Positions 1-64,000 of a stretch of 64,000 bases of DNA are shown here, in pieces. How positions within the stretch are numbered: the stretch's first letter is position 1; each line of letters opens with the position of its first letter. The notes under the pieces were generated by a model. That model saw nothing but the letters and a program-made list of their open reading frames with translations, was not told where the DNA came from and searched no databases. This DNA comes from Candidatus Poribacteria bacterium (GTDB lineage Bacteria; Poribacteria; WGA-4E; WGA-3G), in NCBI GenBank assembly GCA_022827625.1, contig JAJEIE010000027.1:174827-238826 (forward strand), given 5' to 3'. The translations under genes and the position numbers were made by a program.

Positions 1-1
1 G

Positions 2-631
2 AACTGGAAACTCCGTATCCTTGACTGGCTCTCGAAATGCTATCCGATCACACACGTTTGTGTTGAAGATATAAAGGCACGGACGATAGAACGTGCGAAG
101 AAGTGGAATCAGTCGTTTAGTCCTTTGGAAGTCGGTAAACAGTGGTTCTACACCGAAGTTGAGAAGCGTTGGCAACTGCGAACCCTTCAAGGCTACGAAA
201 CCAAAGAGATACGCGACAGGTTAGGTCTGAAGAAGTCGTCAAAGAAACTATCGGAAACCTTTGATGCTCATTGTGTTGATTCTTGGTGCTTAGCGTACCA
301 CACAATCGGTGGAAACGAAATGCCGGATAACACAGCTATATTCTATATTTCTCCGATACCTATTCGTAGACGAGAACTTCATAGACAAAATCCTCAAAGA
401 GGGGGTAAACGTCCCCGCTATGGCGGCACAACTTGGAGCGGATATGTCAAGAACACACTCGTCAAACACGTCAAACACGGTTTGACCCGGATTAGCGGAT
501 TTAGCAAACAAGGTATCTCCCTGTATTCTTTAGAGGGAAAACGCCTTTGCCAAAATGCGAAGACACAAGATTATAAGGTGCTAACCCGCCTTAAATTTAA
601 CTATAGGAGCGGGGTTTCCTCCCACAGCTAA
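2..631 (+). CDS. RNase H-like (RuvC-fold) nuclease domain protein, 5'-truncated at the window edge; possibly an IS/OMEGA-type (IsrB/TnpB-like) nuclease
   Basis: An open frame runs from nt 2 with no start inside the window. It has a 'VCVEDIKA' acidic motif, and about 70 aa later 'FDAHCVDSWCLAYH', which resembles the RuvC-II (E) and RuvC-III (D/H..D..H) motifs. An Arg-rich basic C-terminal tail follows ('PIRRRELHRQNPQRGGKRPRY'). No HNH and no zinc finger are seen. Confidence 0.3.
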   Translation, partial: NWKLRILDWLSKCYPITHVCVEDIKARTIERAKKWNQSFSPLEVGKQWFYTEVEKRWQLRTLQGYETKEIRDRLGLKKSSKKLSETFDAHCVDSWCLAYHTIGGNEMPDNTAIFYISPIPIRRRELHRQNPQRGGKRPRYGGTTWSGYVKNTLVKHVKHGLTRISGFSKQGISLYSLEGKRLCQNAKTQDYKVLTRLKFNYRSGVSSHS

Positions 632-660
632 AGCAGTGGGTCTCCACCCCGAATACTTTG

Positions 661-747
661 ATGAAAATGCGTCTGTTTTTATGCACAATGCTGCTCAGTT
701 CAGTTTTTATTTCTTTAGGATTCGCACAAGAGAGTTGTCCTGCTTGA
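661..747 (+). other. Signal-peptide-encoding ORF (MKMRLFLCTMLLSSVFISLGFAQESCPA) ending in TGA, in the same frame as the downstream beta-barrel ORF
   Basis: Has an n/h/c region with an AXA-like cleavage site 'GFA|QE'. The TGA at 745-747 is in frame with the ATG at 775. Confidence 0.4.
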
Positions 748-774
748 AGCAATCCCGTCTTACCGCCGAGCGGT

Positions 775-1710
775 ATGATGAGTGAAGTCAGTTCGGCTTC
801 AAAAGAGATAGAGCAATTTCGAGTAAATATCAATATGTTGGCTTCACCTGATGCACAAGGTGGACATCTTGAATCAAGGGGACTTTCACCAACCGGAGAA
901 ATCGTGAATGCTCCTTTGCATAGACACCGTGTAGCGTTGAGTACTTACCGAATTGATGTCGGATTACAATACTTGCTTAACGATCGGTGGATGTTGCAGG
1001 CAAATATTCCGTATGCTGTCAGAGACCAAGATGCCAGCATTGAATGGCTTGATCCAGTGAGTCCTGAAGAGGAACAAGCCATTTTGCGGAGCCGGGATAT
1101 CCATCATCGAGATGAAACCTATACCGGGCTTGCCGATTCAGATTTGTTCTTAGGCTATAAAACTCACGGCCTCTTTAAAACGGATGATATATTGTTTGCC
1201 CGGTTAGGCACCACAATTCCAACCGGCAGAACCGAGGAAAACCCGTGGAAACTTGGAGACGCAGGTATTGAACACCTTCATATCCAGTTTGGCACCGGTA
1301 CTTTTAATCCTACTGTTAGTCTCCAGTACAGTCTGCCTTTCTACCAAAGGGGGTCTGTTAATGCGTCGACGCGTGGAACATTTCCATTCTATGAAAATAG
1401 TAAGACTTATCGAGGTCCAGTCGAATTAAGTTATACGATTGGCTGGAGGTATCGCCTTTTCGATTGGCTTTCATTTAACGGAAACTATCTCGGATTTTAT
1501 CAATCCGCTGCCGCTTGGGATGGCGAGCGCGATATCAATACCGGGTTGCGTTACAGCATGGCAGCACTCGGTGTGTCCTTGGCAACACTGGACGGCATTA
1601 CCGTCTCCGCCAACGTTATGTTTCCGCTGACGCAACAGACCCTTTATGATGAAAGTGATGCGATTGAATTTGGCAATTTGGTCTCTTTGACGACAACCTA
1701 TTCATTTTAG
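775..1710 (+). CDS. Outer-membrane beta-barrel protein with a C-terminal aromatic residue; possible pseudogene, or a read-through/selenoprotein if extended to 661
   Basis: Shows an alternating amphipathic beta-strand pattern and ends '...TTTYSF', typical of an OMP C-terminus. There is no signal peptide when started at 775; the signal peptide lies upstream, separated by an in-frame TGA. Confidence 0.55.
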   Translation: MMSEVSSASKEIEQFRVNINMLASPDAQGGHLESRGLSPTGEIVNAPLHRHRVALSTYRIDVGLQYLLNDRWMLQANIPYAVRDQDASIEWLDPVSPEEEQAILRSRDIHHRDETYTGLADSDLFLGYKTHGLFKTDDILFARLGTTIPTGRTEENPWKLGDAGIEHLHIQFGTGTFNPTVSLQYSLPFYQRGSVNASTRGTFPFYENSKTYRGPVELSYTIGWRYRLFDWLSFNGNYLGFYQSAAAWDGERDINTGLRYSMAALGVSLATLDGITVSANVMFPLTQQTLYDESDAIEFGNLVSLTTTYSF

Positions 1711-1780
1711 TTGGCTGTCAGCATGTTGTCTAAATCCCGGCAAAAGCCGGACAACCAATAAGGTAAAAAAGGAGAAACAA

Positions 1781-2413
1781 ATGAAAATGAAAGTGATGGG
1801 GCGAATTGTCGCCTCCTTCTTAGCAATTACCACCGTGCTGCTGTTTTCAGTCTTTTCGATTAAGGCAGAGGACGCGCACAAGAAGCATGAAACCCATCAT
1901 CAGGGTGATCACATGGCTGCTGATGACGACAAAGTACGTTGTGCAGTTGATGGCATGATGATGAAGCCTTCAGCAATGATCAAAGTCGAACAAGACGGAG
2001 AAGCCTACTATTTCTGCAGCAATATGCAGGTAGAGATGTTCAAGGCGAATCCGAATCAGTTCCTCCAAACAATTTCAGTGGGAAATTTGACATTTGATCT
2101 CAACGTACTAACTACAGATGCTTACAAGATGATGATGTCTCACATGGGAATGGGAGGCATGATAAAAGCCGATGAGATTAAAGGAAAAACACACTATATT
2201 AGTGTGTATCCGACCCAAGAACACGCTAAGGTTATGTTAGGTGATGTGAAACTCGCCATTCAAGTGACCAATACCGAAGGCGAGACGAAGATGGCATTGC
2301 TGAAATACAGCAAAATGACCCACACCTATGCAGGATTCATTGTTATGCCAAAGGGTGAAGAACATGAAGTTCGCATTCGCGTAACAAGTCCAGCTGTCAA
2401 GATTTCGCTTTAG
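1781..2413 (+). CDS. Periplasmic YHS/TRASH-domain metal-binding protein, His- and Met-rich (copper/silver-type)
   Basis: Has a signal peptide, a His-rich stretch 'HKKHETHHQGDH', a YHS-like motif 'CAVDGMMMKPS...YYFCSNMQVEMFKANP', and a Met-rich 'MMMSHMGMGGM'. A good RBS 'aaaggag' precedes the start. Confidence 0.65.
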   Translation: MKMKVMGRIVASFLAITTVLLFSVFSIKAEDAHKKHETHHQGDHMAADDDKVRCAVDGMMMKPSAMIKVEQDGEAYYFCSNMQVEMFKANPNQFLQTISVGNLTFDLNVLTTDAYKMMMSHMGMGGMIKADEIKGKTHYISVYPTQEHAKVMLGDVKLAIQVTNTEGETKMALLKYSKMTHTYAGFIVMPKGEEHEVRIRVTSPAVKISL

Positions 2414-2505
2414 TCTCATCAAATTCACTGGAGCGCGTTCTGAGCGCAATACCTTCAAGTGGAGGAAGTTCCGAACGCTGCTCCTCGCCTGTCAAGGAGC
2501 CGACA

Positions 2506-3864
2506 ATGCGTACAGTTAGTTTAGCATACCAAATGGCGTTAGTTGTTATCGGAAGCGTAATAGTGCTAAATGCTTTGGTCGGAAAAGAAGCGCACGGGAG
2601 CATCCAAGAAGCGTCAACGCCAGAGCAAATCACCGATGTAACGACTCTATTTGCTGAAACGCTTGAGCTGCCAAACTTAATTCGGGTTGCCGTTGCGCGG
2701 AGCCCAAAAGTTAGAGCCGCGAAAGCGCGGTGGCAGGCAACAATTGAACAGTATCCACAAGTGACGGCATTGCCTGATCCGATGTTCATGTACGGCTACT
2801 ATGTGCGGAGCGTGGAGACACGCGTCGGACCTCAACGCCATCGGCTTAGTTTTTCGCAGACATTTCCATATCCCGGCACCCTTGAGGCAGCCGGAGAGGT
2901 TGTCAAAAAGGCAATTGAGGTTGAGCGTGTGAAGCATGAACAAGTGATACGTGATCTCATTGTTGAACTGAAACTGAGTTATCACGAATTGGCGTACCTC
3001 CAACGCGCAGTCGAATTGACGCAACAAAATCACGAACTGTTAACTTCTATTCTCACGATTGCCACGGCGCGCTATGCCGAAGGAAAGGCAGTGCTCAATG
3101 ATGTCCTGAAGGCACAGAGTCAACTCGCCCAGTTGGAATATGATCTCGTCCTGTTGGAGGAATTACAGCGCGTTGAACATGCAAACATTACGGGGACCCT
3201 ATCGATTCCTTCAACAACGGCACTGGGTACGACAGTGCCTGTCCCATACCAGACGCTTGATGTCGGATTGGCTGATGTAGAGAAACAGGCATTATCAAAA
3301 CGGCAGGAATTACGGATTGCCGAATTAAGCATCGAGAAAGCCAGCGAACGGATTGCGCTCGCAGAACTTCAAACCAAACCCATGCTTAAACTTGATTTAA
3401 TGACAATAGAAACCGGTGAAGCATTGATGCCGGATGCCATTGGGAGTGGTAAAAATCCGTTCACCATCGGTTTTGGTGTAACAATTCCGTGGTCAAGTCT
3501 GAAGAACAGGAGCAAGATTCGCGAGGCCCAGCAAAACCGTGAGGTTGTCACGGCGAACAAACGCGCCCTTGAAGATAAAACGAAGGTCGCCCTTCGGAAG
3601 ATTTATTTTCGGCTTGAAAACGCCCGACGGCTCGTCGAACTTTATGAAACCACACTCATTCCACAAGCCGGTGCCGCAATTGAAGTCGCTGAGGAGTGGC
3701 ATCAGGAAGGTCCCAAGAGCATTGCAGGGTTCCTTGAGACGCAGAGCGTTTGGTTGAATTTTAATCTCGCTCGCCTGCGCGCGATCGCAGACTATCAACA
3801 AAACCTCGCTCGGTTGGAGCAGCTCGTCGGAGGGAAAATTGATGATTTACGTCCTGCACAGTAG
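2506..3864 (+). CDS. TolC-like outer membrane efflux protein (OMF) of a heavy-metal RND system (CusC/CzcC-like)
   Basis: Has a signal peptide, two OEP-type coiled-coil/barrel repeats, and an N-terminus 'LPNLIRVAVARSPKVRAAKARWQA' typical of OMFs. Confidence 0.8.
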   Translation: MRTVSLAYQMALVVIGSVIVLNALVGKEAHGSIQEASTPEQITDVTTLFAETLELPNLIRVAVARSPKVRAAKARWQATIEQYPQVTALPDPMFMYGYYVRSVETRVGPQRHRLSFSQTFPYPGTLEAAGEVVKKAIEVERVKHEQVIRDLIVELKLSYHELAYLQRAVELTQQNHELLTSILTIATARYAEGKAVLNDVLKAQSQLAQLEYDLVLLEELQRVEHANITGTLSIPSTTALGTTVPVPYQTLDVGLADVEKQALSKRQELRIAELSIEKASERIALAELQTKPMLKLDLMTIETGEALMPDAIGSGKNPFTIGFGVTIPWSSLKNRSKIREAQQNREVVTANKRALEDKTKVALRKIYFRLENARRLVELYETTLIPQAGAAIEVAEEWHQEGPKSIAGFLETQSVWLNFNLARLRAIADYQQNLARLEQLVGGKIDDLRPAQ

Positions 3865-5458
3865 ACACAAATTACAAGGCCTGTTTACCTCTGTAACACT
3901 GTTCACTACGCTGATAATTCTCACTATTCTGGTGGGCGGGTGTGTGAATCGTCAATTGGAAACGTACCAAGAACTGCGTAGCACTGAGATACAACCACCC
4001 GCGTATTACTATACAGAAGTTAAAAAAGAGATTGCCAATACCGAAAACGAATCGACTGGAGAACCAGACCCGTTCCTCAGTGAGATTGAAGAAAAAGTAT
4101 TGAAATACCAAAAACAGTGGCAAACACAATTAAAAAGTGAAATACCGATACCAAATCTGTTTTATGATCTTTCAACAGACACCGTGAAAACCTATCGGCA
4201 GTTGGCAGCGTCACCCGAAGAAGCAAAAACCCGGCTTACCCAACCTATTGTGTTGGAACTTCTTATAGCACTCGGATACGAATGGAACCCAGGCTTGAAA
4301 TCTGCCCATGAGAAAATTCGAGCTGTGTTAGAGCAATATCCGCAAGCGGCTTACTTAGAGAATGTGTTACGTCAGTATAACGCTTTCACAAAACAACTTG
4401 ATACCAAAGTTGGACCGATGCGCCATAAAGAGATGATGGCAATGAAATTTCCGTTCCCAGACACCTTAACGTTGAAAGGGCAAATCATCACTGAAGATGT
4501 GCTAATTGCCCAAAAAGAGTTTGAAATCGCCCTACGAGATCTGGTGACAGAGATCAAGTTGGCGTACTACGATTATCTTTTTATTCTTGAAGCGACCCGT
4601 ATTAACGAAGAAAATCAAAAATTACTGGAGCAGATGATTGCGATTGCCCAAACGAAGTTTCGGGTCGGACAGGGCAAATATTCAAACGTCATTATGGCAC
4701 AGGTGGAATTATCGAAATTAGCAGAGGTAATTATTACACTTGAGCAACAGCGCGAAACTATCATTGCGCGCCTTAATACGTTGTTGAACGCTTCCGCGGA
4801 TTTGCCTTTAGGACCTCCTGTGCCAATTGAAGAAGAACGCATTACACTTACTTTAGCCGACCTATATAAATTAGCGGTTGAAAAACGTCAGGAAATCCAA
4901 AAACAGAAGTTGGCAATCAGTAAGATGAGTTTGATGGTGGAAATGGCAAAGCAAATGACGTATCCCGACCCGACCCTCGGTGCAAGTTACTTTGAAAACC
5001 GGGCTATAGCAGACTTGAAACATAGAAAAAAAATGCCGATGACATTTTCCACACAACGGACATTGAATCCAGCAAATACTGCATGGTTCGGACACCGCAA
5101 TTCATACATCCACGAAATTAATGTAAAGATTGAAGTAATGGCGCATAAAATTGAAGAACTTGAAAGTAATCTCCGCTTTGTTGTGAAAAAACATCATTTT
5201 GGGATGGAGACAGCAAATCGGAGTATTCGGCTCTATCGCCAGACGCTGCTTCCGCAAGCACAGCAGGCGTTGGAGGCGGCGAATACTGCTTACCAAGCGG
5301 CACAAATTGACTTTTTGAGTTTTCTTGATGTCCAACGTACTTTATTAAATCTGAGGATTGAGGAGCAGCGAGCCTTACGCGATTATCGCCAACATCTCGC
5401 ACAGTTGGAACAGGCAGTTGGCACACTATTACCCAAACAATCGCTGATCCAAGAGTAG
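3839..5458 (+). CDS. Second TolC/NodT-family outer membrane factor, lipoprotein
   Basis: Has a lipobox 'LVGGC' followed by an OMF repeat architecture. Its start overlaps the previous stop; the true start may lie slightly downstream. Confidence 0.7.
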   Translation: MMIYVLHSRHKLQGLFTSVTLFTTLIILTILVGGCVNRQLETYQELRSTEIQPPAYYYTEVKKEIANTENESTGEPDPFLSEIEEKVLKYQKQWQTQLKSEIPIPNLFYDLSTDTVKTYRQLAASPEEAKTRLTQPIVLELLIALGYEWNPGLKSAHEKIRAVLEQYPQAAYLENVLRQYNAFTKQLDTKVGPMRHKEMMAMKFPFPDTLTLKGQIITEDVLIAQKEFEIALRDLVTEIKLAYYDYLFILEATRINEENQKLLEQMIAIAQTKFRVGQGKYSNVIMAQVELSKLAEVIITLEQQRETIIARLNTLLNASADLPLGPPVPIEEERITLTLADLYKLAVEKRQEIQKQKLAISKMSLMVEMAKQMTYPDPTLGASYFENRAIADLKHRKKMPMTFSTQRTLNPANTAWFGHRNSYIHEINVKIEVMAHKIEELESNLRFVVKKHHFGMETANRSIRLYRQTLLPQAQQALEAANTAYQAAQIDFLSFLDVQRTLLNLRIEEQRALRDYRQHLAQLEQAVGTLLPKQSLIQE

Positions 5459-5536
5459 TTTTTCTATAAGACTTGCGCTAAATAACTTTTTGTAAAATAT
5501 CGTTTCACACAAGTAGACCGGACAAGGAGTTTAAAA

Positions 5537-7510
5537 ATGCCTAAGAATTTTTACCGCGCAACCCTACTGATTATTATCGTGCTTTTCGTATTCGGCTGTA
5601 ATCAACAAGAGAACGCTGAGATGGCGCGTCGTGTTAATGAAAAACATGACACGGCATCGGAGGGCATGTCGGGTATGGATGGACACGCCGACCCTGTGTT
5701 GAGTGAAGGACCTGATGCAACATTGGAGAACACATCGGGCATGGATGAACACGGCGACCATGGCACAATGGTGGCATCCTCAGATGAAACGAAAACAATT
5801 CGGTTCTGGACTTGTGTTATGCATCCGACAGTCAAAATGTCAGAACCCGGTAGTTGTCCGGTTTGTAAGATGGATCTGATCCCTATTTATGAAGGTTCAG
5901 GGCTGGAACTGACTGAGCAACAGAAGGCGTTGATGCCGGTCCGCACCGAGCCTATCGCTTTCCGCGAAGTTTCGCGTGAAATCCGAACCGTCGGTGTTCT
6001 GGATTATAACGAGACGCGTATGGCGTATGCTTCAACGCGAATTTCTGGGTGGATTGAGGACTTGCACATTGATTTCACCGGTATCAAGGTGCGTGAGGGA
6101 GATGAACTTTTGTCTATCTACAGCCCAGAATTAGTCACGGCACAGGAAGAATATCTGACAACACTTAAAAGCATTGAGGAACTTCAAAATACAGAATATG
6201 TCCAACTTCGCAAATCGGTTGAACAGACGCTTACCGCTGCGAAATCCAAACTTGAATTGTATGGGCTGACCTTAAACCAGATTGAAGATATTCGCAACCG
6301 CGGAGAAGTCAGCACAACTTTACCACTGTTCGCTCCGATGGCTGGGACTGTGGTTCACATGAACGTTAGCCAAGGGCAGCATGTAAACAGAGGTATGAAT
6401 CTTTACCGTATTGCGGATCTCAATAGTTTATGGATTATGGCGGACGTTTACGAATATGAATTGCCGTGGATTTACATGGGACAAGCCGTTGAAATTACGA
6501 CGCAGGCGATGCCGGGGCAGACGTTTTCTGGCAAAGTTACCTATATTTATCCGTTTTTTGACGCGCAAACGCGGACACAGAAGGTCCAGATAGAAGTCGC
6601 CAATCCGATTGGACGCCTCCGTCCAGGGATGTATGTAACGCTCCAGATAAAACCGACACTTGCAGAAATCTATACACATGGGGCGATCTCTCAAGCACCG
6701 TATGCGTGCCCGATGCATCCATGGGTTACTTCTGAACATCCCACTGAATGTGAGATATGTGGCATGGATCTGGAACCGACACATCCCGATATGATTGGGT
6801 CTGAATCAGCGGCTGAAACAGATAAGAAGTGGGTCTGTCCGATGCATCCTGAAATCCAATCCGAGGAATTCAATGAATGCTCCATCTGCGGTATGGACCT
6901 CGTTGAAAAAGCGGAAATATCTACACCGGCAGAGACGACAGCATCTGTTTGGACGTGTCCGATGCATCCTGAGGAGCAATCTGATGAGTTCGGAGAATGC
7001 TCTATCTGTGGCATGGATCTTATTGAAAAACAGCCAACAGCAGCGGGAACTGACACCCATTTCCATGCACATCAACCTACAGTCCCTTCAGATCAGCCGC
7101 CACTAATTTTTAAATATGTATGTCCTGACCATCCCGATGAGTATGCGACTGTCCCGGGATTGTGTCCACGTGATAGAAAGCCACTTCTTATGACCGGGGA
7201 AGTCTTAACCGTTCCTAAGAGTGCAGTCATCAACACGGGGTTACGAAAGATAGTTTTTGTAGATCGTGGCGAATCGGGTTATGAACAGATTGAAGTCGAG
7301 GTGGGTCCTGAAGCTTGGGGAACATCAGGCGACTCAGAGACCAAACGCCGATACTATCCAATTGTTAGCGGGCTTACGCCTGGCGATATGGTCGTCACCC
7401 ACGGCAACTTCCTGATAGATTCGCAAACACAATTAACAGGCTCCGCATCTGGGGCTTATGGTGGGGCAATCGGTGGTGAAGAATCAGCAGCCCCGGTCCA
7501 TCAACATTAA
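5537..7510 (+). CDS. RND efflux periplasmic adaptor (membrane fusion protein, CusB/CzcB family) carrying five CxxC-type heavy-metal-binding (HMBD/TRASH-like) modules
   Basis: Has a lipoprotein signal 'VFGC' and MFP barrel/lipoyl motifs. The repeated modules are 'WTCVMHPTVKMSEPGSCPVCKMDL', 'YACPMHPWVTSEHPTECEICGMDL', 'WVCPMHPEIQSEEFNECSICGMDL', 'WTCPMHPEEQSDEFGECSICGMDL' and 'YVCPDHPDEY...CPRD'. Confidence 0.8.
   Translation: MPKNFYRATLLIIIVLFVFGCNQQENAEMARRVNEKHDTASEGMSGMDGHADPVLSEGPDATLENTSGMDEHGDHGTMVASSDETKTIRFWTCVMHPTVKMSEPGSCPVCKMDLIPIYEGSGLELTEQQKALMPVRTEPIAFREVSREIRTVGVLDYNETRMAYASTRISGWIEDLHIDFTGIKVREGDELLSIYSPELVTAQEEYLTTLKSIEELQNTEYVQLRKSVEQTLTAAKSKLELYGLTLNQIEDIRNRGEVSTTLPLFAPMAGTVVHMNVSQGQHVNRGMNLYRIADLNSLWIMADVYEYELPWIYMGQAVEITTQAMPGQTFSGKVTYIYPFFDAQTRTQKVQIEVANPIGRLRPGMYVTLQIKPTLAEIYTHGAISQAPYACPMHPWVTSEHPTECEICGMDLEPTHPDMIGSESAAETDKKWVCPMHPEIQSEEFNECSICGMDLVEKAEISTPAETTASVWTCPMHPEEQSDEFGECSICGMDLIEKQPTAAGTDTHFHAHQPTVPSDQPPLIFKYVCPDHPDEYATVPGLCPRDRKPLLMTGEVLTVPKSAVINTGLRKIVFVDRGESGYEQIEVEVGPEAWGTSGDSETKRRYYPIVSGLTPGDMVVTHGNFLIDSQTQLTGSASGAYGGAIGGEESAAPVHQH
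6817..7060 (+). repeat. Internal tandem duplication of about 126 nt inside the adaptor gene, encoding repeated CPMHP...CSICGMDL modules
   Basis: Two near-identical DNA units are visible (aagtgggtctgtccgatgcatcctga... / ...tggacgtgtccgatgcatcctga...). They generate spurious overlapping ORFs on both strands. Confidence 0.7.
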
Positions 7511-7608
7511 TCCGAAAATTTACTAAGTCTTGTTTCTGATGTTGAATTACTAAGAACCCTTTCATCATCCAGAGACAATTGAACTTCACCGAAAACCACC
7601 GTGAAATG

Positions 7609-7634
7609 AAATTATGCCTTAAATGGCATAATTT
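7609..7634 (+). promoter_or_regulatory. Perfect 10-bp hairpin (AAATTATGCC-ttaaat-GGCATAATTT) in the adaptor-pump intergenic region
   Basis: Read directly from the sequence. It could be an attenuator, RNA processing site or operator; the function is unknown. Confidence 0.35.
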
Positions 7635-7682
7635 GTCTTTGCTTTACATTTGGAACGGTGACCAGATTTAATAATTAAAAAA

Positions 7683-10600
7683 ATGATTAACCGAATTATT
7701 GAAATCTGTATGAAAAACCGCCTGTTGGTATTAGTTATCTTTGTGTTTGTCACAATAGCAGGTTGGTGGGCATTGAACCATACACCCATTGATGCACTAC
7801 CGGATATCGGCGAAAACCAGGTAATTGTCTTTGCGGATTGGCCCGGACGCAGTCCGAGGGATATTGAGGATCAGGTTATCTATCCGTTGAGTATTACCAT
7901 GCTTGGAATTCCCGATGTCAAAGATGTTCGCTCGACTTCAATGTTTAGTTTTGGTTACATTAACATTATTTTCAAAGATGATGTTGATTTCTATTGGGCA
8001 CGAACAAGAGTACTGGAACGTATGAACCTTGCCCAAAAAGACATGCCGGAGGGTGTTGTGCCGGTCCTGGGTCCTGATGCAACGGGTGTCGGACAGGTAT
8101 TTTGGTACACCGTTGAGAACGGGTACTATTGCCCGAAGCATCCAACGGAACGCTACGCCGAACCGGGCACCTGTCCGGAAGATGGAGAAAAACTTGTCGC
8201 TGCCAATTTAGAACTACATGAACTTCGATCGCTCCAAGATTGGACGGTTCGTTACTATCTTGCTTCTGCTGATGGTGTTTCTGAAGTCGCTTCAGTCGGT
8301 GGATACGTCAAGCAGTATCAGATCGACATCGATCCGAACACGTTATTAGCCTATAATGTGCCGTTATCAGCGGTTTATAACGCTATCCGAGGGAGCAATC
8401 TTGATGTTGGCGCAAAGGTTATTGAGGAAGGCGGGATGGAGTTCCTAATTCGGGGCTTGGGCTTTATCAAAAACATTGAGGACATAGAAAACATCGTTGT
8501 CAAGGAACATAACGGTGTGCCAATCTACGTAAAAAACCTTGGAACAGTCAGTGAAGGTCCCGACTTTCGGCGCGGTGCTTTAGACAAAGCGGGCGTGCCA
8601 GCGACCGGTGGTGTCGTGCTAATGCGCTACGGGGATAACCCGCTACGTGTGATTGAGAATGTTAAGGCGAAGATAGCCGAGCTTACACCGGGACTGCCAC
8701 CAGGAGTCCGAATTGTCTCGTTTTACGATCGAAGTCATCTTATTCATCGCGCAACAGATACACTGAAGGAAACGCTAACAGAAGAGATCATCGTCGCTGC
8801 AGTTGTTATCCTGCTTTTCTTAGGACAAGTTTCGAGCAGCCTAATAATAGCACTCGTCTTACCGATGGGAGTTTTGCTTGCGTTTGTAGGCATGCGGATG
8901 ATTGGTTTACCCTCGAATATCATGTCGATGGGTGGTATCGCCATCGCGATTGGTGTTATGGTGGATGCTGGTATTGTAATGACAGAAAATATCGCGCGAC
9001 ATTTGCAAGATCCACACCCAAGCGAAAGCAAACTTCAGGTCGCAACTCGTGCAGCTAAAGAGGTCGGTCCGCCCATCTTCTTCGCAATGCTCATTGTCAT
9101 TGTCGCCTTCATACCTGTTTTTTCCCTTACTGGTCAAGCGGGTAAACTCTTCAAACCCCTGGCATATACAAAAACTTTCGCTATGCTTGGTGCAGCACTT
9201 CTCGCAATCAGTTTGGTGCCTGTTTTAGCGTCTATCCTACTCACGGACCCAACGCGGACCCGAACAGGTGCGATTTCCAAGCGAGTCTCACAACTTCTGG
9301 GACTCCTCGGCTGGCCCCTCAGAAAGTTAGCAGATGGGATTACTTGGGTGCTCAGAACCAGCTATCGTCCGATTATTCGGTTGGCTGTAAAAAATATCTG
9401 GACGAAACTTGCCGTTGTCGCTTTGGCACTCCTGGCGTTTGTCGCAAGTATACCACTCACGCCTTTCTATAAAAATATCGGGCAGGAATTCATGCCACCA
9501 CTTAATGAAGGCGCATTGTTGTTTATGCCGGTGCTACTCCCGGGTGCCTCAATCACACAAGCAAAAGATGTGATGGCAAAACAGGATTTGATTATGAATC
9601 GATTCCCGGAAGTTTCACTTGTCGTTGGAAAATTGGGAAGAGCATCAACGGCAACCGACCCGGCTCCTATTGGCATGTTTGAAACGATCGTCAATATAAT
9701 TGACCCAGCGACGTGGCCCCGACGAGCGATTAAACCCAACCCGACAAGAGAACTTGTGTCTGCTCTTGTTCAACGCTTAATACACGACGGACTTATAAGT
9801 GAGGAACATGCAAGCCATATTGGTGCTGATTTTCTGGATGAAATTGTTGCAACGGCGGTAGAACGATTTGATACCTTAGCGACAACATACCACAATTCTT
9901 ATCTGTCAGTTGATGCGCGCGAGAAACTCTATCGCATCTGGTTATTACGGATTCTTTTGGAAGAACTCCTCGCTGAAGAACGGGCAGGCGAAATGCGGTT
10001 GGAACACGTCAGGGTTGGTGAATCTGAAACCGAAAAGAAACTTCATCGGATCGCTGAGGAAATTGAACCTACCCTCAAACATAAGACTTACTTCCGAACG
10101 AAGAACCGAAACGAACTCATCGCTGAACTGACGGAAGCAACCCGAATGCCAGGTGTCTCGCCTATTATGACGCAACCCATCCGTAATCGTGTTGATATGC
10201 TCGCAACAGGCATACAAACCCCCATCGGTATCAAAGTGTTTGGGAAAGACCTCGCGAAAATTGAAGAGATTGCCGTGCGAATTGAGCAGGAACTCCTTAA
10301 ACTTGAGGGCGCGCAAGGTCCCTATGCCGAGCGCATTGGAAATAAGCCATACCTTGAATTTCACATTAACAGAGAGGAAGCAGCGCGCTACGGCATCCAA
10401 ATCCGAACAGTTCAGCAAATCATCATGACAGCCATCGGTGGTATGAATCTGACCTATACTGTTGAAGGACGGGAGCGATTTCCAATTCGTATCCGTTACA
10501 TGAGGGAACTACGGGATAATGTTGAAGCACTCAAGCGTGTTCTCGTCCCATCACCAAAAGGACTCCATATTCCGCTTGAGCAACTCGTAACAATTGAAAG

Positions 10601-11351
10601 ACGTCCGGGACCCGCGAAGATTGCAAGCGAAAATACACTACTCTTTTCGCGCGTCTTTTGTGATGTAGATGTTGACACCATTGGACTGGTTGACTTCGTC
10701 GCATTAGCGCAAAAGACGCTTGATGAGAAGATTAAACCCACGCTACCGCAAGGCTACTTCTACGCTTTTAGTGGGCAGTATGAAGCTGAACTGGAAGCCC
10801 GCAGTCGATTAGCAATTGTCGTCCCGGTGTGTATTGCTGTCATCTTCATATTGCTATACCTCCAGTTCAAGTCGCCGTCTGCGATGTTTTCGATTTTCCT
10901 TGCGATTCCTTTTGCATTCATCGGTGGCATGTGGATGCAGTGGTTGATGCAATACATACCAGAGGCACTCGGCGGTGGTTACGCCATTAAATACAGTACA
11001 GCCGTGTGGGTGGGGTATATAGCCTTATTTGGCATAGCGGTCGAGGATGGCATCGTCTTAATTGAATATTTACTCGAACGCGTCCGAGGCGGTGAACCGA
11101 TTGACGAAGCCGTCATCAGTGCCGGTTTATTACGCGTCCGACCCATCGTCATGACCACGGCGACGACAGTTCTGGCATTATTACCCATTATGTTGGCAGA
11201 AATTAGCACGACTACCGGTGCGGAGTTGATGAAACCCATCGCAGTTCCTACCTTTGGTGGAATGGTGTCGGCAACGATGGCTAATCTTATCTTAGCACCC
11301 GTGTTATTCTCTCTCTTCTATCCCATCGAACGCTGGATTCGTGAACGGTAG
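7683..11351 (+). CDS. Heavy-metal efflux RND transporter (CusA/CzcA family), unusually long
   Basis: The N-terminus 'MINRIIEICMKNRLLVL' resembles CusA 'MIEWIIRRSVANRFLVL', and there are 12-TM AcrB-type motifs. Extras are a 'CPKHPTERYAEPGTCPEDGEKL' CxxC insertion and a roughly 150-aa periplasmic insertion. Confidence 0.85.
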   Translation: MINRIIEICMKNRLLVLVIFVFVTIAGWWALNHTPIDALPDIGENQVIVFADWPGRSPRDIEDQVIYPLSITMLGIPDVKDVRSTSMFSFGYINIIFKDDVDFYWARTRVLERMNLAQKDMPEGVVPVLGPDATGVGQVFWYTVENGYYCPKHPTERYAEPGTCPEDGEKLVAANLELHELRSLQDWTVRYYLASADGVSEVASVGGYVKQYQIDIDPNTLLAYNVPLSAVYNAIRGSNLDVGAKVIEEGGMEFLIRGLGFIKNIEDIENIVVKEHNGVPIYVKNLGTVSEGPDFRRGALDKAGVPATGGVVLMRYGDNPLRVIENVKAKIAELTPGLPPGVRIVSFYDRSHLIHRATDTLKETLTEEIIVAAVVILLFLGQVSSSLIIALVLPMGVLLAFVGMRMIGLPSNIMSMGGIAIAIGVMVDAGIVMTENIARHLQDPHPSESKLQVATRAAKEVGPPIFFAMLIVIVAFIPVFSLTGQAGKLFKPLAYTKTFAMLGAALLAISLVPVLASILLTDPTRTRTGAISKRVSQLLGLLGWPLRKLADGITWVLRTSYRPIIRLAVKNIWTKLAVVALALLAFVASIPLTPFYKNIGQEFMPPLNEGALLFMPVLLPGASITQAKDVMAKQDLIMNRFPEVSLVVGKLGRASTATDPAPIGMFETIVNIIDPATWPRRAIKPNPTRELVSALVQRLIHDGLISEEHASHIGADFLDEIVATAVERFDTLATTYHNSYLSVDAREKLYRIWLLRILLEELLAEERAGEMRLEHVRVGESETEKKLHRIAEEIEPTLKHKTYFRTKNRNELIAELTEATRMPGVSPIMTQPIRNRVDMLATGIQTPIGIKVFGKDLAKIEEIAVRIEQELLKLEGAQGPYAERIGNKPYLEFHINREEAARYGIQIRTVQQIIMTAIGGMNLTYTVEGRERFPIRIRYMRELRDNVEALKRVLVPSPKGLHIPLEQLVTIERRPGPAKIASENTLLFSRVFCDVDVDTIGLVDFVALAQKTLDEKIKPTLPQGYFYAFSGQYEAELEARSRLAIVVPVCIAVIFILLYLQFKSPSAMFSIFLAIPFAFIGGMWMQWLMQYIPEALGGGYAIKYSTAVWVGYIALFGIAVEDGIVLIEYLLERVRGGEPIDEAVISAGLLRVRPIVMTTATTVLALLPIMLAEISTTTGAELMKPIAVPTFGGMVSATMANLILAPVLFSLFYPIERWIRER

Positions 11352-11410
11352 AGGGTATGTATAAGGATTATTTTTTTACTATTTGTCCTGAAAATGAAAT
11401 TGGAGGAATC

Positions 11411-12025
11411 ATGAAACTTCTGACTACATTCGGCATCTGTATACTCGTCGGTCTTGTGGGGTTACCAACTGTTGATGCTGCACTTGAACTCGAAAAATAC
11501 TTACATGTCGCAAAAGGCGGGGTCGTAAGCGTCGGTCGCGGATTAGCGATTACCGATAAAGAATTGGAGATCGCACGCACCGAAGAATTCTCTATCGGAT
11601 TCCAATTAACCCCCGCACTTCGATTCTCAGTGCCATTCAGTCGTTACGTTGTGGATACTCGCGGTGGTAACACTGATGTTTTACCCTTCGGGATGTTGGA
11701 TATTGAGACTGTAGGTATGATGCTGACACTGAGTGGACGTGGGAAGTGGGCACCATTTATTGGGTTCGGAGCAAATTTCTACGCATTTACTGAACAGTTC
11801 GCTGCACCTGCTAATATCCAGAACACTTTTGGGGCAGAAGTGTCTACTGGGGTTAACAGGAGACTTATTGATAGCATCTTTGGTGTCGCTCAGTTGTACG
11901 GATCGTTTGGCTATCAATTCAGTTATTTAAGACCGGGGGTGAGTGTGCCTACCAGACCTGACGTTGAGACGTTATCATTAGGTCGCCATAGCATTAACTT
12001 CCGGTTAGAGGTCTTGGGGTTGTAG
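11411..12025 (+). CDS. Secreted or outer-membrane hypothetical protein
   Basis: A strong RBS 'ggagg' precedes the ATG at 11411, and a signal peptide 'MKLLTTFGICILVGLVGLPTVDAA' follows. The rest is beta-rich. Confidence 0.5.
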   Translation: MKLLTTFGICILVGLVGLPTVDAALELEKYLHVAKGGVVSVGRGLAITDKELEIARTEEFSIGFQLTPALRFSVPFSRYVVDTRGGNTDVLPFGMLDIETVGMMLTLSGRGKWAPFIGFGANFYAFTEQFAAPANIQNTFGAEVSTGVNRRLIDSIFGVAQLYGSFGYQFSYLRPGVSVPTRPDVETLSLGRHSINFRLEVLGL

Positions 12026-12172
12026 TTAAATAGAAATCTAACAGAAAATCCTTGTAAAAATAAACATTTCTGGTAAACTTACAGAGATATTGAAAAAACT
12101 CGTATCGAACTAACTGCCGAGGCATAGCGATCAAATTTTTGTAAAAAAGCACCGGTCAGGAGACTCAAAAAA

Positions 12173-13156
12173 ATGTATTTTCAAATCTACCGCCAGTTTT
12201 GTATAAATATCTTGTTAGTGCTTGTCTTTTTCATAGTAAGTCTGCCATTACTCGGTAACGCCGATGAAGCAGAAATGCCAGATCAAAGGTTGATGGCTCT
12301 CTTTCCAGCAGCGAAAAAATTTGTTCTAAGAAGCCCTATGCTCACAGCCGACCAAATTGCTGGCATTGAAAAAGAACTGGGTGCAGAACTTCTGACGGAA
12401 GATCAGAAACCCGTTTTTTACATTCCGATCAGTGAGAAAAAAAAGCCTTTGGGTTTGGCATTGTTCGCGAATGCTGAGGGACCGAGTGGTGTTATTGAGG
12501 GTGCTGTCGGACTGGATATGCGCGGAAAAGTGGTGAAAGTAGAGGTCTATAAGCATCAGGAATCAGAGGCGATTGTCGGATCGGAATTTCTTAAGCAATT
12601 CATCGGTATGGGTATAGATAACACTTTCAAGGTTGGCGTAGATATTGATACTATTAACGGGCATGAGGAGGCTTCAAACGCAGTCGCGCTGATGCCAAAA
12701 AAGACATTGGTGATGAGTTATGCCCTCTTTTCAAAAAAGAAATCGGAACCGGAACCAAAAGCAGAAAAGACACCAGAGCCTGCTGCACCAGTGAAAGATC
12801 TGCCTGAAGTTGAAGACCTTAAAGCACTCATGATGTTAATGATAGATGACTATTTCGTGGTCGTTGATTACTTTGATGACAAAGAGAGTAAGACGAAAGC
12901 CATTCAGGCAGCAAAGCGACTCGCCAGATATGCAAAGAGTATTTCAAACTTTGAACCCCCGAAAAATGCGGATCAGACGGAAGAGTATGTCTACCTGCAG
13001 GACAAGTTTAGCGAGACACTCCTTAAATTCGCTGAGGCACTTGAGATGGAAGGTATTTCTGACGAAACACGCAAGCAGTGGGATGCTATCGTTACCTTAA
13101 TCAATCAGTCACACCTTCGGTTTAGCGAGGAAGAGATTGACCTGGATACGTATTAG
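12173..13156 (+). CDS. Secreted FMN_bind-like domain protein (NosR/RnfG/NqrC-type fold) with a charged C-terminal extension
   Basis: Has a signal peptide, and the central region resembles an FMN-binding domain. The canonical flavinylated 'SGAT' motif is not obvious. Confidence 0.45.
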   Translation: MYFQIYRQFCINILLVLVFFIVSLPLLGNADEAEMPDQRLMALFPAAKKFVLRSPMLTADQIAGIEKELGAELLTEDQKPVFYIPISEKKKPLGLALFANAEGPSGVIEGAVGLDMRGKVVKVEVYKHQESEAIVGSEFLKQFIGMGIDNTFKVGVDIDTINGHEEASNAVALMPKKTLVMSYALFSKKKSEPEPKAEKTPEPAAPVKDLPEVEDLKALMMLMIDDYFVVVDYFDDKESKTKAIQAAKRLARYAKSISNFEPPKNADQTEEYVYLQDKFSETLLKFAEALEMEGISDETRKQWDAIVTLINQSHLRFSEEEIDLDTY

Positions 13157-13199
13157 TTTAAATTGCTACCTATTTTTTTGAATTTTGATTGGAGACAAT

Positions 13200-14576
13200 A
13201 TGAAAATCTGGATATGTTGCTTGTGTGTAGTCGGTATGTTCGTAAGCACACTGCAGGCGGCAGCGCAGATTCGCCCACCCCGCCGAAGACATAGGATAAT
13301 GGTAGATCCAAGTGCAAAGGAAAAAAAGGACGTACGCAAGGCGGATATAGGTGCGAGTCTCAAAGATATTGCGCAACGGACAACACAGCACGACCAAAAC
13401 CCGAAAGTAGATATTGTGTTCGTTGTTGATGGTAGCAAACGGATGGCGGGACATCTCTTCGACCTTGAGAAAAAGATTGTTGATATGCTCGCTGTTATAG
13501 AGGCAAAAACGATCGACTACAGATTTGGATTGGTGAGTTTCCACGCAGTACAAGGTGAACCGCGTTTGGCACTGCAGCCGTGGACGTTTGACTATCTCAG
13601 TATTACGAAGGCACTCCAGGACATGCAGGTTGAATCCGGAAATAACATTCAATCTGGATATGGGCTTGATGCAGTCGTGAAGGGGCTGAACGACTTGGAA
13701 TTCCGTGATGAAGTCACAACCCAATTTATCGTGGTTACCAACTCGCGCATGCGTACTTCATGGACAGACGCAAAAGCCAAAAACAGGATTAGTGAGCAGA
13801 TTATCAGTCTGTCCCGTCGAAACAACGTTCAACTCAATTTCATCGGTATTAGCGAACGGGTCCAAGCGGAACTCACGGATGAAACGAACGGAAAATGGTA
13901 TCCGATTGACTCGAACCAGCGGCGGATGGATGGACAACGGATTCAGAGTGGCGAGACAATCGCGGATAAAGCCATACTGCGCGTTGATGGCATATTCAAG
14001 CGTATTGCCGAGAACCTCGTCGCAAGTCATCCCGGAAAAGTGGACGTTGTGTTTATCTTTGATTACAGCCTAAGTATGGAAACCAAGACGGAGGCTGCCT
14101 GTGATGGCTTGGATCAGATGGTTTCTGTGTTTAAGTCGGCAGGGTTGGCGTATCGGTTTGGGATGATCCGGTTTTGGGCGGCAGTCGGTGGCGGCGAGAG
14201 TACTATTGTCGTGACCAACCCACCCTTGGAACCGGAGCAGGTGAAATCGCTGTTTCGCCTACCCAAAATGGGGGATGAACATCTGTTAGATGCTGTTATT
14301 GAGGGGATACCGAAACTCCGAACAGATCCAGAACGTCAACTCGTTCTTGTCATTGTCACAGATGAATCAACAAGCAAGCGCACCGAAAAAGGGTATACTG
14401 TCGGACAAGCGATTTCGGTGTGTCGAGGTGCCTTCGCAAGGGTTTATGTTATCGGGGGTGTCACCTCTATGCGAAGCAGCTCCATTTCGGATAATTTCCA
14501 ACGTCAAGTTGCTCAATTAACCAAGGGTGAACATTACATTATGCCGGGTTCTATTATCGCTGACGAGGGACGATAG
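13200..14576 (+). CDS. Secreted protein with two von Willebrand factor A (vWA) domains
   Basis: The RBS and ATG sit at 13200, followed by a signal peptide. The two vWA cores are 'VDIVFVVDGSKRM' and 'VDVVFIFDYSLSM' (DxSxS MIDAS). Confidence 0.65.
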   Translation: MKIWICCLCVVGMFVSTLQAAAQIRPPRRRHRIMVDPSAKEKKDVRKADIGASLKDIAQRTTQHDQNPKVDIVFVVDGSKRMAGHLFDLEKKIVDMLAVIEAKTIDYRFGLVSFHAVQGEPRLALQPWTFDYLSITKALQDMQVESGNNIQSGYGLDAVVKGLNDLEFRDEVTTQFIVVTNSRMRTSWTDAKAKNRISEQIISLSRRNNVQLNFIGISERVQAELTDETNGKWYPIDSNQRRMDGQRIQSGETIADKAILRVDGIFKRIAENLVASHPGKVDVVFIFDYSLSMETKTEAACDGLDQMVSVFKSAGLAYRFGMIRFWAAVGGGESTIVVTNPPLEPEQVKSLFRLPKMGDEHLLDAVIEGIPKLRTDPERQLVLVIVTDESTSKRTEKGYTVGQAISVCRGAFARVYVIGGVTSMRSSSISDNFQRQVAQLTKGEHYIMPGSIIADEGR

Positions 14577-14580
14577 CGTA

Positions 14581-15603
14581 TCACTCCAAAGCCAGTTCAT
14601 CTGCCGTTTTCGCGTGAATAGCGATAAGGACAAAACTGGTTGACTGCAAATTAGCAACCGGTTTTGTTAGTTCTATAGGTGTATTGCTGACGAAGCTCCC
14701 GTCTTCCTGCCGGATACTTGTCAGGTAGTTGATAGAGACACGACGGGTGTTGAGTGGATCGTTTCCAGCGGCGAGTGCCATAACCGCGATGGCGGTAATT
14801 TCGGGATCGCTCGGACTATTTTTATATCTGCCGAATCCGCCGTCATTGTTCTGTAGCTGTTTTAGCCACGCAATTTGCGCGTCGATGTCATAAACGGGTT
14901 CCAAACCTTGTATCACCCAAGATGTGACAAAAATGTCCGACTGTGTGCCGCGCTGCAGTGCCCATCCGCTGTCATAGTTGATACTTTCCGCAAGCCAATC
15001 TGCGCCTTTAGAGACGGGGGCAAAGTTCTGTTTGAAACCCAGCCGTCTGAAACCTGCTAAAACAGCAGCAGTGTAAAGCACATTGTCAGCACTCCGTTCT
15101 TTTCTACCCCAAGCCCCACTCGGATTCTGCGCTTTTTTTAGCCACTGCAGTCCTTTAAAACGGATTTCTGGATCGGTTTCCGCTGTTGCCAAAGCAACAA
15201 GGGCAAAAATGGTATGGGCAGTGTTGTTGTTCCAACTCCCATTATCCCACTGCGTATTCCTGAGATACAGAACGCCTGATCGGATGACCTGCGAGCCTGT
15301 CCCCCATCCGGCATCGATTAACGCCCACATCGCGAACGCCGTGTTCTCGACATTGCTATCTCCACCAGGGACCAGTGGCCAGCCACCATCTCGGTTCTGA
15401 TGCTGCACAATGTAGGCTTTCGCGCTTTCTATGGTTTTATAAAGCGGCGGTTCCTCTGATGCTTGATATGAAGGGAGATCTGTAACAGGAGATGCCTCGC
15501 TATCGGCAAAAGCATCCACTTTAATCCCGATTACGAAATGCAGCAGCATGTAGCAACATATCAATATGTGCATACTTTCATAGTTCTTCATTTTTCGCCC
15601 CAC
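14581..15603 (-). CDS. Secreted prenyltransferase/squalene-oxidase-repeat (alpha/alpha toroid) protein
   Basis: Has a signal peptide and repeated 'QxxDGGW/ DGSW/ SGAWG/ DGGFG' motifs. Confidence 0.6.
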   Translation of the reverse strand: MGRKMKNYESMHILICCYMLLHFVIGIKVDAFADSEASPVTDLPSYQASEEPPLYKTIESAKAYIVQHQNRDGGWPLVPGGDSNVENTAFAMWALIDAGWGTGSQVIRSGVLYLRNTQWDNGSWNNNTAHTIFALVALATAETDPEIRFKGLQWLKKAQNPSGAWGRKERSADNVLYTAAVLAGFRRLGFKQNFAPVSKGADWLAESINYDSGWALQRGTQSDIFVTSWVIQGLEPVYDIDAQIAWLKQLQNNDGGFGRYKNSPSDPEITAIAVMALAAGNDPLNTRRVSINYLTSIRQEDGSFVSNTPIELTKPVANLQSTSFVLIAIHAKTADELALE

Positions 15604-15740
15604 ATATAGGTTAAAGTCGTAAAGTTACAATTATGTAGACCCCTACCCCTTAACAGACGACAGTTCGTAGTAGTGCGATTCATCGCACGTCGTACTAAGA
15701 AGTGCCCAGATTTTGATGGCAATTCAGTGAAGACTTTTCG

Positions 15741-16865
15741 CTACAATTGAGGTTCAATCACAACCTTGTAAACGCCTTCTTGTCCGAGCATGTCAATGCC
15801 TTTTTCCAATTGGTATAACGGCAGATGATGCGTTATCAGTTCATCCAACGGGGCGCGTGTTATCTGAAGGAAATCCAACGCCGTCTGGAACTGGATTTGT
15901 GGATATGCCCACACACCGCAGACATCCAAATCCTTGTTACAAATTTGATGCGGACGCACTCGAGTATCCCCAGAGTCTGTATAGTGTCCGACTTCAATAA
16001 CCTTTCCACCCCGTCGCACGACATCTAATGCTTCGGAGAAAACCATCGGCAATCCAGCGCACTCAATCGCGATATCCACTCCGACACCACTTGTCAGGTC
16101 TTGGATCTGTTCAATCCGTTCTTCAGGTGTCGTGTCCCCAACGTTGATAACGACATCTGCCCCCATCTGTTTCGCCATTTCCAAGCGGCTATCGACGAGA
16201 TCCGTGGCGATGATAGTCCCTGCACCGCTATCCCGCAAGACTGCGACAACGAGTAAGCCTATCGGTCCGCATCCGAGAACTGCAACCCGATTTCCGATGC
16301 TGTATCCGTCGCCGACTTGTGGCACTCCCGGCGCACAGGCACGTTCAACGGCGCGCGTCGCTACGGCTACCGGTTCTGTCAACACCTGAATTGCATCAGG
16401 AATGCTTTCCGGCATCTTATAAACCCAAGAATTCCCGTGAATGTAGGTATACTCAGAAAATTCGCCATTCAGATAGGGTGGCGTTTCGCTGTTGCTAAAT
16501 CCATAGATCGTCCGTCCAGAACAGAGCGTCGGGCGACCTGGGACGTGTAGGCAGTAGTAACATCGACCACAGTTTTTTGATCCCGGCACAACGGTTACGC
16601 GATCCCCCGCTTTAATGGGACCGCCTATCACGTTCATAGCCTGATTCGCATCTTTACCAATCTCTGCTACCGTACCCACAACCTCGTGTCCAGGGATGAC
16701 CGGAAATTTCAGGGCGGTATGCCCAAGATACATGTGTTTATCACTCCCACAGATGCCGACTCTATCGACTTGTAACAGGAGTGCATCGTCTGCAGGTGTC
16801 GGTTTCTCAAATTCGCGGATTTCTATCTGCCCAGGTTCGAGCATCACTGCCGCTTGAACTTGCAT
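15741..16865 (-). CDS. Zinc-dependent alcohol dehydrogenase (MDR family, threonine/sorbitol dehydrogenase-like)
   Basis: Has 'GICGSDKHMY', 'GHEVVGTV', a structural-Zn Cys cluster 'CGRCYYCLHVPGRPTLC', and 'LGCGPIGLL'. Confidence 0.85.
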   Translation of the reverse strand: MQVQAAVMLEPGQIEIREFEKPTPADDALLLQVDRVGICGSDKHMYLGHTALKFPVIPGHEVVGTVAEIGKDANQAMNVIGGPIKAGDRVTVVPGSKNCGRCYYCLHVPGRPTLCSGRTIYGFSNSETPPYLNGEFSEYTYIHGNSWVYKMPESIPDAIQVLTEPVAVATRAVERACAPGVPQVGDGYSIGNRVAVLGCGPIGLLVVAVLRDSGAGTIIATDLVDSRLEMAKQMGADVVINVGDTTPEERIEQIQDLTSGVGVDIAIECAGLPMVFSEALDVVRRGGKVIEVGHYTDSGDTRVRPHQICNKDLDVCGVWAYPQIQFQTALDFLQITRAPLDELITHHLPLYQLEKGIDMLGQEGVYKVVIEPQL

Positions 16866-16917
16866 GGTTAAGTTTCCTCGTTTTCTAAAATATAAAATTA
16901 TTTTGCTATTCTTTAGG

Positions 16918-18075
16918 CTATTGTGACCAGAGAGGGATCAATATTTTTGTGAGTTCTGCGAGGCTTTCCAAATTGTGTGCTGGCAGAAAATAATCGACAT
17001 ACGGCAACGCCGTGCGGATACCTCGACAGATCGGTTGATAGCCGTCGCTGCCGAGCAACGGATTGAGCCAAATCAACCGATAGGCGTGCCGATGCAACAT
17101 CTCCATTGAATAACGCAGCACCTCTACATCGCCACGATCCCAACCGTCGCTGATGAGGATGACCACCGTGCGATACGCCGAGAAAGAGGGCGCGAACTGC
17201 CGATAGAATTCCAACAGACTTTCACCAATTTTTGTGCCACCCGACCAGTCCGGCACAACATCTGCCACTTCATTCAAACCCTCTGCTAACCCTTTCCGAC
17301 GGAGGAGTCCCGTAATGTCCGTCAGATGCGTGCTGAAAACCGCAACCTCCACTTCCTTTAGTTCTTTCTGCATGCCGTATATGAATTGAATAAGAAATTT
17401 AGCGTAGCAGTCCATTGACCCGCTGACATCGCAGAGGAGCAGGATCTTCGTCTTCTTGATTTTTTGTTGTTTCCGAATTAATTCGAGCGGTTCACCGCCG
17501 TGCGAGAGACTCTTTCGCCAACTCCGCCGGAAGTCTATAATTTTACCTTTTTTCCCGACAACCTTTCGACGGCTCAGTCTTGTCGCCAGGATTGCCGCTA
17601 ATTTCGCAACGATTTCCCGTGCTTTCTCCATATCCTCTGTCGTGAACTCGCTAAAATCCTTTCGACTCAGAACTTCTTCTACGCTATAAGCCGTTGAATC
17701 GTCTTCTTCGCCTTCCGCGTTTTCTTCTGTTTCGGAGTCCAACCACTGTTCGAGTATATCCTGTTCGTCGCCTGTATCGGAGAGGTCTTGGAGACTCGAC
17801 GGTTCAGATGTTTCGTTTTCTGAGTCAACGGCTTCAAATTCCGTGCGCGGGTATCGCCAAAACAGATTGAAGGCGAGATCAAATGTTTCCCGGTCAGTGT
17901 CTTGAGAGATAAGATTTGTCCGCGCCGTATGATAAAACGCGTCCCGATCACCGATATCTATGAGTTCAACGCTTTGGCACCAACTGAGTTGATTGGTGGT
18001 CGTTACATTGACACCCATCTGTCGGAGCAAGGCGCAGAAATCTGTGATTTGTTGGAGTAGAGTTTGTTCAGTCAT
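16918..18075 (-). CDS. CoxE-family vWA domain protein
   Basis: Has 'LLLCDVSGSMD', 'ILISDGWDRGD', 'LIWLNPLLG' and an acidic linker. It overlaps the upstream protease gene by 8 nt. Confidence 0.7.
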   Translation of the reverse strand: MTEQTLLQQITDFCALLRQMGVNVTTTNQLSWCQSVELIDIGDRDAFYHTARTNLISQDTDRETFDLAFNLFWRYPRTEFEAVDSENETSEPSSLQDLSDTGDEQDILEQWLDSETEENAEGEEDDSTAYSVEEVLSRKDFSEFTTEDMEKAREIVAKLAAILATRLSRRKVVGKKGKIIDFRRSWRKSLSHGGEPLELIRKQQKIKKTKILLLCDVSGSMDCYAKFLIQFIYGMQKELKEVEVAVFSTHLTDITGLLRRKGLAEGLNEVADVVPDWSGGTKIGESLLEFYRQFAPSFSAYRTVVILISDGWDRGDVEVLRYSMEMLHRHAYRLIWLNPLLGSDGYQPICRGIRTALPYVDYFLPAHNLESLAELTKILIPLWSQ

Positions 18076-18442
18076 TTGTCAAATTTTCAATTGTTACCGT
18101 GCCCTCTGTTACAATATCTAATATCAGACGATTTCCATAGAGCAGGGACATACCTATCAACGGTTTGCCATCTGTCCGTAGTGTCTGCACGATGCGTTTT
18201 TCGTCTCGCCATACGACCACCGCGAGATACATATCTAAGTCTACTTGGCTTCCATCACCGAGAATTATACGGAGTTCACCAACTCGCGGAAGTCCGAGAA
18301 TCTCAATCAAATCGCCCGGTAGCATTAACTCCCCTGTGAAGCCGGTATCAACGACCACTTCAATTTTCTGTGGATGCGCTACACCAGTTACTTCCAATTC
18401 AATAGTAGCTTCTTGATTATTAACAATTTTTCCTGTGATCAT
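18068..18442 (-). CDS. Retropepsin-like (clan AA) aspartic protease, single domain
   Basis: Has an active-site motif 'VVDTGFTGEL' and is the size of a retroviral-type protease monomer. Confidence 0.65.
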   Translation of the reverse strand: MITGKIVNNQEATIELEVTGVAHPQKIEVVVDTGFTGELMLPGDLIEILGLPRVGELRIILGDGSQVDLDMYLAVVVWRDEKRIVQTLRTDGKPLIGMSLLYGNRLILDIVTEGTVTIENLTND

Positions 18443-18451
18443 TTTAGGGGT

Positions 18452-19036
18452 TTAGGGTCTCCATTTGTTTACAGGAGTTCCATAGGTGCCCCTAAAGCCG
18501 AGTTGATATGCTGTCTGTTGCCCAATTCGTACAAGGTAAATTACGGCATTCGGATGTTTTGAAAGAAGGCGGTTTATGGCTGCTGTGCCTTGAGTATCAA
18601 TTTCATAATTTTCTGTCTCAATGTCAATTGCCAAGAATTTTCCGTTGTGGCGAGGCTCAACTTTGCTCTGAAGTTTTTGGTATGCTGCTTCGCCGCGAGT
18701 GCTAACGGTTCCGGAGGGATAGTCCGTGAGGACCGAAAGCCTAAAACCCAGTGGATTCGCGAGACGACATCCGATTCGCGTACAGTAAATCACGGAATTG
18801 GGATGCTTCGCACGGAGTCGAGATGCAGCAACAAAGTCCTTATCGTCAATTTCATAATCACCCGTGTCAATATCAACCACCCAAAATTTTCCGTTATGAT
18901 ATGGTTCAACTTTGCTCCGCTGTTGCTGATATATTGCATCGCCACGGGCAACGATGGTTTCAGGTGTATAATCTGAGTATGGCATTAGGATGCTCCCAAA
19001 GTTTCGGAGTTTATTTTTTTTGCCTAATTTGTTCAA
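18452..19036 (-). CDS. Hypothetical protein made of two tandem copies of an approximately 85-aa domain
   Basis: The internal repeats are 'VEPYHNGKFWVVDIDTGDYEIDDKD...HPNSVIYCTRIG' and 'VEPRHNGKFLAIDIETENYEIDTQG...HPNAVIYLVRIG'. Confidence 0.5.
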   Translation of the reverse strand: MNKLGKKNKLRNFGSILMPYSDYTPETIVARGDAIYQQQRSKVEPYHNGKFWVVDIDTGDYEIDDKDFVAASRLRAKHPNSVIYCTRIGCRLANPLGFRLSVLTDYPSGTVSTRGEAAYQKLQSKVEPRHNGKFLAIDIETENYEIDTQGTAAINRLLSKHPNAVIYLVRIGQQTAYQLGFRGTYGTPVNKWRP

Positions 19037-19044
19037 GTCCTTTC

Positions 19045-19974
19045 CTATTTTTCTAAGTAAGCGATGAACGCATCCAATTCTGATGAGACGTTGTCGAATA
19101 CCGCGCGGACCCGTTTTGCGTTTTCTACCGTTTCTTTGAGGGACAGTTCAAAATGATAGACATGCTCAAACCTGTAGCGGAATTTTAAAAACGGTACCAG
19201 ATCTATAACACTTTTCTGAGAAATCAGAGGCGGACGCAATGGTCTCGCTTCTGCTATTTGTGCTAATAGATCTTTATGTGTGCCTCGCCCCCTCATGACA
19301 TCCATATCAATTTGTCGTGCGATACGCCGGAAAATGCTTTCCAACCGAGCATAGAAACGAAAAAGGTATAAGTCAAGTGTGGTTTTGCAAGCATCCTTGT
19401 ATTTGGTAGGTGCTGTGTCCATTTTTAGCAAAGTTTGTGTGATTTTTCTGACGATCTGTTCTATATCTGCGAGATTTGCGGTGATATGTTGACGGAATTT
19501 CCGCTTATGTGCTTCAGCGGTTAATTTGCTTCTCATCACAAAGTCAGACCGCCAGTGAAAATTCGCTTCCCCATTTTGAATGGGAATGGCTTGCCCCTGA
19601 ATCTGTTCGCGAAATCGTCCTTTCGCGCTATGAAAGTTGATGAGATCAATTTTGAACTCTCGGCTAAAGCCAACAGTTTCCCCTATGGCGCGAAAATACT
19701 TCTCGGATGGGATACCCCAGACAGCAATATCAATATCTGACCCTTTGGAGAACCAATCCCGCCCTGCGAGCGACCCGAACACAGCGACCTGCGTTGCGTC
19801 AAAATCTTCGTAAAGCATGACAGCAACTTGATATGCTGTTTTCCAAGCGCGTCGTAGCAGTGCTTCATCCACTTTCCGATTCTGGAAGTGCTGATCAAGT
19901 CGGCAGCGGTATTCCGCTAATTCTTCAGGCGATAAATCTTTTGCTGTGCGCTGAGTTTCTGAGGATTGAGGCAT
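19045..19974 (-). CDS. Fused minimal nucleotidyltransferase (MNT) + HEPN domain protein (single-chain HepT/MntA-like)
   Basis: N-terminal 'VAVFGSLAGRDWFSKGSDIDIAVW' is the GS...DxD nucleotidyltransferase motif. C-terminal 'FRYRFEHVY' resembles the HEPN Rx4HxY motif. Confidence 0.65.
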   Translation of the reverse strand: MPQSSETQRTAKDLSPEELAEYRCRLDQHFQNRKVDEALLRRAWKTAYQVAVMLYEDFDATQVAVFGSLAGRDWFSKGSDIDIAVWGIPSEKYFRAIGETVGFSREFKIDLINFHSAKGRFREQIQGQAIPIQNGEANFHWRSDFVMRSKLTAEAHKRKFRQHITANLADIEQIVRKITQTLLKMDTAPTKYKDACKTTLDLYLFRFYARLESIFRRIARQIDMDVMRGRGTHKDLLAQIAEARPLRPPLISQKSVIDLVPFLKFRYRFEHVYHFELSLKETVENAKRVRAVFDNVSSELDAFIAYLEK

Positions 19975-20022
19975 ATCCTAATCTCCTTAGAGAATAGGAT
20001 AGCATGAAATGGTTTGGCGTGC

Positions 20023-20063
20023 AATAAAAAAGAGACGGGATAGCCTTTCGGCTTTCCCGTCTC
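20023..20063 (-). terminator. Rho-independent terminator for the minus-strand HTH-S1 gene
   Basis: A 9-bp perfect stem GAGACGGGA...TCCCGTCTC with an inner AGCC-tttc-GGCT, followed on the minus strand by TTTTTTATT. Confidence 0.6.
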
Positions 20064-20129
20064 AATAATTTGTGTTTTCAGTGTGTCACAACCAGATGCT
20101 ATTGGAATGTGATTAACCGTCCACGCTTA

Positions 20130-21980
20130 TCAAAATCGCTTACCGGAGTCTACCACAGTAGAGAGATATAATGTTATTTGTTGTTTCTCAACATTAATAT
20201 CGGAGATGATTGTCTCAATTTCATCACCTTCCATCAGAGACTCTGGCGGAGACATCCGAATAAGACCGTTAATGCCCGGTTCAATCTCAACAAAAACACC
20301 GAAAGTGGTTACGTTTATGATGGGACCTGTAATCTTCGTGCCAACTGGATACTTTTGTTCCAGAAGTTTCCATGGATTTTGCTGCAAATATTTGTAACCT
20401 AACGAGATACGTTTGTCACTTTTTGAAACTTCAAGCACTACGGCGTTGATTTCATCATCTTGATTGAAGTTTGATGGAATTATGCCGTTTGGTTGCCACG
20501 ATAGCTCCGACTTATGAATCATTCCTGTAATACCTTCTTCAAGGTTAAGAAATACTCCATAATCTGTGATGCTGGTAACAATACCTGACACTACTGAACC
20601 AATTGGATATTTATCTTCAACATCACTGTCTTCCCACGGATTGGGCTTTAGCCTCAAATCAATACGCGTTTTCCCTTTTTCTGTTTCTTGATCTATATTG
20701 ATAATTTTGACTCTAACCTCGTCACCAATCGAAACTATATCCTCCGGCCTATTTATGAGTTTCCATGTCAATTCAGGGATACGGATTAATCCCTCAACCC
20801 CACCAAGATCTACAAATGCTCCAAAACGAGCGGTGCTTTTCACTTTTCCATTTACCCATTGTCCAACTTTAAGCCTGCTAAAAGCCTCTGATAGTTCTTG
20901 TGTAGGTTCGAATTTGGGTTGTTTATCGGACGTATCAGCAGTTTTTCTCTCGTCACTAGGTTCCGGAAAAGATCCTACCACTATGTTAGACATATCAGCG
21001 AGTTGTTCCTCGGCAATGATCTTCTCAGTTTCTATTATCGCTAACCGTTTTTCGCTTGCCACTAGTTGTTCCTCGAGCATGGTTACCTTTGTCTGTGCTG
21101 TCTCTAATTCATTTGACATCACCTCAAGGCGTTCCTCTCTGTTATCATAGGAAAGTTCATCGAGAATAGTTTTAACTTCATGTTTTTCATCTGACGCGTT
21201 GATTTTGTCGAGTACGTCAGATATATGAAATAACAGCTTTAGAGTAGTGTCACGTTTTGTGTCTTTTGTCCCTGGATGTGCCCAGTGAATTCTACCATCT
21301 TTTATCACTTCTGCTTCATTCCAGATTGCTTTTCTATTGTTAAATTTCTTAGAAAAGAAAGCGTTAGATTCCCAATATTTTCTGATAAAAGCTGGGAAAT
21401 TTTGAATATCTATTGCAGCTTCAATTTCGTTGTGGATCTCACGGGCAAGCTTTAGATCGTCAGGTGCCACTTCTTTAATTAAATCCTCTAGGGATCTGTT
21501 GTGATTCTTCTCCAGCGATTCAATGATGAATCTGCGCATAGCATCACGGTATATAGTGTATGCCTTATAAATTGCATCTCGGTTAGGATATTTTGTAGTA
21601 ATCATATTTAAAACCTCCATGTAGGCAAAGTTTTTATTGAAATGTTCTCTATTGAGTTTGGGTTTTCTGAGAATGGTTGATTGATCATTGACTATATTTT
21701 CGTTATTCATAATTTCCTCCGTTGCTAAGCTAAGAAGTATCTCAAGTGTTGTATGCAAAGCATCCGCGATGCTTTGCATCTGAAATATATCAGGAATCGC
21801 ATCACCTTTTTCAAACATAGCGATCCGCTGTTGCGTCACGCCAATTTCTTTCCCAAGTTCTGCTTGTGTCATACGCAACTGACGCCGCCGCTTTTTAATG
21901 TTCGATGCGACGTCCTCTATTTTTTTTTCGCTGACAATTTCTTTTGTTCTTGGCATTTGATTCCTTATTAATGTCCACAA
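20130..21980 (-). CDS. XRE-family HTH + helical (possible HEPN-like, 'RIHWAH') + coiled-coil + three S1 RNA-binding domains; unusual architecture
   Basis: N-terminal 'LRMTQAELGKEIGVTQQRIAMFEKG' is an HTH. Three S1-like units follow: 'GQWVNGKVKSTARFGAFVDLGG', 'GSVVSGIVTSITDYGVFLNL' and 'GTKITGPIINVTTFGVFVEI'. The gene is AT-rich relative to the flanking genes. Confidence 0.6.
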   Translation of the reverse strand: MWTLIRNQMPRTKEIVSEKKIEDVASNIKKRRRQLRMTQAELGKEIGVTQQRIAMFEKGDAIPDIFQMQSIADALHTTLEILLSLATEEIMNNENIVNDQSTILRKPKLNREHFNKNFAYMEVLNMITTKYPNRDAIYKAYTIYRDAMRRFIIESLEKNHNRSLEDLIKEVAPDDLKLAREIHNEIEAAIDIQNFPAFIRKYWESNAFFSKKFNNRKAIWNEAEVIKDGRIHWAHPGTKDTKRDTTLKLLFHISDVLDKINASDEKHEVKTILDELSYDNREERLEVMSNELETAQTKVTMLEEQLVASEKRLAIIETEKIIAEEQLADMSNIVVGSFPEPSDERKTADTSDKQPKFEPTQELSEAFSRLKVGQWVNGKVKSTARFGAFVDLGGVEGLIRIPELTWKLINRPEDIVSIGDEVRVKIINIDQETEKGKTRIDLRLKPNPWEDSDVEDKYPIGSVVSGIVTSITDYGVFLNLEEGITGMIHKSELSWQPNGIIPSNFNQDDEINAVVLEVSKSDKRISLGYKYLQQNPWKLLEQKYPVGTKITGPIINVTTFGVFVEIEPGINGLIRMSPPESLMEGDEIETIISDINVEKQQITLYLSTVVDSGKRF

Positions 21981-22063
21981 GCGGTTGGGATTCCCACTTG
22001 CGGATAGTGGTTTTATCCAATACTCAATATATTATACAACAATTAATTGTTTAATGCAAATTA

Positions 22064-22107
22064 AAAACGCAGTTTTTTGACGAACCTTCACCAAAAAATT
22101 GCGTTTT
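22064..22107 (-). promoter_or_regulatory. Near-perfect 15-bp inverted repeat (AAAACGCAGTTTTTT ... AAAAAATTGCGTTTT) in the AT-rich region upstream of the HTH-S1 gene
   Basis: Read directly from the sequence. It is a candidate operator for the HTH protein and/or a bidirectional terminator. Confidence 0.4.
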
Positions 22108-22288
22108 CTTTACAATTTTATTATTTTTTTAGTTTTCTGAGTTATAAATACACTAAAACTATGTAAAAAATCTCGCGCTTAATGGCATGATACGCGAACT
22201 AACAACTATTCCACCGGATCCAATCCCAACGACCGTAGTGAGTTCGAGGCGCGGATTTGAGGTGCCGTATGGAAAGATGGGTCTATGC

Positions 22289-22591
22289 TCATAGGGTAGA
22301 TAGCAACACTTTTTCAACCGCAATAGGCAGTTGGAGAGGATAAAAACGGCTAACTGTATATGCGTAATCTTTGCCGCTTTCATCTATAACGCGAATATAG
22401 CCGTGGGTCGTTGCTTCATCATCAGGAACGACACGATACACTTTCCCAACCTCAAGAGAGGCTGGATGTCCTTTGTTGTTAAGGCACAGGCCAAATTGAG
22501 GGAATTGGTTGTTTTTTGTGTCCATCTTTATGCTACTGCCGCGACTGATTGTTTCGATCTGCTTGATTTCTCCGATAATTTCAAAATCCAC
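22289..22591 (-). CDS. Small hypothetical protein (possibly SH3-like beta)
   Basis: A 100-aa ORF with the motif 'KVYRVVPDDEATTHGYIRVIDESGKDYAYTVSRF'. No family is assigned. Confidence 0.4.
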   Translation of the reverse strand: MDFEIIGEIKQIETISRGSSIKMDTKNNQFPQFGLCLNNKGHPASLEVGKVYRVVPDDEATTHGYIRVIDESGKDYAYTVSRFYPLQLPIAVEKVLLSTL

Positions 22592-22910
22592 TCTGACATA
22601 CCTTCCTAACCGATACTCAATTGTAGCATATCTCTAAAGATTTCTCAAATCAAAACCGATGGTGATTCAGAATTTCATAGTTTTCATAGTAACGTTCTGA
22701 AAATTGCGTCTTTAGAAGCCTCATAAAGTAAGGTGTGGTGTGGGTTTATAGGCAGTCTATGAAAGGGTTGTTTTTTGGGTGTTCCTATGAATCCGAATTT
22801 TTGGGTTCTGATAATTAGGCGTGAAAAGTCAATGGTGGCGTAGGTTTATAGGGTATTCGGATTTGTGGGGTTTTATTGTATCAAGCTACAAACAATAGTT
22901 TTCGACAGCC

Positions 22911-22965
22911 CGGGGAATGCCCATAAGGCATTCATACTCGGGGAAGTGCATAAGCACTTCATACC
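22911..22965 (+). repeat. Tandem direct repeat of about 27 nt, each unit containing a perfect 7-bp hairpin (GAATGCC-cataa-GGCATTC ; GAAGTGC-ataa-GCACTTC)
   Basis: Read directly from the sequence, inside a 600-bp non-coding region. Confidence 0.5.
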
Positions 22966-23102
22966 GTTGATTCTGATACGCCAAGAGCCAAAAAAATTTT
23001 ACGCTTTTCGCAAAATTATTTTTTTTACAACAGAAAAAATTGGGAATCAAACATCAACGAACCCTTACGGAGACTGGGTTCTCTAACGTTACACGCTGGA
23101 CA

Positions 23103-23130
23103 TAAAATGTTACACAAGTGTAACATTTTA
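23103..23130 (+). promoter_or_regulatory. 13-bp-arm palindrome TAAAATGTTACAC-aa-GTGTAACATTTTA, with an extra GTTACAC half-site at 23089; a candidate operator about 60 nt upstream of 23192
   Basis: Read directly from the sequence. Confidence 0.5.
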
Positions 23131-23191
23131 AGGGTAAATTGCTCAAAAATATACCGTTAAGTTAAAACCATATTCACGAAAGCACACCATA

Positions 23192-23428
23192 ATGAAAGCA
23201 TTTGAATGTGAATATTGCAGTGGCGAGATTCGCCAAAAGAAAGTTACCGTCGATCATTGGTATGAAGGCAAGTTGGTAATTATTAAAGATGTTCCCGTAG
23301 GGGTCTGCCAAGAGTGCGGTCAGCGATATTATGCAGCTGCAACACTGGATAGACTTGATATAATGGCACAGAATAGTGATGCTGCGCCGGAAAGAATGTC
23401 CGCCCCTGTCATGGTGATGGGGCCGTAA
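23192..23428 (+). CDS. YgiT/MqsA-type zinc-ribbon protein (antitoxin-like N-domain only)
   Basis: Has 'CEYCSGE...' and 'VCQECGQRYY', a CxxC...CxxC spacing characteristic of the YgiT-type zinc finger. Confidence 0.55.
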   Translation: MKAFECEYCSGEIRQKKVTVDHWYEGKLVIIKDVPVGVCQECGQRYYAAATLDRLDIMAQNSDAAPERMSAPVMVMGP

Positions 23429-23456
23429 TTATTAGTGCAGGAGAACAATACCTCTC

Positions 23457-25388
23457 TTAGGGCCAGAAGTTATACATCGGTTGCTGTGTCACAACACTGA
23501 TAAGGCTCCAGACACCACCTACCGTAAAATCACCTAACATCAAACCGATCGCAAACATCACCAACTGCTGCGAGGCACGGGGTCCTCCAATCTTCAGGAC
23601 GCTCCACTTGATAATCGAACTCACCAACATACAGCTCCACAGATACCGCATACCCCAATCGCTGGAGACAACGAACCCAATCGGATGGAACGGCCACCAG
23701 AAGAAACGCGCCCGCATAAACATCAAGAGGGTCGAAAAGAGCAAGCCAAACACAATGCCGCCAGTGGCATAGAAATTCGGCTCTGTCGGGTAATAGAGCC
23801 AGCCTTGGAGTCCGTTAAAGACACGTCCACCGAACCCTGTTGACCAACCGCTGCCCCCGCTCATATTCAACGCGCCATAAGTATAGAAGATATAAGCGAT
23901 AACCGCGAATACCATCACGGCGGCAAATGCTGAAACGCCTAATAGTGCGAAGAACAGTCGCCTCGGTGCGATGCCGGAACGTTCCGAGAGTTTGAAACCT
24001 TCTAACTGATGTGGCATCGGGTTGCTTGTGTAACTCCGATTGAACCACCGGTAGAGCGTCAAGGCAACGAGGTTGTTCGTCCCTAACATCCGTGTCCCGA
24101 AACCGTCAACGAGGATGTGATGGTTCGGCATATTTTCCATTGCATGCACTGGAAACCCTTGTTCCGCACGCATCCGTGTCAGCACCAAAACAATGATGAA
24201 ATAGATTGTGAAGAACAGCGGAATTAGCCAAAATGACATGCCGAGCCGTCTCGAAAAAATAAAGAGTATTGCCAATCCGCCGATGATGCCCCACAGCGCG
24301 TATCTATATGGAATCGGTTCGTCAGCGTCTTCGCCTGTGCCGCGACGCGCGATGCGGAGCACCCCACGAAAATGGCGTAGGTTCAGTACTAATACAGAGA
24401 TGAAAATCCCGATCGCCGCACCGAAGCACTGTCGATTGATGTATGGAAAACCGGGTAGGCTCGACAGGCCGACCGCACTCGTCATTACCAACTGCGCTTT
24501 GTAGAAGAAAAAGAAGAACCAACTGGAGAACGAAAGGTCTAACGGCATCAGGAGTCCAAGTCCGATGACGAATGGGTAATAGGACATACTGATACCCCCA
24601 ATAGCGTTCCACGGCTTTTCTGTGAACAGATGCCCGAACCCGCGCCAACCCCCGATCCGCTTGATGGGTAAGGTGGGAAGTGTCGGATACAAGAAACTGA
24701 GGCCATTGAGGATGGCTATAGACGCTGCAATTCCGAAACCGAGCCAGGTGATGCGGTGTGAGAACAGTGATTTTGTGTTATGCGTAACGTGAAAGGCGAT
24801 CTGCGTGATTGGATAGGCGAGGCGTTCGCGTTCGACCCACTGTTTCCGTAGAATGACGTTAATACACAACATCACGAGGACCAGAACCGTCATGAATCCC
24901 GCCCAGGAGAGCGTTGGCACTAACCATGCACCGAGAATCTCCATCGTGGAGAGGTTAGATTCACCTCTATAGTACCCCACCAAGACCTTCGGATCGTCTA
25001 CGAGGAGCCATCTCGGAAGATGGTCCCAGAACAGCTGCTTCCATTCATTTTCGGGAGTTGCGAACCAGAAAGCGTGCCCGACAGTTGTGACGAGGATCGT
25101 CATCAGCGTGATGGACGGGAAAGCGCACGCTGTGCTAAGTAAGATGTATATCGTGAGGAGTTCGGCGTCGGTGAATAAACGCCGACGAGCGGTGAAATTG
25201 AGGAGGGTAAAGGCAAATACGACGAAAACGACGTTGTAGAAGGGGACCGCGTACGTGTTCAGCGCGTAACCCACGAGTCCGACTTCGCCCGCGATGATCC
25301 AATAGAAATTAAACGGAATCAGCACGAGTGTAATGGCGATAGATTTCCATGTGACACCGTGTGATTTTGGGCGTTTATCTTCTCTCAT
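23457..25388 (-). CDS. Large polytopic integral membrane protein of unknown function (at least 12 predicted TM segments)
   Basis: Hydrophobic segments run throughout the 643 aa. Its start overlaps the stop of the upstream MNT-HEPN gene by 14 nt, indicating an operon. Confidence 0.6.
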   Translation of the reverse strand: MREDKRPKSHGVTWKSIAITLVLIPFNFYWIIAGEVGLVGYALNTYAVPFYNVVFVVFAFTLLNFTARRRLFTDAELLTIYILLSTACAFPSITLMTILVTTVGHAFWFATPENEWKQLFWDHLPRWLLVDDPKVLVGYYRGESNLSTMEILGAWLVPTLSWAGFMTVLVLVMLCINVILRKQWVERERLAYPITQIAFHVTHNTKSLFSHRITWLGFGIAASIAILNGLSFLYPTLPTLPIKRIGGWRGFGHLFTEKPWNAIGGISMSYYPFVIGLGLLMPLDLSFSSWFFFFFYKAQLVMTSAVGLSSLPGFPYINRQCFGAAIGIFISVLVLNLRHFRGVLRIARRGTGEDADEPIPYRYALWGIIGGLAILFIFSRRLGMSFWLIPLFFTIYFIIVLVLTRMRAEQGFPVHAMENMPNHHILVDGFGTRMLGTNNLVALTLYRWFNRSYTSNPMPHQLEGFKLSERSGIAPRRLFFALLGVSAFAAVMVFAVIAYIFYTYGALNMSGGSGWSTGFGGRVFNGLQGWLYYPTEPNFYATGGIVFGLLFSTLLMFMRARFFWWPFHPIGFVVSSDWGMRYLWSCMLVSSIIKWSVLKIGGPRASQQLVMFAIGLMLGDFTVGGVWSLISVVTQQPMYNFWP

Positions 25389-26319
25389 CTGACTCGTGGG
25401 TTTCGGCTAAAAAAGCGATAAACGTGTCTAATTCTTCAGAAACCGCTGTGAATAGTTCCGTGATTGACTTCGCATGTTCTTTGGCTTTTTCGTAAATCAA
25501 TTCAGTGCCATAGATGTTGTTAACCTTATGACGGAACCTGAGAAGTTGCCTTAATCTCTGCTGGGTCCCTTCGGAAATGACAGGTGGACGTTCTGGGCGA
25601 CCGTCTGTCATTTGTGCCAGCAAATCGGTATGCCACCGCTCACCCTGAGGCAAGTATTTATCAATTTCATTAGCAATCCGCTCGAAGATTCTTTCTATGC
25701 CGCTGTAGACCTCAGCGAGTTTTTTGGCAGTTAACTCTTCAAAAAATTTTCTGTGGTGAGGCGTGGCTACTTCAATTTCTTGCAAGAGTTCCATGATGCT
25801 TCCAATAGTCCGGTCTATTTTTGTACGTTCATCAGCGATACGTTGAATAAGTTCGTCACGATTCACTGTGTAAGCTTCTCCGTTTTCTATACCCGATGCG
25901 TTCACTAATGTGAGAATGTCCGTCCTCGCTTTATCAATAAGGATAGCTTGGCTTAGAATCCGCTCACGGAATAAACTGTTAATGGATTTAAAATTGATAA
26001 TATCTATCTTAAACTCAGAACTCAAGCCTTTTGTCTCCCAGAGCGCGTCCAGGCATTTGTTATATGAGACCCCCCAAACAACGATATCAATGTCTGAGTT
26101 TTGGGTGAACCGTTTCGGTTCAGTGAGGGATCCGAAGACGGCAACTTTCGTGGCGCCAAAGTCTCGATAAAGTACAGTGGCGAGACGACGCGCCGTCTTC
26201 CATGCGCGTTGGAGCAGCTCTTTATCGACCTGACGGTTTTCCCATTGGCGTTTGAGGTTTTCTCTGCATTTCGCGAGTTCTGATGGAGACATTCCACTCG
26301 TCGTGGTTTCGCGACGCAT
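25375..26319 (-). CDS. Fused nucleotidyltransferase + HEPN protein, a paralog of 19045-19974
   Basis: Has 'VAVFGSLTEPKRFTQNSDIDIVVW' and a C-terminal 'LRQLLRFRHKVNNIY'. The N-terminal 'LLQRAWKTA' is alignable with the paralog's 'LLRRAWKTA'. Confidence 0.65.
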   Translation of the reverse strand: MRRETTTSGMSPSELAKCRENLKRQWENRQVDKELLQRAWKTARRLATVLYRDFGATKVAVFGSLTEPKRFTQNSDIDIVVWGVSYNKCLDALWETKGLSSEFKIDIINFKSINSLFRERILSQAILIDKARTDILTLVNASGIENGEAYTVNRDELIQRIADERTKIDRTIGSIMELLQEIEVATPHHRKFFEELTAKKLAEVYSGIERIFERIANEIDKYLPQGERWHTDLLAQMTDGRPERPPVISEGTQQRLRQLLRFRHKVNNIYGTELIYEKAKEHAKSITELFTAVSEELDTFIAFLAETHESDERR

Positions 26320-26393
26320 ATTTAAGCCTCCGTGTTTCCTGACGTGATTCCGGTGCTGCTGAAACCGCGCCTACAGTTATCCAGAATTGATTG

Positions 26394-27380
26394 TTACGGC
26401 TGAATGGAGCCAGCATAGAGGTCGTTCAAAGCATCTTCGGGAAGCGGTTCAGGGCTGTTCTTGGCGAACTCAAGTGCTGCGTCGAGTTCATTTGAAAGCT
26501 CTGCCTCAAGTGCTGAGAGTTCCTCTTGGCTAACGCCTTCTTCTTCGGTGAGAACTTGAGCGAGTCGCCGGATCGGATCGCGTTTCCGTTCCTGTTCCTG
26601 AACCTCTTCGCGGTCACGGTAAGAGGTCCCTGGATCACCGATATGATGTCCTCGGAATCTATAGGTATCACAATTGAGAAGCGTGGGGCCGCCGCCGTCG
26701 CGGGCGCGCGTAACGGCTTCACCTGCTGCCGCATACACCTTAAGCACATCGTTTCCATCGACAGTGGCACCAGGCATATCATAAGCAGGGGCGCGGACGG
26801 CAGCGATATCTTCTACGCGTTGATGTTCCCGTTGGGGTGTTCCCATACCGAATCGGTTATTTTCACAAACGAAGATAGCAGGGAGTTCCCATACAGCGGC
26901 GAGATTGAGCGTCTCGTGGAAGACCCCTTGGTTCGTCGCACCGTCACCGAAGAAGGATACCGCGACTTGCTGCGTGCCGCGCAGTTTTGCAGAGAGAGCC
27001 GCACCCGCCGCCAGCGGAATACCAGCACCAACAACGCCGTTAGCACCGAGGATACCTGTTTCCTTATCGGCGATATGCATGGAGCCACCCTTGCCTTTAC
27101 AGTAGCCGGTCGTGCGAGCGAATAACTCTGCCATCATCCGATCCCGTTTACCACCCTTCGCGATGAGATGACCGTGTCCGCGATGGGTACTCGTGATGTA
27201 ATCGTCATCTTGCAAGTGGGCACAGACACCAACTGCCGTGGCTTCTTCACCGATATAGAGGTGGAGAAAGCCCGGAAGTTGACCGCTCTGATAAAGCGTT
27301 CCAGCGGCTTCTTCAAATTGACGGATTTCTATCATCTTGCGATACATAAAGAGCATCTGGTCTTTACTCGGTTTTGACAT
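26394..27380 (-). CDS. TPP-dependent 2-oxoacid (pyruvate/acetoin) dehydrogenase E1 alpha subunit
   Basis: Has 'GEEATAVG', 'TSTHRGHGH', 'GGSMH' and a TPP-binding motif 'GDGATNQG'. No E1-beta gene is adjacent. Confidence 0.8.
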   Translation of the reverse strand: MSKPSKDQMLFMYRKMIEIRQFEEAAGTLYQSGQLPGFLHLYIGEEATAVGVCAHLQDDDYITSTHRGHGHLIAKGGKRDRMMAELFARTTGYCKGKGGSMHIADKETGILGANGVVGAGIPLAAGAALSAKLRGTQQVAVSFFGDGATNQGVFHETLNLAAVWELPAIFVCENNRFGMGTPQREHQRVEDIAAVRAPAYDMPGATVDGNDVLKVYAAAGEAVTRARDGGGPTLLNCDTYRFRGHHIGDPGTSYRDREEVQEQERKRDPIRRLAQVLTEEEGVSQEELSALEAELSNELDAALEFAKNSPEPLPEDALNDLYAGSIQP

Positions 27381-27457
27381 AATTCCTTTCCCATTTTTGT
27401 AGTATTCAGTTGTCCGGCGATTTCCGAAGCCACCCGGTCACAACGCGCCACCTCAGT

Positions 27458-28153
27458 CTAAAATAAAGAGAGATCATTAGCCTCAAGCGGGGCAATACAT
27501 CCTGGTGAATCATTCGTGGGACGATTGACGAATCTCGATACTGGATACGCCTCCATTTCCTCACCGGGGTAAGGAATAAGGAGGGGTTGAAGGACATCTA
27601 CTGACTGCTCATCTGGCGAGAGCCACTGGGCATAAGCGTCAGCTGGTAGGATGACAGGCATCCTGTGATGAATTTCCTCCAAGAAAGCGTTCGGTGGACA
27701 TGTAATAATCGTACAAGATTTCAGAGGTTCATCCATATCCTTCGCCTGCCATACCTCCCATAATCCTGCTACCGCGAAAGGTTTTTGCGATTTGAGACGG
27801 ATGTACACGGGCTGTTTGGCTCTCTCGCCGGGAATCTTTTGCCATTCATAATAGCCGTCCGCTAAGACGAGACACCTTCTACGTTTATAGGCGTTGCGAA
27901 AAGACGGTTTCTCCACAAGCGTCTCCGAACGGGCATTAATCATCCGATTTCCGATCTTCGGGTCTTTCGCCCAAGATGGAATGAGGCCCCAATGAAAAAA
28001 TTCTGCCTGCTTCTCACGGGTGTTGGGGACAGCCGCTATATCCTGTGTCGGTGAAATGTTGTAGCGAGGCGACAAATTCATCGGCACTTCAAAGTCGAAG
28101 AAAACTTGCTGTAGGGTTTCAGCGTCGCTTGCCAGCGTAAATCGTCCACACAT
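27458..28153 (-). CDS. SOS response-associated peptidase (SRAP/YedK, abasic-site processing protein)
   Basis: Starts 'MCGRF' (catalytic Cys2) at 28153 and contains 'HWGLIPSWAKD'. The annotated ORF start was trimmed from 28252. Confidence 0.8.
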   Translation of the reverse strand: MCGRFTLASDAETLQQVFFDFEVPMNLSPRYNISPTQDIAAVPNTREKQAEFFHWGLIPSWAKDPKIGNRMINARSETLVEKPSFRNAYKRRRCLVLADGYYEWQKIPGERAKQPVYIRLKSQKPFAVAGLWEVWQAKDMDEPLKSCTIITCPPNAFLEEIHHRMPVILPADAYAQWLSPDEQSVDVLQPLLIPYPGEEMEAYPVSRFVNRPTNDSPGCIAPLEANDLSLF

Positions 28154-28181
28154 TTTTTTCTCCTGAAGTGGTTGTGTGCGT

Positions 28182-29021
28182 CTATGTCCGCTTTTTCGGT
28201 TGAGGCACAAGAACGTCATCTCGCCACCGGAGCCGGAAAGACGGGCGGACAAGTGCCTCCGGCGATTGGAGTGTTAGGCCACCGTCTGCAGTCAACACGA
28301 TGCCGGTAACGAAATCCGCCTCATCGGAAGCCAAGAAGAGCGCAGCGTTGGCAATATCTTCAGGTTTCCCGTAGCGACCGATTGGATAGCAATCCCGAGA
28401 GGCTTGTTCTTCCAGGTCGTCCTCAGCAAGAGAGGCTCTACCGCGTTCCCCAACGATCTGTCCGGGGGCAATAGCGTTCGCACGGATACCGTCCCTACCA
28501 TAATCGAGGGCAATGCTCCGAGTCAAGGCGTTCAAGCCGCCTTTTCCTGCACCATAGAGTCCAAACCCCGGATTTGTAATCGTAGCGTTAACGGTAGAGA
28601 TAAATACCAAAGCACCCCCGCCGTTACGGATCATTTCTGGGATACAATACTTCGCACCGAGCCATGGACCCCCAAGGGTTACACCAAGGCTTTCATTCCA
28701 TTCTTCGCGTGTGAATTCAATGGCTTTTTTCGTGTAGGAGTGTGCCGCATTGTGGACAAGCGTTGTTATTTTACCGTAGTTTGACAAAGCCGTTCCAACG
28801 AGTTTCTGCCAAGTCGTCTCATCGGCGACGTCGCCCATAACAGAAACTGCCTCGCCACCAGCATCCTGAATGTGTTGGACGGTTTCAGCGAGTTTTTCTT
28901 CTCGGCGGCGCGTGTTGACAACCACTTTCGCACCTTCACAGGCAAATCTGTAAGCAGTCGCCGCGCCAATACCACCCCAAGCAGCACCGGCGACAATAGC
29001 AACTTTTCCTTCCAATCTCAT
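28182..29021 (-). CDS. SDR-family oxidoreductase
   Basis: Has 'GKVAIVAGAAWGGIG', 'NAA', an 'YGAGKGG' (YxxxK) motif and 'IRANAIAPG'. Confidence 0.8.
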   Translation of the reverse strand: MRLEGKVAIVAGAAWGGIGAATAYRFACEGAKVVVNTRRREEKLAETVQHIQDAGGEAVSVMGDVADETTWQKLVGTALSNYGKITTLVHNAAHSYTKKAIEFTREEWNESLGVTLGGPWLGAKYCIPEMIRNGGGALVFISTVNATITNPGFGLYGAGKGGLNALTRSIALDYGRDGIRANAIAPGQIVGERGRASLAEDDLEEQASRDCYPIGRYGKPEDIANAALFLASDEADFVTGIVLTADGGLTLQSPEALVRPSFRLRWRDDVLVPQPKKRT

Positions 29022-29092
29022 ATTTAAATCCCTTTCCTGATGATTCTACAAACTATCAACTATTATACCATATTTTTCATTTTTGTGCTACA

Positions 29093-29485
29093 ATGATAAC
29101 AATCGTAATGAAGGGAGAGACTTGTGTGAAATCATCAGTAGAAGAATGGCTTGACAATTGCATCAAAAAACTCAACGCAGGCGAGTTGACTGAGGTTGAT
29201 CTACGCCAGATAACAACCGCTTTGGATTCGGAGAAGCAACTGCTCCTCTACCTCTATTCCAAATCAACGAATCTACGTTCACCGCTTGGGGCGTGGGCGT
29301 TGTACGACGCAACCGCACCCGATGAACCTATGCTACCCTCGCAAGAAGCACCCTATGCGTCTGTACTGGATGCGGTTAACGACGGGTGGCGGATCGTCCA
29401 ATTTCCGCGCCCCGAACTCTATAACTTTACGGATGTTGATAACGCCTATCTTACTTATGAGTTTATTTTAGAGAAATTTGTCTAA
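29093..29485 (+). CDS. Hypothetical protein
   Basis: ORF only. Confidence 0.35.
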   Translation: MITIVMKGETCVKSSVEEWLDNCIKKLNAGELTEVDLRQITTALDSEKQLLLYLYSKSTNLRSPLGAWALYDATAPDEPMLPSQEAPYASVLDAVNDGWRIVQFPRPELYNFTDVDNAYLTYEFILEKFV

Positions 29486-29497
29486 AGGAATTACAAA

Positions 29498-30292
29498 ATG
29501 ATTAACGTTGAACCGACGCTAAACGATCATGATGTTAGGCAGTTTATCCATAACGGTTATATCACATTGGAAAGTGTTGTTGATCTGGATTTCAATCAAG
29601 AATGTGAATCGGTGCCGGGTGGACATCTCACGGATTTTGTTCTTACAGACGAGTTTCGCCGAAACGTCCTGTTACATCCAGAGGTCGCTGGCGTAGTCCG
29701 TTCATTATTAGGCGCGAATTTCCTCGTGCCAACGAGCGCACACCATCATCTCTTTGAAGCGGCGCACCGCGGGCAGACATGGCACTCCGATGGACTTACG
29801 GAATACGGATACGGTATCACGCATCTGCAATGCTACTACTACCCGAAAGAGGTGAAGATCGAAGATGGACCGACAATGATATTGCCCGGTTCGCACCATC
29901 GCTTGGTGGATCGAGAGGCAATCGCGCATTACGGCGATATTCTCGGTCAACTCTCACTCACCGTTCCAGCAGGCACCGTCGCTATGACACGCTATGGCAT
30001 TTGGCATAAGGCAGGTCCGAAGTTGAATGCCGATAGACGCGGTATGATTAAATTCTCCTATTTCCGAACGGCGATGCCTAAGCGGGATTGGGTCCGGGAT
30101 TCCGATGAGATTCCACCCTATCAACACGCTGGCAGGCATCCGTATGTCACGGAGGTAGAGTCCTACCGCGATCGACGAAGAGGTGAATTGACATGGAACT
30201 GGCTCTGCGGATTGACAGAAGTCGAGGAAGAGATTCCACCGATACAGATGTTTAACAGTGGAATCCCGTTATCAGAGATTCGACTTCAGTAG
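29498..30292 (+). CDS. Phytanoyl-CoA dioxygenase (PhyH) family Fe(II)/2-oxoglutarate-dependent oxygenase
   Basis: Has 'WHSDG' (HxD), 'TMILPGSHH' and 'YGIWHKAG'. Confidence 0.65.
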   Translation: MINVEPTLNDHDVRQFIHNGYITLESVVDLDFNQECESVPGGHLTDFVLTDEFRRNVLLHPEVAGVVRSLLGANFLVPTSAHHHLFEAAHRGQTWHSDGLTEYGYGITHLQCYYYPKEVKIEDGPTMILPGSHHRLVDREAIAHYGDILGQLSLTVPAGTVAMTRYGIWHKAGPKLNADRRGMIKFSYFRTAMPKRDWVRDSDEIPPYQHAGRHPYVTEVESYRDRRRGELTWNWLCGLTEVEEEIPPIQMFNSGIPLSEIRLQ

Positions 30293-30310
30293 AAGCGGTC
30301 TGTCCTTTGG

Positions 30311-31108
30311 TTAGCGCGCACCGCATGCTTGTAAACACGCCTGCATGTGTCCACGCGATTCTGCAGCAATCGTGCAGCACTGCGCTAAACTATACTCTCT
30401 CGCACCGATTACCTCAAGGTTCAGCGGACCGGTATAGCCGTTCTCATGTAGAACACGGATATAACCCACAAGGTCGATATCCCCGCGTCCGTTCGCTTGT
30501 AGCTCAGGGGCACCAGGACCCCGTTCCATCCCCTTGCAATCCCGGATATGCACATGTTTGACACGCGAGATCACGGCAGCGATCGCTTCAACAGGATTTT
30601 CACCCGCGCGATGGATGTGCGACGGATCCATGTCAATCCCAAATGCTGGCGACGAGATTTCTTCCATAGCACGGAGTGTTGTGGGTGTGTTATAGATGCT
30701 GGCACCAACGTGTGCCTTGACACAGAGCGTTACGCCGTAGTGTTCTGCACGCGCTGAAAGGCTACCCAGCGAATCAACCACCTCGGGCCAAGCAGATTCA
30801 TCATCCGATGCGCCACCCGGACCACAGTTAATAATAGGGATACCTATCTCGGCTGCCGCTTGGAATGCGAGTTCCATGCGTTCCGGGTCGCGTGAGGGCT
30901 GCTCCATCGCCAGGGGTTCAAGTTCATAATCTTTCACGAGGCGTTTGATGTCGCCAGCGAGTTCTTGCCAGTTCGCGAGGACAAGATGCTGACTCATCCC
31001 ATCAATCGCCGAGAGTTCAATGCCGTCGTAACCAGCCATGGCAATGTATTTGAAGGCGGTTTCCATATCGTAACCGCCAAACAGCACTGAATTTGCTCCT
31101 AATTTCAA
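30311..31108 (-). CDS. Sugar phosphate isomerase/epimerase (xylose-isomerase-like TIM barrel)
   Basis: Has 'MKLGANSVLF', 'AMAGYDGIEL' and 'HVHIRDCKG', typical of AP-endonuclease-2/XI-like TIM barrels. Confidence 0.7.
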   Translation of the reverse strand: MKLGANSVLFGGYDMETAFKYIAMAGYDGIELSAIDGMSQHLVLANWQELAGDIKRLVKDYELEPLAMEQPSRDPERMELAFQAAAEIGIPIINCGPGGASDDESAWPEVVDSLGSLSARAEHYGVTLCVKAHVGASIYNTPTTLRAMEEISSPAFGIDMDPSHIHRAGENPVEAIAAVISRVKHVHIRDCKGMERGPGAPELQANGRGDIDLVGYIRVLHENGYTGPLNLEVIGAREYSLAQCCTIAAESRGHMQACLQACGAR

Positions 31109-31155
31109 ATGTAATTTCTCCTTACATAGGGGCAGTTGTTACCCCGTTTGTTCAA

Positions 31156-32238
31156 TTATCCCTTTAGTGACGGAAGCGGTTGTGGACGCACCAAGATACC
31201 GCCCTGCTCGTAGGATTCTATCGCTGCCCAGGTATATTCAAGTGCTGCAAGCGCATCTCTGCCAGAGGCACGCAGCTGTTCTTTCGGCACACCGTTTGTG
31301 ATGTCCTCTAAGAACGCATGAATCCGCAACGGGAACGTCTCACCGAAGTCGCTGATACCAGATTCGGTGACAATCGGTTCTGTATCAGGGAAATCCGGGG
31401 CACCCGGGGAGGGCCAGTATGTTACTTTCTCAATGCAGTTTTCGATACAGAAGGTACCACGCGTGCCAGCGAGTTCAACACTCCACCAGCCGCCGAGACC
31501 GAATGTCGCATCGCCGCGTTGGCTCAGGAGATAACCGATACATCCATTTTCAAACCGGAGATGGATGCCGTTAATGGAGACCATCAGATCTCCCGTATTA
31601 CGCCTAAAATGCGGACGTTCCATGAAGGCTTGCACATGCGTTATATCGCCACAGAAATGGCGCATCACACTGAACGGGTGTGACAAGAAGGCTTTCACGT
31701 GAAAATACGGGAACCCGTCAGAACGCGGGGCTTTTGCGTAACTATAGTTGAATTCGCCGCCGGGAAATCCCATTTTGTGAAGACAGTAGACCATCTCACC
31801 GATGTGTCCATCATCGATATATTTTTTCGCTTGCTCTGCGGGGGGTGTGAAATAGTGGTTCAGATTACAACCGAGATAGAGGTCCTCTGCCGCGGCTTTC
31901 GCGACCATTTCCCGCGCTTGCCCGATGTCGTTAGAAATCGGTTTCTCGACGAGAACGTGTTTCCCGTTATCGAGTGCCTCCATCGTCGGTTCGTAGTGCC
32001 AACTCCCGTTTTCATATCCGCCGGTGCCAACATCAACGATGTCTAAATCCGGCTCACCATCAATCATGTCAGCTAAACTGTAATATGCCTTTACGCCGAG
32101 ACGTTCCGCTGCGCTATCCGCTCGCTCTTTCACAATATCGCAGACAGCAACCAGTTCCGCTAAATCATCATTCGCGTGACAATTCGCGTGATTATTCCCA
32201 ATGCCGCTCATGCCGACAACGCCAACTTTTAATGCCAT
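31156..32238 (-). CDS. Gfo/Idh/MocA-family NAD(P)-dependent oxidoreductase
   Basis: Has an N-terminal Rossmann 'LKVGVVGMSGIGNNH' and 'HVLVEKP'. Confidence 0.75.
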   Translation of the reverse strand: MALKVGVVGMSGIGNNHANCHANDDLAELVAVCDIVKERADSAAERLGVKAYYSLADMIDGEPDLDIVDVGTGGYENGSWHYEPTMEALDNGKHVLVEKPISNDIGQAREMVAKAAAEDLYLGCNLNHYFTPPAEQAKKYIDDGHIGEMVYCLHKMGFPGGEFNYSYAKAPRSDGFPYFHVKAFLSHPFSVMRHFCGDITHVQAFMERPHFRRNTGDLMVSINGIHLRFENGCIGYLLSQRGDATFGLGGWWSVELAGTRGTFCIENCIEKVTYWPSPGAPDFPDTEPIVTESGISDFGETFPLRIHAFLEDITNGVPKEQLRASGRDALAALEYTWAAIESYEQGGILVRPQPLPSLKG

Positions 32239-32433
32239 TTCGTTGTTCCTTCCAATAGATACAGTTTGGTCTCACTTGTAGCGAGAACTCGCGATCCGAA
32301 TATAACCTTGTGAGTAATACGCTACGGTAGATTTTATACCTTCATTATAAGCGCATTCGCGGTTTTGTCAATAGATATATTTGGAAATGCACTTGACAGT
32401 ATTCCGAAGATATGCTATTTTCTCATGTAAACA

Positions 32434-33549
32434 GTGCTCGCGGAGGAAAAGCGAATGAGTATCAGTGTCGGGATGGTAGGTTTAGGAATGTTCGGACCCT
32501 CGTTTATCCAGTCGTATAAATCGCACCCGGATGTGCATCGACTGGCACTATGTGATTTGCGATCAGACAGGTTGTCAAAGTGGGCAAAACAGTTTGAGAT
32601 TTCCGAAACATATTCCAACCTTGATGAGATATGCAAATCGGACTTAGACGCGCTCGTGATTATAACTCAGCATTGGATGCACGCACCCCAGGCAATTCAA
32701 GCCATGGAGTCAGGGAAGCACGTCTATACTGCCGTTCCTGCCGCGGCGTCCTTAGATGAATGCGAGGCACTCGTTAGGACTGTTGAACGGACAGGAATGA
32801 TCTATATGAACGGTGAGACGAGTTATTTCCGACCAGAAACTGCCTTTTGTCGTCAGAAAGCTGCAGAGGGGGCATTCGGGGAGTTCGTTCACTGCCGTGC
32901 AGAATATTTTCACGACATGGACCACGGACTCTACGATGTGGCAAAAAATCGGTGGGGCGCAGATTTCGGGCGAGATAAAATGGGTGGCATTCCGATGCAC
33001 TATCCGACGCATTCAACCTGTTTCCCAATCTCCGTTATGAAGGCGCACGCCACATCGGTTTCAGCACAAGGGTATGTCTACCCAAACGACGACTGGTTTC
33101 GGGAGGATACCATCCACAAAAATCGGTTTTCTAATGAGGTCGGGCTTTTCACAATGAGCAATGGTGCAACGATGCAGATATGTGAGTTCAGGCGAGTTGG
33201 GCATCCCGGTTCCGAACGCGTCAGCGGTATTTATGGAACAGAGGGGAGTTACGAGCAAAGCCTCGCCGGCAGTGTCTGGACAACTAAAAACGAAAGGGAG
33301 ATCGTCGAGCCTTCAAGATTACATGAGGACCTGCCTGAACCCCTCATAGCAGATCTCGGTGGACATGGCGGTTCGCACGCCTATCTCGTCCACGAATTTG
33401 TTGATGCCGTCAATCGTCAACGCTTGCCGCGGGTCAACGTTTGGGAAGCAGTTCGGTATTGCGCACCCGGATTTGTCGCACACCAGTCGGCGCTACGAGA
33501 TGGAGAGTTGCTGCCGGTTCCTGACTGGGGAGACGCACCAGAAATTTAA
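32434..33549 (+). CDS. Gfo/Idh/MocA-family oxidoreductase
   Basis: Has 'ISVGMVGLGMFG' and 'HVYTAVPAA'. The start may instead be at 32455. Confidence 0.7.
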   Translation: MLAEEKRMSISVGMVGLGMFGPSFIQSYKSHPDVHRLALCDLRSDRLSKWAKQFEISETYSNLDEICKSDLDALVIITQHWMHAPQAIQAMESGKHVYTAVPAAASLDECEALVRTVERTGMIYMNGETSYFRPETAFCRQKAAEGAFGEFVHCRAEYFHDMDHGLYDVAKNRWGADFGRDKMGGIPMHYPTHSTCFPISVMKAHATSVSAQGYVYPNDDWFREDTIHKNRFSNEVGLFTMSNGATMQICEFRRVGHPGSERVSGIYGTEGSYEQSLAGSVWTTKNEREIVEPSRLHEDLPEPLIADLGGHGGSHAYLVHEFVDAVNRQRLPRVNVWEAVRYCAPGFVAHQSALRDGELLPVPDWGDAPEI

Positions 33550-33564
33550 AATAGCAGATAAGGC

Positions 33565-33594
33565 TTGACTTTTTATTTCATTTTATGGTATACT
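33565..33594 (+). promoter_or_regulatory. Sigma-70-type promoter (TTGACT-18nt-TATACT) upstream of the sulfite reductase gene
   Basis: Hexamers read directly from the sequence. The implied 5'UTR is about 125 nt. Confidence 0.5.
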
Positions 33595-33722
33595 ACTCTT
33601 TTTAAAAGGTTTCTGCTGGGGAATACTGTGCAATATGAGTTTGCAGGCTTCACCTAAATAGAAAGCAATCGAACATGAATCAACGCACACTACGAATCTG
33701 AGGTTACTACAAGGAGTACAGA

Positions 33723-36170
33723 ATGGCTATTGAACACGCGGGTCCCTACGATGCATCGGCGATTCTGCCAGATGAAGCCCGCGCCATTGAAATTTACGAG
33801 ATCCAACTCGGTCGGGTACAAGCCGGCCAGGTCGAAGAGACCCTCTTTACCGAATTTAGACTTCGGCACGGGGTTTACGGACAACGCGATGATCGGTCGC
33901 AGATGATCCGTGTCAAAATCCCTTTCGGCGGACTCACAGCTGTCCAACTCGAAATGCTGGCGGATGTTGCCGAAGAATTTTCCGATAACATTATTCACAT
34001 CACTACCCGTCAAGATGTGCAATATCATTACGTAGACATCAACAACACGCCGGAACTGATGCGTCGTCTCGCAAGTGTAGACATTACGACAAAAGAAGCG
34101 TGTGGTAATGTCGTGCGGAACGTCACAGCATGTCCGCTCAGTGGTGTCTGCCAAGATGAGACGTTTGATGTAACACCCTACTCTAAAGCGTTATCTGCAT
34201 TTCTTTTGGGGCACCCGGATGCTCAGGATTTCGGACGTAAGTTCAAAATCGCATTCTCCGGTTGCGAAGAACACGCCTGCGGCTTGGCAAATATGCACGA
34301 CATCGGGGCGGTTGCTGCTGTTAAAGAGGTAGATGGTGAAGTCAAACGCGGCTTTAGACTCTACGTCGGTGGTGGACTCGGTGCCGTCCCACATCAAGCG
34401 AAGATTTTCGACGATTTCGTTTCAGCAGAGGAACTCCTCCCGATTTCACAGTCAATTTGCAGAGTCTTCACCCGTTTAGGTGAACGCAGAAATCGGAATA
34501 AGGCACGCCTGAAGTTCGTCATTGCTAAATACGGCATTGAAGAATTCAAGAGACAGGTGCTTGAAGATCGGGCGACCCTACGCCACGATCCAGCATGGAC
34601 TGCGTATCTGGACAATCTCGACGCTTACACGGAAAGTCCGCTCAAGGCACCAACGCAGCTCAACGGCACGGCGAAACCCGATGGGTTTGAAGAGTGGTAT
34701 CAATCTAACGTCCGGTTACAGAGCCAACCCGGCTACGCTTTTGTGACGATTACGCTGCCGCTTGGCGATATTACGGCGGATCAGACGCGTGCTTTGGCAG
34801 ATATTTCGCGGAAATACGTTAAAGATACTATCCGCGCCACAGTTGAGCAAAACATTGTGCTGCGCTGGGTAACGATGACGGATTTGCCAGCACTCTATCG
34901 CGAACTCAAAGCGATCGGTCTCGGTGATCCGGGGGCGGAATCTATGGTGGATATTACGGCTTGCCCGGGTACGGATTCTTGCAAACTCGGTGTTTCTTCT
35001 TCACGGGGGCTCGCAGCGCACCTACGCAGCCATTTCATTGAAGCCGGTGTGCAGAATGAAATCAAAGACTTTCGGATTAAGATTAGTGGATGCCCCAATT
35101 CCTGTGGGCAGCATCACATCGCGAACATTGGTTTCTTCGGTTCATCTCGTCGGATGGGTGAACATATCGCACCCTTCTATCAGGTTCTGCTCGGTGGACA
35201 CATGATTGAAAACGCCAGTTCCTACGGACTTGCTACTGGCAAAATCCACGGTAAGTATATCCCGACGTTTATTGAGGAGTTAACGGGGAAGTACACGGCG
35301 GAACGGAATGAAGAAGAATCCTTTACCGATTACGTCGCACGGCTCGGTAAGGCGGAAATCAAGGAGATCTTGTCCAAGTACGATAAGATTCCTACCTACG
35401 AGGAAGCACCGGAATTCTATGTTGACACTGGCGACACGAAGGATTACCAACTCAAAACTGGGGTCGGTGAGTGTGCAGGAGAGGTCGTCGCACTTGTCTC
35501 TATGAAGTTGGAAGAAGCAGATCGGCTTATCTATGAATCTGGCTTAAGTTTGGAGAAGGGTGAATATCAGGATTCTGCAGGGATGGCTTTTGATGCAATG
35601 ATAAGAGCCGCCGATGGACTGCTGACAACGGCGGGTTTACAATATATTGACAATGCCACCACTGTCAACGAATTCCGCACCCACTTCTTTGAACCCGGTA
35701 ACTTCTTCCCGGGTTACGGTGCCCATATCTTCAAGGCGACGGAAGAAGATAGCTCTACGTTTGATCACGAATTGGCACACCGTCGGGTTGAAGAAGCCAC
35801 CCTCTTTGTAGAGGAATCGCATAACGTCTATAATCGTATGCGCATCAAGCAAGAGGAAGAGGAGGCAAGCCGAAAGGCAGCACGGCGTTCGCGGCGTACA
35901 GCACGGAAACCGAGAGTTGTCAAAAGGGCGAAACCTGTTGAGGAGATCGTTGATAGCATGGATCTCAAAGGTGTCGCTTGCCCGTTCAACTATGTGCAAG
36001 CCAAGATCCGCTTGGAAACGATGGATCTCGGTCAACTCCTTGAGATTACCATTGATGACGGTGAACCGATTGAGAACGTACCGGTAAGCCTTACCAACGA
36101 CGGACACGAGATCGTTGACACGAAGAAGGTCGGAAAACACTACCGCCTTACTATTCGGAAGGGTGAGTAG
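33723..36170 (+). CDS. Ferredoxin-dependent sulfite/nitrite reductase hemoprotein with a C-terminal TusA-like (SirA) domain
   Basis: Has two NIR_SIR ferredoxin-like/4Fe-4S halves ('CGNVVRNVTACP', 'CPGTDSCKLG', 'CPNSCGQHH'). A basic linker 'RKAARRSRRTARKPR' precedes a C-terminal 'GVACPFNYVQAKIRLETMDLGQLLEI', a TusA-like fold. Confidence 0.8.
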   Translation: MAIEHAGPYDASAILPDEARAIEIYEIQLGRVQAGQVEETLFTEFRLRHGVYGQRDDRSQMIRVKIPFGGLTAVQLEMLADVAEEFSDNIIHITTRQDVQYHYVDINNTPELMRRLASVDITTKEACGNVVRNVTACPLSGVCQDETFDVTPYSKALSAFLLGHPDAQDFGRKFKIAFSGCEEHACGLANMHDIGAVAAVKEVDGEVKRGFRLYVGGGLGAVPHQAKIFDDFVSAEELLPISQSICRVFTRLGERRNRNKARLKFVIAKYGIEEFKRQVLEDRATLRHDPAWTAYLDNLDAYTESPLKAPTQLNGTAKPDGFEEWYQSNVRLQSQPGYAFVTITLPLGDITADQTRALADISRKYVKDTIRATVEQNIVLRWVTMTDLPALYRELKAIGLGDPGAESMVDITACPGTDSCKLGVSSSRGLAAHLRSHFIEAGVQNEIKDFRIKISGCPNSCGQHHIANIGFFGSSRRMGEHIAPFYQVLLGGHMIENASSYGLATGKIHGKYIPTFIEELTGKYTAERNEEESFTDYVARLGKAEIKEILSKYDKIPTYEEAPEFYVDTGDTKDYQLKTGVGECAGEVVALVSMKLEEADRLIYESGLSLEKGEYQDSAGMAFDAMIRAADGLLTTAGLQYIDNATTVNEFRTHFFEPGNFFPGYGAHIFKATEEDSSTFDHELAHRRVEEATLFVEESHNVYNRMRIKQEEEEASRKAARRSRRTARKPRVVKRAKPVEEIVDSMDLKGVACPFNYVQAKIRLETMDLGQLLEITIDDGEPIENVPVSLTNDGHEIVDTKKVGKHYRLTIRKGE

Positions 36171-36262
36171 GGTTAATTCCGCACGGATATTGGCGATTAC
36201 CCGTTTGCTGCTAAAATAGGGGTGGGCGTGTAATCGCCTTTTTTCTAATGGGGAGGTCACAT

Positions 36263-36391
36263 TATGGATTCTAAAGAGATGTTTGAAGTGTTACAGCGCG
36301 TGAAAACTTGGCAGCCAGATATGCGTATTGATTTGGCGCGTCGGATTTTGGAGACCGTTGTACCTTCACATCCACCACCCCCCAGACTATG
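36263..36391 (+). CDS. Small ORF (42 aa) with a strong SD (GGGGAGG); possible N-terminal part of a roughly 75-aa protein interrupted at a C6 run
   Basis: Encodes 'MDSKEMFEVLQRVKTWQPDMRIDLARRILETVVPSHPPPP'. A -1 frame continues as 'TLEDIQAIMKTDKPPPTDEECKKIIEEERMKKYG'. Confidence 0.4.
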
Positions 36392-36603
36392 ACCTTGGAA
36401 GACATCCAAGCGATTATGAAAACAGATAAGCCGCCCCCTACTGACGAGGAATGCAAGAAGATTATTGAAGAGGAGCGGATGAAGAAATACGGATGATTCA
36501 CGCGCTAAAACCATAGAACCAGAATATCGCGGGCAACACCTGCCTCCACAAGAAAAGCCCATCGGGGGCATCATATTTATAGAAAAGGAAATTTTTTATC
36601 AGA

Positions 36604-37182
36604 ATGGATCTACAACAGATTAACGTCAAGGTTTTTACAACCGAAGATAGCGAAATCAGCTACACGAACTTCATCAAGGTCTTCAACCGTTGGATGGAGG
36701 AAGCGGATTCGGACGATTACCTCAACTACGCCGACTACTCGCACGTCGATGCGGGACCAGGGGTGCTGTTGATTTTGAAACAAGCCAACTATAGCATTGA
36801 TAACGCTTTCCACGAACACGGTTTCCTCTACAATCGGAAGCATGCAGTCGAAGGAGACAACGCTGGAAAAATTCGTCAAGCACTCACAGAGGTGTTCTCT
36901 AAATGTGAGGATCTTGAAGCAGCGGCGGAGTTGGAAAATGCCGTGCATTTCAACGGCGCAGACCTCCTCTTTATGGTAAATAACCGCCATGTTGCGCCGA
37001 ATACGTCGGAAATCGCAGCTGCTATTCAGGCGGAACTCACGCCTGTTCTTGAGCAGATGTATGGTGGGGACGACTTCACGGTGGAACGGACTTCCGAAGA
37101 TCCGCGCGAACGGTTCGCCTTACGCATCTCCGCAAAATCGGATAAACCGATTTCAGAACTTCTCGCCAATCTGGGAGACTAA
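36604..37182 (+). CDS. Hypothetical protein
   Basis: A 192-aa acidic ORF lying between the sulfite reductase and MoeB genes. Confidence 0.45.
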   Translation: MDLQQINVKVFTTEDSEISYTNFIKVFNRWMEEADSDDYLNYADYSHVDAGPGVLLILKQANYSIDNAFHEHGFLYNRKHAVEGDNAGKIRQALTEVFSKCEDLEAAAELENAVHFNGADLLFMVNNRHVAPNTSEIAAAIQAELTPVLEQMYGGDDFTVERTSEDPRERFALRISAKSDKPISELLANLGD

Positions 37183-37187
37183 GATAC

Positions 37188-37994
37188 ATGTTTAATTTCA
37201 GCAACGAACAGATTGAACGCTACAGCCGACATATCATCCTCAAAGAGGTCGGCGGGATGGGGCAAACGCGGCTCCTCGAATCGAAAGTGCTGCTGATCGG
37301 TGCCGGTGGACTCGGCTCTCCTGTCGGGGTCTATCTCGCTGCTGCCGGAGTCGGGACGCTCGGTATCATTGATGATGATGTCGTTGACCTCAGCAACTTA
37401 CAACGCCAGATTTTACACGGGACCAGCGACATCGGTATCCCAAAGACGAAATCCGCAGAAGCCACTATCGCAGAGATGAATCCCGATGTCAAAGTGATAC
37501 CTTACAACGAGCGCATCACCTCAGAAAACGCCTTCCAAATTCTGGAACAATACGATCTGATTGTGGACGGATGCGATAATTTACCGACCCGTTACCTTCT
37601 CAACGATGCCTCCGTTATGTTAGGCAAACCGATTGTACATGGAAGTATCTTCCAGTTTGAAGGACAGGTCACGGTGCTTTATCCGGGTAAGGGCCCGTGT
37701 TACCGATGCCTCTATCCAGAACCACCGCCACCCGGAATGGTGCCGAGTTGTCAAGAAGCAGGTGTCTTTGGGGTGTTACCGGGCATCATCGGGACGATCC
37801 AAGCCGTTGAAGCGATTAAAATCCTGCTGGACATTGGTGAACCCTTAATCGGCAGCCTCCTACTTTTCAACGCGCTCACAATGGATTTTAAACGACTGAA
37901 ACTTCGTCAGGATGACGGTTGCCCGATGTGTGGTGAAAATCCCACAATCCACGAACTGATTGATTACGAGGAATTCTGTCAAGTTCGGTGGTAA
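37188..37994 (+). CDS. MoeB/ThiF-family E1-like adenylyltransferase (sulfur-carrier protein activating enzyme)
   Basis: Has 'RYSRHIIL', 'LLIGAGGLGSP', 'DDDVVDLSNLQRQ', 'CYRCLYPEPP' and 'CPMCGENP'. Confidence 0.85.
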   Translation: MFNFSNEQIERYSRHIILKEVGGMGQTRLLESKVLLIGAGGLGSPVGVYLAAAGVGTLGIIDDDVVDLSNLQRQILHGTSDIGIPKTKSAEATIAEMNPDVKVIPYNERITSENAFQILEQYDLIVDGCDNLPTRYLLNDASVMLGKPIVHGSIFQFEGQVTVLYPGKGPCYRCLYPEPPPPGMVPSCQEAGVFGVLPGIIGTIQAVEAIKILLDIGEPLIGSLLLFNALTMDFKRLKLRQDDGCPMCGENPTIHELIDYEEFCQVRW

Positions 37995-38024
37995 ATCCAG
38001 GCACGGATTTAGAAGTCGGTATAC

Positions 38025-38405
38025 ATGTCACAACAAACACGGGTTGTTTACTATCGTGAAGAAAGTGGTCGAGTTCCAATTGAAAAATGGCTTATGGACT
38101 TGCCCAGACAGCACTATGGGAAATGTCTGTCATCAATTAGGAGGTTACGCGGGGCGGGTCATCTACTCCGGCATCCACATGCACACGTCCTGGAAGATGG
38201 AATCTGCGAACTGAGACCGAGGTACGGTAAAGTCCGGTACCGGATACTCTATTTTTGGCACGGCGAAGGTACTATAGTCATTTCTCATGGATTCGTCAAA
38301 AAGACTGCCAAGGTCCCGCAACGCGAAATAGAACGGGCACACAACCGAAAACGTCTATTTGAACAGAATCCTGATCTTCATACACAGGAGGCCCGCAATG
38401 TTTGA
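38025..38405 (+). CDS. Type II toxin, RelE/ParE superfamily (HigB/Gp49-like)
   Basis: Has 'ELRPRYGKVRYRILYFWHGEGTIVISHGFVKKTAKVP'. Confidence 0.65.
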   Translation: MSQQTRVVYYREESGRVPIEKWLMDLPRQHYGKCLSSIRRLRGAGHLLRHPHAHVLEDGICELRPRYGKVRYRILYFWHGEGTIVISHGFVKKTAKVPQREIERAHNRKRLFEQNPDLHTQEARNV

Positions 38406-39213
38406 TAAAGACCCTACCGTAAATACCCGTAATATCAAGAAGAGTTTGTTTGATGAGAATCCCAAAATGCTGGAGGAGTTTGAGGAAGAGGAAATTAAAT
38501 TGGATATTGCCGAACATATCTATTATTTACGCGATGCTACTGGGCAAACGCAAGAAGAATTTGGAGAATTGGTCGGCATTGACTCTGTTATTATTGATGA
38601 CCTTGAGGAATCGGACTATGAAGGCGACTCCCTTGCAGTCCTCGCGCACATTGAAAAAGCTCTCCGCAGACACGTCGAAGCACCTATTAAACCAGCAGAA
38701 GATGTCTATCCGAATGCCCTACTCACTGCAACCATAACCGGGCTCAAATTGAGATTGTTCCGGTACCATATCGGCAGAAAAACGAGCTTGACGAACAACG
38801 AAGGATTTGGGACACATTTAAACCAAGATAAACACTATATCCTCAACGAGTTAGAACCGTGGCAAGAGGCTCTACAGCGTAATAAGCAGGAGCTTCGGAT
38901 GTTCGCCCTTGCGGAGATGACGGAGTGGTGCCACCTTGATGGGGGCCTGCGAGGCAATTTCTCTGGAGACCCCAACGCATACATCCAAGCAGCAGCGATA
39001 CACAACCAGTTAATTGAAGCTCTCGAACACTATATCCAAACAGATGAACGCACTGCCTTCAAGCAGTGGCAAGAAAATATAGGGAAACAGGGAGAGACAC
39101 GCTATATCAATGAATTGGAAGCTGCGCTGCAACAAAAAATCTTTGAAGAGTTCCCAGACACAGAATGGCTTGTTCAGGTGCTTCTTGGATTCCTAAAAAC
39201 GTCCGTACTATAG
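38398..39213 (+). CDS. XRE-family HTH antitoxin (HigA-like) with an unusually long C-terminal extension
   Basis: An RBS 'aggagg' precedes the ATG at 38398. The HTH is 'LRDATGQTQEEFGELVGIDSVIIDDLE'. The protein overlaps the toxin gene by 8 nt and is 272 aa long. Confidence 0.55.
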   Translation: MFDKDPTVNTRNIKKSLFDENPKMLEEFEEEEIKLDIAEHIYYLRDATGQTQEEFGELVGIDSVIIDDLEESDYEGDSLAVLAHIEKALRRHVEAPIKPAEDVYPNALLTATITGLKLRLFRYHIGRKTSLTNNEGFGTHLNQDKHYILNELEPWQEALQRNKQELRMFALAEMTEWCHLDGGLRGNFSGDPNAYIQAAAIHNQLIEALEHYIQTDERTAFKQWQENIGKQGETRYINELEAALQQKIFEEFPDTEWLVQVLLGFLKTSVL

Positions 39214-40529
39214 GCTATCGCAGACTTCATAAGTTTCAACGCCGTGTGAATCTGAGGGAGTTCCTCAAACCCATAAGAGATACGGAACTGCCGCTTTCCA
39301 ATCTCGACCATCTCGCCTTTCGGGTGGACGCAGTGTTCACCGGGGATATAAATCACCTTCGGATGTTGGGCATCTGACGGACCATCAATACGCGCTTTTC
39401 CAGTCGTCCGCGTCAAGAACCTGAAGAAATCGGATGTCGCATCGGTTCTAATCTGCTTCAGCGTCAGATAGTAATAGAACCCGGCACTCCCGCCCCGACA
39501 CTCCTGAACACTATCACCCAATAATTCCGTTATCCAGTTTCTGACTGCTTTTGCTTTCTGATGGTACCCATTGTTAACTTTCTCGATTTGTGCTTCAATA
39601 CCGTGGTCGAGGAGATAACTTGCGATTTCCTGATTGATTAATGGCGCGCTGAAACCGATGTCGCTTGTGCGTTGGATAATGCCATTTAAAAAGGCTCCCT
39701 TGGGTCCGATGAGATAGCCGATGCGTAAGCCGGGGGCGAGAATTTTTGACAACGTACCAATCTCATAAACGATACCGAGTTCATCGTAGCAGAGCGCGGA
39801 TGCCAACGGTTCAACGGCACTGTCATGCACGAGATCGCTATAGGCGTTGTCAAAAAAGAGTGGGATTTTCCTGCCGACTTCATAAGAGAGTTGTGTAACA
39901 ATATCGACCAATTCTCTCTTACGGGTATTAGAGAGAATCGTGCAGGTTGGATTGTTAACCGTCACAATATAAAAAAATTGGATTGCCTGTTTCTGATTAC
40001 CGAGTGCTGCTAATTGTGCCTTCAAACGTGTGGTGTCGAGACCTTCGTTATCCTCCGGGACGGCTATAATGTTGAAACCTTTCCGCGCCAAATCGTTACA
40101 GTAAATGTAGTACATCGGGTCTGCAGTAAGCACAAAACCATCGGGAAGGAGGTGTGTAATGCTCTCCAATAGACTCGTCGCGCCGTTCGCACCGATGACG
40201 ATGTCTCGGCTATCGAAAGTCTCTTCAGTTATACCGCCAATTCGGTTTTCAATATAGAATCTCTTGAGTGATTTGATTAAATTTGGCGATCCCTGCGAGC
40301 CGCCATAATTGAGGGCAGCGCGATATTTTATTGGGTCGGCAAGGACTTTTTCGCAGGCGAGTTGAATTTGTTGATGTGGGATCGTCTGTTCGTTGACATA
40401 TCCCACGCCGAGATTGATGTCACATGCGTCTCGAAAACCGACAGCGAAGTCAGTCATCAGTTGATTAACGGCGGAAGGGACACTTGACGCTTTTCCGTAC
40501 GTGGAAAGCAAAACATCGCGAATCTTCAT
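39174..40529 (-). CDS. PLP-dependent aminotransferase (class I/II fold)
   Basis: Has 'GTLSKILAPGLRIGYLIGP' with the Lys and Arg positions typical of AAT-like enzymes. Confidence 0.65.
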   Translation of the reverse strand: MKIRDVLLSTYGKASSVPSAVNQLMTDFAVGFRDACDINLGVGYVNEQTIPHQQIQLACEKVLADPIKYRAALNYGGSQGSPNLIKSLKRFYIENRIGGITEETFDSRDIVIGANGATSLLESITHLLPDGFVLTADPMYYIYCNDLARKGFNIIAVPEDNEGLDTTRLKAQLAALGNQKQAIQFFYIVTVNNPTCTILSNTRKRELVDIVTQLSYEVGRKIPLFFDNAYSDLVHDSAVEPLASALCYDELGIVYEIGTLSKILAPGLRIGYLIGPKGAFLNGIIQRTSDIGFSAPLINQEIASYLLDHGIEAQIEKVNNGYHQKAKAVRNWITELLGDSVQECRGGSAGFYYYLTLKQIRTDATSDFFRFLTRTTGKARIDGPSDAQHPKVIYIPGEHCVHPKGEMVEIGKRQFRISYGFEELPQIHTALKLMKSAIAYSTDVFRNPRST

Positions 40530-40557
40530 GTCTATCTATTATGTTGAGGTCGCTGAC

Positions 40558-41478
40558 TTATAGCAGCGCGTTGAGGGCAGACTCAAGCGTCCGGTAGTAA
40601 AATTCGTAACCACTCGCCTCGGTTCTCTCAGGGATAACGTTCTGGCTCAGCACAATGAAGTCCGCGAATTCACCCATCATTAGTTTTAATCCGAAAATCG
40701 GAACCGGAAACAGTGTCGGTCGCCGTAGTACCGCACCGAGTGTTTTCGTGAATTCTATGTTCCTAACTGGCGTCGGGGCGGTAGCGTTTAAGGGACCATG
40801 AATCTGACTGCTCTCCAGCGCGTGGAGCAGAATACCGACGACATCGTCAATATGTATCCACGACATCCACTGCCTACCGTTGCCGAGTATGCCACCGATG
40901 CCTATCTTGAAAGGTGGAAGTACCTGTTGGAGAAGCCCGCCACCTAACCCAAGCACAAGCCCGATGCGTACCAAGACCACCCGAATACCGAACTCACTCG
41001 CTTTCTGTGCCTCTGCTTCCCATTCCGCACAGACCTCGGCGAGGAAATCCGTGCCAGCAGGGGATGCCTCTGTGAGACTTTCGTGGTTGTTCCCGCCGTA
41101 ATATCCAATTGCTGATGCACAAACGAGTGTTTCAGGTTTAGGATCTGCCTCGCTGAGAGAGGCAATAAGGTTCCGTGTGGAGAGGATCCGACTGTCCCGT
41201 ATTTTCCGTTTCTTTTCAGCGTTCCATCTACCGGCAATAGTTTCGCCCACCAGATGGATGACGGCGTTCGTATCTGATGTAGCTTCTATCGGTAATTTTT
41301 CGGTTTCTGGGTTCCAGCCGTAGACTGCTTTTGCTGAATCCAATTTACTTTGGGCGCGTGCTGGATCACGTGATAGGACGTAGACTGCATCGCCTTTTTG
41401 GTGAAGGGCATCACAAACTCGACTGCCGATGAAACCCGTACCACCACTGACCAATACATTTGCCATTTTTTTCTCCAT
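40558..41478 (-). CDS. TIGR01777/YfcH-type NAD-dependent epimerase/dehydratase family protein (SDR39U1-like)
   Basis: Has 'MANVLVSGGTGFIGS' and an overall length and motif layout that match this family. The likely start is at 41466. Confidence 0.65.
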   Translation of the reverse strand: MEKKMANVLVSGGTGFIGSRVCDALHQKGDAVYVLSRDPARAQSKLDSAKAVYGWNPETEKLPIEATSDTNAVIHLVGETIAGRWNAEKKRKIRDSRILSTRNLIASLSEADPKPETLVCASAIGYYGGNNHESLTEASPAGTDFLAEVCAEWEAEAQKASEFGIRVVLVRIGLVLGLGGGLLQQVLPPFKIGIGGILGNGRQWMSWIHIDDVVGILLHALESSQIHGPLNATAPTPVRNIEFTKTLGAVLRRPTLFPVPIFGLKLMMGEFADFIVLSQNVIPERTEASGYEFYYRTLESALNALL

Positions 41479-41486
41479 GGTGTTTT

Positions 41487-42215
41487 TTAATTTGAAAGTT
41501 CAGCGATAACAGTTTCCAATTGTCGATAGTCGTCAACAACTGCATCGCTGAGCGTATCATTTGTTTCTGATTTATTGAAGCCTGTGAAGCGGATTGCCTT
41601 CATACCCGCCTTTTTCGCACCGACGATATCTGTTCGGTAGATATCGCCGATATGCACAGCTTCCGTTGGTTCGGCGTTGAGTTGTGCTAAAGTTGCGTGG
41701 AACTGCGGCACTTCCGGTTTTGTGTATTCGGTTTCGTCAGAGAACGTGAATGCCGAAAAGAATTGTAGAATACCGTCCCGGTCCATCAGTTGCCGTGCGA
41801 AACTACCAGGTGTTAGTGCTGAATCCGAGATAATTCCGAGGGGATAGTTTTCGCTCAATCGCGAAACAACAGGTTTGACGTTCGCTATCATGATTGGTGG
41901 TGCTTCTAAAAAAGCAGCACCGAGGCACGCAACCAACTGATCGAGATCTGCTGCTTCGAGTTGAATCTCCAGCACCTCTGCAAACCGCATCATGCATCGC
42001 TTTACAGATACGCCTCGATGTTGATGCCATAGCGTCATTACTACGTTGTATGCCTCTTCAAGTCCGAAGCCTATGTCATCTAACCCGCAAGTGTAGCCGC
42101 GACTCTCCAAATACACATGGCACTTTTTCGTACGGATTGCTTGGCGTTTTTGCCAATTTTCTTCGGAGTCGGCATAAAGGGTCTGCCAAAAATCAAATGT
42201 AATCGCTTTGAGCAT
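41487..42215 (-). CDS. HAD-superfamily hydrolase (subfamily IA)
   Basis: Has 'ITFDFWQTL' (motif I, DxD-like) and 'VHIGDIYRTDIVGAKKAG'. Confidence 0.7.
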   Translation of the reverse strand: MLKAITFDFWQTLYADSEENWQKRQAIRTKKCHVYLESRGYTCGLDDIGFGLEEAYNVVMTLWHQHRGVSVKRCMMRFAEVLEIQLEAADLDQLVACLGAAFLEAPPIMIANVKPVVSRLSENYPLGIISDSALTPGSFARQLMDRDGILQFFSAFTFSDETEYTKPEVPQFHATLAQLNAEPTEAVHIGDIYRTDIVGAKKAGMKAIRFTGFNKSETNDTLSDAVVDDYRQLETVIAELSN

Positions 42216-42496
42216 TGAGCTTTCCTATTCTTAAATCGTTTTATTTTCTTCTCCAATTTTCACTGTTCTCGGAATCGTTTGGATACTATTTCTGTGTTCC
42301 ACCATAACACCTCTCACACGAGTGAAAGGAGGACTTAGGTCCTATGATCTTGATTTTATTTTACAGTATTTGTTGAAAAAAGTCAATTAATACGTCGTTT
42401 GGTCGGCACAAAATGGTGTGAGCAAAAGAGGTACCCGCCGGTAACGAAGCACATCACCCGTTAGCATTACGCAATGGAATTTTCACGCAAAAACGT

Positions 42497-44080
42497 GTGC
42501 TCGTCAAAATAGGCTTGCAATTTCCTCTTAAAAGTGATACCATTAATATATTGATATGTTGCGTCCGATGTGTACGGAGGAATACGAAAGTGCGACTGAA
42601 TCGTCGAATTATTCCGGGGTATACAACCACCCGACTCATATTCGTCTATTTCATCGTTGGACTCGGCATGCTGGTCTTCGGATTTGTCTACTACAACCGG
42701 CAAATCTCAGAGTTAAACGCCGATATAGATGCCCAGATAGATATTTTTGCGGATCTGGCAGCGGAACTCCCCAGTGTTGAGGATCGGGAGTTTCAATTGA
42801 AGTTAATAGAGATTGTCAAGAAGTCATTCGCCGGAGGACGAGCACGCGCATTTTCGTTTATTATCACGGATGCAGAAGGAAATATTTTAATCACGCGAGG
42901 GGTTGACCTAAAATTAGATGCTAAGATTGACAATTTGGATGTACATGTCAACCCAAATCAAGGGATTTCGTTAACAGAGGACGAGAGTGTCTTGTTGCAG
43001 TCGACCTTATCACGGATGCGGAAAAAAAATGCGCCCCGTGAAATACTGATGCTCCTTGAAGATAGGCAGTTAAAAGGGTATATTTACTATGGCGATGTGG
43101 CACCGAGTGAAATGACGCACCTCCCGTTTGTGATAACCGATACGACGGGTGCCCCACAGAAATGGCAGATATGGGGGGATGTGATTACGGCTGATAAGGC
43201 GACCGCGCAGCAACGTGAACGCGCCGAAATCTTCGTTCAGAACGCGCAGGCATCCTCTGTGATTGAAACGACACCTGAATGGCATATTGGCTACTTCTAT
43301 TATGAGAGTAAGCCATATTATGGGTTAATAGTACCCTTTATCGTCCCAATTATTCTGTTAGCCTTCGGGATCGTCTGTTTCCTGATTTATCAACGCATAA
43401 GGTCTTATGAACACTCAGCAATTTGGGGGGGCTTGGCGAAGGAGACTGCGCATCAACTCGGAACGCCAATTTCGTCGTTATTGGCGTGGACAGAGCTCTT
43501 GCATGAACGCAGCAAAGAGACAGCCGATCCGACACTCGTTGAACTTGCTACCAGTATGCAAAACGACCTGGAGCGATTACAGAAAACAACTGCCCGCTTC
43601 GGGATGATTGGTACACAACCGCCTCAAACTGAAGTCCATTTGGACGATATTTTTCAGGAAGTTCGACTCTACTTTGAGAAACGGCTACCGCATATTAGTC
43701 GCCGTGTTGAAATTCGGCTCATACGGCACAACATACCGACCATCCTCGCAAATGCCCTGCTGTTACACTGGGTGTTTGAAAATCTGATTCGCAATTCATT
43801 GGATGCTATGGATAAGGCGGATGGATGGATCGAGATTGAAGCGACGCACGAGAAGCGCGCTGGCGATATTGCCATACGGTACGCCGACAATGGAAGCGGC
43901 ATCGCCCGCGAAAATCAGCGAAAAATCTTTGAACCCGGAATGTCTACAAAGGCACACGGATGGGGACTCGGATTGACAGTCGTCCAACGCATTATCCGTG
44001 AGTATCATCACGGCAGTATTCGTATTGTGAAAACGAGTCCTGAAGGAACGACTTTTGAAATTCGGTTGCCTGTCGCATAG
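42497..44080 (+). CDS. Sensor histidine kinase (PorY-like partner of the downstream REC-PglZ regulator)
   Basis: Has TM segments and the HisKA motif 'ETAHQLGTPISSLLAWTELL'. The HATPase_c motifs are 'NLIRNSLDAM', 'DNGSGI' and 'GWGLGL'. Confidence 0.8.
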   Translation: MLVKIGLQFPLKSDTINILICCVRCVRRNTKVRLNRRIIPGYTTTRLIFVYFIVGLGMLVFGFVYYNRQISELNADIDAQIDIFADLAAELPSVEDREFQLKLIEIVKKSFAGGRARAFSFIITDAEGNILITRGVDLKLDAKIDNLDVHVNPNQGISLTEDESVLLQSTLSRMRKKNAPREILMLLEDRQLKGYIYYGDVAPSEMTHLPFVITDTTGAPQKWQIWGDVITADKATAQQRERAEIFVQNAQASSVIETTPEWHIGYFYYESKPYYGLIVPFIVPIILLAFGIVCFLIYQRIRSYEHSAIWGGLAKETAHQLGTPISSLLAWTELLHERSKETADPTLVELATSMQNDLERLQKTTARFGMIGTQPPQTEVHLDDIFQEVRLYFEKRLPHISRRVEIRLIRHNIPTILANALLLHWVFENLIRNSLDAMDKADGWIEIEATHEKRAGDIAIRYADNGSGIARENQRKIFEPGMSTKAHGWGLGLTVVQRIIREYHHGSIRIVKTSPEGTTFEIRLPVA

Positions 44081-44190
44081 AACCAGCTTCACTGGCATTG
44101 GCAGTAAGTGGGAAATATCCCGCAACCTGACACTCGCTGAGGCGAAATTTGGCGATGTGCTACGACTGGGCGGGTTATATAAGTTTAAGT

Positions 44191-45759
44191 ATGTCACAAA
44201 CGCACCAAATCTTATGGATTGATGATGAAATAGAAGCGTTGCAACCGCATATTCATGTGCTACGCGAACGAGGTTATGCTGTCACCCCCGTCACAAACGG
44301 CGAGGATGGTGTCGCGCTCTTAAAGAATCGAGAGACGCAGTACAATGCCATCCTCCTGGATCAAGTCATGCCCGGTAAAGATGGGATAGCGACCCTTGAT
44401 GCCATCCGCAGTATTGACGCACAAATTCCGGTCGTCCTTGTTACGCAATCGAGTGATGAGCATTTTGTAGAAGTCGCCTTGGGAAAACAGGTGACCGATT
44501 TTTTGGTGAAACCGATTGGTGTCGCCCAAATTGCTTCAACGCTAAAACGCATCCTTGATCAACCACAAATAGTTGTCAATCAAATTCCGAGTCAGTATAC
44601 CGCTGACTTCAATATGATACGCACGTTGAAGGACTCAGCACCCACTTGGCAGGACTGGGTTGATATCTACGTGAAGTTATTGGAGTGGGACTTGGTTTCT
44701 GAACGCCTGGCTGAAGGTGGGCTTCAGGAGACGCACCTTGCGCAAAAAAAGGAGTGCAATACTGAATTCTCCGATTTTGTTGAGGCACATTACCGGGACT
44801 GGGTCGCAGGCAGCCCGGATTCGCCACCCCTCTCAGTAGATGTCTTAGATCGGTACGTTATACCCAAGCTCCAAGCCGGAAAATCTGTCTATTTTATTGT
44901 TGTTGATTGCTTCCGTTTAGACCATTGGCTGGCAGTAGAACCCCTTCTTTACCCATATTTCTCCATTGATCGACAATATAGTTTTTCAATCCTACCGAGT
45001 GCGACGATGTATTCGCGTAACGCTCTGTTTAGTGGGTTATTCCCAGCAGAGATTGCTGAACGCTATCCAGAGTATTGGCAGGAGGAATCTGATGGGAGCA
45101 CGAGCACGAATCGTTATGAGCGGCAGCTCCTTGAAGCGCATCTGAGCCGCAGCGGTATTAAGCTGAAACCGGGGCTGCAATACTTCAAAATTTTCGATGC
45201 TCGCGGCGGGAATACCTATAAAAAGCGGGTTGCAGCGACTAAACGCACCAGTCTTTCAGGTTTGGTTATCAACTTCATTGATATTTTAACACATCAACGT
45301 TCACAATCGGATGTCCTCCAGCAGCTCGCACCTGACGAGGCAGCATTCCGTACCTTAGCCCACTCATGGTTTTCGCATTCGGTGCTTTTTGATATTTTGC
45401 GCATCATTGCGGCACGCGATGCCACTGTCGTCCTCACAAGCGACCACGGCTCTGTCTTCTGCAATCGCGCGACACCTGCTTTTGGAAATCGAGAGACGAC
45501 GACGAGTCTACGGTTTAAAATCGGGGCGAATTTAGGGTGCGAAGAGGGAAATGCGGTCTATCTCCGTAACCCTCAAGATTATCGGCTGCCCGCCGAGACT
45601 GCAAGTAAGGACTATATTCTCGCAAAAGACGATTACTATTTCGTCTATCCGAACGATTTTTATAAGTATAAAAGGCAGTTTCAAGGAGGATTCCAGCACG
45701 GCGGCATTTCGATGGGCGAATTGATAACGCCTGTCGTGACGCTGACACCGCGGCTGTAG
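44191..45759 (+). CDS. Response regulator with CheY-like receiver + PglZ (alkaline-phosphatase-like) output domain (PorX-like)
   Basis: The REC domain shows 'ILWIDDE...LLDQVMPGKDG...FLVKP'. The C-terminal 'YFIVVDCFRLDHW...TMYSRNALFSG' is a PglZ core. The start is chosen at 44191; the ATG at 44149 is also possible. Confidence 0.7.
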   Translation: MSQTHQILWIDDEIEALQPHIHVLRERGYAVTPVTNGEDGVALLKNRETQYNAILLDQVMPGKDGIATLDAIRSIDAQIPVVLVTQSSDEHFVEVALGKQVTDFLVKPIGVAQIASTLKRILDQPQIVVNQIPSQYTADFNMIRTLKDSAPTWQDWVDIYVKLLEWDLVSERLAEGGLQETHLAQKKECNTEFSDFVEAHYRDWVAGSPDSPPLSVDVLDRYVIPKLQAGKSVYFIVVDCFRLDHWLAVEPLLYPYFSIDRQYSFSILPSATMYSRNALFSGLFPAEIAERYPEYWQEESDGSTSTNRYERQLLEAHLSRSGIKLKPGLQYFKIFDARGGNTYKKRVAATKRTSLSGLVINFIDILTHQRSQSDVLQQLAPDEAAFRTLAHSWFSHSVLFDILRIIAARDATVVLTSDHGSVFCNRATPAFGNRETTTSLRFKIGANLGCEEGNAVYLRNPQDYRLPAETASKDYILAKDDYYFVYPNDFYKYKRQFQGGFQHGGISMGELITPVVTLTPRL

Positions 45760-45805
45760 AACGCAGCGCGGTGCCTCTTAGAAACAGGCACGATAGGAGG
45801 GAACA

Positions 45806-47374
45806 ATGGAAAAGGAGATACTTATTTCTGATGATGAGTATGAAACGCGCTGTGCGGTGCTTGAAGCAGGAGTGGTGACGGAGATTTATATTGAACGGAA
45901 AGCGGCGACGCAAACATTGGGAAATCTTTACAAAGGACGCGTTGAAAATGTTTTACCCGGCATGCAGGTAGCCTTCGTTGATATCGGGTTGGATAGACAT
46001 GCATTCCTGCATATTTCTGATCTGAAATACGAGAGTGTGAGTGAAGGCGAGATCGAAAATGGGAATGGAAGATCCGCGAGGAACGCTGTTGTTGTTGATT
46101 TGAAGGCGAAGCAGCCCAATCAATCTCGGGGTGGACGCGGGTTCCCGTTTTTGATAAGTGACCTCATCTCTAAGAAGCAGGAACTTCTTGTCCAAGTCGG
46201 CAAAGAACCTATCGGCACAAAAGGGGCGCGCGTCACAAGTAACATCACGCTTCCAGGACGGTATGTCGTTTACATGCCGAATTCTTCAAATATTGGCGTG
46301 TCCCGTCGAATTGAGTCACCGGCTGAACGCGATAGGCTACGAGATATGGCGAAGACGATTAAAGCCGATGTTGAAGGCGGTTTTATCATACGCACTGCCG
46401 CCGAAGGCTTGAGCGAAGACGAGTTCGCAGCTGAAATCCGATACCTCATTGGTCAGTGGAAACAGACTTGTGACCGTGCCAAACGAAAATCCGCCCCCAG
46501 TCTCATCAGTGGAGACCTTAGTTTCACGAATAGAATTGTTCGCGATATGCTCACGAAGGAGGTCAAGCAGCTCCTTATTGATTCAAAAACGGGCTACGAA
46601 GAGGTTCTGGATTACGTTTCTTCGGTTATGCCTGACTTGGAACCGAGGGTGTCGCTCTATAAGGATAATACAACGCTCTTTGATGCCTATGGTGTAGAAC
46701 GTGCGCTTAAAGACGCACTCAGTGAGAAGATTTGGCTCAAGTGTGGTGGACACATCATCATTCAACAGACCGAAGCGATGGTCTCAATTGATGTCAATAC
46801 GGGTCGGTTTGTGGGGAAGTCGGATCCAGATAACACGATTCTCAGTGCCAATCTTGAGGCTGTTGAGGAAGTTGTCCGCCAAATTCAATTGCGAGATTTA
46901 GGAGGTATTATTGTTGTCGATTTCATCGATATGGAAGATGCCTCACACCGAAAGCAGGTCTTTAAGTTGCTCCAAGAGGCACTCCGGAAAGATCGCGCCC
47001 GCACGAATATCTTGCACTTCTCGGATTTAGGGCTCGTTGAGATGACCCGCCAACGCACGCGGCCGAGTCTTGCCACCTTATTGATGGAAGATTGTCCGTA
47101 TTGTGATGGACACGGCACGGTGCTATCAATTGAAACTGTTGTTATTCAGCTGCTCCGTGCGATAAAGTTGGCGCATCACCAAACGCGGCAGTCCGAGTTA
47201 CGCGTTATGGCTAATGATTATGTCGTTTCGCACATCAAGTCCGAAATGGCAAATAAATTGCGGGAACTCAGACGCACCTTGAAATTAAATCTGACCCTTG
47301 AATCTGATGCTGACCTCCACCTCGAAGATTATCGAATCTTTGTAGGCAAAGGTAAAGAACTATTTCTGGATTGA
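45806..47374 (+). CDS. rng: Ribonuclease E/G family endoribonuclease (RNase G-like)
   Basis: Has an N-terminal S1 domain 'GNLYKGRVENVLPGMQVAFVDIG' and the catalytic-region motifs 'VDVNTG' and 'DFIDM'. Confidence 0.8.
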   Translation: MEKEILISDDEYETRCAVLEAGVVTEIYIERKAATQTLGNLYKGRVENVLPGMQVAFVDIGLDRHAFLHISDLKYESVSEGEIENGNGRSARNAVVVDLKAKQPNQSRGGRGFPFLISDLISKKQELLVQVGKEPIGTKGARVTSNITLPGRYVVYMPNSSNIGVSRRIESPAERDRLRDMAKTIKADVEGGFIIRTAAEGLSEDEFAAEIRYLIGQWKQTCDRAKRKSAPSLISGDLSFTNRIVRDMLTKEVKQLLIDSKTGYEEVLDYVSSVMPDLEPRVSLYKDNTTLFDAYGVERALKDALSEKIWLKCGGHIIIQQTEAMVSIDVNTGRFVGKSDPDNTILSANLEAVEEVVRQIQLRDLGGIIVVDFIDMEDASHRKQVFKLLQEALRKDRARTNILHFSDLGLVEMTRQRTRPSLATLLMEDCPYCDGHGTVLSIETVVIQLLRAIKLAHHQTRQSELRVMANDYVVSHIKSEMANKLRELRRTLKLNLTLESDADLHLEDYRIFVGKGKELFLD

Positions 47375-47466
47375 GGCTGGCTTGATAATGTCCGCTTTGA
47401 CGTTTACTCTGTAGGAGGGATTTCCAAATCCCGACTTCTTCCTCTGGTGTAACGGAAAAATCTGAA

Positions 47467-47495
47467 TTGACAACGGCACATTTTTAGTGTATAAT
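47467..47495 (+). promoter_or_regulatory. Consensus sigma-70 promoter TTGACA-17nt-TATAAT for rplU-rpmA
   Basis: Hexamers read directly from the sequence. Confidence 0.6.
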
Positions 47496-47523
47496 TTTAA
47501 TCAGAAAGGAGTGATATAGAAAA

Positions 47524-47862
47524 ATGTATGCAGTCTTTGCAAGCGGCGGGAAACAGCATCGGGTCGAAATTGGCAGCCTTATTGATGTTGAAAAACTGGA
47601 TGCTGATGTCGGTGCCAATGTCACGTTTCCATCTGTCTTGGCTGTTTCTGATGGTGCCGGCAACTTACAAACCGGTTCGCCGTATCTTGAGAATACCGCA
47701 GTTACAGCTGAAGTGATTCAACAAGCACGCGCGAAAAAGACAATTGTGTTCAAGTCGAAACGGCGTAAAGGATATAAACGGAAGTTAGGGCACCGGCAAT
47801 CATTTACACGCGTGAAAATTACCGCAATTGGTGCGGTGGAGGGGGAATCCGATGGCACATAA
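47524..47862 (+). CDS. rplU: 50S ribosomal protein L21
   Basis: Has '[17 protein letters not shown]...[14 protein letters not shown]'. Confidence 0.95.
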
Positions 47863-48118
47863 AAAAGGTGGTGGAAGCACCCGCAACGGACGGGATAGTA
47901 TCGGAAAACGGCTCGGTGTCAAAAGGTTTTCTGGCAATTACGTTACTGCAGGGAGCATCCTCGCCCGACAGCGTGGAACCCACATTCACGCCGGCAATAA
48001 TGTCGGTGTTGGAAGAGATTACACGCTCTATTCAAAGATCGATGGATATGTATGGTTCGAGCGGAAAGACAAATATCGCCGGAAGGTGAGTGTCTATACA
48101 GAACGTCCTGAATTTTAG
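47852..48118 (+). CDS. rpmA: 50S ribosomal protein L27
   Basis: Has '[28 protein letters not shown]'. It overlaps the rplU stop. Confidence 0.95.
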
Positions 48119-48151
48119 CGAATATTCCGGCATCAGGAACAAACGACGAAC

Positions 48152-48202
48152 AGCCTCGCCTGAGGGCGGTGCATTGACGCACCACCTGAGCGGGGCTTTT
48201 TT
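48152..48202 (+). terminator. Probable intrinsic terminator after rpmA
   Basis: A GC-rich compound stem (AGCCTCGCC...GGCGGTGC-attgac-GCACCACC...AGCGGGGCT) is followed by TTTTTT. Confidence 0.5.
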
Positions 48203-48315
48203 GCTAAATGAGTTAATGGTTCTTAGTTATAAGTTATAAGTCAGAGGCGGGTGAGTCACAATTCACCTTTCTTTGGCGTCCTTGAAGTTGGAATGGGTTT
48301 TTACAGAAACACTCT

Positions 48316-48350
48316 TAACTAATAACCAATAACCAATAACCAATAACTAA
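48316..48350 (+). repeat. Heptamer microsatellite (AACCAAT)x4; a (GTTATAA)x2 repeat also lies at 48225-48241
   Basis: Read directly from the sequence, in the promoter region of the lipoprotein operon. Confidence 0.6.
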
Positions 48351-48356
48351 AAATTA

Positions 48357-48764
48357 ATGGTAAAATTGACGGTCTACTTTTTTATTTTTCTAATGTTCAT
48401 TGGCTGCGGTGGGCAATTACAGCAGCTCGCTGTAGAGACTATGGAAAACGCGCAAATCGCGCTCACTTCTGCCAACGCGATGGGGGCGGAGACAGCCGCG
48501 GTGACATCCCTCCGGACTGCTGAAGAGATGCTTGCGAGTGCTGGAAACGCCATGAATGCAGGGGATGCTGAGCAGGCGTATCGGTTAGCCCTACGATCGT
48601 ATCTCCATGCGCGTATCGCAACAGAGACGGCTATTGCTGCTCGCGAAGAGGCGGGCGTTGGAGAAGCACAAGAACAACTGGCAGCCAGTGAACAGCGTGT
48701 CGCTGAAGCACTTCAGCGGCTTGAGGCTATAAAAGCGGAACTTGAGGCGTCGGAGAAATTATGA
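48357..48764 (+). CDS. DUF4398-like Ala-rich helical lipoprotein
   Basis: Has a lipobox 'FIGCGG' followed by an Ala-rich helical repeat. Its stop overlaps the next gene's start. Confidence 0.55.
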   Translation: MVKLTVYFFIFLMFIGCGGQLQQLAVETMENAQIALTSANAMGAETAAVTSLRTAEEMLASAGNAMNAGDAEQAYRLALRSYLHARIATETAIAAREEAGVGEAQEQLAASEQRVAEALQRLEAIKAELEASEKL

Positions 48765-50413
48765 TGAAATCCTACGGATGGCTACTTTTGTTTCTATACC
48801 TTGTTGTTTTTGGGTGTACTGTCCCTGAGATTGATGAGGTTATGCTAACGACGCAACTCCAGGACGCGCAGCAGGCGATTCAGAACGCAGCCGAATTGGA
48901 AGCTGAACCTCTGGTCCCAGAGGAATATGGGAGAGCGGTAAAACTTCTGAATTTCGCACGCGACGCCCGGGAAAAAGGCGATATTCCGCAAAGTGCTGAG
49001 TTTGCGTATCAGGCGGAATTGGTCGCGCAGGTCGCTATTGCGAAGGCACGGCAGCATCAGGCACGGCAACAGGTTATTGATATCCGTGAACAGGTATATC
49101 AGCGAATTATAAAAGCACAAGAGCATGAACGTGAAATTGCACGTATCCGGCAGGTGATTACCGAAAAGCAGCTTGCCCGCGCTGTGAGTTCACACGGTAA
49201 AGAACAGCAGGTCACAGAACGGCTTTCGACCGAAATCGCTGATTTAAAAACCGCACTCCGTCAAGCAGAACTCCGTTTACCTCTCACAAATTTAGAGTCT
49301 CTGACCAATGCTGCGCTGTATTTCTACCCGGCGATTGAAACAACCGCGGATTATGAAAAAGTCCAATTGTCACTTGCCTCGGTAGTGAACCTTATTGAAC
49401 GCGGAGATTTTACTGAAGCAGAGGACGTTCTTGCTAAAACGCAAACGACGGTGAATAGCCTTTACGAGTCGGCGAAACAAAGCCGCAAACGGGAAACAGA
49501 AGCGAAGACCAACGCATGGATTTCAATTGCGAAGGTTGAGGTGGTCATTGCGCGCGCACAACTTCTCAATGCCGCTCAGCATGCACCACAACGATTTGAA
49601 GAGACGAATGCGCAACTGGAACGCGCTACGCAGGCGTTGATAGCCGGTCGTTATGAGCAAGCCGATCAATTCGCCCAACAAGCACAACGGATGGCAGATG
49701 AGATGGTCAACGTTGTGGAGGTAGTGGAATTCAGAAAGCGCGCACAGGACGAATTGAATCTAATAATAGCCGAAGCGGAGCGAGCTGTTCGCACGCTTGA
49801 CGAGAAAATTGCCGCGCAGGCGCGCACGGAGGTGCCGCAATTAGAGGCGAAACTCTATGGACTGGCAAAATCTGCTTACACAGCGGCAAAATCCGCCTTG
49901 GCGACTAAAGAGTATCAGACGGCGATCGAAACGGCAGCGGAAGGCAATGATTATTTGGAACGAGCGATCGCGAGTACGCAACAGGTGACCTCTATCAAGT
50001 CAGACTTAGTGGAGGCGGCGCGGAAAGTTCCTAAGGTTTCCGAGGTTATCGAGCAGCAGAATAGTGTGCTCATCCGTGTTCAGGGGGATGCGTTTGCTGT
50101 TGGGAGTGCTCACCTCCAAGAAGGTTTTCTGCCTACGTTTGCTCTACTTGCAGAAATCCTACAGAGGACTGCTTTTCGCGACTATCCGATCCGAGTTGAG
50201 TCGCATACAACTTCCTTGGGGAATGAGAGTGTGAATCGAAGGTTAAGTATGGCACGCGCCGATACGGTGAAAAATTATTTCGTTGATCAGGGTAAGATTA
50301 ATGTCGAACGCTTGACTGCTGCCGGTTTGGGAGAAACCAAGCCTATTACTTCGGATGGTCTGGACAAAGAGGAACAGAACCTCAGAATTGATATAATCAT
50401 CACAACAAACTAA
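48761..50413 (+). CDS. OmpA-family lipoprotein with N-terminal DUF4398-like and coiled-coil regions
   Basis: Has a lipobox 'VFGC'. The C-terminal OmpA-like domain shows 'RVESHTTSLGNESVNRRLSMARADTV'. Confidence 0.7.
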   Translation: MMKSYGWLLLFLYLVVFGCTVPEIDEVMLTTQLQDAQQAIQNAAELEAEPLVPEEYGRAVKLLNFARDAREKGDIPQSAEFAYQAELVAQVAIAKARQHQARQQVIDIREQVYQRIIKAQEHEREIARIRQVITEKQLARAVSSHGKEQQVTERLSTEIADLKTALRQAELRLPLTNLESLTNAALYFYPAIETTADYEKVQLSLASVVNLIERGDFTEAEDVLAKTQTTVNSLYESAKQSRKRETEAKTNAWISIAKVEVVIARAQLLNAAQHAPQRFEETNAQLERATQALIAGRYEQADQFAQQAQRMADEMVNVVEVVEFRKRAQDELNLIIAEAERAVRTLDEKIAAQARTEVPQLEAKLYGLAKSAYTAAKSALATKEYQTAIETAAEGNDYLERAIASTQQVTSIKSDLVEAARKVPKVSEVIEQQNSVLIRVQGDAFAVGSAHLQEGFLPTFALLAEILQRTAFRDYPIRVESHTTSLGNESVNRRLSMARADTVKNYFVDQGKINVERLTAAGLGETKPITSDGLDKEEQNLRIDIIITTN

Positions 50414-50419
50414 AAGCTT

Positions 50420-50722
50420 GTGTCACATAACCAACCTTATGTCATCCATCAGATTGCGCTTAACCTGTTTGGGGACAGATATATCATCATTTATGGAAAC
50501 ACAATTCAATTCCATAACCACTGCTACCATGTGAGGCGTATTGACAGCCCGGGGCATCCGTATCATGGATGCTACTACTTACAAGACGCGAACACAGGTT
50601 TGGCGATGTGGAGTGATGTCGATTTCGCGCCGCCGGGGCGTTACGGTGTAATCTTTGATCCAGAAACGGGTGATATTATTGATTGCGAACCGATCCGTAC
50701 CTCGCCGATGCAGGGCGTCTAA
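50420..50722 (+). CDS. Hypothetical small His/Tyr-rich protein
   Basis: ORF only. Confidence 0.3.
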
Positions 50723-50748
50723 ATAATCCTAAAATTTACTATAACAAT

Positions 50749-52320
50749 ATGAGTCACACAGATAACATCGCATTAGAACAGCAAGAAACTATCCTTATCT
50801 TAGACTTCGGTTCACAGTACACGCAGCTCATCGCTCGCCGTATCCGCGAACAGAGCGTTTACTGCGAAATTCATCCGTGCACCCTACCGCTCTCGGAGAT
50901 TAAGGCGATTGCTCCGAAAGGGATTATTCTGAGTGGCGGACCAGCGAGTGTCTATGAACCCGATTCTCCGAAAATTGATGCCGAACTTTTTGCGTTGGGC
51001 GTTCCGATATTAGGTATCTGCTACGGTATGCAGCTCATGGCGGCACTCCTGACGGGTGGGGAGGTTCAACCTGCCACTGAGCGGGAATATGGACACGCGC
51101 CGCTTCGAGTGCTTGACGCATCAGAACCGCTATTCGATGGTCTTTCTTCCGAATTTTCCGCTTGGATGAGCCATGGGGACCGGATCGGAACGCCGCCGGT
51201 CGGATTCCGGACGATTGGAGAGACGGAGAACGCGCCGATTGCTGCTATGGTGGATTCTGATCGTGGCTTTTATGGGTTGCAATTTCACCCTGAAGTTGAG
51301 CATACACAGGATGCTGACAGGATTTTACAGAACTTCACGCGGAAAATCTGTGGGTGTCACAGCGCGTGGACAATGCGTGCTTTTATTGCCCGCGCAACGG
51401 CACAAATTCAGGGACAGGTCGGAGCGGAACGCGTTCTATGTGCTGTCAGTGGTGGGGTTGATTCTATGGTGCTCGCAACGCTTCTCCATAAGGCGATAGG
51501 CGATGCACTCGTGCCTGTCTTTGTGGACAATGGGCTACTACGCAAAAACGAGGCTGCGGAAGTTGTTGCGACGTGTAAGGGGCTTGGGATTCCGCTTATT
51601 GCGGTTGATGCCGTGGACCCGTTTCTGAGTGCTTTGGTGGGGGTCACGGACCCTGAAAAGAAACGGAAGGTGATTGGTGCACAGTTTATTGACACCTTCA
51701 GATCAACCGTCCGCGAAACGGCGCAGAACTTCCGATTCCTTGCGCAAGGCACGCTCTACCCGGATGTCATAGAAAGCGTTTCGGTGAAGGGTCCGTCTGC
51801 TACGATTAAGACGCATCACAACGTTGGTGGGTTACCGACAGATATGCCGTTTGAATTGCTTGAACCTTTTCGGGAACTCTTTAAGGATGAGGTGCGTGCC
51901 GTCGGCGCGGAACTGAATATACCGACACATGTTTTGGGACGACATCCGTTCCCGGGTCCCGGACTCGCTGTGCGAATTCTCGGTGAAGTTACCTATGATC
52001 GGTTGGAGGTCCTCCGCGCAGCGGATGCTATTTTTATCTCCGAAATTACAGCGGCGGGCCTGTACGACGAAATTTGGCAGGCGTTAGCGGTGCTACTGCC
52101 GGTCAAGAGTGTTGGTGTGATGGGAGATGCACGGACTTACGAGAATGCTGTGGCGTTGCGAGCCGTCACGAGCAGCGATGCGATGACGGCGGATTGGGCG
52201 CGCATCCCTGCTGATGTACTCGCCAGAATCTCGAATCGTATTATTAACGAGGTACAGGGCATCAACCGTGTTGTTTACGATATTAGTTCAAAGCCGCCGA
52301 GTACGATTGAGTGGGAGTAG
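50749..52320 (+). CDS. guaA: GMP synthase (glutamine-hydrolysing)
   Basis: The GATase region shows '[20 protein letters not shown]' and 'GICYGMQ'. The PP-loop 'SGGVDS' and the C-terminus 'IEWE' are also present. Confidence 0.95.
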
Positions 52321-52326
52321 CCGTTA

Positions 52327-52427
52327 GGGCAGTAAAGTTTAAAAGTTCAAAGGGGTCTAAAGTCCGTAAAGTTGTAGATATTCAAACACAACTTTCAACT
52401 TGCAAACTTTATCAAACTTTGCTGCCC
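52327..52427 (+). promoter_or_regulatory. Structured convergent intergenic region with a 14-bp long-range inverted repeat (GGGCAGTAAAGTTT ... AAACTTTGCTGCCC), an internal 7-bp hairpin and AAAGTT/AACTTT reiterations; probably a bidirectional terminator
   Basis: Read directly from the sequence. Confidence 0.4.
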
Positions 52428-52445
52428 TGATTGCTGACCTCTATT

Positions 52446-53618
52446 TTAGGCATAAGCCTGTGAGGCGGCTTGAACGGCAGTGCCGGGTTTCACACCATGT
52501 CCGTACTCAATTAGCAGTTTCTCCAATGCATTGAGGAATAGCAGGACGTTCCGCTCGTTAGATGAGTCGCCCATGAGTCCAACTCTCCACGCCTTTCCGG
52601 CAAAGATTCCGAGACCGCCACCGATTTCTATGCCGTAGTCTGTGATGAGCCGTCCCCGGATCGTTGCATCGTCAATACCGTCAGGAATGCGTAATGTCGT
52701 TAGCATGGGGGCGCGGTAACCTTCCTCTGCGGCGGGTTGCAACCCAATCGCTTCAGCCCCCGCGAGAAGTGCGCGTGCATTGCGTTCATGCCGTTCATAG
52801 CGAGCTGCTAAACCCTCTTCTAATATGACCCGTAATCCTTCCCGTAAAGCATAGATAAGCGACATTGAAACTGTGTGATGATAACCGCGTTTTTCGGCGT
52901 GCCAATAATTTTCGAGCAATGTCATGTCGAGATAAAAACTCTGAATGGGAGTCTTGCGATTCCGAATGACTTCCACGGCGCGTTTGCTGAAACTGATCGG
53001 CGAGAGCCCTGGCGGACAGGCGAGACACTTTTGGGTGCAGCTATAGGCGACATCAATACGGCGTGCGTCGAGATTTACGGGCTGCCCACCGAGGGAGGTT
53101 ACGCAGTCTGCGAGGAAGAGAGCACCGTTTTCGTGGGCGATTTCGACGGCTTCTGTTAGCGGTTGGAGGATACCGGTGGAGGTTTCGCCGTGAACGAGTG
53201 CCACGAGTTTCGGGTTCGAGACCTGCGCAACGGCGTTAGCGATCTTTTCGGTGGGAATGTGTTTACCCCATTCTGCTTCGACGGTTGTCACGTTTGCACC
53301 GCACCGTGCGGCGATGTCGGCGATCCTGGCACCGAAGTAACCACAGACACCAATAACTACTGAATCACCGGGTTCAATGAGATTCGCGAGTGCGGCTTCC
53401 ATGCCAGCAGTCCCGGTCCCAGAGACCGGTAAGGTGAGGCTGTTTTTGGTTCCAAAGACACAGCGGAGCAGTGCCACGGTATCATCCATTATTTCGACAA
53501 ATTCTGTGTCTAAATACCCCAACATCGGGGTTGTCATTGCTTTAAGTACCCGCGCGTTGGCTTCACTGGGTCCTGGACCGAGTAGCACGCGCGGGGATGC
53601 TATTAATTCGTCATACAC
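52446..53618 (-). CDS. Class V aminotransferase (alanine-glyoxylate / serine-pyruvate aminotransferase-like)
   Basis: Has 'LLGPGPS' and 'YSCTQKCLACPPG' (PLP-Lys region). Confidence 0.8.
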   Translation of the reverse strand: MYDELIASPRVLLGPGPSEANARVLKAMTTPMLGYLDTEFVEIMDDTVALLRCVFGTKNSLTLPVSGTGTAGMEAALANLIEPGDSVVIGVCGYFGARIADIAARCGANVTTVEAEWGKHIPTEKIANAVAQVSNPKLVALVHGETSTGILQPLTEAVEIAHENGALFLADCVTSLGGQPVNLDARRIDVAYSCTQKCLACPPGLSPISFSKRAVEVIRNRKTPIQSFYLDMTLLENYWHAEKRGYHHTVSMSLIYALREGLRVILEEGLAARYERHERNARALLAGAEAIGLQPAAEEGYRAPMLTTLRIPDGIDDATIRGRLITDYGIEIGGGLGIFAGKAWRVGLMGDSSNERNVLLFLNALEKLLIEYGHGVKPGTAVQAASQAYA

Positions 53619-53696
53619 TTTTTTGATAGGCTCCTCAGATACTGCCTAAATCACAGATTTTTGAGATTTGGGAACATTGGGATTAAGGCGAGTTGG

Positions 53697-53728
53697 CAAA
53701 AAATAGAGGATGCCGTATGGCACCCTCT
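53697..53728 (-). terminator. Rho-independent terminator downstream of the TPR gene
   Basis: On the minus strand the hairpin is AGAGGGTGCC-atac-GGCATCCTCT followed by ATTTTTT. A second 9-bp perfect hairpin lies at 53737-53758. Confidence 0.6.
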
Positions 53729-53779
53729 ATTGGGAGGCCTCGGTCAGGCGACCGAGGCTAAAATACGTGCGTGTGGCAA

Positions 53780-56700
53780 TTACTCACCACCACCGCCACC
53801 ACCGGCGGCTTCACCACGAATCTCCAGATTGTTCGCTCTCATGTAACTTTGAATTGTCTGAATCTGGCTGATTGCGTAGGTGAGTGCCTGGTTGACTTTT
53901 GTGTCGACGGGTGGGGTCGTCTCATATTTTGCCCACAACCGGTTGAAGTAATCCAAGGCATCGTTGAAATAGGTATCGTCACTGTCGGCTAAGACCATAT
54001 AGGCTTCACCAATCTGGACGAGACCGAGGTCAGCGTACTTGGTCGTCGGGTAGGTCTCAATAATCTTACTATAGGCAGCGATAGCCCCTTCGATAGCCGG
54101 TTTCTGCGCCTCACCGCTTGCGAGTTTGGCTTCGTTGAGGAGGTCGGTTGCGACCTCATACTCGTAGAAGGTCAACGCGTTTGCCGTATCGTTGAGATAA
54201 TTGAGTGCCGTCGATTTTGATTCGTTCCCGATGCCGGGTGTATCAACTGCTTTCTGATAGTTCTCGATCGCCATCTGATAGAAACTGATACGTTCGGCTT
54301 CCTCAACGCCTTGCTCAGAACCGGCGTTGTAGTACTTGTTGCCGATATTGATCAACGCGTCAGCAGTGTACTGACTGTTTGGATACTCAGCGACGAGGGC
54401 TTCGTTTGCCTCAAAGAGTCGATCGTACCATTGCTGTCTCGCTTCGCCGTCGCCTGCCTTTTCAGCGGCTTCACTCAGGAGCTGCGCACAGGTCGAGATA
54501 GCATACAACGATTCCGCTGCGCTTTTGTGTGTTTTGTTCACAGCGCGGACTTTATCGTATTCTTCGATGGCTTTCTCGAATTGTTGTGCGGCGTAGTAAG
54601 ATTCACCGACGTGATACTGCCAGAAGGCGGCATCGTTCGCGCTCGGATAACGGCGGACCATATCGCGGAAAACGTCACCAGCAGCGATGAAGTAATTCAC
54701 CGCTTTTTCAGACATTTCACCATCGATACCGACCTGCATCCGACCCAACTCGAAGTTAGCAGCGGCGAGGTAGTTCAGTGATGTCTCTGTGTTCTTCCTG
54801 AGACCATCGGATGCGGGGAAAAGCCCTTGATCAACATAGCCAACGAACGTTGTCAGCGGTGTAAGTGCGCTCGTCAAGTCTTGTGGAAGTTTCACACCGA
54901 TACCGACAGAGTAATAGATCTGTCCGGCTTGGAAGAGCGAATTCTGAACATACGGGATGACCGTCTCTTTGTCCGCTTTTTCGATCGGTGCGGCGATGGA
55001 TGTCACTTCAAAGAAGGAACCGGCGGCTTGCCGACTCGCATCAATGTAGGGTTGGAGATCTGTCCCTGCCTCTGTCGAGAAGAGCGAACGCGCTTTATCG
55101 GAATAGAGGAATCCGATGTTGTATTGTGCAGCGGCTTTCTCAGCCACGGTTGCCTGCGGATTCGCCATCGTCCGATCGCGTGCTTCAACGGCTTCAGCAA
55201 TGGCTTCATCTAAACGACCGAGTTCGACGTAGAGCGTGGAGCGACGGATACCGGCGTCGGCGACCATTGAGGCGACGTTGGCGTTATCCGAACCGCTGTA
55301 TTCACCAATCAAAGTCTGGAAGGTTTCCAGTGCTCTGTCAAGCTGCTTGAGTTGGTCTTGATAAATCAAGCCTATGCGATAGTAGGATTGCGCTTTGACG
55401 AGCGGGTCCTCGACCAATTCAATGGCGTTTTGGTAGCTCATCAAGGCTTCCGAATAAGCTTTGAGTTGCTCGTCTTGCGCGAATGCCATAGCGAAGTAGG
55501 AGCGTCCCTTCATATCCGGATCTTCCGTGTTTTCGATAATATACTGATACTCTTGCACCGAGGCGGCGTGGTCGCCGAGTGTGGCGTTGAGTTCAGCGAG
55601 ACGTGAGTGTGCTTGGAAGATGAGAGCCTTCCGTGCTTCGTCCTCCGTCTGTCCCTCTAATGCCGTGACACCTTTGAATGCGTCCGCTGCGCCTTTGTTG
55701 TCTTCGAGACCGAGTTTCGCCAAACCTGCGGTGTAATTCGCACTGATCAGGTTGTCAGCGTCATCTGTCAAGGTTGCGACTTTTTCAGCGGCGGCGACAG
55801 CATTCTGGAGGCTCAACTGCTTACTACCAGCATCCGTAGCGGCTTGTGCAATCTGATAATGGCAGACTGCTGCTTGATACTGTGCGTTGGGTGCCAGTTC
55901 GCTGTTCGGGAATTTTTGGACGAAGTCGAGATATGCTGCCAATCCTTCGTCATAGCGTTTGGCAGAATAGTAGGTGTGTCCAATCTTCAGCTGCGAACGA
56001 CTGCGTGCTTCTTCGGGTGCACCCGTGTTGTTCACAATCCGTTCCAGGGACATTACCAGTGCATCGACATCAACCTCTTCACTACTATTTTCAATAGCGG
56101 TGGCTTTAATCAGATCGATATGTCCAAGTGTCTTGAGAACGAGCTCATTGTCACTTGAGCCATATTTGCTGTTAGCTTCGTCGGCAATCTGAAGGATGAG
56201 TGGCCATTTTTCCGCATCATTCTGTTTTTGCGCTGCATCCCGATAGGCGAGTGCCAGACCGTAATAGGCTTCAACAGCGTTCGGGCTATCAGCATAGTCT
56301 GAAAGCACACGTTTGAATGCCGTCTCAGAGGAAACCAAGAGATCCGGGTTGTCAGTGGCGGCTTGGTAATAACAGAGCCCCACGAGATAGAGTGCATCGT
56401 CTGCGTATTCACCAGACGGGTTGCCATCAACCACGGCTTGATATTGAACAGCAGCTTCTGCAAACCGCTTTTCTGCGCGGAGCAGGTCAGCGAGTTTGAT
56501 CTCTGCCAACGACCTATTGTCAGCATCGGCGAGTTTATCCAAGATGCTATTGTAATAGTCAATTGCATCGTCTTGATTGCCCTGCTTGACATGGCTGTTC
56601 GCGACGAGGAGAAGTGCGCGTTCGTAGTATTCACTGGTTTCCGGAATAGAGGCATAGCGATCGCGTGCCTGTCCCCAGTCACCGAGCATTTCGTGTGAAA

Positions 56701-58483
56701 GGGCTTCGTTCATGATACAGGCTTCTACTTGCGCGATACGCTCGCTGAAGTCGTCATAACGTTCCTCAGCAACACCTGGGAGGAAGGCTTCGTCATTAAA
56801 CATGCCGACCGCCTCTCGGTATGCCGCGACAGACTTCTGGAGGTATTCCATGTTGAACTCAGCACCTGCGTCGCCTTCCTGATAGCCTTCAGGTTTGGCG
56901 GCTTCGTAGTAGGAACGTCCTTCAAAGAACTTACCCATCAATTTGACGAGATGGAACTTCGGCAGCGGACGATAATCCCAGAGTTTCGCGTATTCTTCAG
57001 CGGCTTCAACGTACTGTTTGAATTCTGTCCGCTTGATGTCAGCAAACCGGAGTTGAACCTCGGCGGCAAGGATATCGAACTCGTTGTCGTTCTTGTTCTT
57101 GTCGATAAACTCACGTGCCATGGTTTCTAACTCTTCTTTACGACCGAGATCGTTCAAAGCCCAGATTGCACCGTAGAGTGCGTGGGGTGCGACAGGGTCT
57201 TGTGGGAAATTGTCGATCGTTTTCTGATACCACTGCAGTGAGAGTTCAAGGGTCCCCATTCCGGCTTCAGCGTCCCCGGCATTTCTCTGTTCAGTGCCGA
57301 GCTTGTAGTATGCCTCAGCGATTTGATAGGAGCAGTAGGGGATGAAGTCGGTGGATTCTTGGTGTTCATTGATAACGCGTTCGTACGCTACCGTCGCTTG
57401 ACTCCAATTCGACAAGCGGAAGTAACTATCGGCGATACCGAGTTTTGCTTCAGCGATATAGTCGCTCTCAGGGTATTCTTCGAGGAGTGTGGTGTATGAA
57501 ACGATAGCGTTTTCATAGTCGCCTTGGTCGAAGTAGGTACGTCCGATAGCAGACTGGATTTCTGCCTGTAGCATCCGGTCGGCGGTATTTTGGAGTGCCA
57601 ACTCATAGTTGACGCGAGCGTTGTCATAGTCCTTCTGACGGGCGTAAATTGCGCCTTGGTCGAAGTAGGCTGCTGTGACGTATTGGCTTTCCGGGAACTG
57701 CGTAATGAAGTTGGTGTATCTACCGATAGCTTCATCATCTCTACCGAGTTGATTCAAACTATAAGCGGCTTTGTACATCGCTTCGGCTTGCAGGTCTGGA
57801 TAATTTTTGAATTCCTCCGTCGCAATTTTATCGAATTCCTGATAGGCTTGCTCATAGTTCGATTCATTCAGGAATGATTGTGCGATGAGGTGTTGTGCGT
57901 CATCTTTGAAGTCTGAATTCGGGAAACCGTCAAGCACGGCTTTGAATGCTTGTCGGGAGTCTTCATAATTCTGTAATTTGAAGTTCAACTGCCCGATAGC
58001 ATACCATGCGTTCTCGACGAAGAGGCTGTTGGGGAAGTTCTCGATGAGCTGCATGAACTTCGGTTCTGCCAATTCAAACTGCTCGGTACGGTAAAGGATG
58101 TGTCCCCAGAGATAGGTTAATCCCTCTTGGTGTTTAGGGATTGTTGCGGTGGGGGCGACCTTTTCAATGTACTCAATCGCGCTGTCGTAATAATTGACAT
58201 CGCCCGACTGTTCGGCAAGTCTTGAGTAACTCACCGCGATCTTATAGTTAGCGAGGGTTGCGAAGTCCTTGTCAATAACTTCGGTTTTCACGCCTCGTTT
58301 TGTTGATTCGACGAGTGCCTCGGCATACTTTTCAATCGCACCTTCGTAGTCAGCTTGTCCGCGTAAATCTTCAGCGGATTGGTAAAGCTGCTCGACCTTT
58401 TTGGAGCTCCCCATCATAAGAGGCGAGATGAGCGCGATTATCAAGGCAAGACCGCCGATAATTCCCAAAATCCTTGGGTTCAT
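53780..58483 (-). CDS. Very large tetratricopeptide-repeat (TPR) protein, 1567 aa, N-terminally membrane-anchored
   Basis: Has an N-terminal TM 'ILGIIGGLALIIALISPLMMG' and dozens of TPR-like 34-aa repeats (W/LG/Y/A/F/AP pattern). Ends with a Gly-run tail. Confidence 0.8.
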   Translation of the reverse strand: MNPRILGIIGGLALIIALISPLMMGSSKKVEQLYQSAEDLRGQADYEGAIEKYAEALVESTKRGVKTEVIDKDFATLANYKIAVSYSRLAEQSGDVNYYDSAIEYIEKVAPTATIPKHQEGLTYLWGHILYRTEQFELAEPKFMQLIENFPNSLFVENAWYAIGQLNFKLQNYEDSRQAFKAVLDGFPNSDFKDDAQHLIAQSFLNESNYEQAYQEFDKIATEEFKNYPDLQAEAMYKAAYSLNQLGRDDEAIGRYTNFITQFPESQYVTAAYFDQGAIYARQKDYDNARVNYELALQNTADRMLQAEIQSAIGRTYFDQGDYENAIVSYTTLLEEYPESDYIAEAKLGIADSYFRLSNWSQATVAYERVINEHQESTDFIPYCSYQIAEAYYKLGTEQRNAGDAEAGMGTLELSLQWYQKTIDNFPQDPVAPHALYGAIWALNDLGRKEELETMAREFIDKNKNDNEFDILAAEVQLRFADIKRTEFKQYVEAAEEYAKLWDYRPLPKFHLVKLMGKFFEGRSYYEAAKPEGYQEGDAGAEFNMEYLQKSVAAYREAVGMFNDEAFLPGVAEERYDDFSERIAQVEACIMNEALSHEMLGDWGQARDRYASIPETSEYYERALLLVANSHVKQGNQDDAIDYYNSILDKLADADNRSLAEIKLADLLRAEKRFAEAAVQYQAVVDGNPSGEYADDALYLVGLCYYQAATDNPDLLVSSETAFKRVLSDYADSPNAVEAYYGLALAYRDAAQKQNDAEKWPLILQIADEANSKYGSSDNELVLKTLGHIDLIKATAIENSSEEVDVDALVMSLERIVNNTGAPEEARSRSQLKIGHTYYSAKRYDEGLAAYLDFVQKFPNSELAPNAQYQAAVCHYQIAQAATDAGSKQLSLQNAVAAAEKVATLTDDADNLISANYTAGLAKLGLEDNKGAADAFKGVTALEGQTEDEARKALIFQAHSRLAELNATLGDHAASVQEYQYIIENTEDPDMKGRSYFAMAFAQDEQLKAYSEALMSYQNAIELVEDPLVKAQSYYRIGLIYQDQLKQLDRALETFQTLIGEYSGSDNANVASMVADAGIRRSTLYVELGRLDEAIAEAVEARDRTMANPQATVAEKAAAQYNIGFLYSDKARSLFSTEAGTDLQPYIDASRQAAGSFFEVTSIAAPIEKADKETVIPYVQNSLFQAGQIYYSVGIGVKLPQDLTSALTPLTTFVGYVDQGLFPASDGLRKNTETSLNYLAAANFELGRMQVGIDGEMSEKAVNYFIAAGDVFRDMVRRYPSANDAAFWQYHVGESYYAAQQFEKAIEEYDKVRAVNKTHKSAAESLYAISTCAQLLSEAAEKAGDGEARQQWYDRLFEANEALVAEYPNSQYTADALINIGNKYYNAGSEQGVEEAERISFYQMAIENYQKAVDTPGIGNESKSTALNYLNDTANALTFYEYEVATDLLNEAKLASGEAQKPAIEGAIAAYSKIIETYPTTKYADLGLVQIGEAYMVLADSDDTYFNDALDYFNRLWAKYETTPPVDTKVNQALTYAISQIQTIQSYMRANNLEIRGEAAGGGGGGE

Positions 58484-58654
58484 TCGTGTTTCTCCTTGTT
58501 TATTTTCCTACTGTAAGCAGGACTAAGAGATTAGATACATTTCATTTAATCGATTGCTGGCTGTCAGCCTTCGGCTGTCAGCGATCAGTGATAAAGAAAT
58601 CTTCGGTAATCGTCGGTTGTCGACAATGAATTGCCGATAGCCGACTGCCGACGG

Positions 58655-59650
58655 CTATAATTCTATTGAATCGTAAACTTCTGTAATAGAGAGGATTTCC
58701 AGCGGTACATCCAACAATTTCCTGGGAAATCCATCGATTTGGCTCCATTTGCGTTGATATTGTTGAAGTGCCTGCTGTCCTGAGTGGATACCTTGTAGTA
58801 GTAAGAAGGCGTACCTCCCGTCAGTGAGGACCTCCCGTGCTGTTGGATATTCCCGCGATGCCGCTTGGCTCGGCAGTTCTGCGTAGGTTAGCAGTTCTGA
58901 ATCGATATCCAAGGCGACGCTGGGAAGTGTCCCTTTACTATTTTTACGAAGTGTTGTTAGGATATAACCTTCCGCCATGGGTTCATCGGTAAATTGCCAG
59001 ACATCCGAGCTGGAATCAACCATGGGTGTCTCAGTGGTTCGGTTTCTACTGACGTTTCGCCGTATCTCAGCGGGTTGTGCTGCAGCCGTGTCCTGCTGAA
59101 TGGCAAGTGTTGCGCTGGGCTGGCGCGAAACAGGAGTTGACGTAGAAAACAGTTCTGCTTTTGCCACGGCATATAAACGTTGCAGTAGATGTTCATTGTT
59201 GTTACCGGACGTGCCGAGTTTTAAGGCGAAAGGTGCGACAAGAAGTGCCATCATCGCTGCGACGAGTGTATAATAGGGCAGCATCTTTTGTCGGACGGAG
59301 ATGTGTCCTGTCGGGAGGCAGCGATCGATGTACCGGCGGACTCGCGTCGTCAGCTGCCAAGTCAGCCGGGTGCTGATTTCGTAGACGCGTTGATGGAGTG
59401 CGGTGGGGGCACTTTGTTCGATGCGTTGCCGAAGCGTTTTTGTAAACGCTACATAATAGGCATCGGACGCTTCGGGTTCAACGTAGAAGTTTTCGAGGAG
59501 ATGACACGTCTTTTTCAGAGTGATGGCTTCTCGTTTACAGGTCCGACAGGTATCAAGATGTTCAGCGACATCTTGCATCTGACGTTCGGAGAGTGTAGCA
59601 TCGATGTAGTCTGATAAAAGGCGTTGTGTTTTCTGGCACTTGAAGCTCAT
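58655..59650 (-). CDS. Anti-sigma factor (zf-HC2 type) with a single TM and a periplasmic domain
   Basis: Has 'MSFKCQKTQRLLSDYIDATLSERQMQDVAEHLDTCRTCKRE' and a TM 'YYTLVAAMMALLVAPFAL'. An alternative start at 59746 would overlap the sigma gene. Confidence 0.65.
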   Translation of the reverse strand: MSFKCQKTQRLLSDYIDATLSERQMQDVAEHLDTCRTCKREAITLKKTCHLLENFYVEPEASDAYYVAFTKTLRQRIEQSAPTALHQRVYEISTRLTWQLTTRVRRYIDRCLPTGHISVRQKMLPYYTLVAAMMALLVAPFALKLGTSGNNNEHLLQRLYAVAKAELFSTSTPVSRQPSATLAIQQDTAAAQPAEIRRNVSRNRTTETPMVDSSSDVWQFTDEPMAEGYILTTLRKNSKGTLPSVALDIDSELLTYAELPSQAASREYPTAREVLTDGRYAFLLLQGIHSGQQALQQYQRKWSQIDGFPRKLLDVPLEILSITEVYDSIEL

Positions 59651-59729
59651 GGGTATTCTCCACGACGTTGCGGCTTTCGTGCGCTTACAAGGGTAGATCA
59701 TCACCGGCAATGGTCGTTTAGACTGGCAG

Positions 59730-60314
59730 CTAAATTGCCGCGGCATCTACATAGGGTTTGAGCAAAGTTCGGAGTTTTTTGCGTGCGTAATGCAAGCGAG
59801 AGCGGACTGTTCCTTCGGAGCAGTTAAGAATTGAAGCGATCTCGGCGTGTGTCAATCCTTCAAATTCATGCAGGATGACGACGGTGCGGTGTTTCAGTGA
59901 CAGGCTGTTAACGGCTTCTGTGACGTAGCGTCGGAGTTCAGATTTTTCGGCGTGTACGTGTGGGTCATTGGCATGGATTGTGCGATACCGCAGCTCCGCC
60001 TCAAATTCGGTTTCTGCTATTGTCTCAATAGAGCGTTCCTGTCGGCGTTCCTTGCGTTTGACGAAGTTGAGTGCTTCGTTCACAGCGATCCGGTAGACCC
60101 AGGTTTCAAAAGCAGCGTCCTTCCGGAAGGTGTGAATTGCGCGATAGACCTTAAGAAAAGTTTCTTGCATGACATCCTCGGCATCTGCGTGATTCTTAGT
60201 AATCTGCATTGCGAGTCGATACACCATACGTTTGTACTTTTCTATGAGAGGGGCTAACGCAGTCTCATCGCCTTCGCATAGGTCGGCTATGAGCAAGGCT
60301 TCAGTTCTTTCCAC
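59730..60314 (-). CDS. ECF-subfamily RNA polymerase sigma-70 factor
   Basis: Region 2 is 'YRLAMQITKNHADAEDVMQETFLKVYRAIHTFR'. Region 4 is 'EGLTHAEIASILNCSEGTVRSRLHYARKKL'. Confidence 0.85.
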   Translation of the reverse strand: MERTEALLIADLCEGDETALAPLIEKYKRMVYRLAMQITKNHADAEDVMQETFLKVYRAIHTFRKDAAFETWVYRIAVNEALNFVKRKERRQERSIETIAETEFEAELRYRTIHANDPHVHAEKSELRRYVTEAVNSLSLKHRTVVILHEFEGLTHAEIASILNCSEGTVRSRLHYARKKLRTLLKPYVDAAAI

Positions 60315-60475
60315 CGAACTTTCTCCTTAAGTGTTCTCAATGTGATTAGACAACGCCTTTTGAAAAACCGTTCAAAAAATTTTTGGCTATTGGCTATTGG
60401 TTGTCGGCAGTGGTTTTACCCAATATCGGTATATTAATGTGTTGATTATAGCATTAATGCAAAAATTGTGTCATT

Positions 60476-60507
60476 AAAAAAAGGCAACGTATCCGAAAAT
60501 ACGCTGC
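60476..60507 (-). terminator. Rho-independent terminator downstream of the Ig-like lipoprotein gene
   Basis: On the minus strand the hairpin is GGGCAGCGTA-ttttcgga-TACGTTGCC followed by TTTTTTT. Confidence 0.6.
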
Positions 60508-60532
60508 CCTTAGTGTCGAAATAGCCGCGAAT

Positions 60533-61189
60533 TTACTCTTTACCCTTGGTTACAAAGGTGACGCTAACATCAAGCGAGTTGCCTGCGGCATCAGAGACTT
60601 TACCTGCGATAACGTAGGTGGTTTCGTTGCCAATCTCTTTACCTTTAACGAGTTCGAGTGTACCTGTGGTGCCGTCAACGGATCCGAGCCAACCGACATC
60701 ATCGCCGGCTTCAGTTTGAAGGGCGATGTTTCCAGTTACTTCTTCACTGAAAGTGATTTCAATCTTGGCATCGGTGTTGATAGCTTCGGGATCGACATCT
60801 TTGTCACCATCGCTAACAGTTCCACCTGTAACAGTCGGTGGGTCCGTATCAGGAGCGGTAACAGTGTAGGTAAGTGTCTGAGTTCCATCTGCCCAAGTAA
60901 TCGTCAAACTCAAGGCACCTGGGGTGAAGGGACCGGCGACAGTCACATTTTTACCAGCAGCCGTAGCGACACCAGCACTCGACGTGACATCGGCAGGTGC
61001 GTTGTCGAAAGTCAGGGTAATACTTGCATTAGCAGCAATCGTTGACCCACTTGGCGGGGCTGCGCTCACGAAGTTGGCTGGAGCAGCTTCCGTATCACCG
61101 TTGTCATCGCTCTCACCACAGCCGGAGAGCATAGAAACGGCGAACAAGGCCGCCAGTAATAGTGCGAAGGTTCTAAACAATTTTGTCAT
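60533..61189 (-). CDS. Lipoprotein with two Ig-like (bacterial Ig/SbsA-like) domains
   Basis: Has a lipobox 'LSGCG'. Thr/Ala/Gly-rich beta modules 'TLTFDNAPADVTS...TYTVTAPDTDPPTV' occur twice. Confidence 0.55.
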   Translation of the reverse strand: MTKLFRTFALLLAALFAVSMLSGCGESDDNGDTEAAPANFVSAAPPSGSTIAANASITLTFDNAPADVTSSAGVATAAGKNVTVAGPFTPGALSLTITWADGTQTLTYTVTAPDTDPPTVTGGTVSDGDKDVDPEAINTDAKIEITFSEEVTGNIALQTEAGDDVGWLGSVDGTTGTLELVKGKEIGNETTYVIAGKVSDAAGNSLDVSVTFVTKGKE

Positions 61190-61820
61190 TAGAGTTAACT
61201 CCTTAAATTTAAGTTATCAAAATACACCCGTTGAAATCGGGTGTGCTAAAAACTTTCGGTGCTTCCCCTATATGTTTGCAAGAATGCACCCGAGGGAAAG
61301 TTAGCTTCCGTATTGTTGTTGATTGTACAATTCAACAGGGATGTTGGAAGCCTACGGTTGTATTCTCGTTCAGTCGAGTAACGTAGGGCTATTTCGTTGT
61401 CGCCCCTTACGGAGTCCGCAAAGAACGAACCGACACGTTGAGAATAGAATTTCGCGAGGACGGCTTGCCAATCGAAACACTATTGGCGAAACACCATTGG
61501 AATGCCGTACATTTCGCCCGAAAGTCAATATCTAAACGAGTACCTTAGAGTTTAACAAAAATTATAAACTCTGTAAAGGTAAAAATACCGGTTTTTTGGG
61601 AATTATACAAAAGTTGCTTTCTTTTGTCAAGAAAAAAACTTATTTTTTGGTAAATTTACCATAAATTTAAACGTTGTCAAGAAAAAAAATGATACACGTC
61701 GTTATGCGGAATCGAATTTAAGGACATTGTTCGATGTATTAAGTATACTATAAAGCGAAAAAAAATGCAAGTTTTTTTAGTAGCGGTTAGCAATCAGAGC
61801 GTTCCGCTGCGCTCCACTCT

Positions 61821-61853
61821 CAGCAGTCAGCAGCCAGCAGTCAGCAGTCAGCG
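61821..61853 (+). repeat. Heptamer microsatellite (CAGCAGT/C)x4.5 immediately 3' of the four-helix-bundle gene
   Basis: The sequence reads cagcagtcagcagccagcagtcagcagtcagcg. Its inverted partner lies at 62296-62318. Confidence 0.7.
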
Positions 61854-61854
61854 A

Positions 61855-62214
61855 TTAGACCTTCGTTCTGATATTTTTTAACAAGGCGGTTAGCATCTTC
61901 TTTATGCTGATGATTTCGTTAATTAATTCAACATATTGATCAGAATTAAGATATTTGAGATCGCGCGCAAGGAGAACGAGATATTCTGTTTCACTTGCGG
62001 AACCGACTGCGATCTGAAGAAAACGCGCGAAGTCCGCAGGAGTTTCTCTCCCGCAACCTTCAGCAATGTTTGTCGGAATTGAAGCACAGGCGCGCCGAGT
62101 TTGGCTTGTTAATCCATATATCTCTTCACGCGGAAATGGAACTGTTAGTTCGTATATCTTCAAAGTGAGTTCATGAGCTCTTTCCCAAACTTGTAATCTT
62201 CTGAAGTTTCGCAT
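61855..62214 (-). CDS. Four-helix-bundle protein (TIGR02436 / 23S rRNA intervening-sequence protein family; Avd-like fold)
   Basis: An RBS 'aaggag' sits 7 nt before the ATG at 62214. The sequence 'MRNFRRLQVWERAHELTLKIYELTVPFPREEIYGLTSQTRRACASIPTNIAEGCGR' matches the family signature. Confidence 0.75.
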   Translation of the reverse strand: MRNFRRLQVWERAHELTLKIYELTVPFPREEIYGLTSQTRRACASIPTNIAEGCGRETPADFARFLQIAVGSASETEYLVLLARDLKYLNSDQYVELINEIISIKKMLTALLKNIRTKV

Positions 62215-62295
62215 ATTTACTCCTTTTTTTATTATGGTAAAGTTTAGAATTACGTGGACATTGGCGAGGTTAGGGAACCTTGTTTGCATAATAGT

Positions 62296-62318
62296 TGACT
62301 TCTGACTGCTGACTGCTG
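62296..62318 (+). repeat. Inverted copy of the heptamer repeat (TGACTTCTGACTGCTGACTGCTG), followed by an 8-bp hairpin GGTTTTTC-gta-GAAAAACC
   Basis: It is the reverse complement of the CAGCAGT units found 3' of the gene. Confidence 0.7.
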
Positions 62319-62357
62319 AAAGGTTTTTCGTAGAAAAACCGCCCTGACTGCTAATTG

Positions 62358-63320
62358 CTATTCCTCAAACAGTCCCATCTGTTCGCTGGATGTGCCCGTC
62401 ATGTATGTTTCGAGCTGCTCTGGATTCAGTAGTACCTCAACGACCTTATCGACTTCCGTGGGTGCGAAGGGGAATGCGCCGCTGCGTATCAAGTCTCGCG
62501 GACCTTCACGTATGGGGGATGCGGGTCCGTCCCATCGGCAGGCGAGGAGTGCTTTGTCTTGGCGTTGGGCGTATCGGGCAGTGTGCATGGCACCGCCGGT
62601 CTGCTGTGCCTCAATGACGATTGTTGCCGTTGCGAGTCCGCTAATAATGCGGTTGCGTTGGATGAGGTTGCCGGGTGAGGGTGTGGTGCGGAAGGGATGC
62701 TCTGAAAACAGACACCCGTTCTCATAGATTTGCATGGCGAGTGAATTATTCTGTGCTGGATAGATAGAAGACAGATCTGTTCCGACGACTCCGATGGTTT
62801 TCCCCATAGCAGCGAGCGCGCCAGAGTGGGCAGCGGCATCGGTCCCGGAGGCGAGTCCGCTGACGATAATGAACCCGGCGGATACCAGTGCTGTCGTGAG
62901 TGTGAGTGTGAGTTGAATTGCCTCTGGGCTGGGCTGCTTTGTGCCTACGATGGCGACGCACGCCGTGTTAATCTCTTTTAATTCACCGACATGGCAGAGA
63001 ATTCCGGGGGCATCGGGGAGGGGCTTGAGTTGTGCTGGATAGGCTGGGTCTTCTGGGCATAGGACGCGGATGTCTTGGTTGTTGAGGGCATCGAGTCGCT
63101 CCCGGAACGTCGGGAAATTCCCAGAGACCGTGAGAATCCGTGTCGCGAGCACAGGGTTGAAGGACGGCAGCCGTGCGATTTCCGGGAGTTCTGCCTCGAA
63201 GATTGCCTTGACGCTTCCGAAACGTGCGATGAGTCGGTTAATCCGGACACTGCCTAACCCTTCAACTGAGGAGAGGGCTAACCAGTATTCAAGGGGTGTT
63301 TTTTTTTCTGAGTCCGCCAT
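62358..63320 (-). CDS. dprA: DNA-processing protein DprA (Smf)
   Basis: Has 'LEYWLALSSVEGLG', 'VAIVGTKQPS' and 'IVSGLASGTDAAAHSGAL'. The start is chosen at 63320; the ATG at 63383 is also possible. Confidence 0.85.
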   Translation of the reverse strand: MADSEKKTPLEYWLALSSVEGLGSVRINRLIARFGSVKAIFEAELPEIARLPSFNPVLATRILTVSGNFPTFRERLDALNNQDIRVLCPEDPAYPAQLKPLPDAPGILCHVGELKEINTACVAIVGTKQPSPEAIQLTLTLTTALVSAGFIIVSGLASGTDAAAHSGALAAMGKTIGVVGTDLSSIYPAQNNSLAMQIYENGCLFSEHPFRTTPSPGNLIQRNRIISGLATATIVIEAQQTGGAMHTARYAQRQDKALLACRWDGPASPIREGPRDLIRSGAFPFAPTEVDKVVEVLLNPEQLETYMTGTSSEQMGLFEE

Positions 63321-63493
63321 GTATGTAGGTCCTGTTGGGTAGGGTGTTGGATTTATATACCTATATATTAAGGAGTATAGCATATTGTTAAGGAGAGTGT
63401 CAAGGGCACTGCTAACTGTTTAATAACATTGACAAATAACCAAAAAAAGATTAGAATTAAATTTAAAAGAGATAAGTCAATAGGGAGACAAAA

Positions 63494-64000
63494 ATGGAGA
63501 CGGCTCCGATACGGCTGCTGGCAGTCAATGAAATGAGTAGGCATTATGGTGGGGTCATTGCGCTATCGGATGTGACGATGGCGGTGCACCCGGGACAAAT
63601 TTTCAGCTTAATCGGACCTAACGGTGCCGGGAAGACGACGCTCTTCAACTGCGTCACTGGTCTTGATAGCCCAACATTCGGCAGTGTCGATTTCTTAGGG
63701 GAATCCATCACCGGCTTGCGTCCGGACCAGGTTACAAACCTCGGTATCGGTAGGACTTTCCAGAACATCCGCCTCTTCACGGAACTCACAGTCCTTGATA
63801 ACGTCAAAATCGGACGGCATCCTCGCACTTCAAGCAGCTTCATCGGCTCGGTGTTCCGCACAAAGATACAACAGCGGGAGGAGGCGGATATTGCTGCGCG
63901 CGCACACGATATGCTGGCGTTCGTCGGATTGGACGCGTTGAGCGATCAGTCAGCGGGGAACCTCTCCTACGGGGACCAGCGTCGCGTTGAGATCGCAAGA
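63494..64000 (+). CDS. ABC transporter ATP-binding protein (LivG/branched-chain amino acid-type), 3'-truncated at the window edge
   Basis: The Walker A is 'GPNGAGKTT' and the ABC signature is 'LSYGDQRRVEIAR'. The promoter-like TTGACA is upstream. Confidence 0.8.
   Translation, partial: METAPIRLLAVNEMSRHYGGVIALSDVTMAVHPGQIFSLIGPNGAGKTTLFNCVTGLDSPTFGSVDFLGESITGLRPDQVTNLGIGRTFQNIRLFTELTVLDNVKIGRHPRTSSSFIGSVFRTKIQQREEADIAARAHDMLAFVGLDALSDQSAGNLSYGDQRRVEIAR

What the first reader, a model, noticed from the sequence alone, without database searches (positions are those of the whole stretch)
23457..26319. Operon coupling a fused NTase-HEPN protein to a 643-aa polytopic membrane protein
The stop of the MNT-HEPN gene (25375) and the start of the membrane protein gene (25388) overlap by 14 nt on the same strand. 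This implies translational coupling of a putative toxin/nucleotidyltransferase module with a large membrane protein of no recognisable family. NTase-HEPN modules are normally self-contained or paired with small soluble partners.
Basis: inference. Interest (0 to 1): 0.5.

Follow-up and report, generated by a model that had tools for sequence, protein, structure and literature searches.

The report
NTase-HEPN cassette wedged before a transporter
The overlapping gene pair is real, but the "unknown" membrane protein is a Yellow-Stripe/OPT-fold transporter, and the NTase-HEPN gene upstream of it is a fast-evolving, separately exchanged and dispensable cassette found at this one locus of a sponge-symbiont (Poribacteria) lineage, so it is not a dedicated two-gene system.

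Summary
Observation confirmed. ORF 25375-26319(-) is a 314-aa fused MntA-like NTase + HepT-like HEPN protein (NTH1). ORF 23457-25388(-) is a 643-aa membrane protein. They overlap by 14 nt.

Interpretation mostly not supported.
- The pairing exists only at one orthologous locus of one Poribacteria clade (17 of 20 distinct loci).
- It was lost twice while the transporter stayed under strong purifying selection.
- It is absent from all 69 loci that carry a more distant DUF6785 relative.
- NTH-family genes abut or overlap whatever lies downstream of them: VWA_CoxE, SDR, another NTH, an Opp binding-protein gene.
- NTH1 has its own history. Its synonymous divergence is discordant with both flanks, and its dN/dS is 0.12-0.28 against about 0.03 for the flanks.
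- NTH1 keeps the NTase motif and the AMPylation-site Tyr but lacks the canonical HEPN His (RHKVNNIY), so it is probably not a classical RNase toxin.

Best reading: a TA-derived cassette lodged in a host operon. Interest is modest.

The parts
25375..26319 (-). NTH1: 314-aa single-chain MntA-like minimal nucleotidyltransferase + HepT-like HEPN protein
   Evidence: ORF. Pfam Polbeta (residues 50-128) and HepT-like_2 (residues 198-303, E 1.8e-28). In the AF2 model the N-domain matches MNT antitoxins (8xeo TMt 0.74) and the C-domain matches HEPN toxins (7ae6_B TMt 0.77).
26086..26133 (-). NTase catalytic motif G63-S64-x11-D76-I77-D78
   Evidence: Invariant in alignments A2 and A3. GSx9-14DxD is present in 238 of 239 family members.
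25510..25536 (-). HEPN motif region F262-R-H-K-V-N-N-I-Y270. The Arg and the Tyr are kept, but the canonical catalytic His (R+5) is Asn.
   Evidence: Alignments. Census: 0 of 120 NTH1-type homologs have His at R+5, and FRHKVNNIY occurs in 103 of 120.
25375..25388 (-). 14-nt overlap of the NTH1 stop (TAA, 25375-25377) with the DUF6785 start (ATG, 25386-25388)
   Evidence: The same overlap occurs in 9 of 14 orthologous loci.
23457..25388 (-). 643-aa DUF6785+DUF6784 polytopic membrane protein with the OPT/Yellow-Stripe transporter fold
26320..26393 (-). 74-nt spacer between E1 alpha and NTH1. It marks the upstream edge of the independently recombining NTH1 block.
   Evidence: Sliding-window identity changes regime at about the NTH1 start and about the DUF6785 start. 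No terminator-like site on this strand.
26394..27380 (-). Backbone gene: TPP-dependent dehydrogenase E1 alpha subunit, directly upstream
   Evidence: Pfam E1_dh E 1.7e-95. Syntenic in all orthologous loci.
27458..29021 (-). Backbone genes SRAP (27458-28252 as listed; the probable true start is the MCGRF Met near 28153) and SDR (28182-29021). These are the start of the same-strand gene string.
   Evidence: Pfam. Synteny.
19045..19974 (-). NTH2: second NTase-HEPN paralog of the same family (38% identity to NTH1). It keeps a canonical RYRFEH motif and lies in the variable island downstream of DUF6785.

Best explanation
The pair consists of two functionally independent genes that share a transcript because of where one of them landed.

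The downstream gene encodes a secondary transporter with the OPT/Yellow-Stripe fold (DUF6785+DUF6784). It belongs to a large paralogous family that Poribacteria use next to many different catabolic gene sets. It is a conserved 'backbone' gene (dN/dS about 0.03).

[quoted passage not shown] It belongs to a family that is multiplied in Poribacteria and occupies several intergenic slots of this same region: before SDR, before DUF6785 and before VWA_CoxE, and also within tandem runs of NTH genes. In each slot it has the same orientation as the host genes and is packed tightly against whatever follows.

In the ancestor of this clade an NTH copy came to lie in the E1alpha|DUF6785 interval, which is only about 80-90 nt in the loci that now lack it. 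Since then NTH1 has been kept in most lineages, exchanged between lineages as a gene-sized block, and lost twice.

The 14-nt stop/start overlap comes from a short C-terminal tail of NTH1 (…THESDERR) running into the transporter's start. It most likely lets the transporter be translated by reinitiation from the shared mRNA (inferred, not shown).

NTH1 probably still self-AMPylates, because its NTase motif and target Tyr are intact (inferred from HepT/MntA and FhepTA). It lacks the canonical HEPN His, so it is probably not a classical RNase toxin.
For: Shown:
1. Domain and fold identities.
2. NTH1 is present at 17 of 20 distinct orthologous loci. It is absent in L005, L099(=L100) and L014, where DUF6785 is intact. 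The NTH-less loci are nested inside the NTH+ clade, which implies two losses.
3. No NTH-like ORF occurs within 8 kb in any of the 69 loci with a more distant DUF6785 relative, by tblastn and by a profile search at E<=1. The neighbours of those relatives are diverse, and none occurs in more than 19 of 81 loci.
4. Downstream neighbours of the 42 NTH-family genes listed (including the near-identical pairs L086/L087 and L099/L100): DUF6785 15, VWA_CoxE 9 (typically an 8-nt overlap), another NTH 8, SDR 3, u194 2, other 2 (including an Opp SBP gene), and an opposite-strand gene 3.
5. Mean pairwise protein identity is 67% for NTH1 against 91-94% for E1a, DUF6785 and SDR. dN/dS is 0.12-0.28 against 0.02-0.08.
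6. Synonymous divergence is discordant. For L083-L084, NTH1 dS is 0.13 and the flanks are about 1.0. For WIN-L013, NTH1 dS is 1.56 and the flanks are 0.33-0.56. In a sliding window the block edges coincide with the NTH1 gene.
7. Motif census.

From the literature: a fused MNT-HEPN protein (FhepTA) is non-toxic as a whole and auto-oligoAMPylates the Tyr next to RxxxxH (PMC13000451). HvYS1 is a proton-coupled OPT-family transporter with an otherwise unique fold (PMC9691689).
Against: The adjacency is retained in most genomes of the clade. NTH1 identity also correlates with DUF6785 identity overall (Spearman 0.81), so much of its history is vertical and some selective benefit of the arrangement cannot be excluded.

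Two of the other NTH slots are also next to uptake-transporter genes: the Opp ABC operon in L092 and L095. That could hint at a real link to transport.

No transposase, integrase or repeat that would explain how NTH copies move was found next to the cassette, and the family has no relatives on viral contigs.

Co-transcription and translational coupling were not measured. In the NTH-less loci a terminator-like hairpin lies only 26 nt before the transporter's ATG, so how the transporter is expressed there is unexplained.
Confidence: 0.7

Rival explanations
1. This is a true functional two-gene module. NTH1 acts on or with the transporter. It might adenylylate (and so inactivate or trap) a compound that the OPT-like protein imports, as ANT/Lnu-type NTase+helical-domain enzymes do with antibiotics. 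Alternatively it might AMPylate the transporter to gate uptake according to ATP level.
For: The stop/start overlap is conserved in most orthologous loci. The pair is retained in 17 of 20 distinct loci. The HEPN His is lost while the motif stays strongly conserved (FRHKVNNIY in 103 of 120), so the C-domain does something other than canonical RNA cleavage. The best full-length Foldseek hit is the spectinomycin adenylyltransferase AAD(9), although with a poor TM-score of 0.18-0.22. Other NTH paralogs sit inside Opp-type ABC uptake operons.
Against: None of the 69 loci with more distant DUF6785 relatives has an NTH. The transporter persists under unchanged constraint after two NTH1 losses. NTH genes abut non-transport genes just as tightly. 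NTH1 alleles are swapped independently of the transporter gene. The family occurs in tandem arrays of 2-3 copies, which is typical of conflict genes rather than metabolic partners.
Confidence: 0.13
2. This is a defence or abortive-infection pair. The NTase-HEPN protein is the sensor or toxin and the large membrane protein is a membrane-disrupting effector.
For: HEPN and NTase domains are common in defence systems. The region downstream is a variable island containing another NTH, an HTH-HEPN-S1 protein and a YgiT zinc-finger gene. In relatives the island holds HNH, DUF4258, Uma2 and IS elements. There are weak PADLOC PDC-S09 hits on the NTase domain.
Confidence: 0.04
3. The two genes are expressed independently. 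The transporter has its own promoter inside the 3' part of NTH1, and the overlap has no consequence for expression.
For: A sigma-70-like match lies inside NTH1 on the minus strand (26025-25997). Orthologs with 6-nt or 27-nt gaps work without an overlap. In NTH-less loci the transporter follows a terminator-like hairpin, so it must be expressible on its own.
Against: Promoter-like matches are not enriched over shuffles (7 found against 4.3 expected), and Poribacteria promoter rules are unknown. No terminator-like site separates NTH1 from DUF6785. Tight packing is a family-wide trait of NTH genes.
Confidence: 0.13

Closest known systems
[quoted passage not shown] 2026, PMC13000451)
   Same: It has a single polypeptide with an N-terminal MntA-like NTase (GSx11DxD) and a C-terminal HepT-like HEPN domain. 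The Arg and the Tyr of the R-x4-H-x-Y motif region are conserved. It is a stand-alone gene with no separate antitoxin (paper read).
   Different: The canonical catalytic His is Asn in all NTH1-type members examined (0 of 120). The two domains are joined by about 20 disordered residues followed by long helices (residues 132-195), not by a 3-5-residue linker. The gene is chromosomal at a fixed slot in Poribacteria, not prophage-borne, and has no relatives on viral contigs. It belongs to a family expanded to several copies per locus. No sequence-level match reaches the NCBIfam MntA cut-off (26 bits against 60).
Two-gene HepT/MntA (HEPN/MNT) type VII TA modules (e.g. S. oneidensis SO_3165/3166, PDB 5yep/6m6u; A. 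flos-aquae, PDB 7ae2-7ae9)
   Same: Both domain folds match these structures: MNT TMt 0.55-0.75 and HEPN TMt 0.62-0.77.
   Different: Here the two domains are fused, the RNase motif is non-canonical, and toxicity and neutralisation are untested.
OPT / Yellow Stripe-like transporters (TC 2.A.67; barley HvYS1, PDB 7wsr/7wst; PMC9691689)
   Different: Sequence identity is only 11-14%. There is no hit to Pfam OPT even at E<=10, and no PDB hit by profile. The protein is bacterial and Poribacteria-expanded. Its substrate and coupling ion are unknown.
Pfam DUF6785 (PF20581) + DUF6784 (PF20580)
   Same: Full-length matches far above the gathering thresholds.
   Different: The family carries no functional annotation in Pfam or NCBIfam, and no paper in the searchable library mentions it.

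Membership tests
Type VII TA, fused form (FhepTA-like MNT-HEPN) | N-terminal minimal nucleotidyltransferase with GSx(10-20)DxD | tested here: met
   G63-S64-x11-D76-I-D78 is invariant. The motif is present in 238 of 239 homologs. The fold matches MNT antitoxins.
Type VII TA, fused form (FhepTA-like MNT-HEPN) | C-terminal HEPN (HepT) fold | tested here: met
   Pfam HepT-like_2 E 1.8e-28. Foldseek 7ae6_B TMt 0.77, 5yep_C TMt 0.70.
Type VII TA, fused form (FhepTA-like MNT-HEPN) | Canonical RNase motif R-x4-6-H | tested here: not met
   NTH1 has R263-H-K-V-N-N268, with Asn at the His position. 0 of 120 NTH1-type homologs have His there. The window paralog NTH2 (19045-19974) does have RYRFEH.
Type VII TA, fused form (FhepTA-like MNT-HEPN) | Tyr two residues after the His position (the oligoAMPylation site) | tested here: met
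   Y270 is invariant in A2 and A3. That this Tyr is the modification site is taken from PMC13000451 and is not tested here.
Type VII TA, fused form (FhepTA-like MNT-HEPN) | Toxic HEPN domain neutralised by (self-)AMPylation | not testable with these tools
   This needs expression, toxicity and mass-spectrometry assays.
Type VII TA, fused form (FhepTA-like MNT-HEPN) | Carried on prophages or mobile islands | tested here: inconclusive
   No relatives on viral contigs and no flanking integrase. However, the gene behaves as an independently exchanged block and lies beside a variable island containing IS elements in relatives.
OPT / Yellow Stripe-like transporter superfamily | YS1-type fold (core + scaffold domains with inverted repeats) | tested here: met
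OPT / Yellow Stripe-like transporter superfamily | Sequence membership (Pfam OPT profile) | tested here: not met
   Only DUF6785 and DUF6784 are reported at E<=10. A profile search against PDB sequences finds nothing.
OPT / Yellow Stripe-like transporter superfamily | Proton-coupled uptake of peptides or metal chelates | not testable with these tools
   This needs transport assays.
Pfam DUF6785/DUF6784 | Score above the gathering threshold for both models | tested here: met
   499.5 bits (cut-off 25) and 113 bits (cut-off 26.4).
   None of the 69 loci with more distant DUF6785 relatives has an NTH-like ORF. NTH copies occur without DUF6785 (L091-L096). Three distinct orthologous loci lack NTH1.
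Known anti-phage defence systems (PADLOC) | Match to a system-specific profile for both genes | tested here: not met
   There are only weak domain-level PDC-S09 hits on the NTase part (E 1e-8) and nothing for DUF6785.

The most novel reading that the evidence does not exclude
The Poribacteria NTH family may not be a toxin-antitoxin relic. It could be a set of RNase-dead, self- or substrate-adenylylating proteins that are deliberately co-translated with uptake systems: the OPT-fold DUF6785 here, and Opp-type ABC operons in L092 and L095. For example, they could neutralise imported toxic compounds or tune uptake to ATP level. The rapidly exchanged alleles would then reflect an arms race over what is imported inside the sponge.
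Probability: 0.08. Interest if true: 0.65.

Novelty: new variant of a known kind. Interest (0 to 1): 0.3.

Why it matters
As a 'toxin coupled to a membrane protein' system, it does not hold up, so it should not be pursued as a new effector module.

Three by-products are useful:
1. DUF6785/DUF6784 is a family of more than 7000 clusters at 50% identity with no annotation. It can now be read as an OPT/Yellow-Stripe-fold transporter family, and so far only one structure of that fold has been solved. This gives a handle on nutrient uptake in uncultivated sponge symbionts.
2. Poribacteria carry an expanded family of single-chain MNT-HEPN proteins. Most of them have lost the HEPN catalytic His but keep the NTase site and the AMPylation Tyr. 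This is a natural test case for what fused type VII modules become.
3. The locus is a clean example of a gene-sized cassette with its own recombination history inside an otherwise vertically inherited operon. It is a caution against reading stop/start overlap as proof of functional coupling.

Tried and rejected
- Sequence searches for a solved relative of the membrane protein (profile against PDB sequences, E<=10) found nothing.
- Pfam at E<=10 gave no OPT or other transporter family.
- NCBIfam gave nothing for the membrane protein.
- A literature search for 'DUF6785' found no papers. 'Poribacteria'+'HEPN' found nothing relevant.
- Foldseek against afdb50 was unavailable.
- I looked for a universally conserved neighbour of DUF6785 and found none; the best neighbour cluster is in 19 of 81 loci.
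- A viral-contig scan for NTH relatives found none.
- PADLOC gave no system-level assignment.
- Promoter and terminator scans in the window were not different from shuffles.
I rejected them because the only structural neighbour is HvYS1.
- I considered a KNTase/ANT-type antibiotic nucleotidyltransferase identity for NTH1. Full-length superposition is poor (TM 0.18-0.24), whereas the separate domains match MntA and HepT well.
Full report
**1. What is in the sequence**

On the minus strand there is a same-orientation string of genes:
- SDR (28182-29021)
- SRAP (27458-28252 as listed; its real start is probably the MCGRF Met near 28153)
- a TPP-dependent dehydrogenase E1 alpha subunit (26394-27380)
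- the 314-aa ORF 25375-26319
- the 643-aa ORF 23457-25388

The last two share 14 nt (25375-25388). Read from the sequence, the NTH1 tail ...E-S-D-E-R-R-stop overlaps the ATG AGA GAA GAT AAA start of the membrane gene. The ATG is the first start codon after the upstream in-frame stop. It is also the start used in homologs, including those with no upstream NTase-HEPN gene. Homolog names and locus titles place the window in Candidatus Poribacteria, which are sponge symbionts.

**2. The upstream gene (NTH1)**

Pfam finds a Polbeta-type minimal nucleotidyltransferase (residues 50-128) and a HepT-like_2 HEPN domain (residues 198-303, E 1.8e-28). An AlphaFold model (pLDDT 76.6, with residues 132-151 disordered) has two domains. 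The N-domain superposes on MNT antitoxins (8xeo TMt 0.74; 1no5; 6m6u_A). The C-domain superposes on HEPN toxins (7ae6_B TMt 0.77; 5yep_C; 1ylm).

The NTase motif G63-S-x11-D76-I-D78 is invariant and is present in 238 of 239 family members.

The HEPN motif region reads F-R263-H-K-V-N-N268-I-Y270. The Arg and the Tyr are conserved, but the canonical catalytic His of R-x4-H is Asn. None of the 120 closest homologs has His there, and FRHKVNNIY occurs in 103 of 120. Among 119 homologs of the window's second paralog, only 16 have His. That second paralog, NTH2 (19045-19974, 38% identical), does keep RYRFEH.

Fused MNT-HEPN proteins are a described kind. FhepTA of Shewanella is non-toxic as a whole, auto-oligoAMPylates the Tyr next to its RxxxxH motif, and has a 3-5-residue linker (PMC13000451). 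NTH1 shares the architecture and the Tyr. It differs in the missing His, in the long linker, and in not being prophage-borne; there are no relatives on viral contigs.

**3. The downstream gene**

It is not family-less. It matches Pfam DUF6785 (E 1.2e-149, residues 13-505) plus DUF6784 (E 8.5e-33, residues 544-643). Sequence methods give nothing further, and no paper in the searchable library mentions the family.

An AlphaFold model built from a 12-sequence alignment (pLDDT 77, pTM 0.82) has one and only one significant structural neighbour in the PDB. This is the barley Yellow Stripe 1 iron-phytosiderophore transporter:
- Foldseek: E 5e-9, TM 0.67/0.71

The family is large. A profile search finds 7136 clusters at 50% identity at E<=1e-3 and 2473 at E<=1e-30. 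It is multi-copy in Poribacteria genomes, and copies are often in tandem.

**4. Is the pairing conserved?**

I collected 80 genome loci with DUF6785 relatives, six further loci via NTH1 homologs, and 19 metagenome loci via the NTH family.

(a) Among loci orthologous to the window (DUF6785 at 85% identity or more), the backbone is SDR-SRAP-E1alpha-[NTH1]-DUF6785-[variable island]-VWA_CoxE-ADH. NTH1 is present in 17 of 20 distinct loci. It is absent in L005 and L099/L100, where only 79-88 nt separate E1alpha from DUF6785 and the spacer contains a terminator-like hairpin. It is also absent in L014, where 4.2 kb of other DNA occupies the slot. On a DUF6785 tree the NTH-less loci are nested within NTH-bearing ones, so they represent two losses.

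(b) None of the 69 loci that carry a more distant DUF6785 relative (65% identity or less) has any NTH-like ORF within 8 kb, by tblastn or by a family profile at E<=1. Their neighbours are diverse: Gfo/Idh/MocA oxidoreductases, PhyH dioxygenases, sulfatases, SDRs, enolase-superfamily enzymes and LamG proteins. No neighbour cluster is present in more than 19 of 81 loci.

(c) NTH-family genes occur without DUF6785 (L091-L096). Wherever they sit, they are packed against the next gene. Among the 42 NTH-family genes listed, the downstream neighbours are:

| Downstream neighbour | Count | Note |
|---|---|---|
| DUF6785 | 15 | |
| VWA_CoxE | 9 | typically an 8-nt overlap |
| another NTH | 8 | |
| SDR | 3 | |
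| u194 | 2 | |
| other | 2 | in L092 a family-5 solute-binding protein gene following OppD/OppF |
| gene on the opposite strand | 3 | |

. These counts include the near-identical pairs L086/L087 and L099/L100.

Tight stop/start spacing is thus a property of the NTH family, not of this pair.

**5. Separate histories**

Mean pairwise protein identity among orthologous loci is 92.5% for E1alpha, 90.7% for DUF6785 and 93.7% for SDR, but 66.9% for NTH1. dN/dS is 0.02-0.08 for the backbone genes and 0.12-0.28 for NTH1. NTH1 is therefore a functional gene under weaker constraint.

Synonymous divergence is discordant in both directions:
- L083 vs L084: NTH1 dS 0.13, flanks about 1.0
- L004 vs L083: NTH1 dS 0.13, flanks 0.5-0.7
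- WIN vs L013: NTH1 dS 1.56, flanks 0.33-0.56

A 150-nt sliding window shows that the change of regime coincides with the NTH1 gene. For example, L083-L084 goes from 80-89% in the flanks to 95-99% within NTH1, and WIN-L013 goes from 88-95% to 55-79%. So NTH1 alleles are exchanged between lineages as a gene-sized block, independently of the transporter gene.

The overall correlation of NTH1 and DUF6785 identities (rho 0.81) shows that much of the history is nevertheless vertical.

**6. Most likely explanation**

A type-VII-TA-derived, single-chain NTase-HEPN gene of a Poribacteria-expanded family came to lie in the short E1alpha|DUF6785 spacer in the ancestor of this clade. It is expressed from the host operon. 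The transporter downstream is probably translated by reinitiation across the 14-nt overlap (inferred).

The two proteins do unrelated things. One is an OPT-fold transporter serving the symbiont's nutrient uptake. The other is a conflict-type or exapted self-modifying NTase whose HEPN domain is no longer a canonical RNase. I put this at about 0.7.

The main rivals are:
- a real functional link to uptake, about 0.13; it is kept alive by the retained adjacency and by NTH copies in Opp operons
- independent expression from an internal promoter, about 0.13; this concerns expression only and can hold together with either functional reading, so these figures are not meant to sum to one
- a defence sensor-effector pair, about 0.04; the transporter fold and housekeeping-like evolution of the membrane protein argue against it

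**7. Comparison, novelty and verdict**

NTH1 works like, and descends from, HepT/MntA and FhepTA. However, it fails the defining R-x4-6-H test, so I file it as a variant and not a member. The membrane protein is a member of Pfam DUF6785/DUF6784. It has the OPT/YSL fold but no detectable sequence membership in Pfam OPT.

It has some instructive features, and it is not a new system. Interest is 0.3, mostly for the fold assignment of a large DUF family and for the His-less fused MNT-HEPN expansion.

**8. Limits**

- Both models rest on shallow alignments (12 and 20 sequences).
- dS values above 1 are saturated; the contrasts at low dS are the robust ones.
- ORF calls in the loci are mechanical, so some start codons, and therefore some gap sizes, are approximate.
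- L086/L087 and L099/L100 are near-identical and are not independent.
- No expression or biochemical data were available.

Noticed in passing
window 19045-19974 (-): A second NTase-HEPN paralog (NTH2, 309 aa, 38% identical to NTH1). Unlike NTH1 it keeps a canonical HEPN RYRFEH motif. It lies in the variable island between DUF6785 and VWA_CoxE. Relatives carry 0-3 such copies there, often in tandem.
   Followed up: partly
window 20130-21980 (-): A 616-aa protein with an unusual architecture: an N-terminal HTH_3, a weak Swt1-like HEPN match (E 7e-5, below the cut-off) and three S1 RNA-binding domains. Its PADLOC hits cover only the HTH part (RmrA, CapH).
   Followed up: no
window 23192-23428 (+): An orphan 78-aa YgiT/MqsA-type zinc-finger protein (TIGR03831, E 1.8e-11). 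It converges on the stop of the DUF6785 gene, and no recognisable toxin partner lies next to it.
   Followed up: partly
window 26394-27380 (-): The E1 alpha subunit of a TPP-dependent 2-oxoacid/acetoin dehydrogenase has no adjacent beta-subunit gene, either here or in any orthologous locus. It is followed by NTH1, or by a hairpin and then DUF6785.
   Followed up: no
L085 and L088 (both from ENA contig ctg717623l, 6.35 Mb; positions about 322 kb and 1.53 Mb): The whole PhyH…SDR-SRAP-E1a-NTH1-DUF6785 segment occurs twice on one contig. The flanks are 94-96% identical but NTH1 is only 77% identical. This is either a segmental duplication or a chimeric long-read assembly of two strains.
   Followed up: no
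L092 4009-7911 and L095 2817-6766: NTH paralogs (48% identical to NTH1) are wedged immediately after the OppD/OppF-type ABC ATPase genes. In L092 the NTH start overlaps the OppF stop by 4 nt. In L092 the NTH gene precedes a family-5 solute-binding protein gene, and in L095 it precedes an SDR gene.
   Followed up: partly
L005 7954-7974; L099/L100 2342-2362; also L079 6183-6203 and L082 618-638: The same 9-bp-stem hairpin GGCGAGGTTnnnAACCTCGCC followed by a T-run sits 26 nt upstream of the DUF6785 ATG in the NTH-less loci. It recurs at two loci that carry more distant DUF6785 relatives. It could be a terminator or a small repeated element. It is absent from the window even with 3 mismatches allowed.
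   Followed up: partly
L040, L042, L045, L052, L056 (three copies), L057, L067, L080: Tandem arrays of DUF6785 paralogs that are about 40% identical to each other. The family has 7136 clusters at 50% identity in the global protein set.
   Followed up: partly
window 22289-22591 (-): A small ORF (about 80 aa from the conserved part) with no family match. It is conserved at 69-77% identity downstream of DUF6785 in at least 8 related loci (L004, L005, L007, L013, L090, L099, L101 and others).
   Followed up: no
NTH1 residues about 132-200 (window 25720-25925, -): The linker and first HEPN helices are the most variable part of NTH1 (block identity 0.20-0.51, against 0.7-0.88 elsewhere). Homologs such as P0170, P0189 and P0240 combine one allele type in the N-terminal half with another in this segment, which suggests mosaic recombination within the gene.
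   Followed up: partly

What the first reader, a model, noticed from the sequence alone, without database searches (positions are those of the whole stretch)
61821..62341. Four-helix-bundle (Avd/IVS-protein-like) gene flanked by inverted (CAGCAGT)n heptamer microsatellites; possible miniature inserted cassette
A TIGR02436-type four-helix-bundle protein gene has an AAGGAG RBS. This family includes DGR Avd proteins and 23S rRNA intervening-sequence ORFs. The gene is bounded by about 4.5 CAGCAGT units at its 3' side and by the reverse-complement units at its 5' side. A perfect 8-bp hairpin follows the 5'-side repeat. Related CTGACTG/CTGTCAGC-rich reiterations recur in other intergenic regions at 58560-58600 and 60395. 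Members of this family are known to be multi-copy, and the inverted microsatellite flanks suggest a mobile or recombinogenic unit. No RT or template repeat is seen in the window.
Basis: partly seen in the sequence, partly recalled or inferred. Interest (0 to 1): 0.55.

Follow-up and report, generated by a model that had tools for sequence, protein, structure and literature searches.

The report
Four-helix-bundle gene cassette with heptamer-repeat arms
A small, well-conserved gene for a ring-forming four-helix-bundle protein sits in a 578-bp unit bounded by inverted 7-base repeat arrays; the unit is present in some related genomes and absent in others, the same gene-plus-repeat layout recurs across at least ten bacterial phyla, and the repeat sequence changes together with one residue of the protein.

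Summary
Window 61780-62357 (- strand) is a 578-bp unit in a Candidatus Poribacteria genome. It holds an SD-led 119-aa TIGR02436/PF05635 gene between inverted (TCAGCAG)n arrays, and each arm is interrupted by a small hairpin.

The unit is insertion-polymorphic. Four syntenic Poribacteria genomes lack the gene at the dprA|copC junction, one keeps a 3' remnant, and other species carry such cassettes at livG|livF, livF|lgt and copC|sigE. Co-occurring strains differ by exactly two heptamers.

The gene is under purifying selection (dN/dS about 0.05-0.1). The arms are predicted to pair into a long stem enclosing the ORF (z = -6.5), as in S23p-encoding 23S rRNA intervening sequences.

The layout is general. 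In 80 loci from about ten phyla, 63% of intergenic regions touching the gene carry period-7 arrays, against 14% elsewhere. All 9 IMG/VR homologues have them too.

Most cores fit T-N-R-G-Y. Protein residue 2 is K/R when Y is C and Q when Y is T (Fisher p = 4e-5 after clustering), which hints at direct recognition.

The reverse does not hold: most heptamer arrays have no such gene nearby. The gene scores far below the Avd model cut-off and no RT was seen nearby. I found no paper linking these genes to heptamer repeats.

The parts
61780..62357 (-). Whole cassette: the variable segment between the dprA stop codon and the conserved TAAAAAAACTTGC... sequence upstream of the copC promoters
   Evidence: Boundaries come from aligning the window with syntenic genomes that lack the gene (L089-L092). 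The same homology block recurs at another site in RHO3_bin_69.
61855..62214 (-). Four-helix-bundle protein gene (119 aa plus stop), S23p / TIGR02436 / PF05635 family
   Evidence: Family matches. PDB 2GSC matches by sequence at E 3e-22. The AF2 model has pLDDT 91.7 and four helices. Foldseek gives TM 0.91 to 2GSC. dN/dS is 0.05-0.09 against paralogues.
62220..62225 (-). Shine-Dalgarno AAGGAG, 5 nt upstream of the ATG
   Evidence: Read directly from the sequence.
62296..62319 (-). 5' arm, inner heptamer array: CAGCAGT/TCAGCAG units in gene sense, 3.4 copies
62322..62340 (-). 5' arm hairpin, 8-bp stem with a 3-nt loop (TAC in gene sense). Hairpins of this kind recur inside TCAG-type arrays.
   Evidence: One search lists about 15 Poribacteria copies with different stems and the same TAC/TGC loop and context.
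62343..62357 (-). 5' arm, outer heptamer-like units (CAATTAG CAGTCAG G in gene sense), directly after the dprA stop codon
61820..61852 (-). 3' arm, inner heptamer array (CTGACTG units in gene sense, reverse complement of the 5' arm), 4.7 copies. Strains L001 and L004 lack 14 nt (about 61834-61847).
61797..61814 (-). 3' arm hairpin module GAGCG-CAGCGGAA-CGCTC. The ..GCAGCGGAACG.. motif is shared with cassettes in L009, L010 and L089.
61780..61796 (-). 3' arm, outer heptamer-like units (TGATTGCTAACCGCTAC in gene sense); right end of the cassette
62358..63320 (-). dprA, the upstream co-directional gene and the likely source of read-through transcription into the cassette
   Evidence: PF02481 E 1.2e-57. 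No promoter-like site lies on the gene strand between dprA and the 4HB ATG.
61602..61680 (-). Two sigma-70-type promoters (TTGACA-17-TATAAT and TTGACA-16-TAAATT) just downstream of the cassette. They serve the copC-like gene, are not part of the cassette, and are conserved in genomes without it.

Best explanation
Window 61780-62357 is an insertion-polymorphic gene cassette built like an rRNA intervening sequence.

Shown:
- It carries a promoterless, SD-led gene for an S23p/TIGR02436 four-helix-bundle protein. This family forms pentameric rings in crystals and is distantly related to DGR Avd.
- The gene is bracketed by inverted arrays of a 7-nt unit (TCAGCAG, of the general form T-N-R-G-Y + 2 nt). 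Each arm holds a small hairpin.
- The unit lies immediately after the dprA stop codon and before the copC promoters.
- The gene is under strong purifying selection.
- The arrays change length by whole heptamers among strains.
- Gene plus arms is present, decayed or absent at the same junction in syntenic genomes, and occupies other junctions elsewhere.
- The gene-plus-inverted-heptamer layout, co-oriented with the flanking genes, holds across about ten phyla.
- The arm core sequence tracks the protein subclade and residue 2 of the protein.

Inferred:
1. The gene is transcribed by read-through from dprA.
2. In that transcript the two arms pair into a stem of about 50 bp that encloses the ORF. 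As in S23p-encoding 23S rRNA intervening sequences, this stem is a likely RNase III substrate, which would separate the 4HB mRNA from dprA.
3. The protein ring binds its own arm repeats sequence-specifically, plausibly one heptamer per protomer. This would be analogous to element-encoded proteins that bind subterminal repeats at both transposon ends.
4. Gain and loss happen by recombination or slippage at heptamer arrays, or by an unidentified trans-acting enzyme, because the cassette encodes no recognisable recombinase.
5. Heptamer palindromes without a gene are remnants or non-autonomous relatives.
For: Anatomy.

Organism and strain variants:
- The protein is found on Poribacteria MAG contigs.
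- Seven strain contigs are identical across the unit except for a 14-nt (two-unit) indel in the 3' array and one SNP.

Empty, decayed and filled sites:
- L089-L092 (DprA 94-84% identical) keep the order lgt-livF-livG/dprA-copC-sigE.
- Between the dprA stop and ...GCCAT|TAAAAAACTTGC they hold 18 nt, 32 nt or about 85 nt of heptamers, or about 290 nt with a 3' gene remnant (...SIKKILTALLKKIRTK).

Other junctions:
- livG and livF overlap by 8 nt in the window genome, L026 and L009, but are split by a cassette in L012, L014, L019, L222 and L226.
- livF|lgt is filled in L026.
- RHO3_bin_69 has three copies within 10 kb, and two of them at different sites share arm modules.

Selection: dN/dS 0.05-0.09; median 0.11 over 34 pairs.

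Stem:
- The MFE fold pairs the termini, -180.6 kcal/mol, z = -6.5, 0 of 100 shuffles as good.
- Over 76 loci, own-flank duplex energy averages -58.8, against -45.9 for mismatched loci and -41.1 for shuffles (p = 4e-9 and 3e-13).

Generality:
- Period-7 arrays lie within 200 nt of the gene in 63 of 80 loci; periods 6 and 8-12 give none.
- 83 of 132 intergenic regions touching the gene carry an array, against 25 of 173 others.
- The upstream neighbour is co-directional in 68 of 75 loci and the downstream one in 68 of 80.
- Polarity: TCAGY 132 vs RCTGA 68 upstream; 21 vs 157 downstream.
- 9 of 9 IMG/VR homologues have arrays.

Co-variation:
- The core type follows protein subclades across phyla.
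- Cross-phylum Spearman is 0.14, reached by 0 of 2000 permutations.
- Residue 2 is K/R with RGC in 44 loci vs 3, and Q with RGT in 26 vs 1. By clusters the table is 25/2/1/7, Fisher p = 4e-5.
- Q2 proteins outside Poribacteria mostly have K/R2 proteins as nearest neighbours.

Fold and family:
- TM 0.91 to the pentameric XCC0516 structure.
- Co-varying residues 2, 57, 59 and 109 sit at the same bundle end as the invariant NIAEGCG loop.

Precedents from papers:
- The Coxiella IVS is a 428-nt element with an S23p ORF and a 28-bp terminal stem cut by RNase III (PMC4990558).
- The Avd pentamer binds a defined RNA element (bioRxiv 10.1101/2023.10.23.563531).
Against: - No recombinase, transposase or RT lies in the cassette or within 10 kb, and no target-site duplication is visible at the boundaries. 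Mobility is therefore inferred from presence/absence only.
- The reverse association is weak. Of 80 metagenome loci selected for (TCAGCNN)x5, only 2 have a 4HB gene nearby, and none of the 38 with at least 600 nt on both sides. About 14% of other intergenic regions in these genomes also carry arrays. Arrays are therefore a wider intergenic element and not only cassette ends.
- Empty sites carry heptamers of a different unit (CGAACCG in L090 and L091), which simple decay of the same cassette does not explain.
- The residue-2 rule has exceptions: L055/56, L057, L067, L077b and L045b.
- Within Poribacteria, non-orthologous pairs show no significant protein-arm correlation.
- The phylogenetic correction is crude (clustering at 72% identity).
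- Array lengths, median about 3-3.7 units, do not peak at five.
- RNase III cleavage, transcription and binding are untested.
- Flanks share direct as well as inverted similarity, because many upstream arms are themselves palindromes.
Confidence: 0.6

Rival explanations
1. The 4HB protein is mainly a trans-acting, sequence-specific heptamer-repeat-binding regulator, in the manner of a TRAP-like ring that wraps RNA or ssDNA. The flanking arrays would be its autoregulatory sites, and the many arrays elsewhere (often abutting start codons) its regulon. Presence/absence would then reflect ordinary gain and loss of a regulator paralogue, not a mobile unit.
For: - Protein-repeat co-variation.
- Arrays far outnumber the genes.
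- Arrays lie preferentially in RCTGA sense directly before start codons, 32 vs 12, and many are 1-10 nt from the ATG. This matches the TAACTGA repeats of Beggiatoaceae, Cyanobacteria and Bacteroidetes (PMC4679880).
- Nostoc workers postulate an unidentified heptamer-binding protein (bioRxiv 10.1101/2022.06.06.494920).
- The ring-shaped pentamer fold.
- Different paralogues in one genome have different arm units.
Against: - Regulators seldom need binding sites on both sides of their own gene in strictly inverted polarity.
- Arm modules, hairpins included, travel with the gene to new junctions.
- Insertion between overlapping genes (livG|livF) brings arrays to a site that had none.
- This reading is not exclusive of the cassette explanation.
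Confidence: 0.25
2. The association is incidental. Heptamer microsatellites arise by polymerase slippage in any short intergenic spacer of these genomes, and a small gene inserted in an operon simply creates two such spacers. The arms would have no functional or historical link to the gene.
For: [quoted passage not shown]
- 14% of other intergenic regions in the same loci have arrays.
- Whole-unit indels occur among strains.
- Most arrays lack a 4HB gene.
Against: - 63% vs 14% per intergenic region.
- Consistent inverted polarity.
- Flank complementarity above mismatched-locus and shuffle controls.
- A conserved T-N-R-G-Y core in 65 of 88 loci across phyla.
- The core type follows the protein clade and residue 2.
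- Arm modules are shared by copies at different sites.
Confidence: 0.07
3. The gene is an orphan accessory variability determinant (Avd) of a diversity-generating retroelement located elsewhere in the genome.
For: Weak similarity only:
- bAvd Pfam E 1.3e-4.
- NF033474 E 7.7e-4.
- PHROG 3206 'Avd protein of DGR' E 1.3e-9.
- The fold matches Avd at TM 0.78.
Against: - Both Avd models score far below their curated cut-offs: 22.8 vs 40 bits and 19.7 vs 80 bits.
- Identity to Avd is only 10-11%.
- No RVT-family gene lies within 10 kb on either side.
- No RT-like motif context appears in any window ORF.
- The gene is multi-copy, in operon junctions, with heptamer arms, none of which is a DGR feature.
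Confidence: 0.03

Closest known systems
23S rRNA intervening sequences that encode S23p (Leptospira, Coxiella burnetii, Brucella)
   Same: Same protein family (PF05635/TIGR02436). Similar size (428-nt element in Coxiella, 578 nt here). The ORF is enclosed by terminal inverted repeats that form a long stem. Distribution is sporadic and horizontally acquired, and no recombinase is encoded (PMC4990558).
   Different: The unit is not in an rRNA gene. It lies between protein-coding genes, co-oriented within operons. Its arms are tandem heptamer arrays with embedded hairpins rather than a unique inverted repeat. It has a strong SD and is under purifying selection, whereas the Coxiella S23p is reported as probably not made. 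RNase III processing is untested here.
Intergenic heptanucleotide repeat arrays: cyanobacterial STRR, TAACTGA repeats of Beggiatoaceae/Cyanobacteria/Bacteroidetes, GGGAATC/GGGGATT repeats of Xanthomonas/Nostoc
   Same: Tandem 7-nt units, about 2-6 copies, intergenic, often abutting start codons, variable between close relatives, and with related units such as CAGT-nnn and CTGA-nnn (PMC4679880, PMC4692102).
   Different: In the text I searched or read, none of these papers links the repeats to four-helix-bundle genes. Here the arrays occur as an inverted pair around one gene family, and their core co-varies with that protein.
DGR accessory protein Avd (Bordetella phage BPP-1 bAvd)
   Same: Four-helix-bundle fold and a pentameric ring. 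It binds a defined RNA element in the RT-Avd RNP.
   Different: 10-11% identity; scores below the family cut-offs; no RT, TR or VR nearby; stand-alone multi-copy genes with heptamer arms.
Transposons whose element-encoded protein binds subterminal repeats at both ends, with gene-less MITE-like derivatives; REP/REPIN-RAYT systems
   Same: Reiterated short motifs in inverted orientation at both ends of a unit that encodes a protein. Gene-less palindromic derivatives are much more numerous than the gene. Presence/absence polymorphism occurs. The REPIN precedent is PMC3116915, seen as a title and abstract only; the comparison itself rests on general knowledge of these systems.
   Different: No catalytic transposase fold or motif is recognisable in a 119-aa helical bundle. 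No target-site duplication is seen. The mechanism is unknown.

Membership tests
TIGR02436 / PF05635 four-helix-bundle (S23p) family | Profile HMM score above the curated cut-off | tested here: met
   PF05635 135.6 bits against a cut-off of 33.8; TIGR02436 132.7 bits against 24.
TIGR02436 / PF05635 four-helix-bundle (S23p) family | Up-down four-helix-bundle fold like XCC0516 / BT_0352 | tested here: met
   AF2 model pLDDT 91.7, four helices. Foldseek TM 0.91 to 2GSC and 0.80 to 2RLD.
TIGR02436 / PF05635 four-helix-bundle (S23p) family | Homopentameric ring | not testable with these tools
   Only inferred. 2GSC and 2RLD each have five chains, and PMC4990558 cites the pentameric toroid.
DGR Avd | Score above the cut-off for the Avd equivalog / bAvd Pfam model | tested here: not met
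   NF033474 19.7 bits against 80; PF22296 22.8 bits against 40.
DGR Avd | Adjacent reverse transcriptase with a TR/VR pair | tested here: not met
   No RVT Pfam in called genes within 10 kb on either side. No RT-like motif context in window ORFs. The rest of the genome was not searchable.
23S rRNA intervening sequence (IVS) | Located inside a 23S rRNA helix | tested here: not met
   The unit lies between dprA and a copC-like gene. Rfam finds no match in 61100-62500.
23S rRNA intervening sequence (IVS) | Terminal complementary sequences forming a stem that encloses the element | tested here: met
   Predicted closing stem, z = -6.5. Flank complementarity is general over 76 loci.
23S rRNA intervening sequence (IVS) | Excision by RNase III | not testable with these tools
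   No transcript data are available.
Heptanucleotide SSR / STRR-type arrays | Tandem 7-nt units in intergenic DNA with copy-number variation | tested here: met
   TRF period 7. A 14-nt indel among strains. Only period 7 is enriched.
Autonomous transposon / IS or MITE | Transposase gene, or terminal inverted repeats with a target-site duplication | tested here: inconclusive
   Inverted arms are present. No transposase is found. No duplication is visible at filled versus empty junctions.
Integron gene cassette | attC site, and an array next to an integrase/attI | tested here: not met
   Single cassettes are scattered within operons. No integrase appears among the neighbours.
Known anti-phage defence systems (PADLOC) | Match to a defence-system protein model | tested here: not met
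   0 families at E <= 0.01.

The most novel reading that the evidence does not exclude
TIGR02436 four-helix-bundle pentamers are the missing sequence-specific binding proteins of bacterial heptamer-repeat arrays (STRR, TAACTGA, GGGAATC and similar). Each protomer would read one T-N-R-G-Y heptamer through the bundle end formed by the N-terminus, the invariant NIAEGCG loop and the C-terminal helix. The code would be simple: residue 2 K/R for C and Q for T, and residue 109 for core position 2. Each paralogue would be embedded in arrays of its own cognate unit. Gene plus arms would then form a minimal self-recognising mobile module, the gene-less heptamer palindromes would be its non-autonomous derivatives, and the S23p-encoding rRNA intervening sequences would be a special case of the same element.
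Probability: 0.3. Interest if true: 0.9.

Novelty: new variant of a known kind. Interest (0 to 1): 0.78.

Why it matters
Two long-standing puzzles would be joined.

1. Tandem heptanucleotide repeats in bacterial intergenic regions have been reported for decades in cyanobacteria, and later in Xanthomonas, Beggiatoaceae and Bacteroidetes. They are statistically over-represented, yet they have no established origin, function or binding protein.
2. The very widespread, multi-copy 'four helix bundle protein' / S23p family, solved structurally in 2006-2007, has no known function outside DGR Avd.

The results here show that these genes are almost always bracketed by inverted heptamer arrays, that gene plus arms comes and goes as a unit, and that the repeat core co-varies with one residue of the protein. 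This gives a directly testable hypothesis for both puzzles: protein-repeat recognition, and an IVS-like mobile module. It also suggests an origin for the ORF-containing rRNA intervening sequences. If a simple recognition code holds, the family could be a programmable repeat-binding scaffold.

Tried and rejected
- **DGR reading.** Rejected on model scores and the absence of an RT.
- **Known RNA families.** Rfam at E <= 1 gave nothing in 61100-62500.
- **Defence systems.** PADLOC gave nothing.
- **Own promoter.** No promoter-like site on the gene strand upstream of the ATG; the strong promoters found belong to copC.
- **First array detector.** A strict threshold of 19/21 or 13/14 matches at lag 7 missed most arrays, because 2 of the 7 positions vary. 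It was replaced by '5-mer x3 at period 7'.
- **Direct versus inverted flanks.** Classifying flanks by shared 6-mers was uninformative: unrelated loci share TCAGC-type words, and many upstream arms are palindromes.
- **Arrays as markers of the gene.** Rejected by the reverse test: 2 of 80 array loci have the gene.
- **Arrays as a prerequisite target.** Weakened by livG|livF, where the empty state is an 8-nt gene overlap with no heptamers.
- **Array length of five units.** The expectation that arrays would peak at five units, matching a pentamer, is not supported.
- **Protein-arm correlation within Poribacteria.** Not significant at non-orthologous sites.
- **Target-site duplications.** None seen.
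- **Genome-wide copy count.** Not possible.
- **Literature.** Seven searches found no paper linking PF05635/TIGR02436/S23p genes to heptamer repeats. The library lacks most subscription journals, so absence is not proof.
Full report
**1. What is in the window**

The finding's region holds one ORF on the minus strand, 61855-62214, of 119 aa. An AAGGAG lies 5 nt upstream of its ATG.

- It matches PF05635 (23S_rRNA_IVP, 135.6 bits, cut-off 33.8) and TIGR02436 (132.7 bits).
- The two Avd models score far below their cut-offs: bAvd 22.8 against 40, NF033474 19.7 against 80.
- It is the only such gene in the window (tblastn).

Read in gene sense, the unit is laid out as follows:

- dprA stop codon
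- CAATTAG CAGTCAG G
- hairpin GGTTTTTC-TAC-GAAAAACC
- TTTCAGC AGTCAGC AGTCAGA AGTCAAC
- about 90 nt, then the RBS and the ORF
- TCG (CTGACTG)x4.7
- hairpin GAGCG-CAGCGGAA-CGCTC
- TGATTGCTAACCGCTAC
- then TAAAAAAACTTGC...

Tandem Repeats Finder reports both arrays with period 7 (61820-61852, 4.7 copies; 62296-62319, 3.4 copies). The 14-mer occurs 6 times against 0.21 expected, and only in these arrays.

**2. Source and strain variation**

The exact protein occurs on 16 contigs of Candidatus Poribacteria MAGs (KELL22-1 metagenomes; GCA_022824625.1) with the same neighbours.

- Across the cassette, seven strain-level contigs are identical except for one SNP and a 14-nt, two-heptamer indel in the 3' array. 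The array therefore behaves as a slipping microsatellite.
- The livF|lgt junction of the same strains varies from 24 nt (three heptamers) to more than 60 nt of CGAACCG-type units.
- The antisigma|TPR spacer (window 58483-58670) exists as a heptamer-rich allele and as an unrelated allele.

**3. Presence/absence at the window's own site**

Four Poribacteria genomes have DprA 94, 89, 88 and 84% identical to the window's. All keep the order lgt-livF-livG / dprA-copC-sigE-antisigma-TPR, and none has an intact 4HB gene after dprA.

Aligned to the window, the left boundary is the dprA stop codon. The right boundary is sharp, at ...GCCAT|TAAAAAACTTGC. The content between the boundaries is as follows:

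| Locus | Content between the boundaries |
|---|---|
| L090 | 18 nt: CGAACCG CGAATCG CCAT |
| L091 | 32 nt of the same kind of unit |
| L092 | about 85 nt, a heptamer palindrome of other units |
| L089 | about 290 nt: heptamers, hairpin modules and a 3' remnant of the gene (...SIKKILTALLKKIRTK) |
| Window | 578 nt, full cassette |
| L010 | full cassette |

That condition is not met; the opposite holds.

**4. Other junctions**

- livG|livF. In the window's genome and in L026 and L009, livG and livF overlap by 8 nt. In L012, L014, L019, L222 and L226/L227 a cassette (heptamer palindrome, RBS, 4HB gene, heptamer array) sits exactly between them.
- livF|lgt. The junction is 6 nt in L014 and three heptamers in the window genome. 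In L009 it is about 190 nt of heptamer palindromes with hairpins. In L026 it is a full cassette.
- RHO3_bin_69. This genome has three copies within 10 kb: near lgt, after dprA, and between copC and sigE. The window has only a (TTGGCTA)2.6 array at the copC|sigE position, 60383-60400.
- Arm modules. The copy near lgt is 91% identical to the window protein, more than the positional orthologue (80%). It shares the 5' hairpin and the 3' ...AGCGGAACG... module with the dprA-site copy, and homology ends at ...CTGCCAT. Arm modules therefore accompany the gene to different sites.
- Second or tandem copies also occur in L031, L045 and L077.

**5. The gene is functional**

- dN/dS is 0.05-0.09 between the window gene and its paralogues. 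The median is 0.11 over 34 pairs.
- The AF2 model (pLDDT 91.7) has helices at 8-24, 35-54, 59-85 and 91-118.
- It superposes on XCC0516 (2GSC, TM 0.91, 43% identity), on BT_0352 (2RLD, TM 0.80), and more distantly on Avd (4DWL/8UBE, TM 0.78, 10-11% identity).
- XCC0516 is described as a homopentameric toroid (PMC4990558).

**6. Expression and RNA structure (inferred)**

- No sigma-70-like site lies on the gene strand between dprA and the ATG. Two strong promoters just downstream of the cassette serve copC and are conserved in genomes without the cassette. Read-through from dprA is the simplest source of transcription.
- Folded as RNA, 61770-62360 pairs its two ends into a long imperfect stem enclosing the ORF (-180.6 kcal/mol, z = -6.5).
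- Over 76 loci the upstream and downstream flanks are more complementary (mean -58.8 kcal/mol) than flanks from different loci (-45.9) or shuffles (-41.1).
- This is the architecture of the S23p-encoding Coxiella IVS, where a 28-bp terminal stem is cut by RNase III. Rfam has no match here.

**7. Generality**

A scan of one genome per species returned 80 loci with relatives of the protein. They include 29 from Poribacteria. The rest come from Chloroflexota, Acidobacteriota, Bacteroidota, Planctomycetota, Verrucomicrobiota, Nitrospirota, Spirochaetota, Ignavibacteria, SAR324, a deltaproteobacterium and a cyanobacterium. By eye nearly all are flanked by heptamer arrays.

Counts using '5-mer x3 at period P':

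- Period 7 gives arrays within 200 nt of the gene in 63 of 80 loci, on both sides in 38.
- Array density is 3.0-3.4 per kb near the gene against 0.15 per kb elsewhere.
- Periods 6 and 8-12 give none near the gene.
- Per intergenic region, 83 of 132 regions touching the gene carry an array, against 25 of 173 others.
- The cassette is co-oriented with its upstream neighbour in 68 of 75 loci and with its downstream neighbour in 68 of 80, with short gaps.
- Polarity is strong: TCAGY 132 vs RCTGA 68 upstream, 21 vs 157 downstream.
- All 9 homologues found in IMG/VR contigs, down to 37% identity, also have inverted heptamer arms.

**8. The reverse test**

I selected 80 metagenome loci for (TCAGCNN)x5. 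Only 2 have a 4HB gene nearby, and none of the 38 loci with at least 600 nt on both sides does.

Such arrays tend to lie in RCTGA sense directly before start codons (32 vs 12), like the TAACTGA repeats described by MacGregor.

Heptamer arrays are therefore a broader intergenic element. The 4HB gene almost always lives in them, but most arrays have no gene. Gene-less heptamer palindromes, such as window 48225-48347, could be remnants, non-autonomous relatives or independent elements. I could not decide among these.

**9. Protein-repeat co-variation**

I pooled each upstream flank with the reverse complement of its downstream flank.

- 65 of 88 loci have a periodic core fitting T-N-R-G-Y:

| Core | Loci |
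|---|---|
| TCAGC | 27 |
| TCAGT | 8 |
| TTAGC | 8 |
| TAAGT | 7 |
| TCGGC | 6 |
| TGAGC | 4 |
| TCGGT | 3 |
| TAAGC | 2 |
| TTAGT | 1 |

- In a neighbour-joining tree the core follows protein subclades across phyla. TGAGC is found in Bacteroidota and Planctomycetota. TTAGC is found in Bacteroidota, Cyanobacteria, Planctomycetota and Verrucomicrobiota. TCAGT is found in Chloroflexota and Planctomycetota.
- Cross-phylum protein identity predicts core sharing (Spearman 0.14, reached by 0 of 2000 permutations). Within Poribacteria, non-orthologous pairs do not show this.
- The sharpest signal is residue 2. It is K/R when the base after the conserved G is C (44 loci vs 3) and Q when it is T (26 vs 1). 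After collapsing to 72%-identity clusters the table is 25/2/1/7, Fisher p = 4e-5.
- Q2 proteins outside Poribacteria mostly have K/R2 proteins as nearest neighbours, so Q2 appears polyphyletic.
- Additional loci mostly agree: L096, L129, L222, L224 and L226. The exceptions are L055/56, L057, L067, L077b and L045b.
- Residues 2, 57, 59 and 109 lie at the same end of the bundle as the invariant NIAEGCG loop.
- Arg with C and Gln with U/T matches known single-strand recognition rules such as the PUF code. Arg-G and Gln-A on the opposite strand would match the usual duplex rules. Both comparisons rest on my own knowledge.

I treat this as suggestive evidence that the protein reads its arm repeats. 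The phylogenetic control is crude.

**10. Mechanism and rivals**

The best-supported reading is an insertion-polymorphic, IVS-like cassette whose arms belong to it. It is probably transcribed by read-through and closed by an arm-arm stem. Its ring-forming protein probably binds the arm repeats. How it moves is unknown.

- Nothing nearby resembles a recombinase or an RT.
- No target-site duplication is visible.
- Recombination or slippage at arrays, or a trans-acting enzyme, are the candidates.

A regulator-with-operators reading is compatible with much of the evidence and is not exclusive of the cassette reading. A purely incidental microsatellite reading is contradicted by polarity, enrichment, core conservation and co-variation. 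A DGR-Avd reading fails its membership tests.

**11. Novelty**

Each piece is known separately:

- multi-copy S23p/TIGR02436 genes;
- S23p ORFs in rRNA intervening sequences;
- unexplained intergenic heptamer repeats.

Seven full-text searches found no paper connecting the gene family with heptamer arrays. One preprint explicitly calls for identification of the heptamer-binding protein. I therefore rate this as a new variant of a known kind. There is a realistic chance (about 0.3) that it exposes a new protein-repeat recognition system.

Noticed in passing
window 48225-48347: A gene-less heptamer palindrome lies in an intergenic region. Its structure is (AGTTATA)2.4-TCAGAGG, about 70 nt, then CTCTTAA-(TAACCAA)4.6. 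It has the same arm architecture as the cassette but no ORF.
   Followed up: partly
window 58483-58670 (antisigma|TPR spacer); L001-L008: Near-identical strains carry two unrelated alleles of this roughly 170-nt spacer. One is heptamer-rich (GCCGA and TCAGC-type units, as in the window) and the other has no heptamers. The boundaries of the replacement are sharp.
   Followed up: partly
window 60383-60400 (copC|sigE spacer); L010 2787-3640: The window has only a (TTGGCTA)2.6 array at this position. RHO3_bin_69 has a complete 4HB cassette at the same position, and its right-hand array aligns with the window's array.
   Followed up: partly
window 62322-62340; L009, L010, L012, L019, L024, L030, L222: Small perfect hairpins (6-9 bp stems of differing sequence, loop TAC/TGC) are embedded in TCAG-type arrays. 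The context is constant..TCAGnnC-[stem]-TRC-[stem']-TTTCAG... There are three tandem copies in L012 at 313-410. They look like a tiny structured element that rides in the arrays.
   Followed up: partly
window 61797-61814; L009, L010, L089: A second recurrent arm module contains ..GCAGCGGAACG.. In relatives it is preceded by a roughly 40-nt segment (GAGAGTCGGGGAATGCCACACGGCATTCATACCGTTGATTCAG) that is deleted in the window.
   Followed up: partly
L001/L004 vs L005, livF|lgt junction (outside the window; about 950 nt beyond window position 64000): The spacer is TAG CGGTTCG CGAATCG CGAGTAAAAA ATG in some strains and a CGAACCG-type array of more than 60 nt in the NCBI MAG of the same species. In L026 the same junction holds a full cassette with the same unit in direct orientation on both sides.
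   Followed up: partly
L038, L040, L044, L045, L049, L052, L066 (Anaerolineales): A TATAAT box lies about 7 nt before the 4HB ATG, which suggests a leaderless transcript. The start codon of the downstream FAD-oxidoreductase-like gene lies inside the downstream heptamer array.
   Followed up: no
window 61190-61600: A non-coding leader of about 410 nt lies between the copC promoters and the copC-like gene. It is well conserved between the window and RHO3_bin_69 and has no Rfam match. It could be an uncharacterised regulatory RNA.
   Followed up: no
L031 2564-2909 and 3001-3348: Two 4HB cassettes lie in tandem, separated by CGAACCG/GCGATTA arrays. The upstream copy is a pseudogene with a frameshift and a stop.
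   Followed up: no
L026 3340-3400: The 4HB ORF runs into the downstream heptamer array, which encodes its last residues and its stop codon. Because 7 is not a multiple of 3, any stop or start triplet in a unit is offered in all three frames within three units.
   Followed up: no
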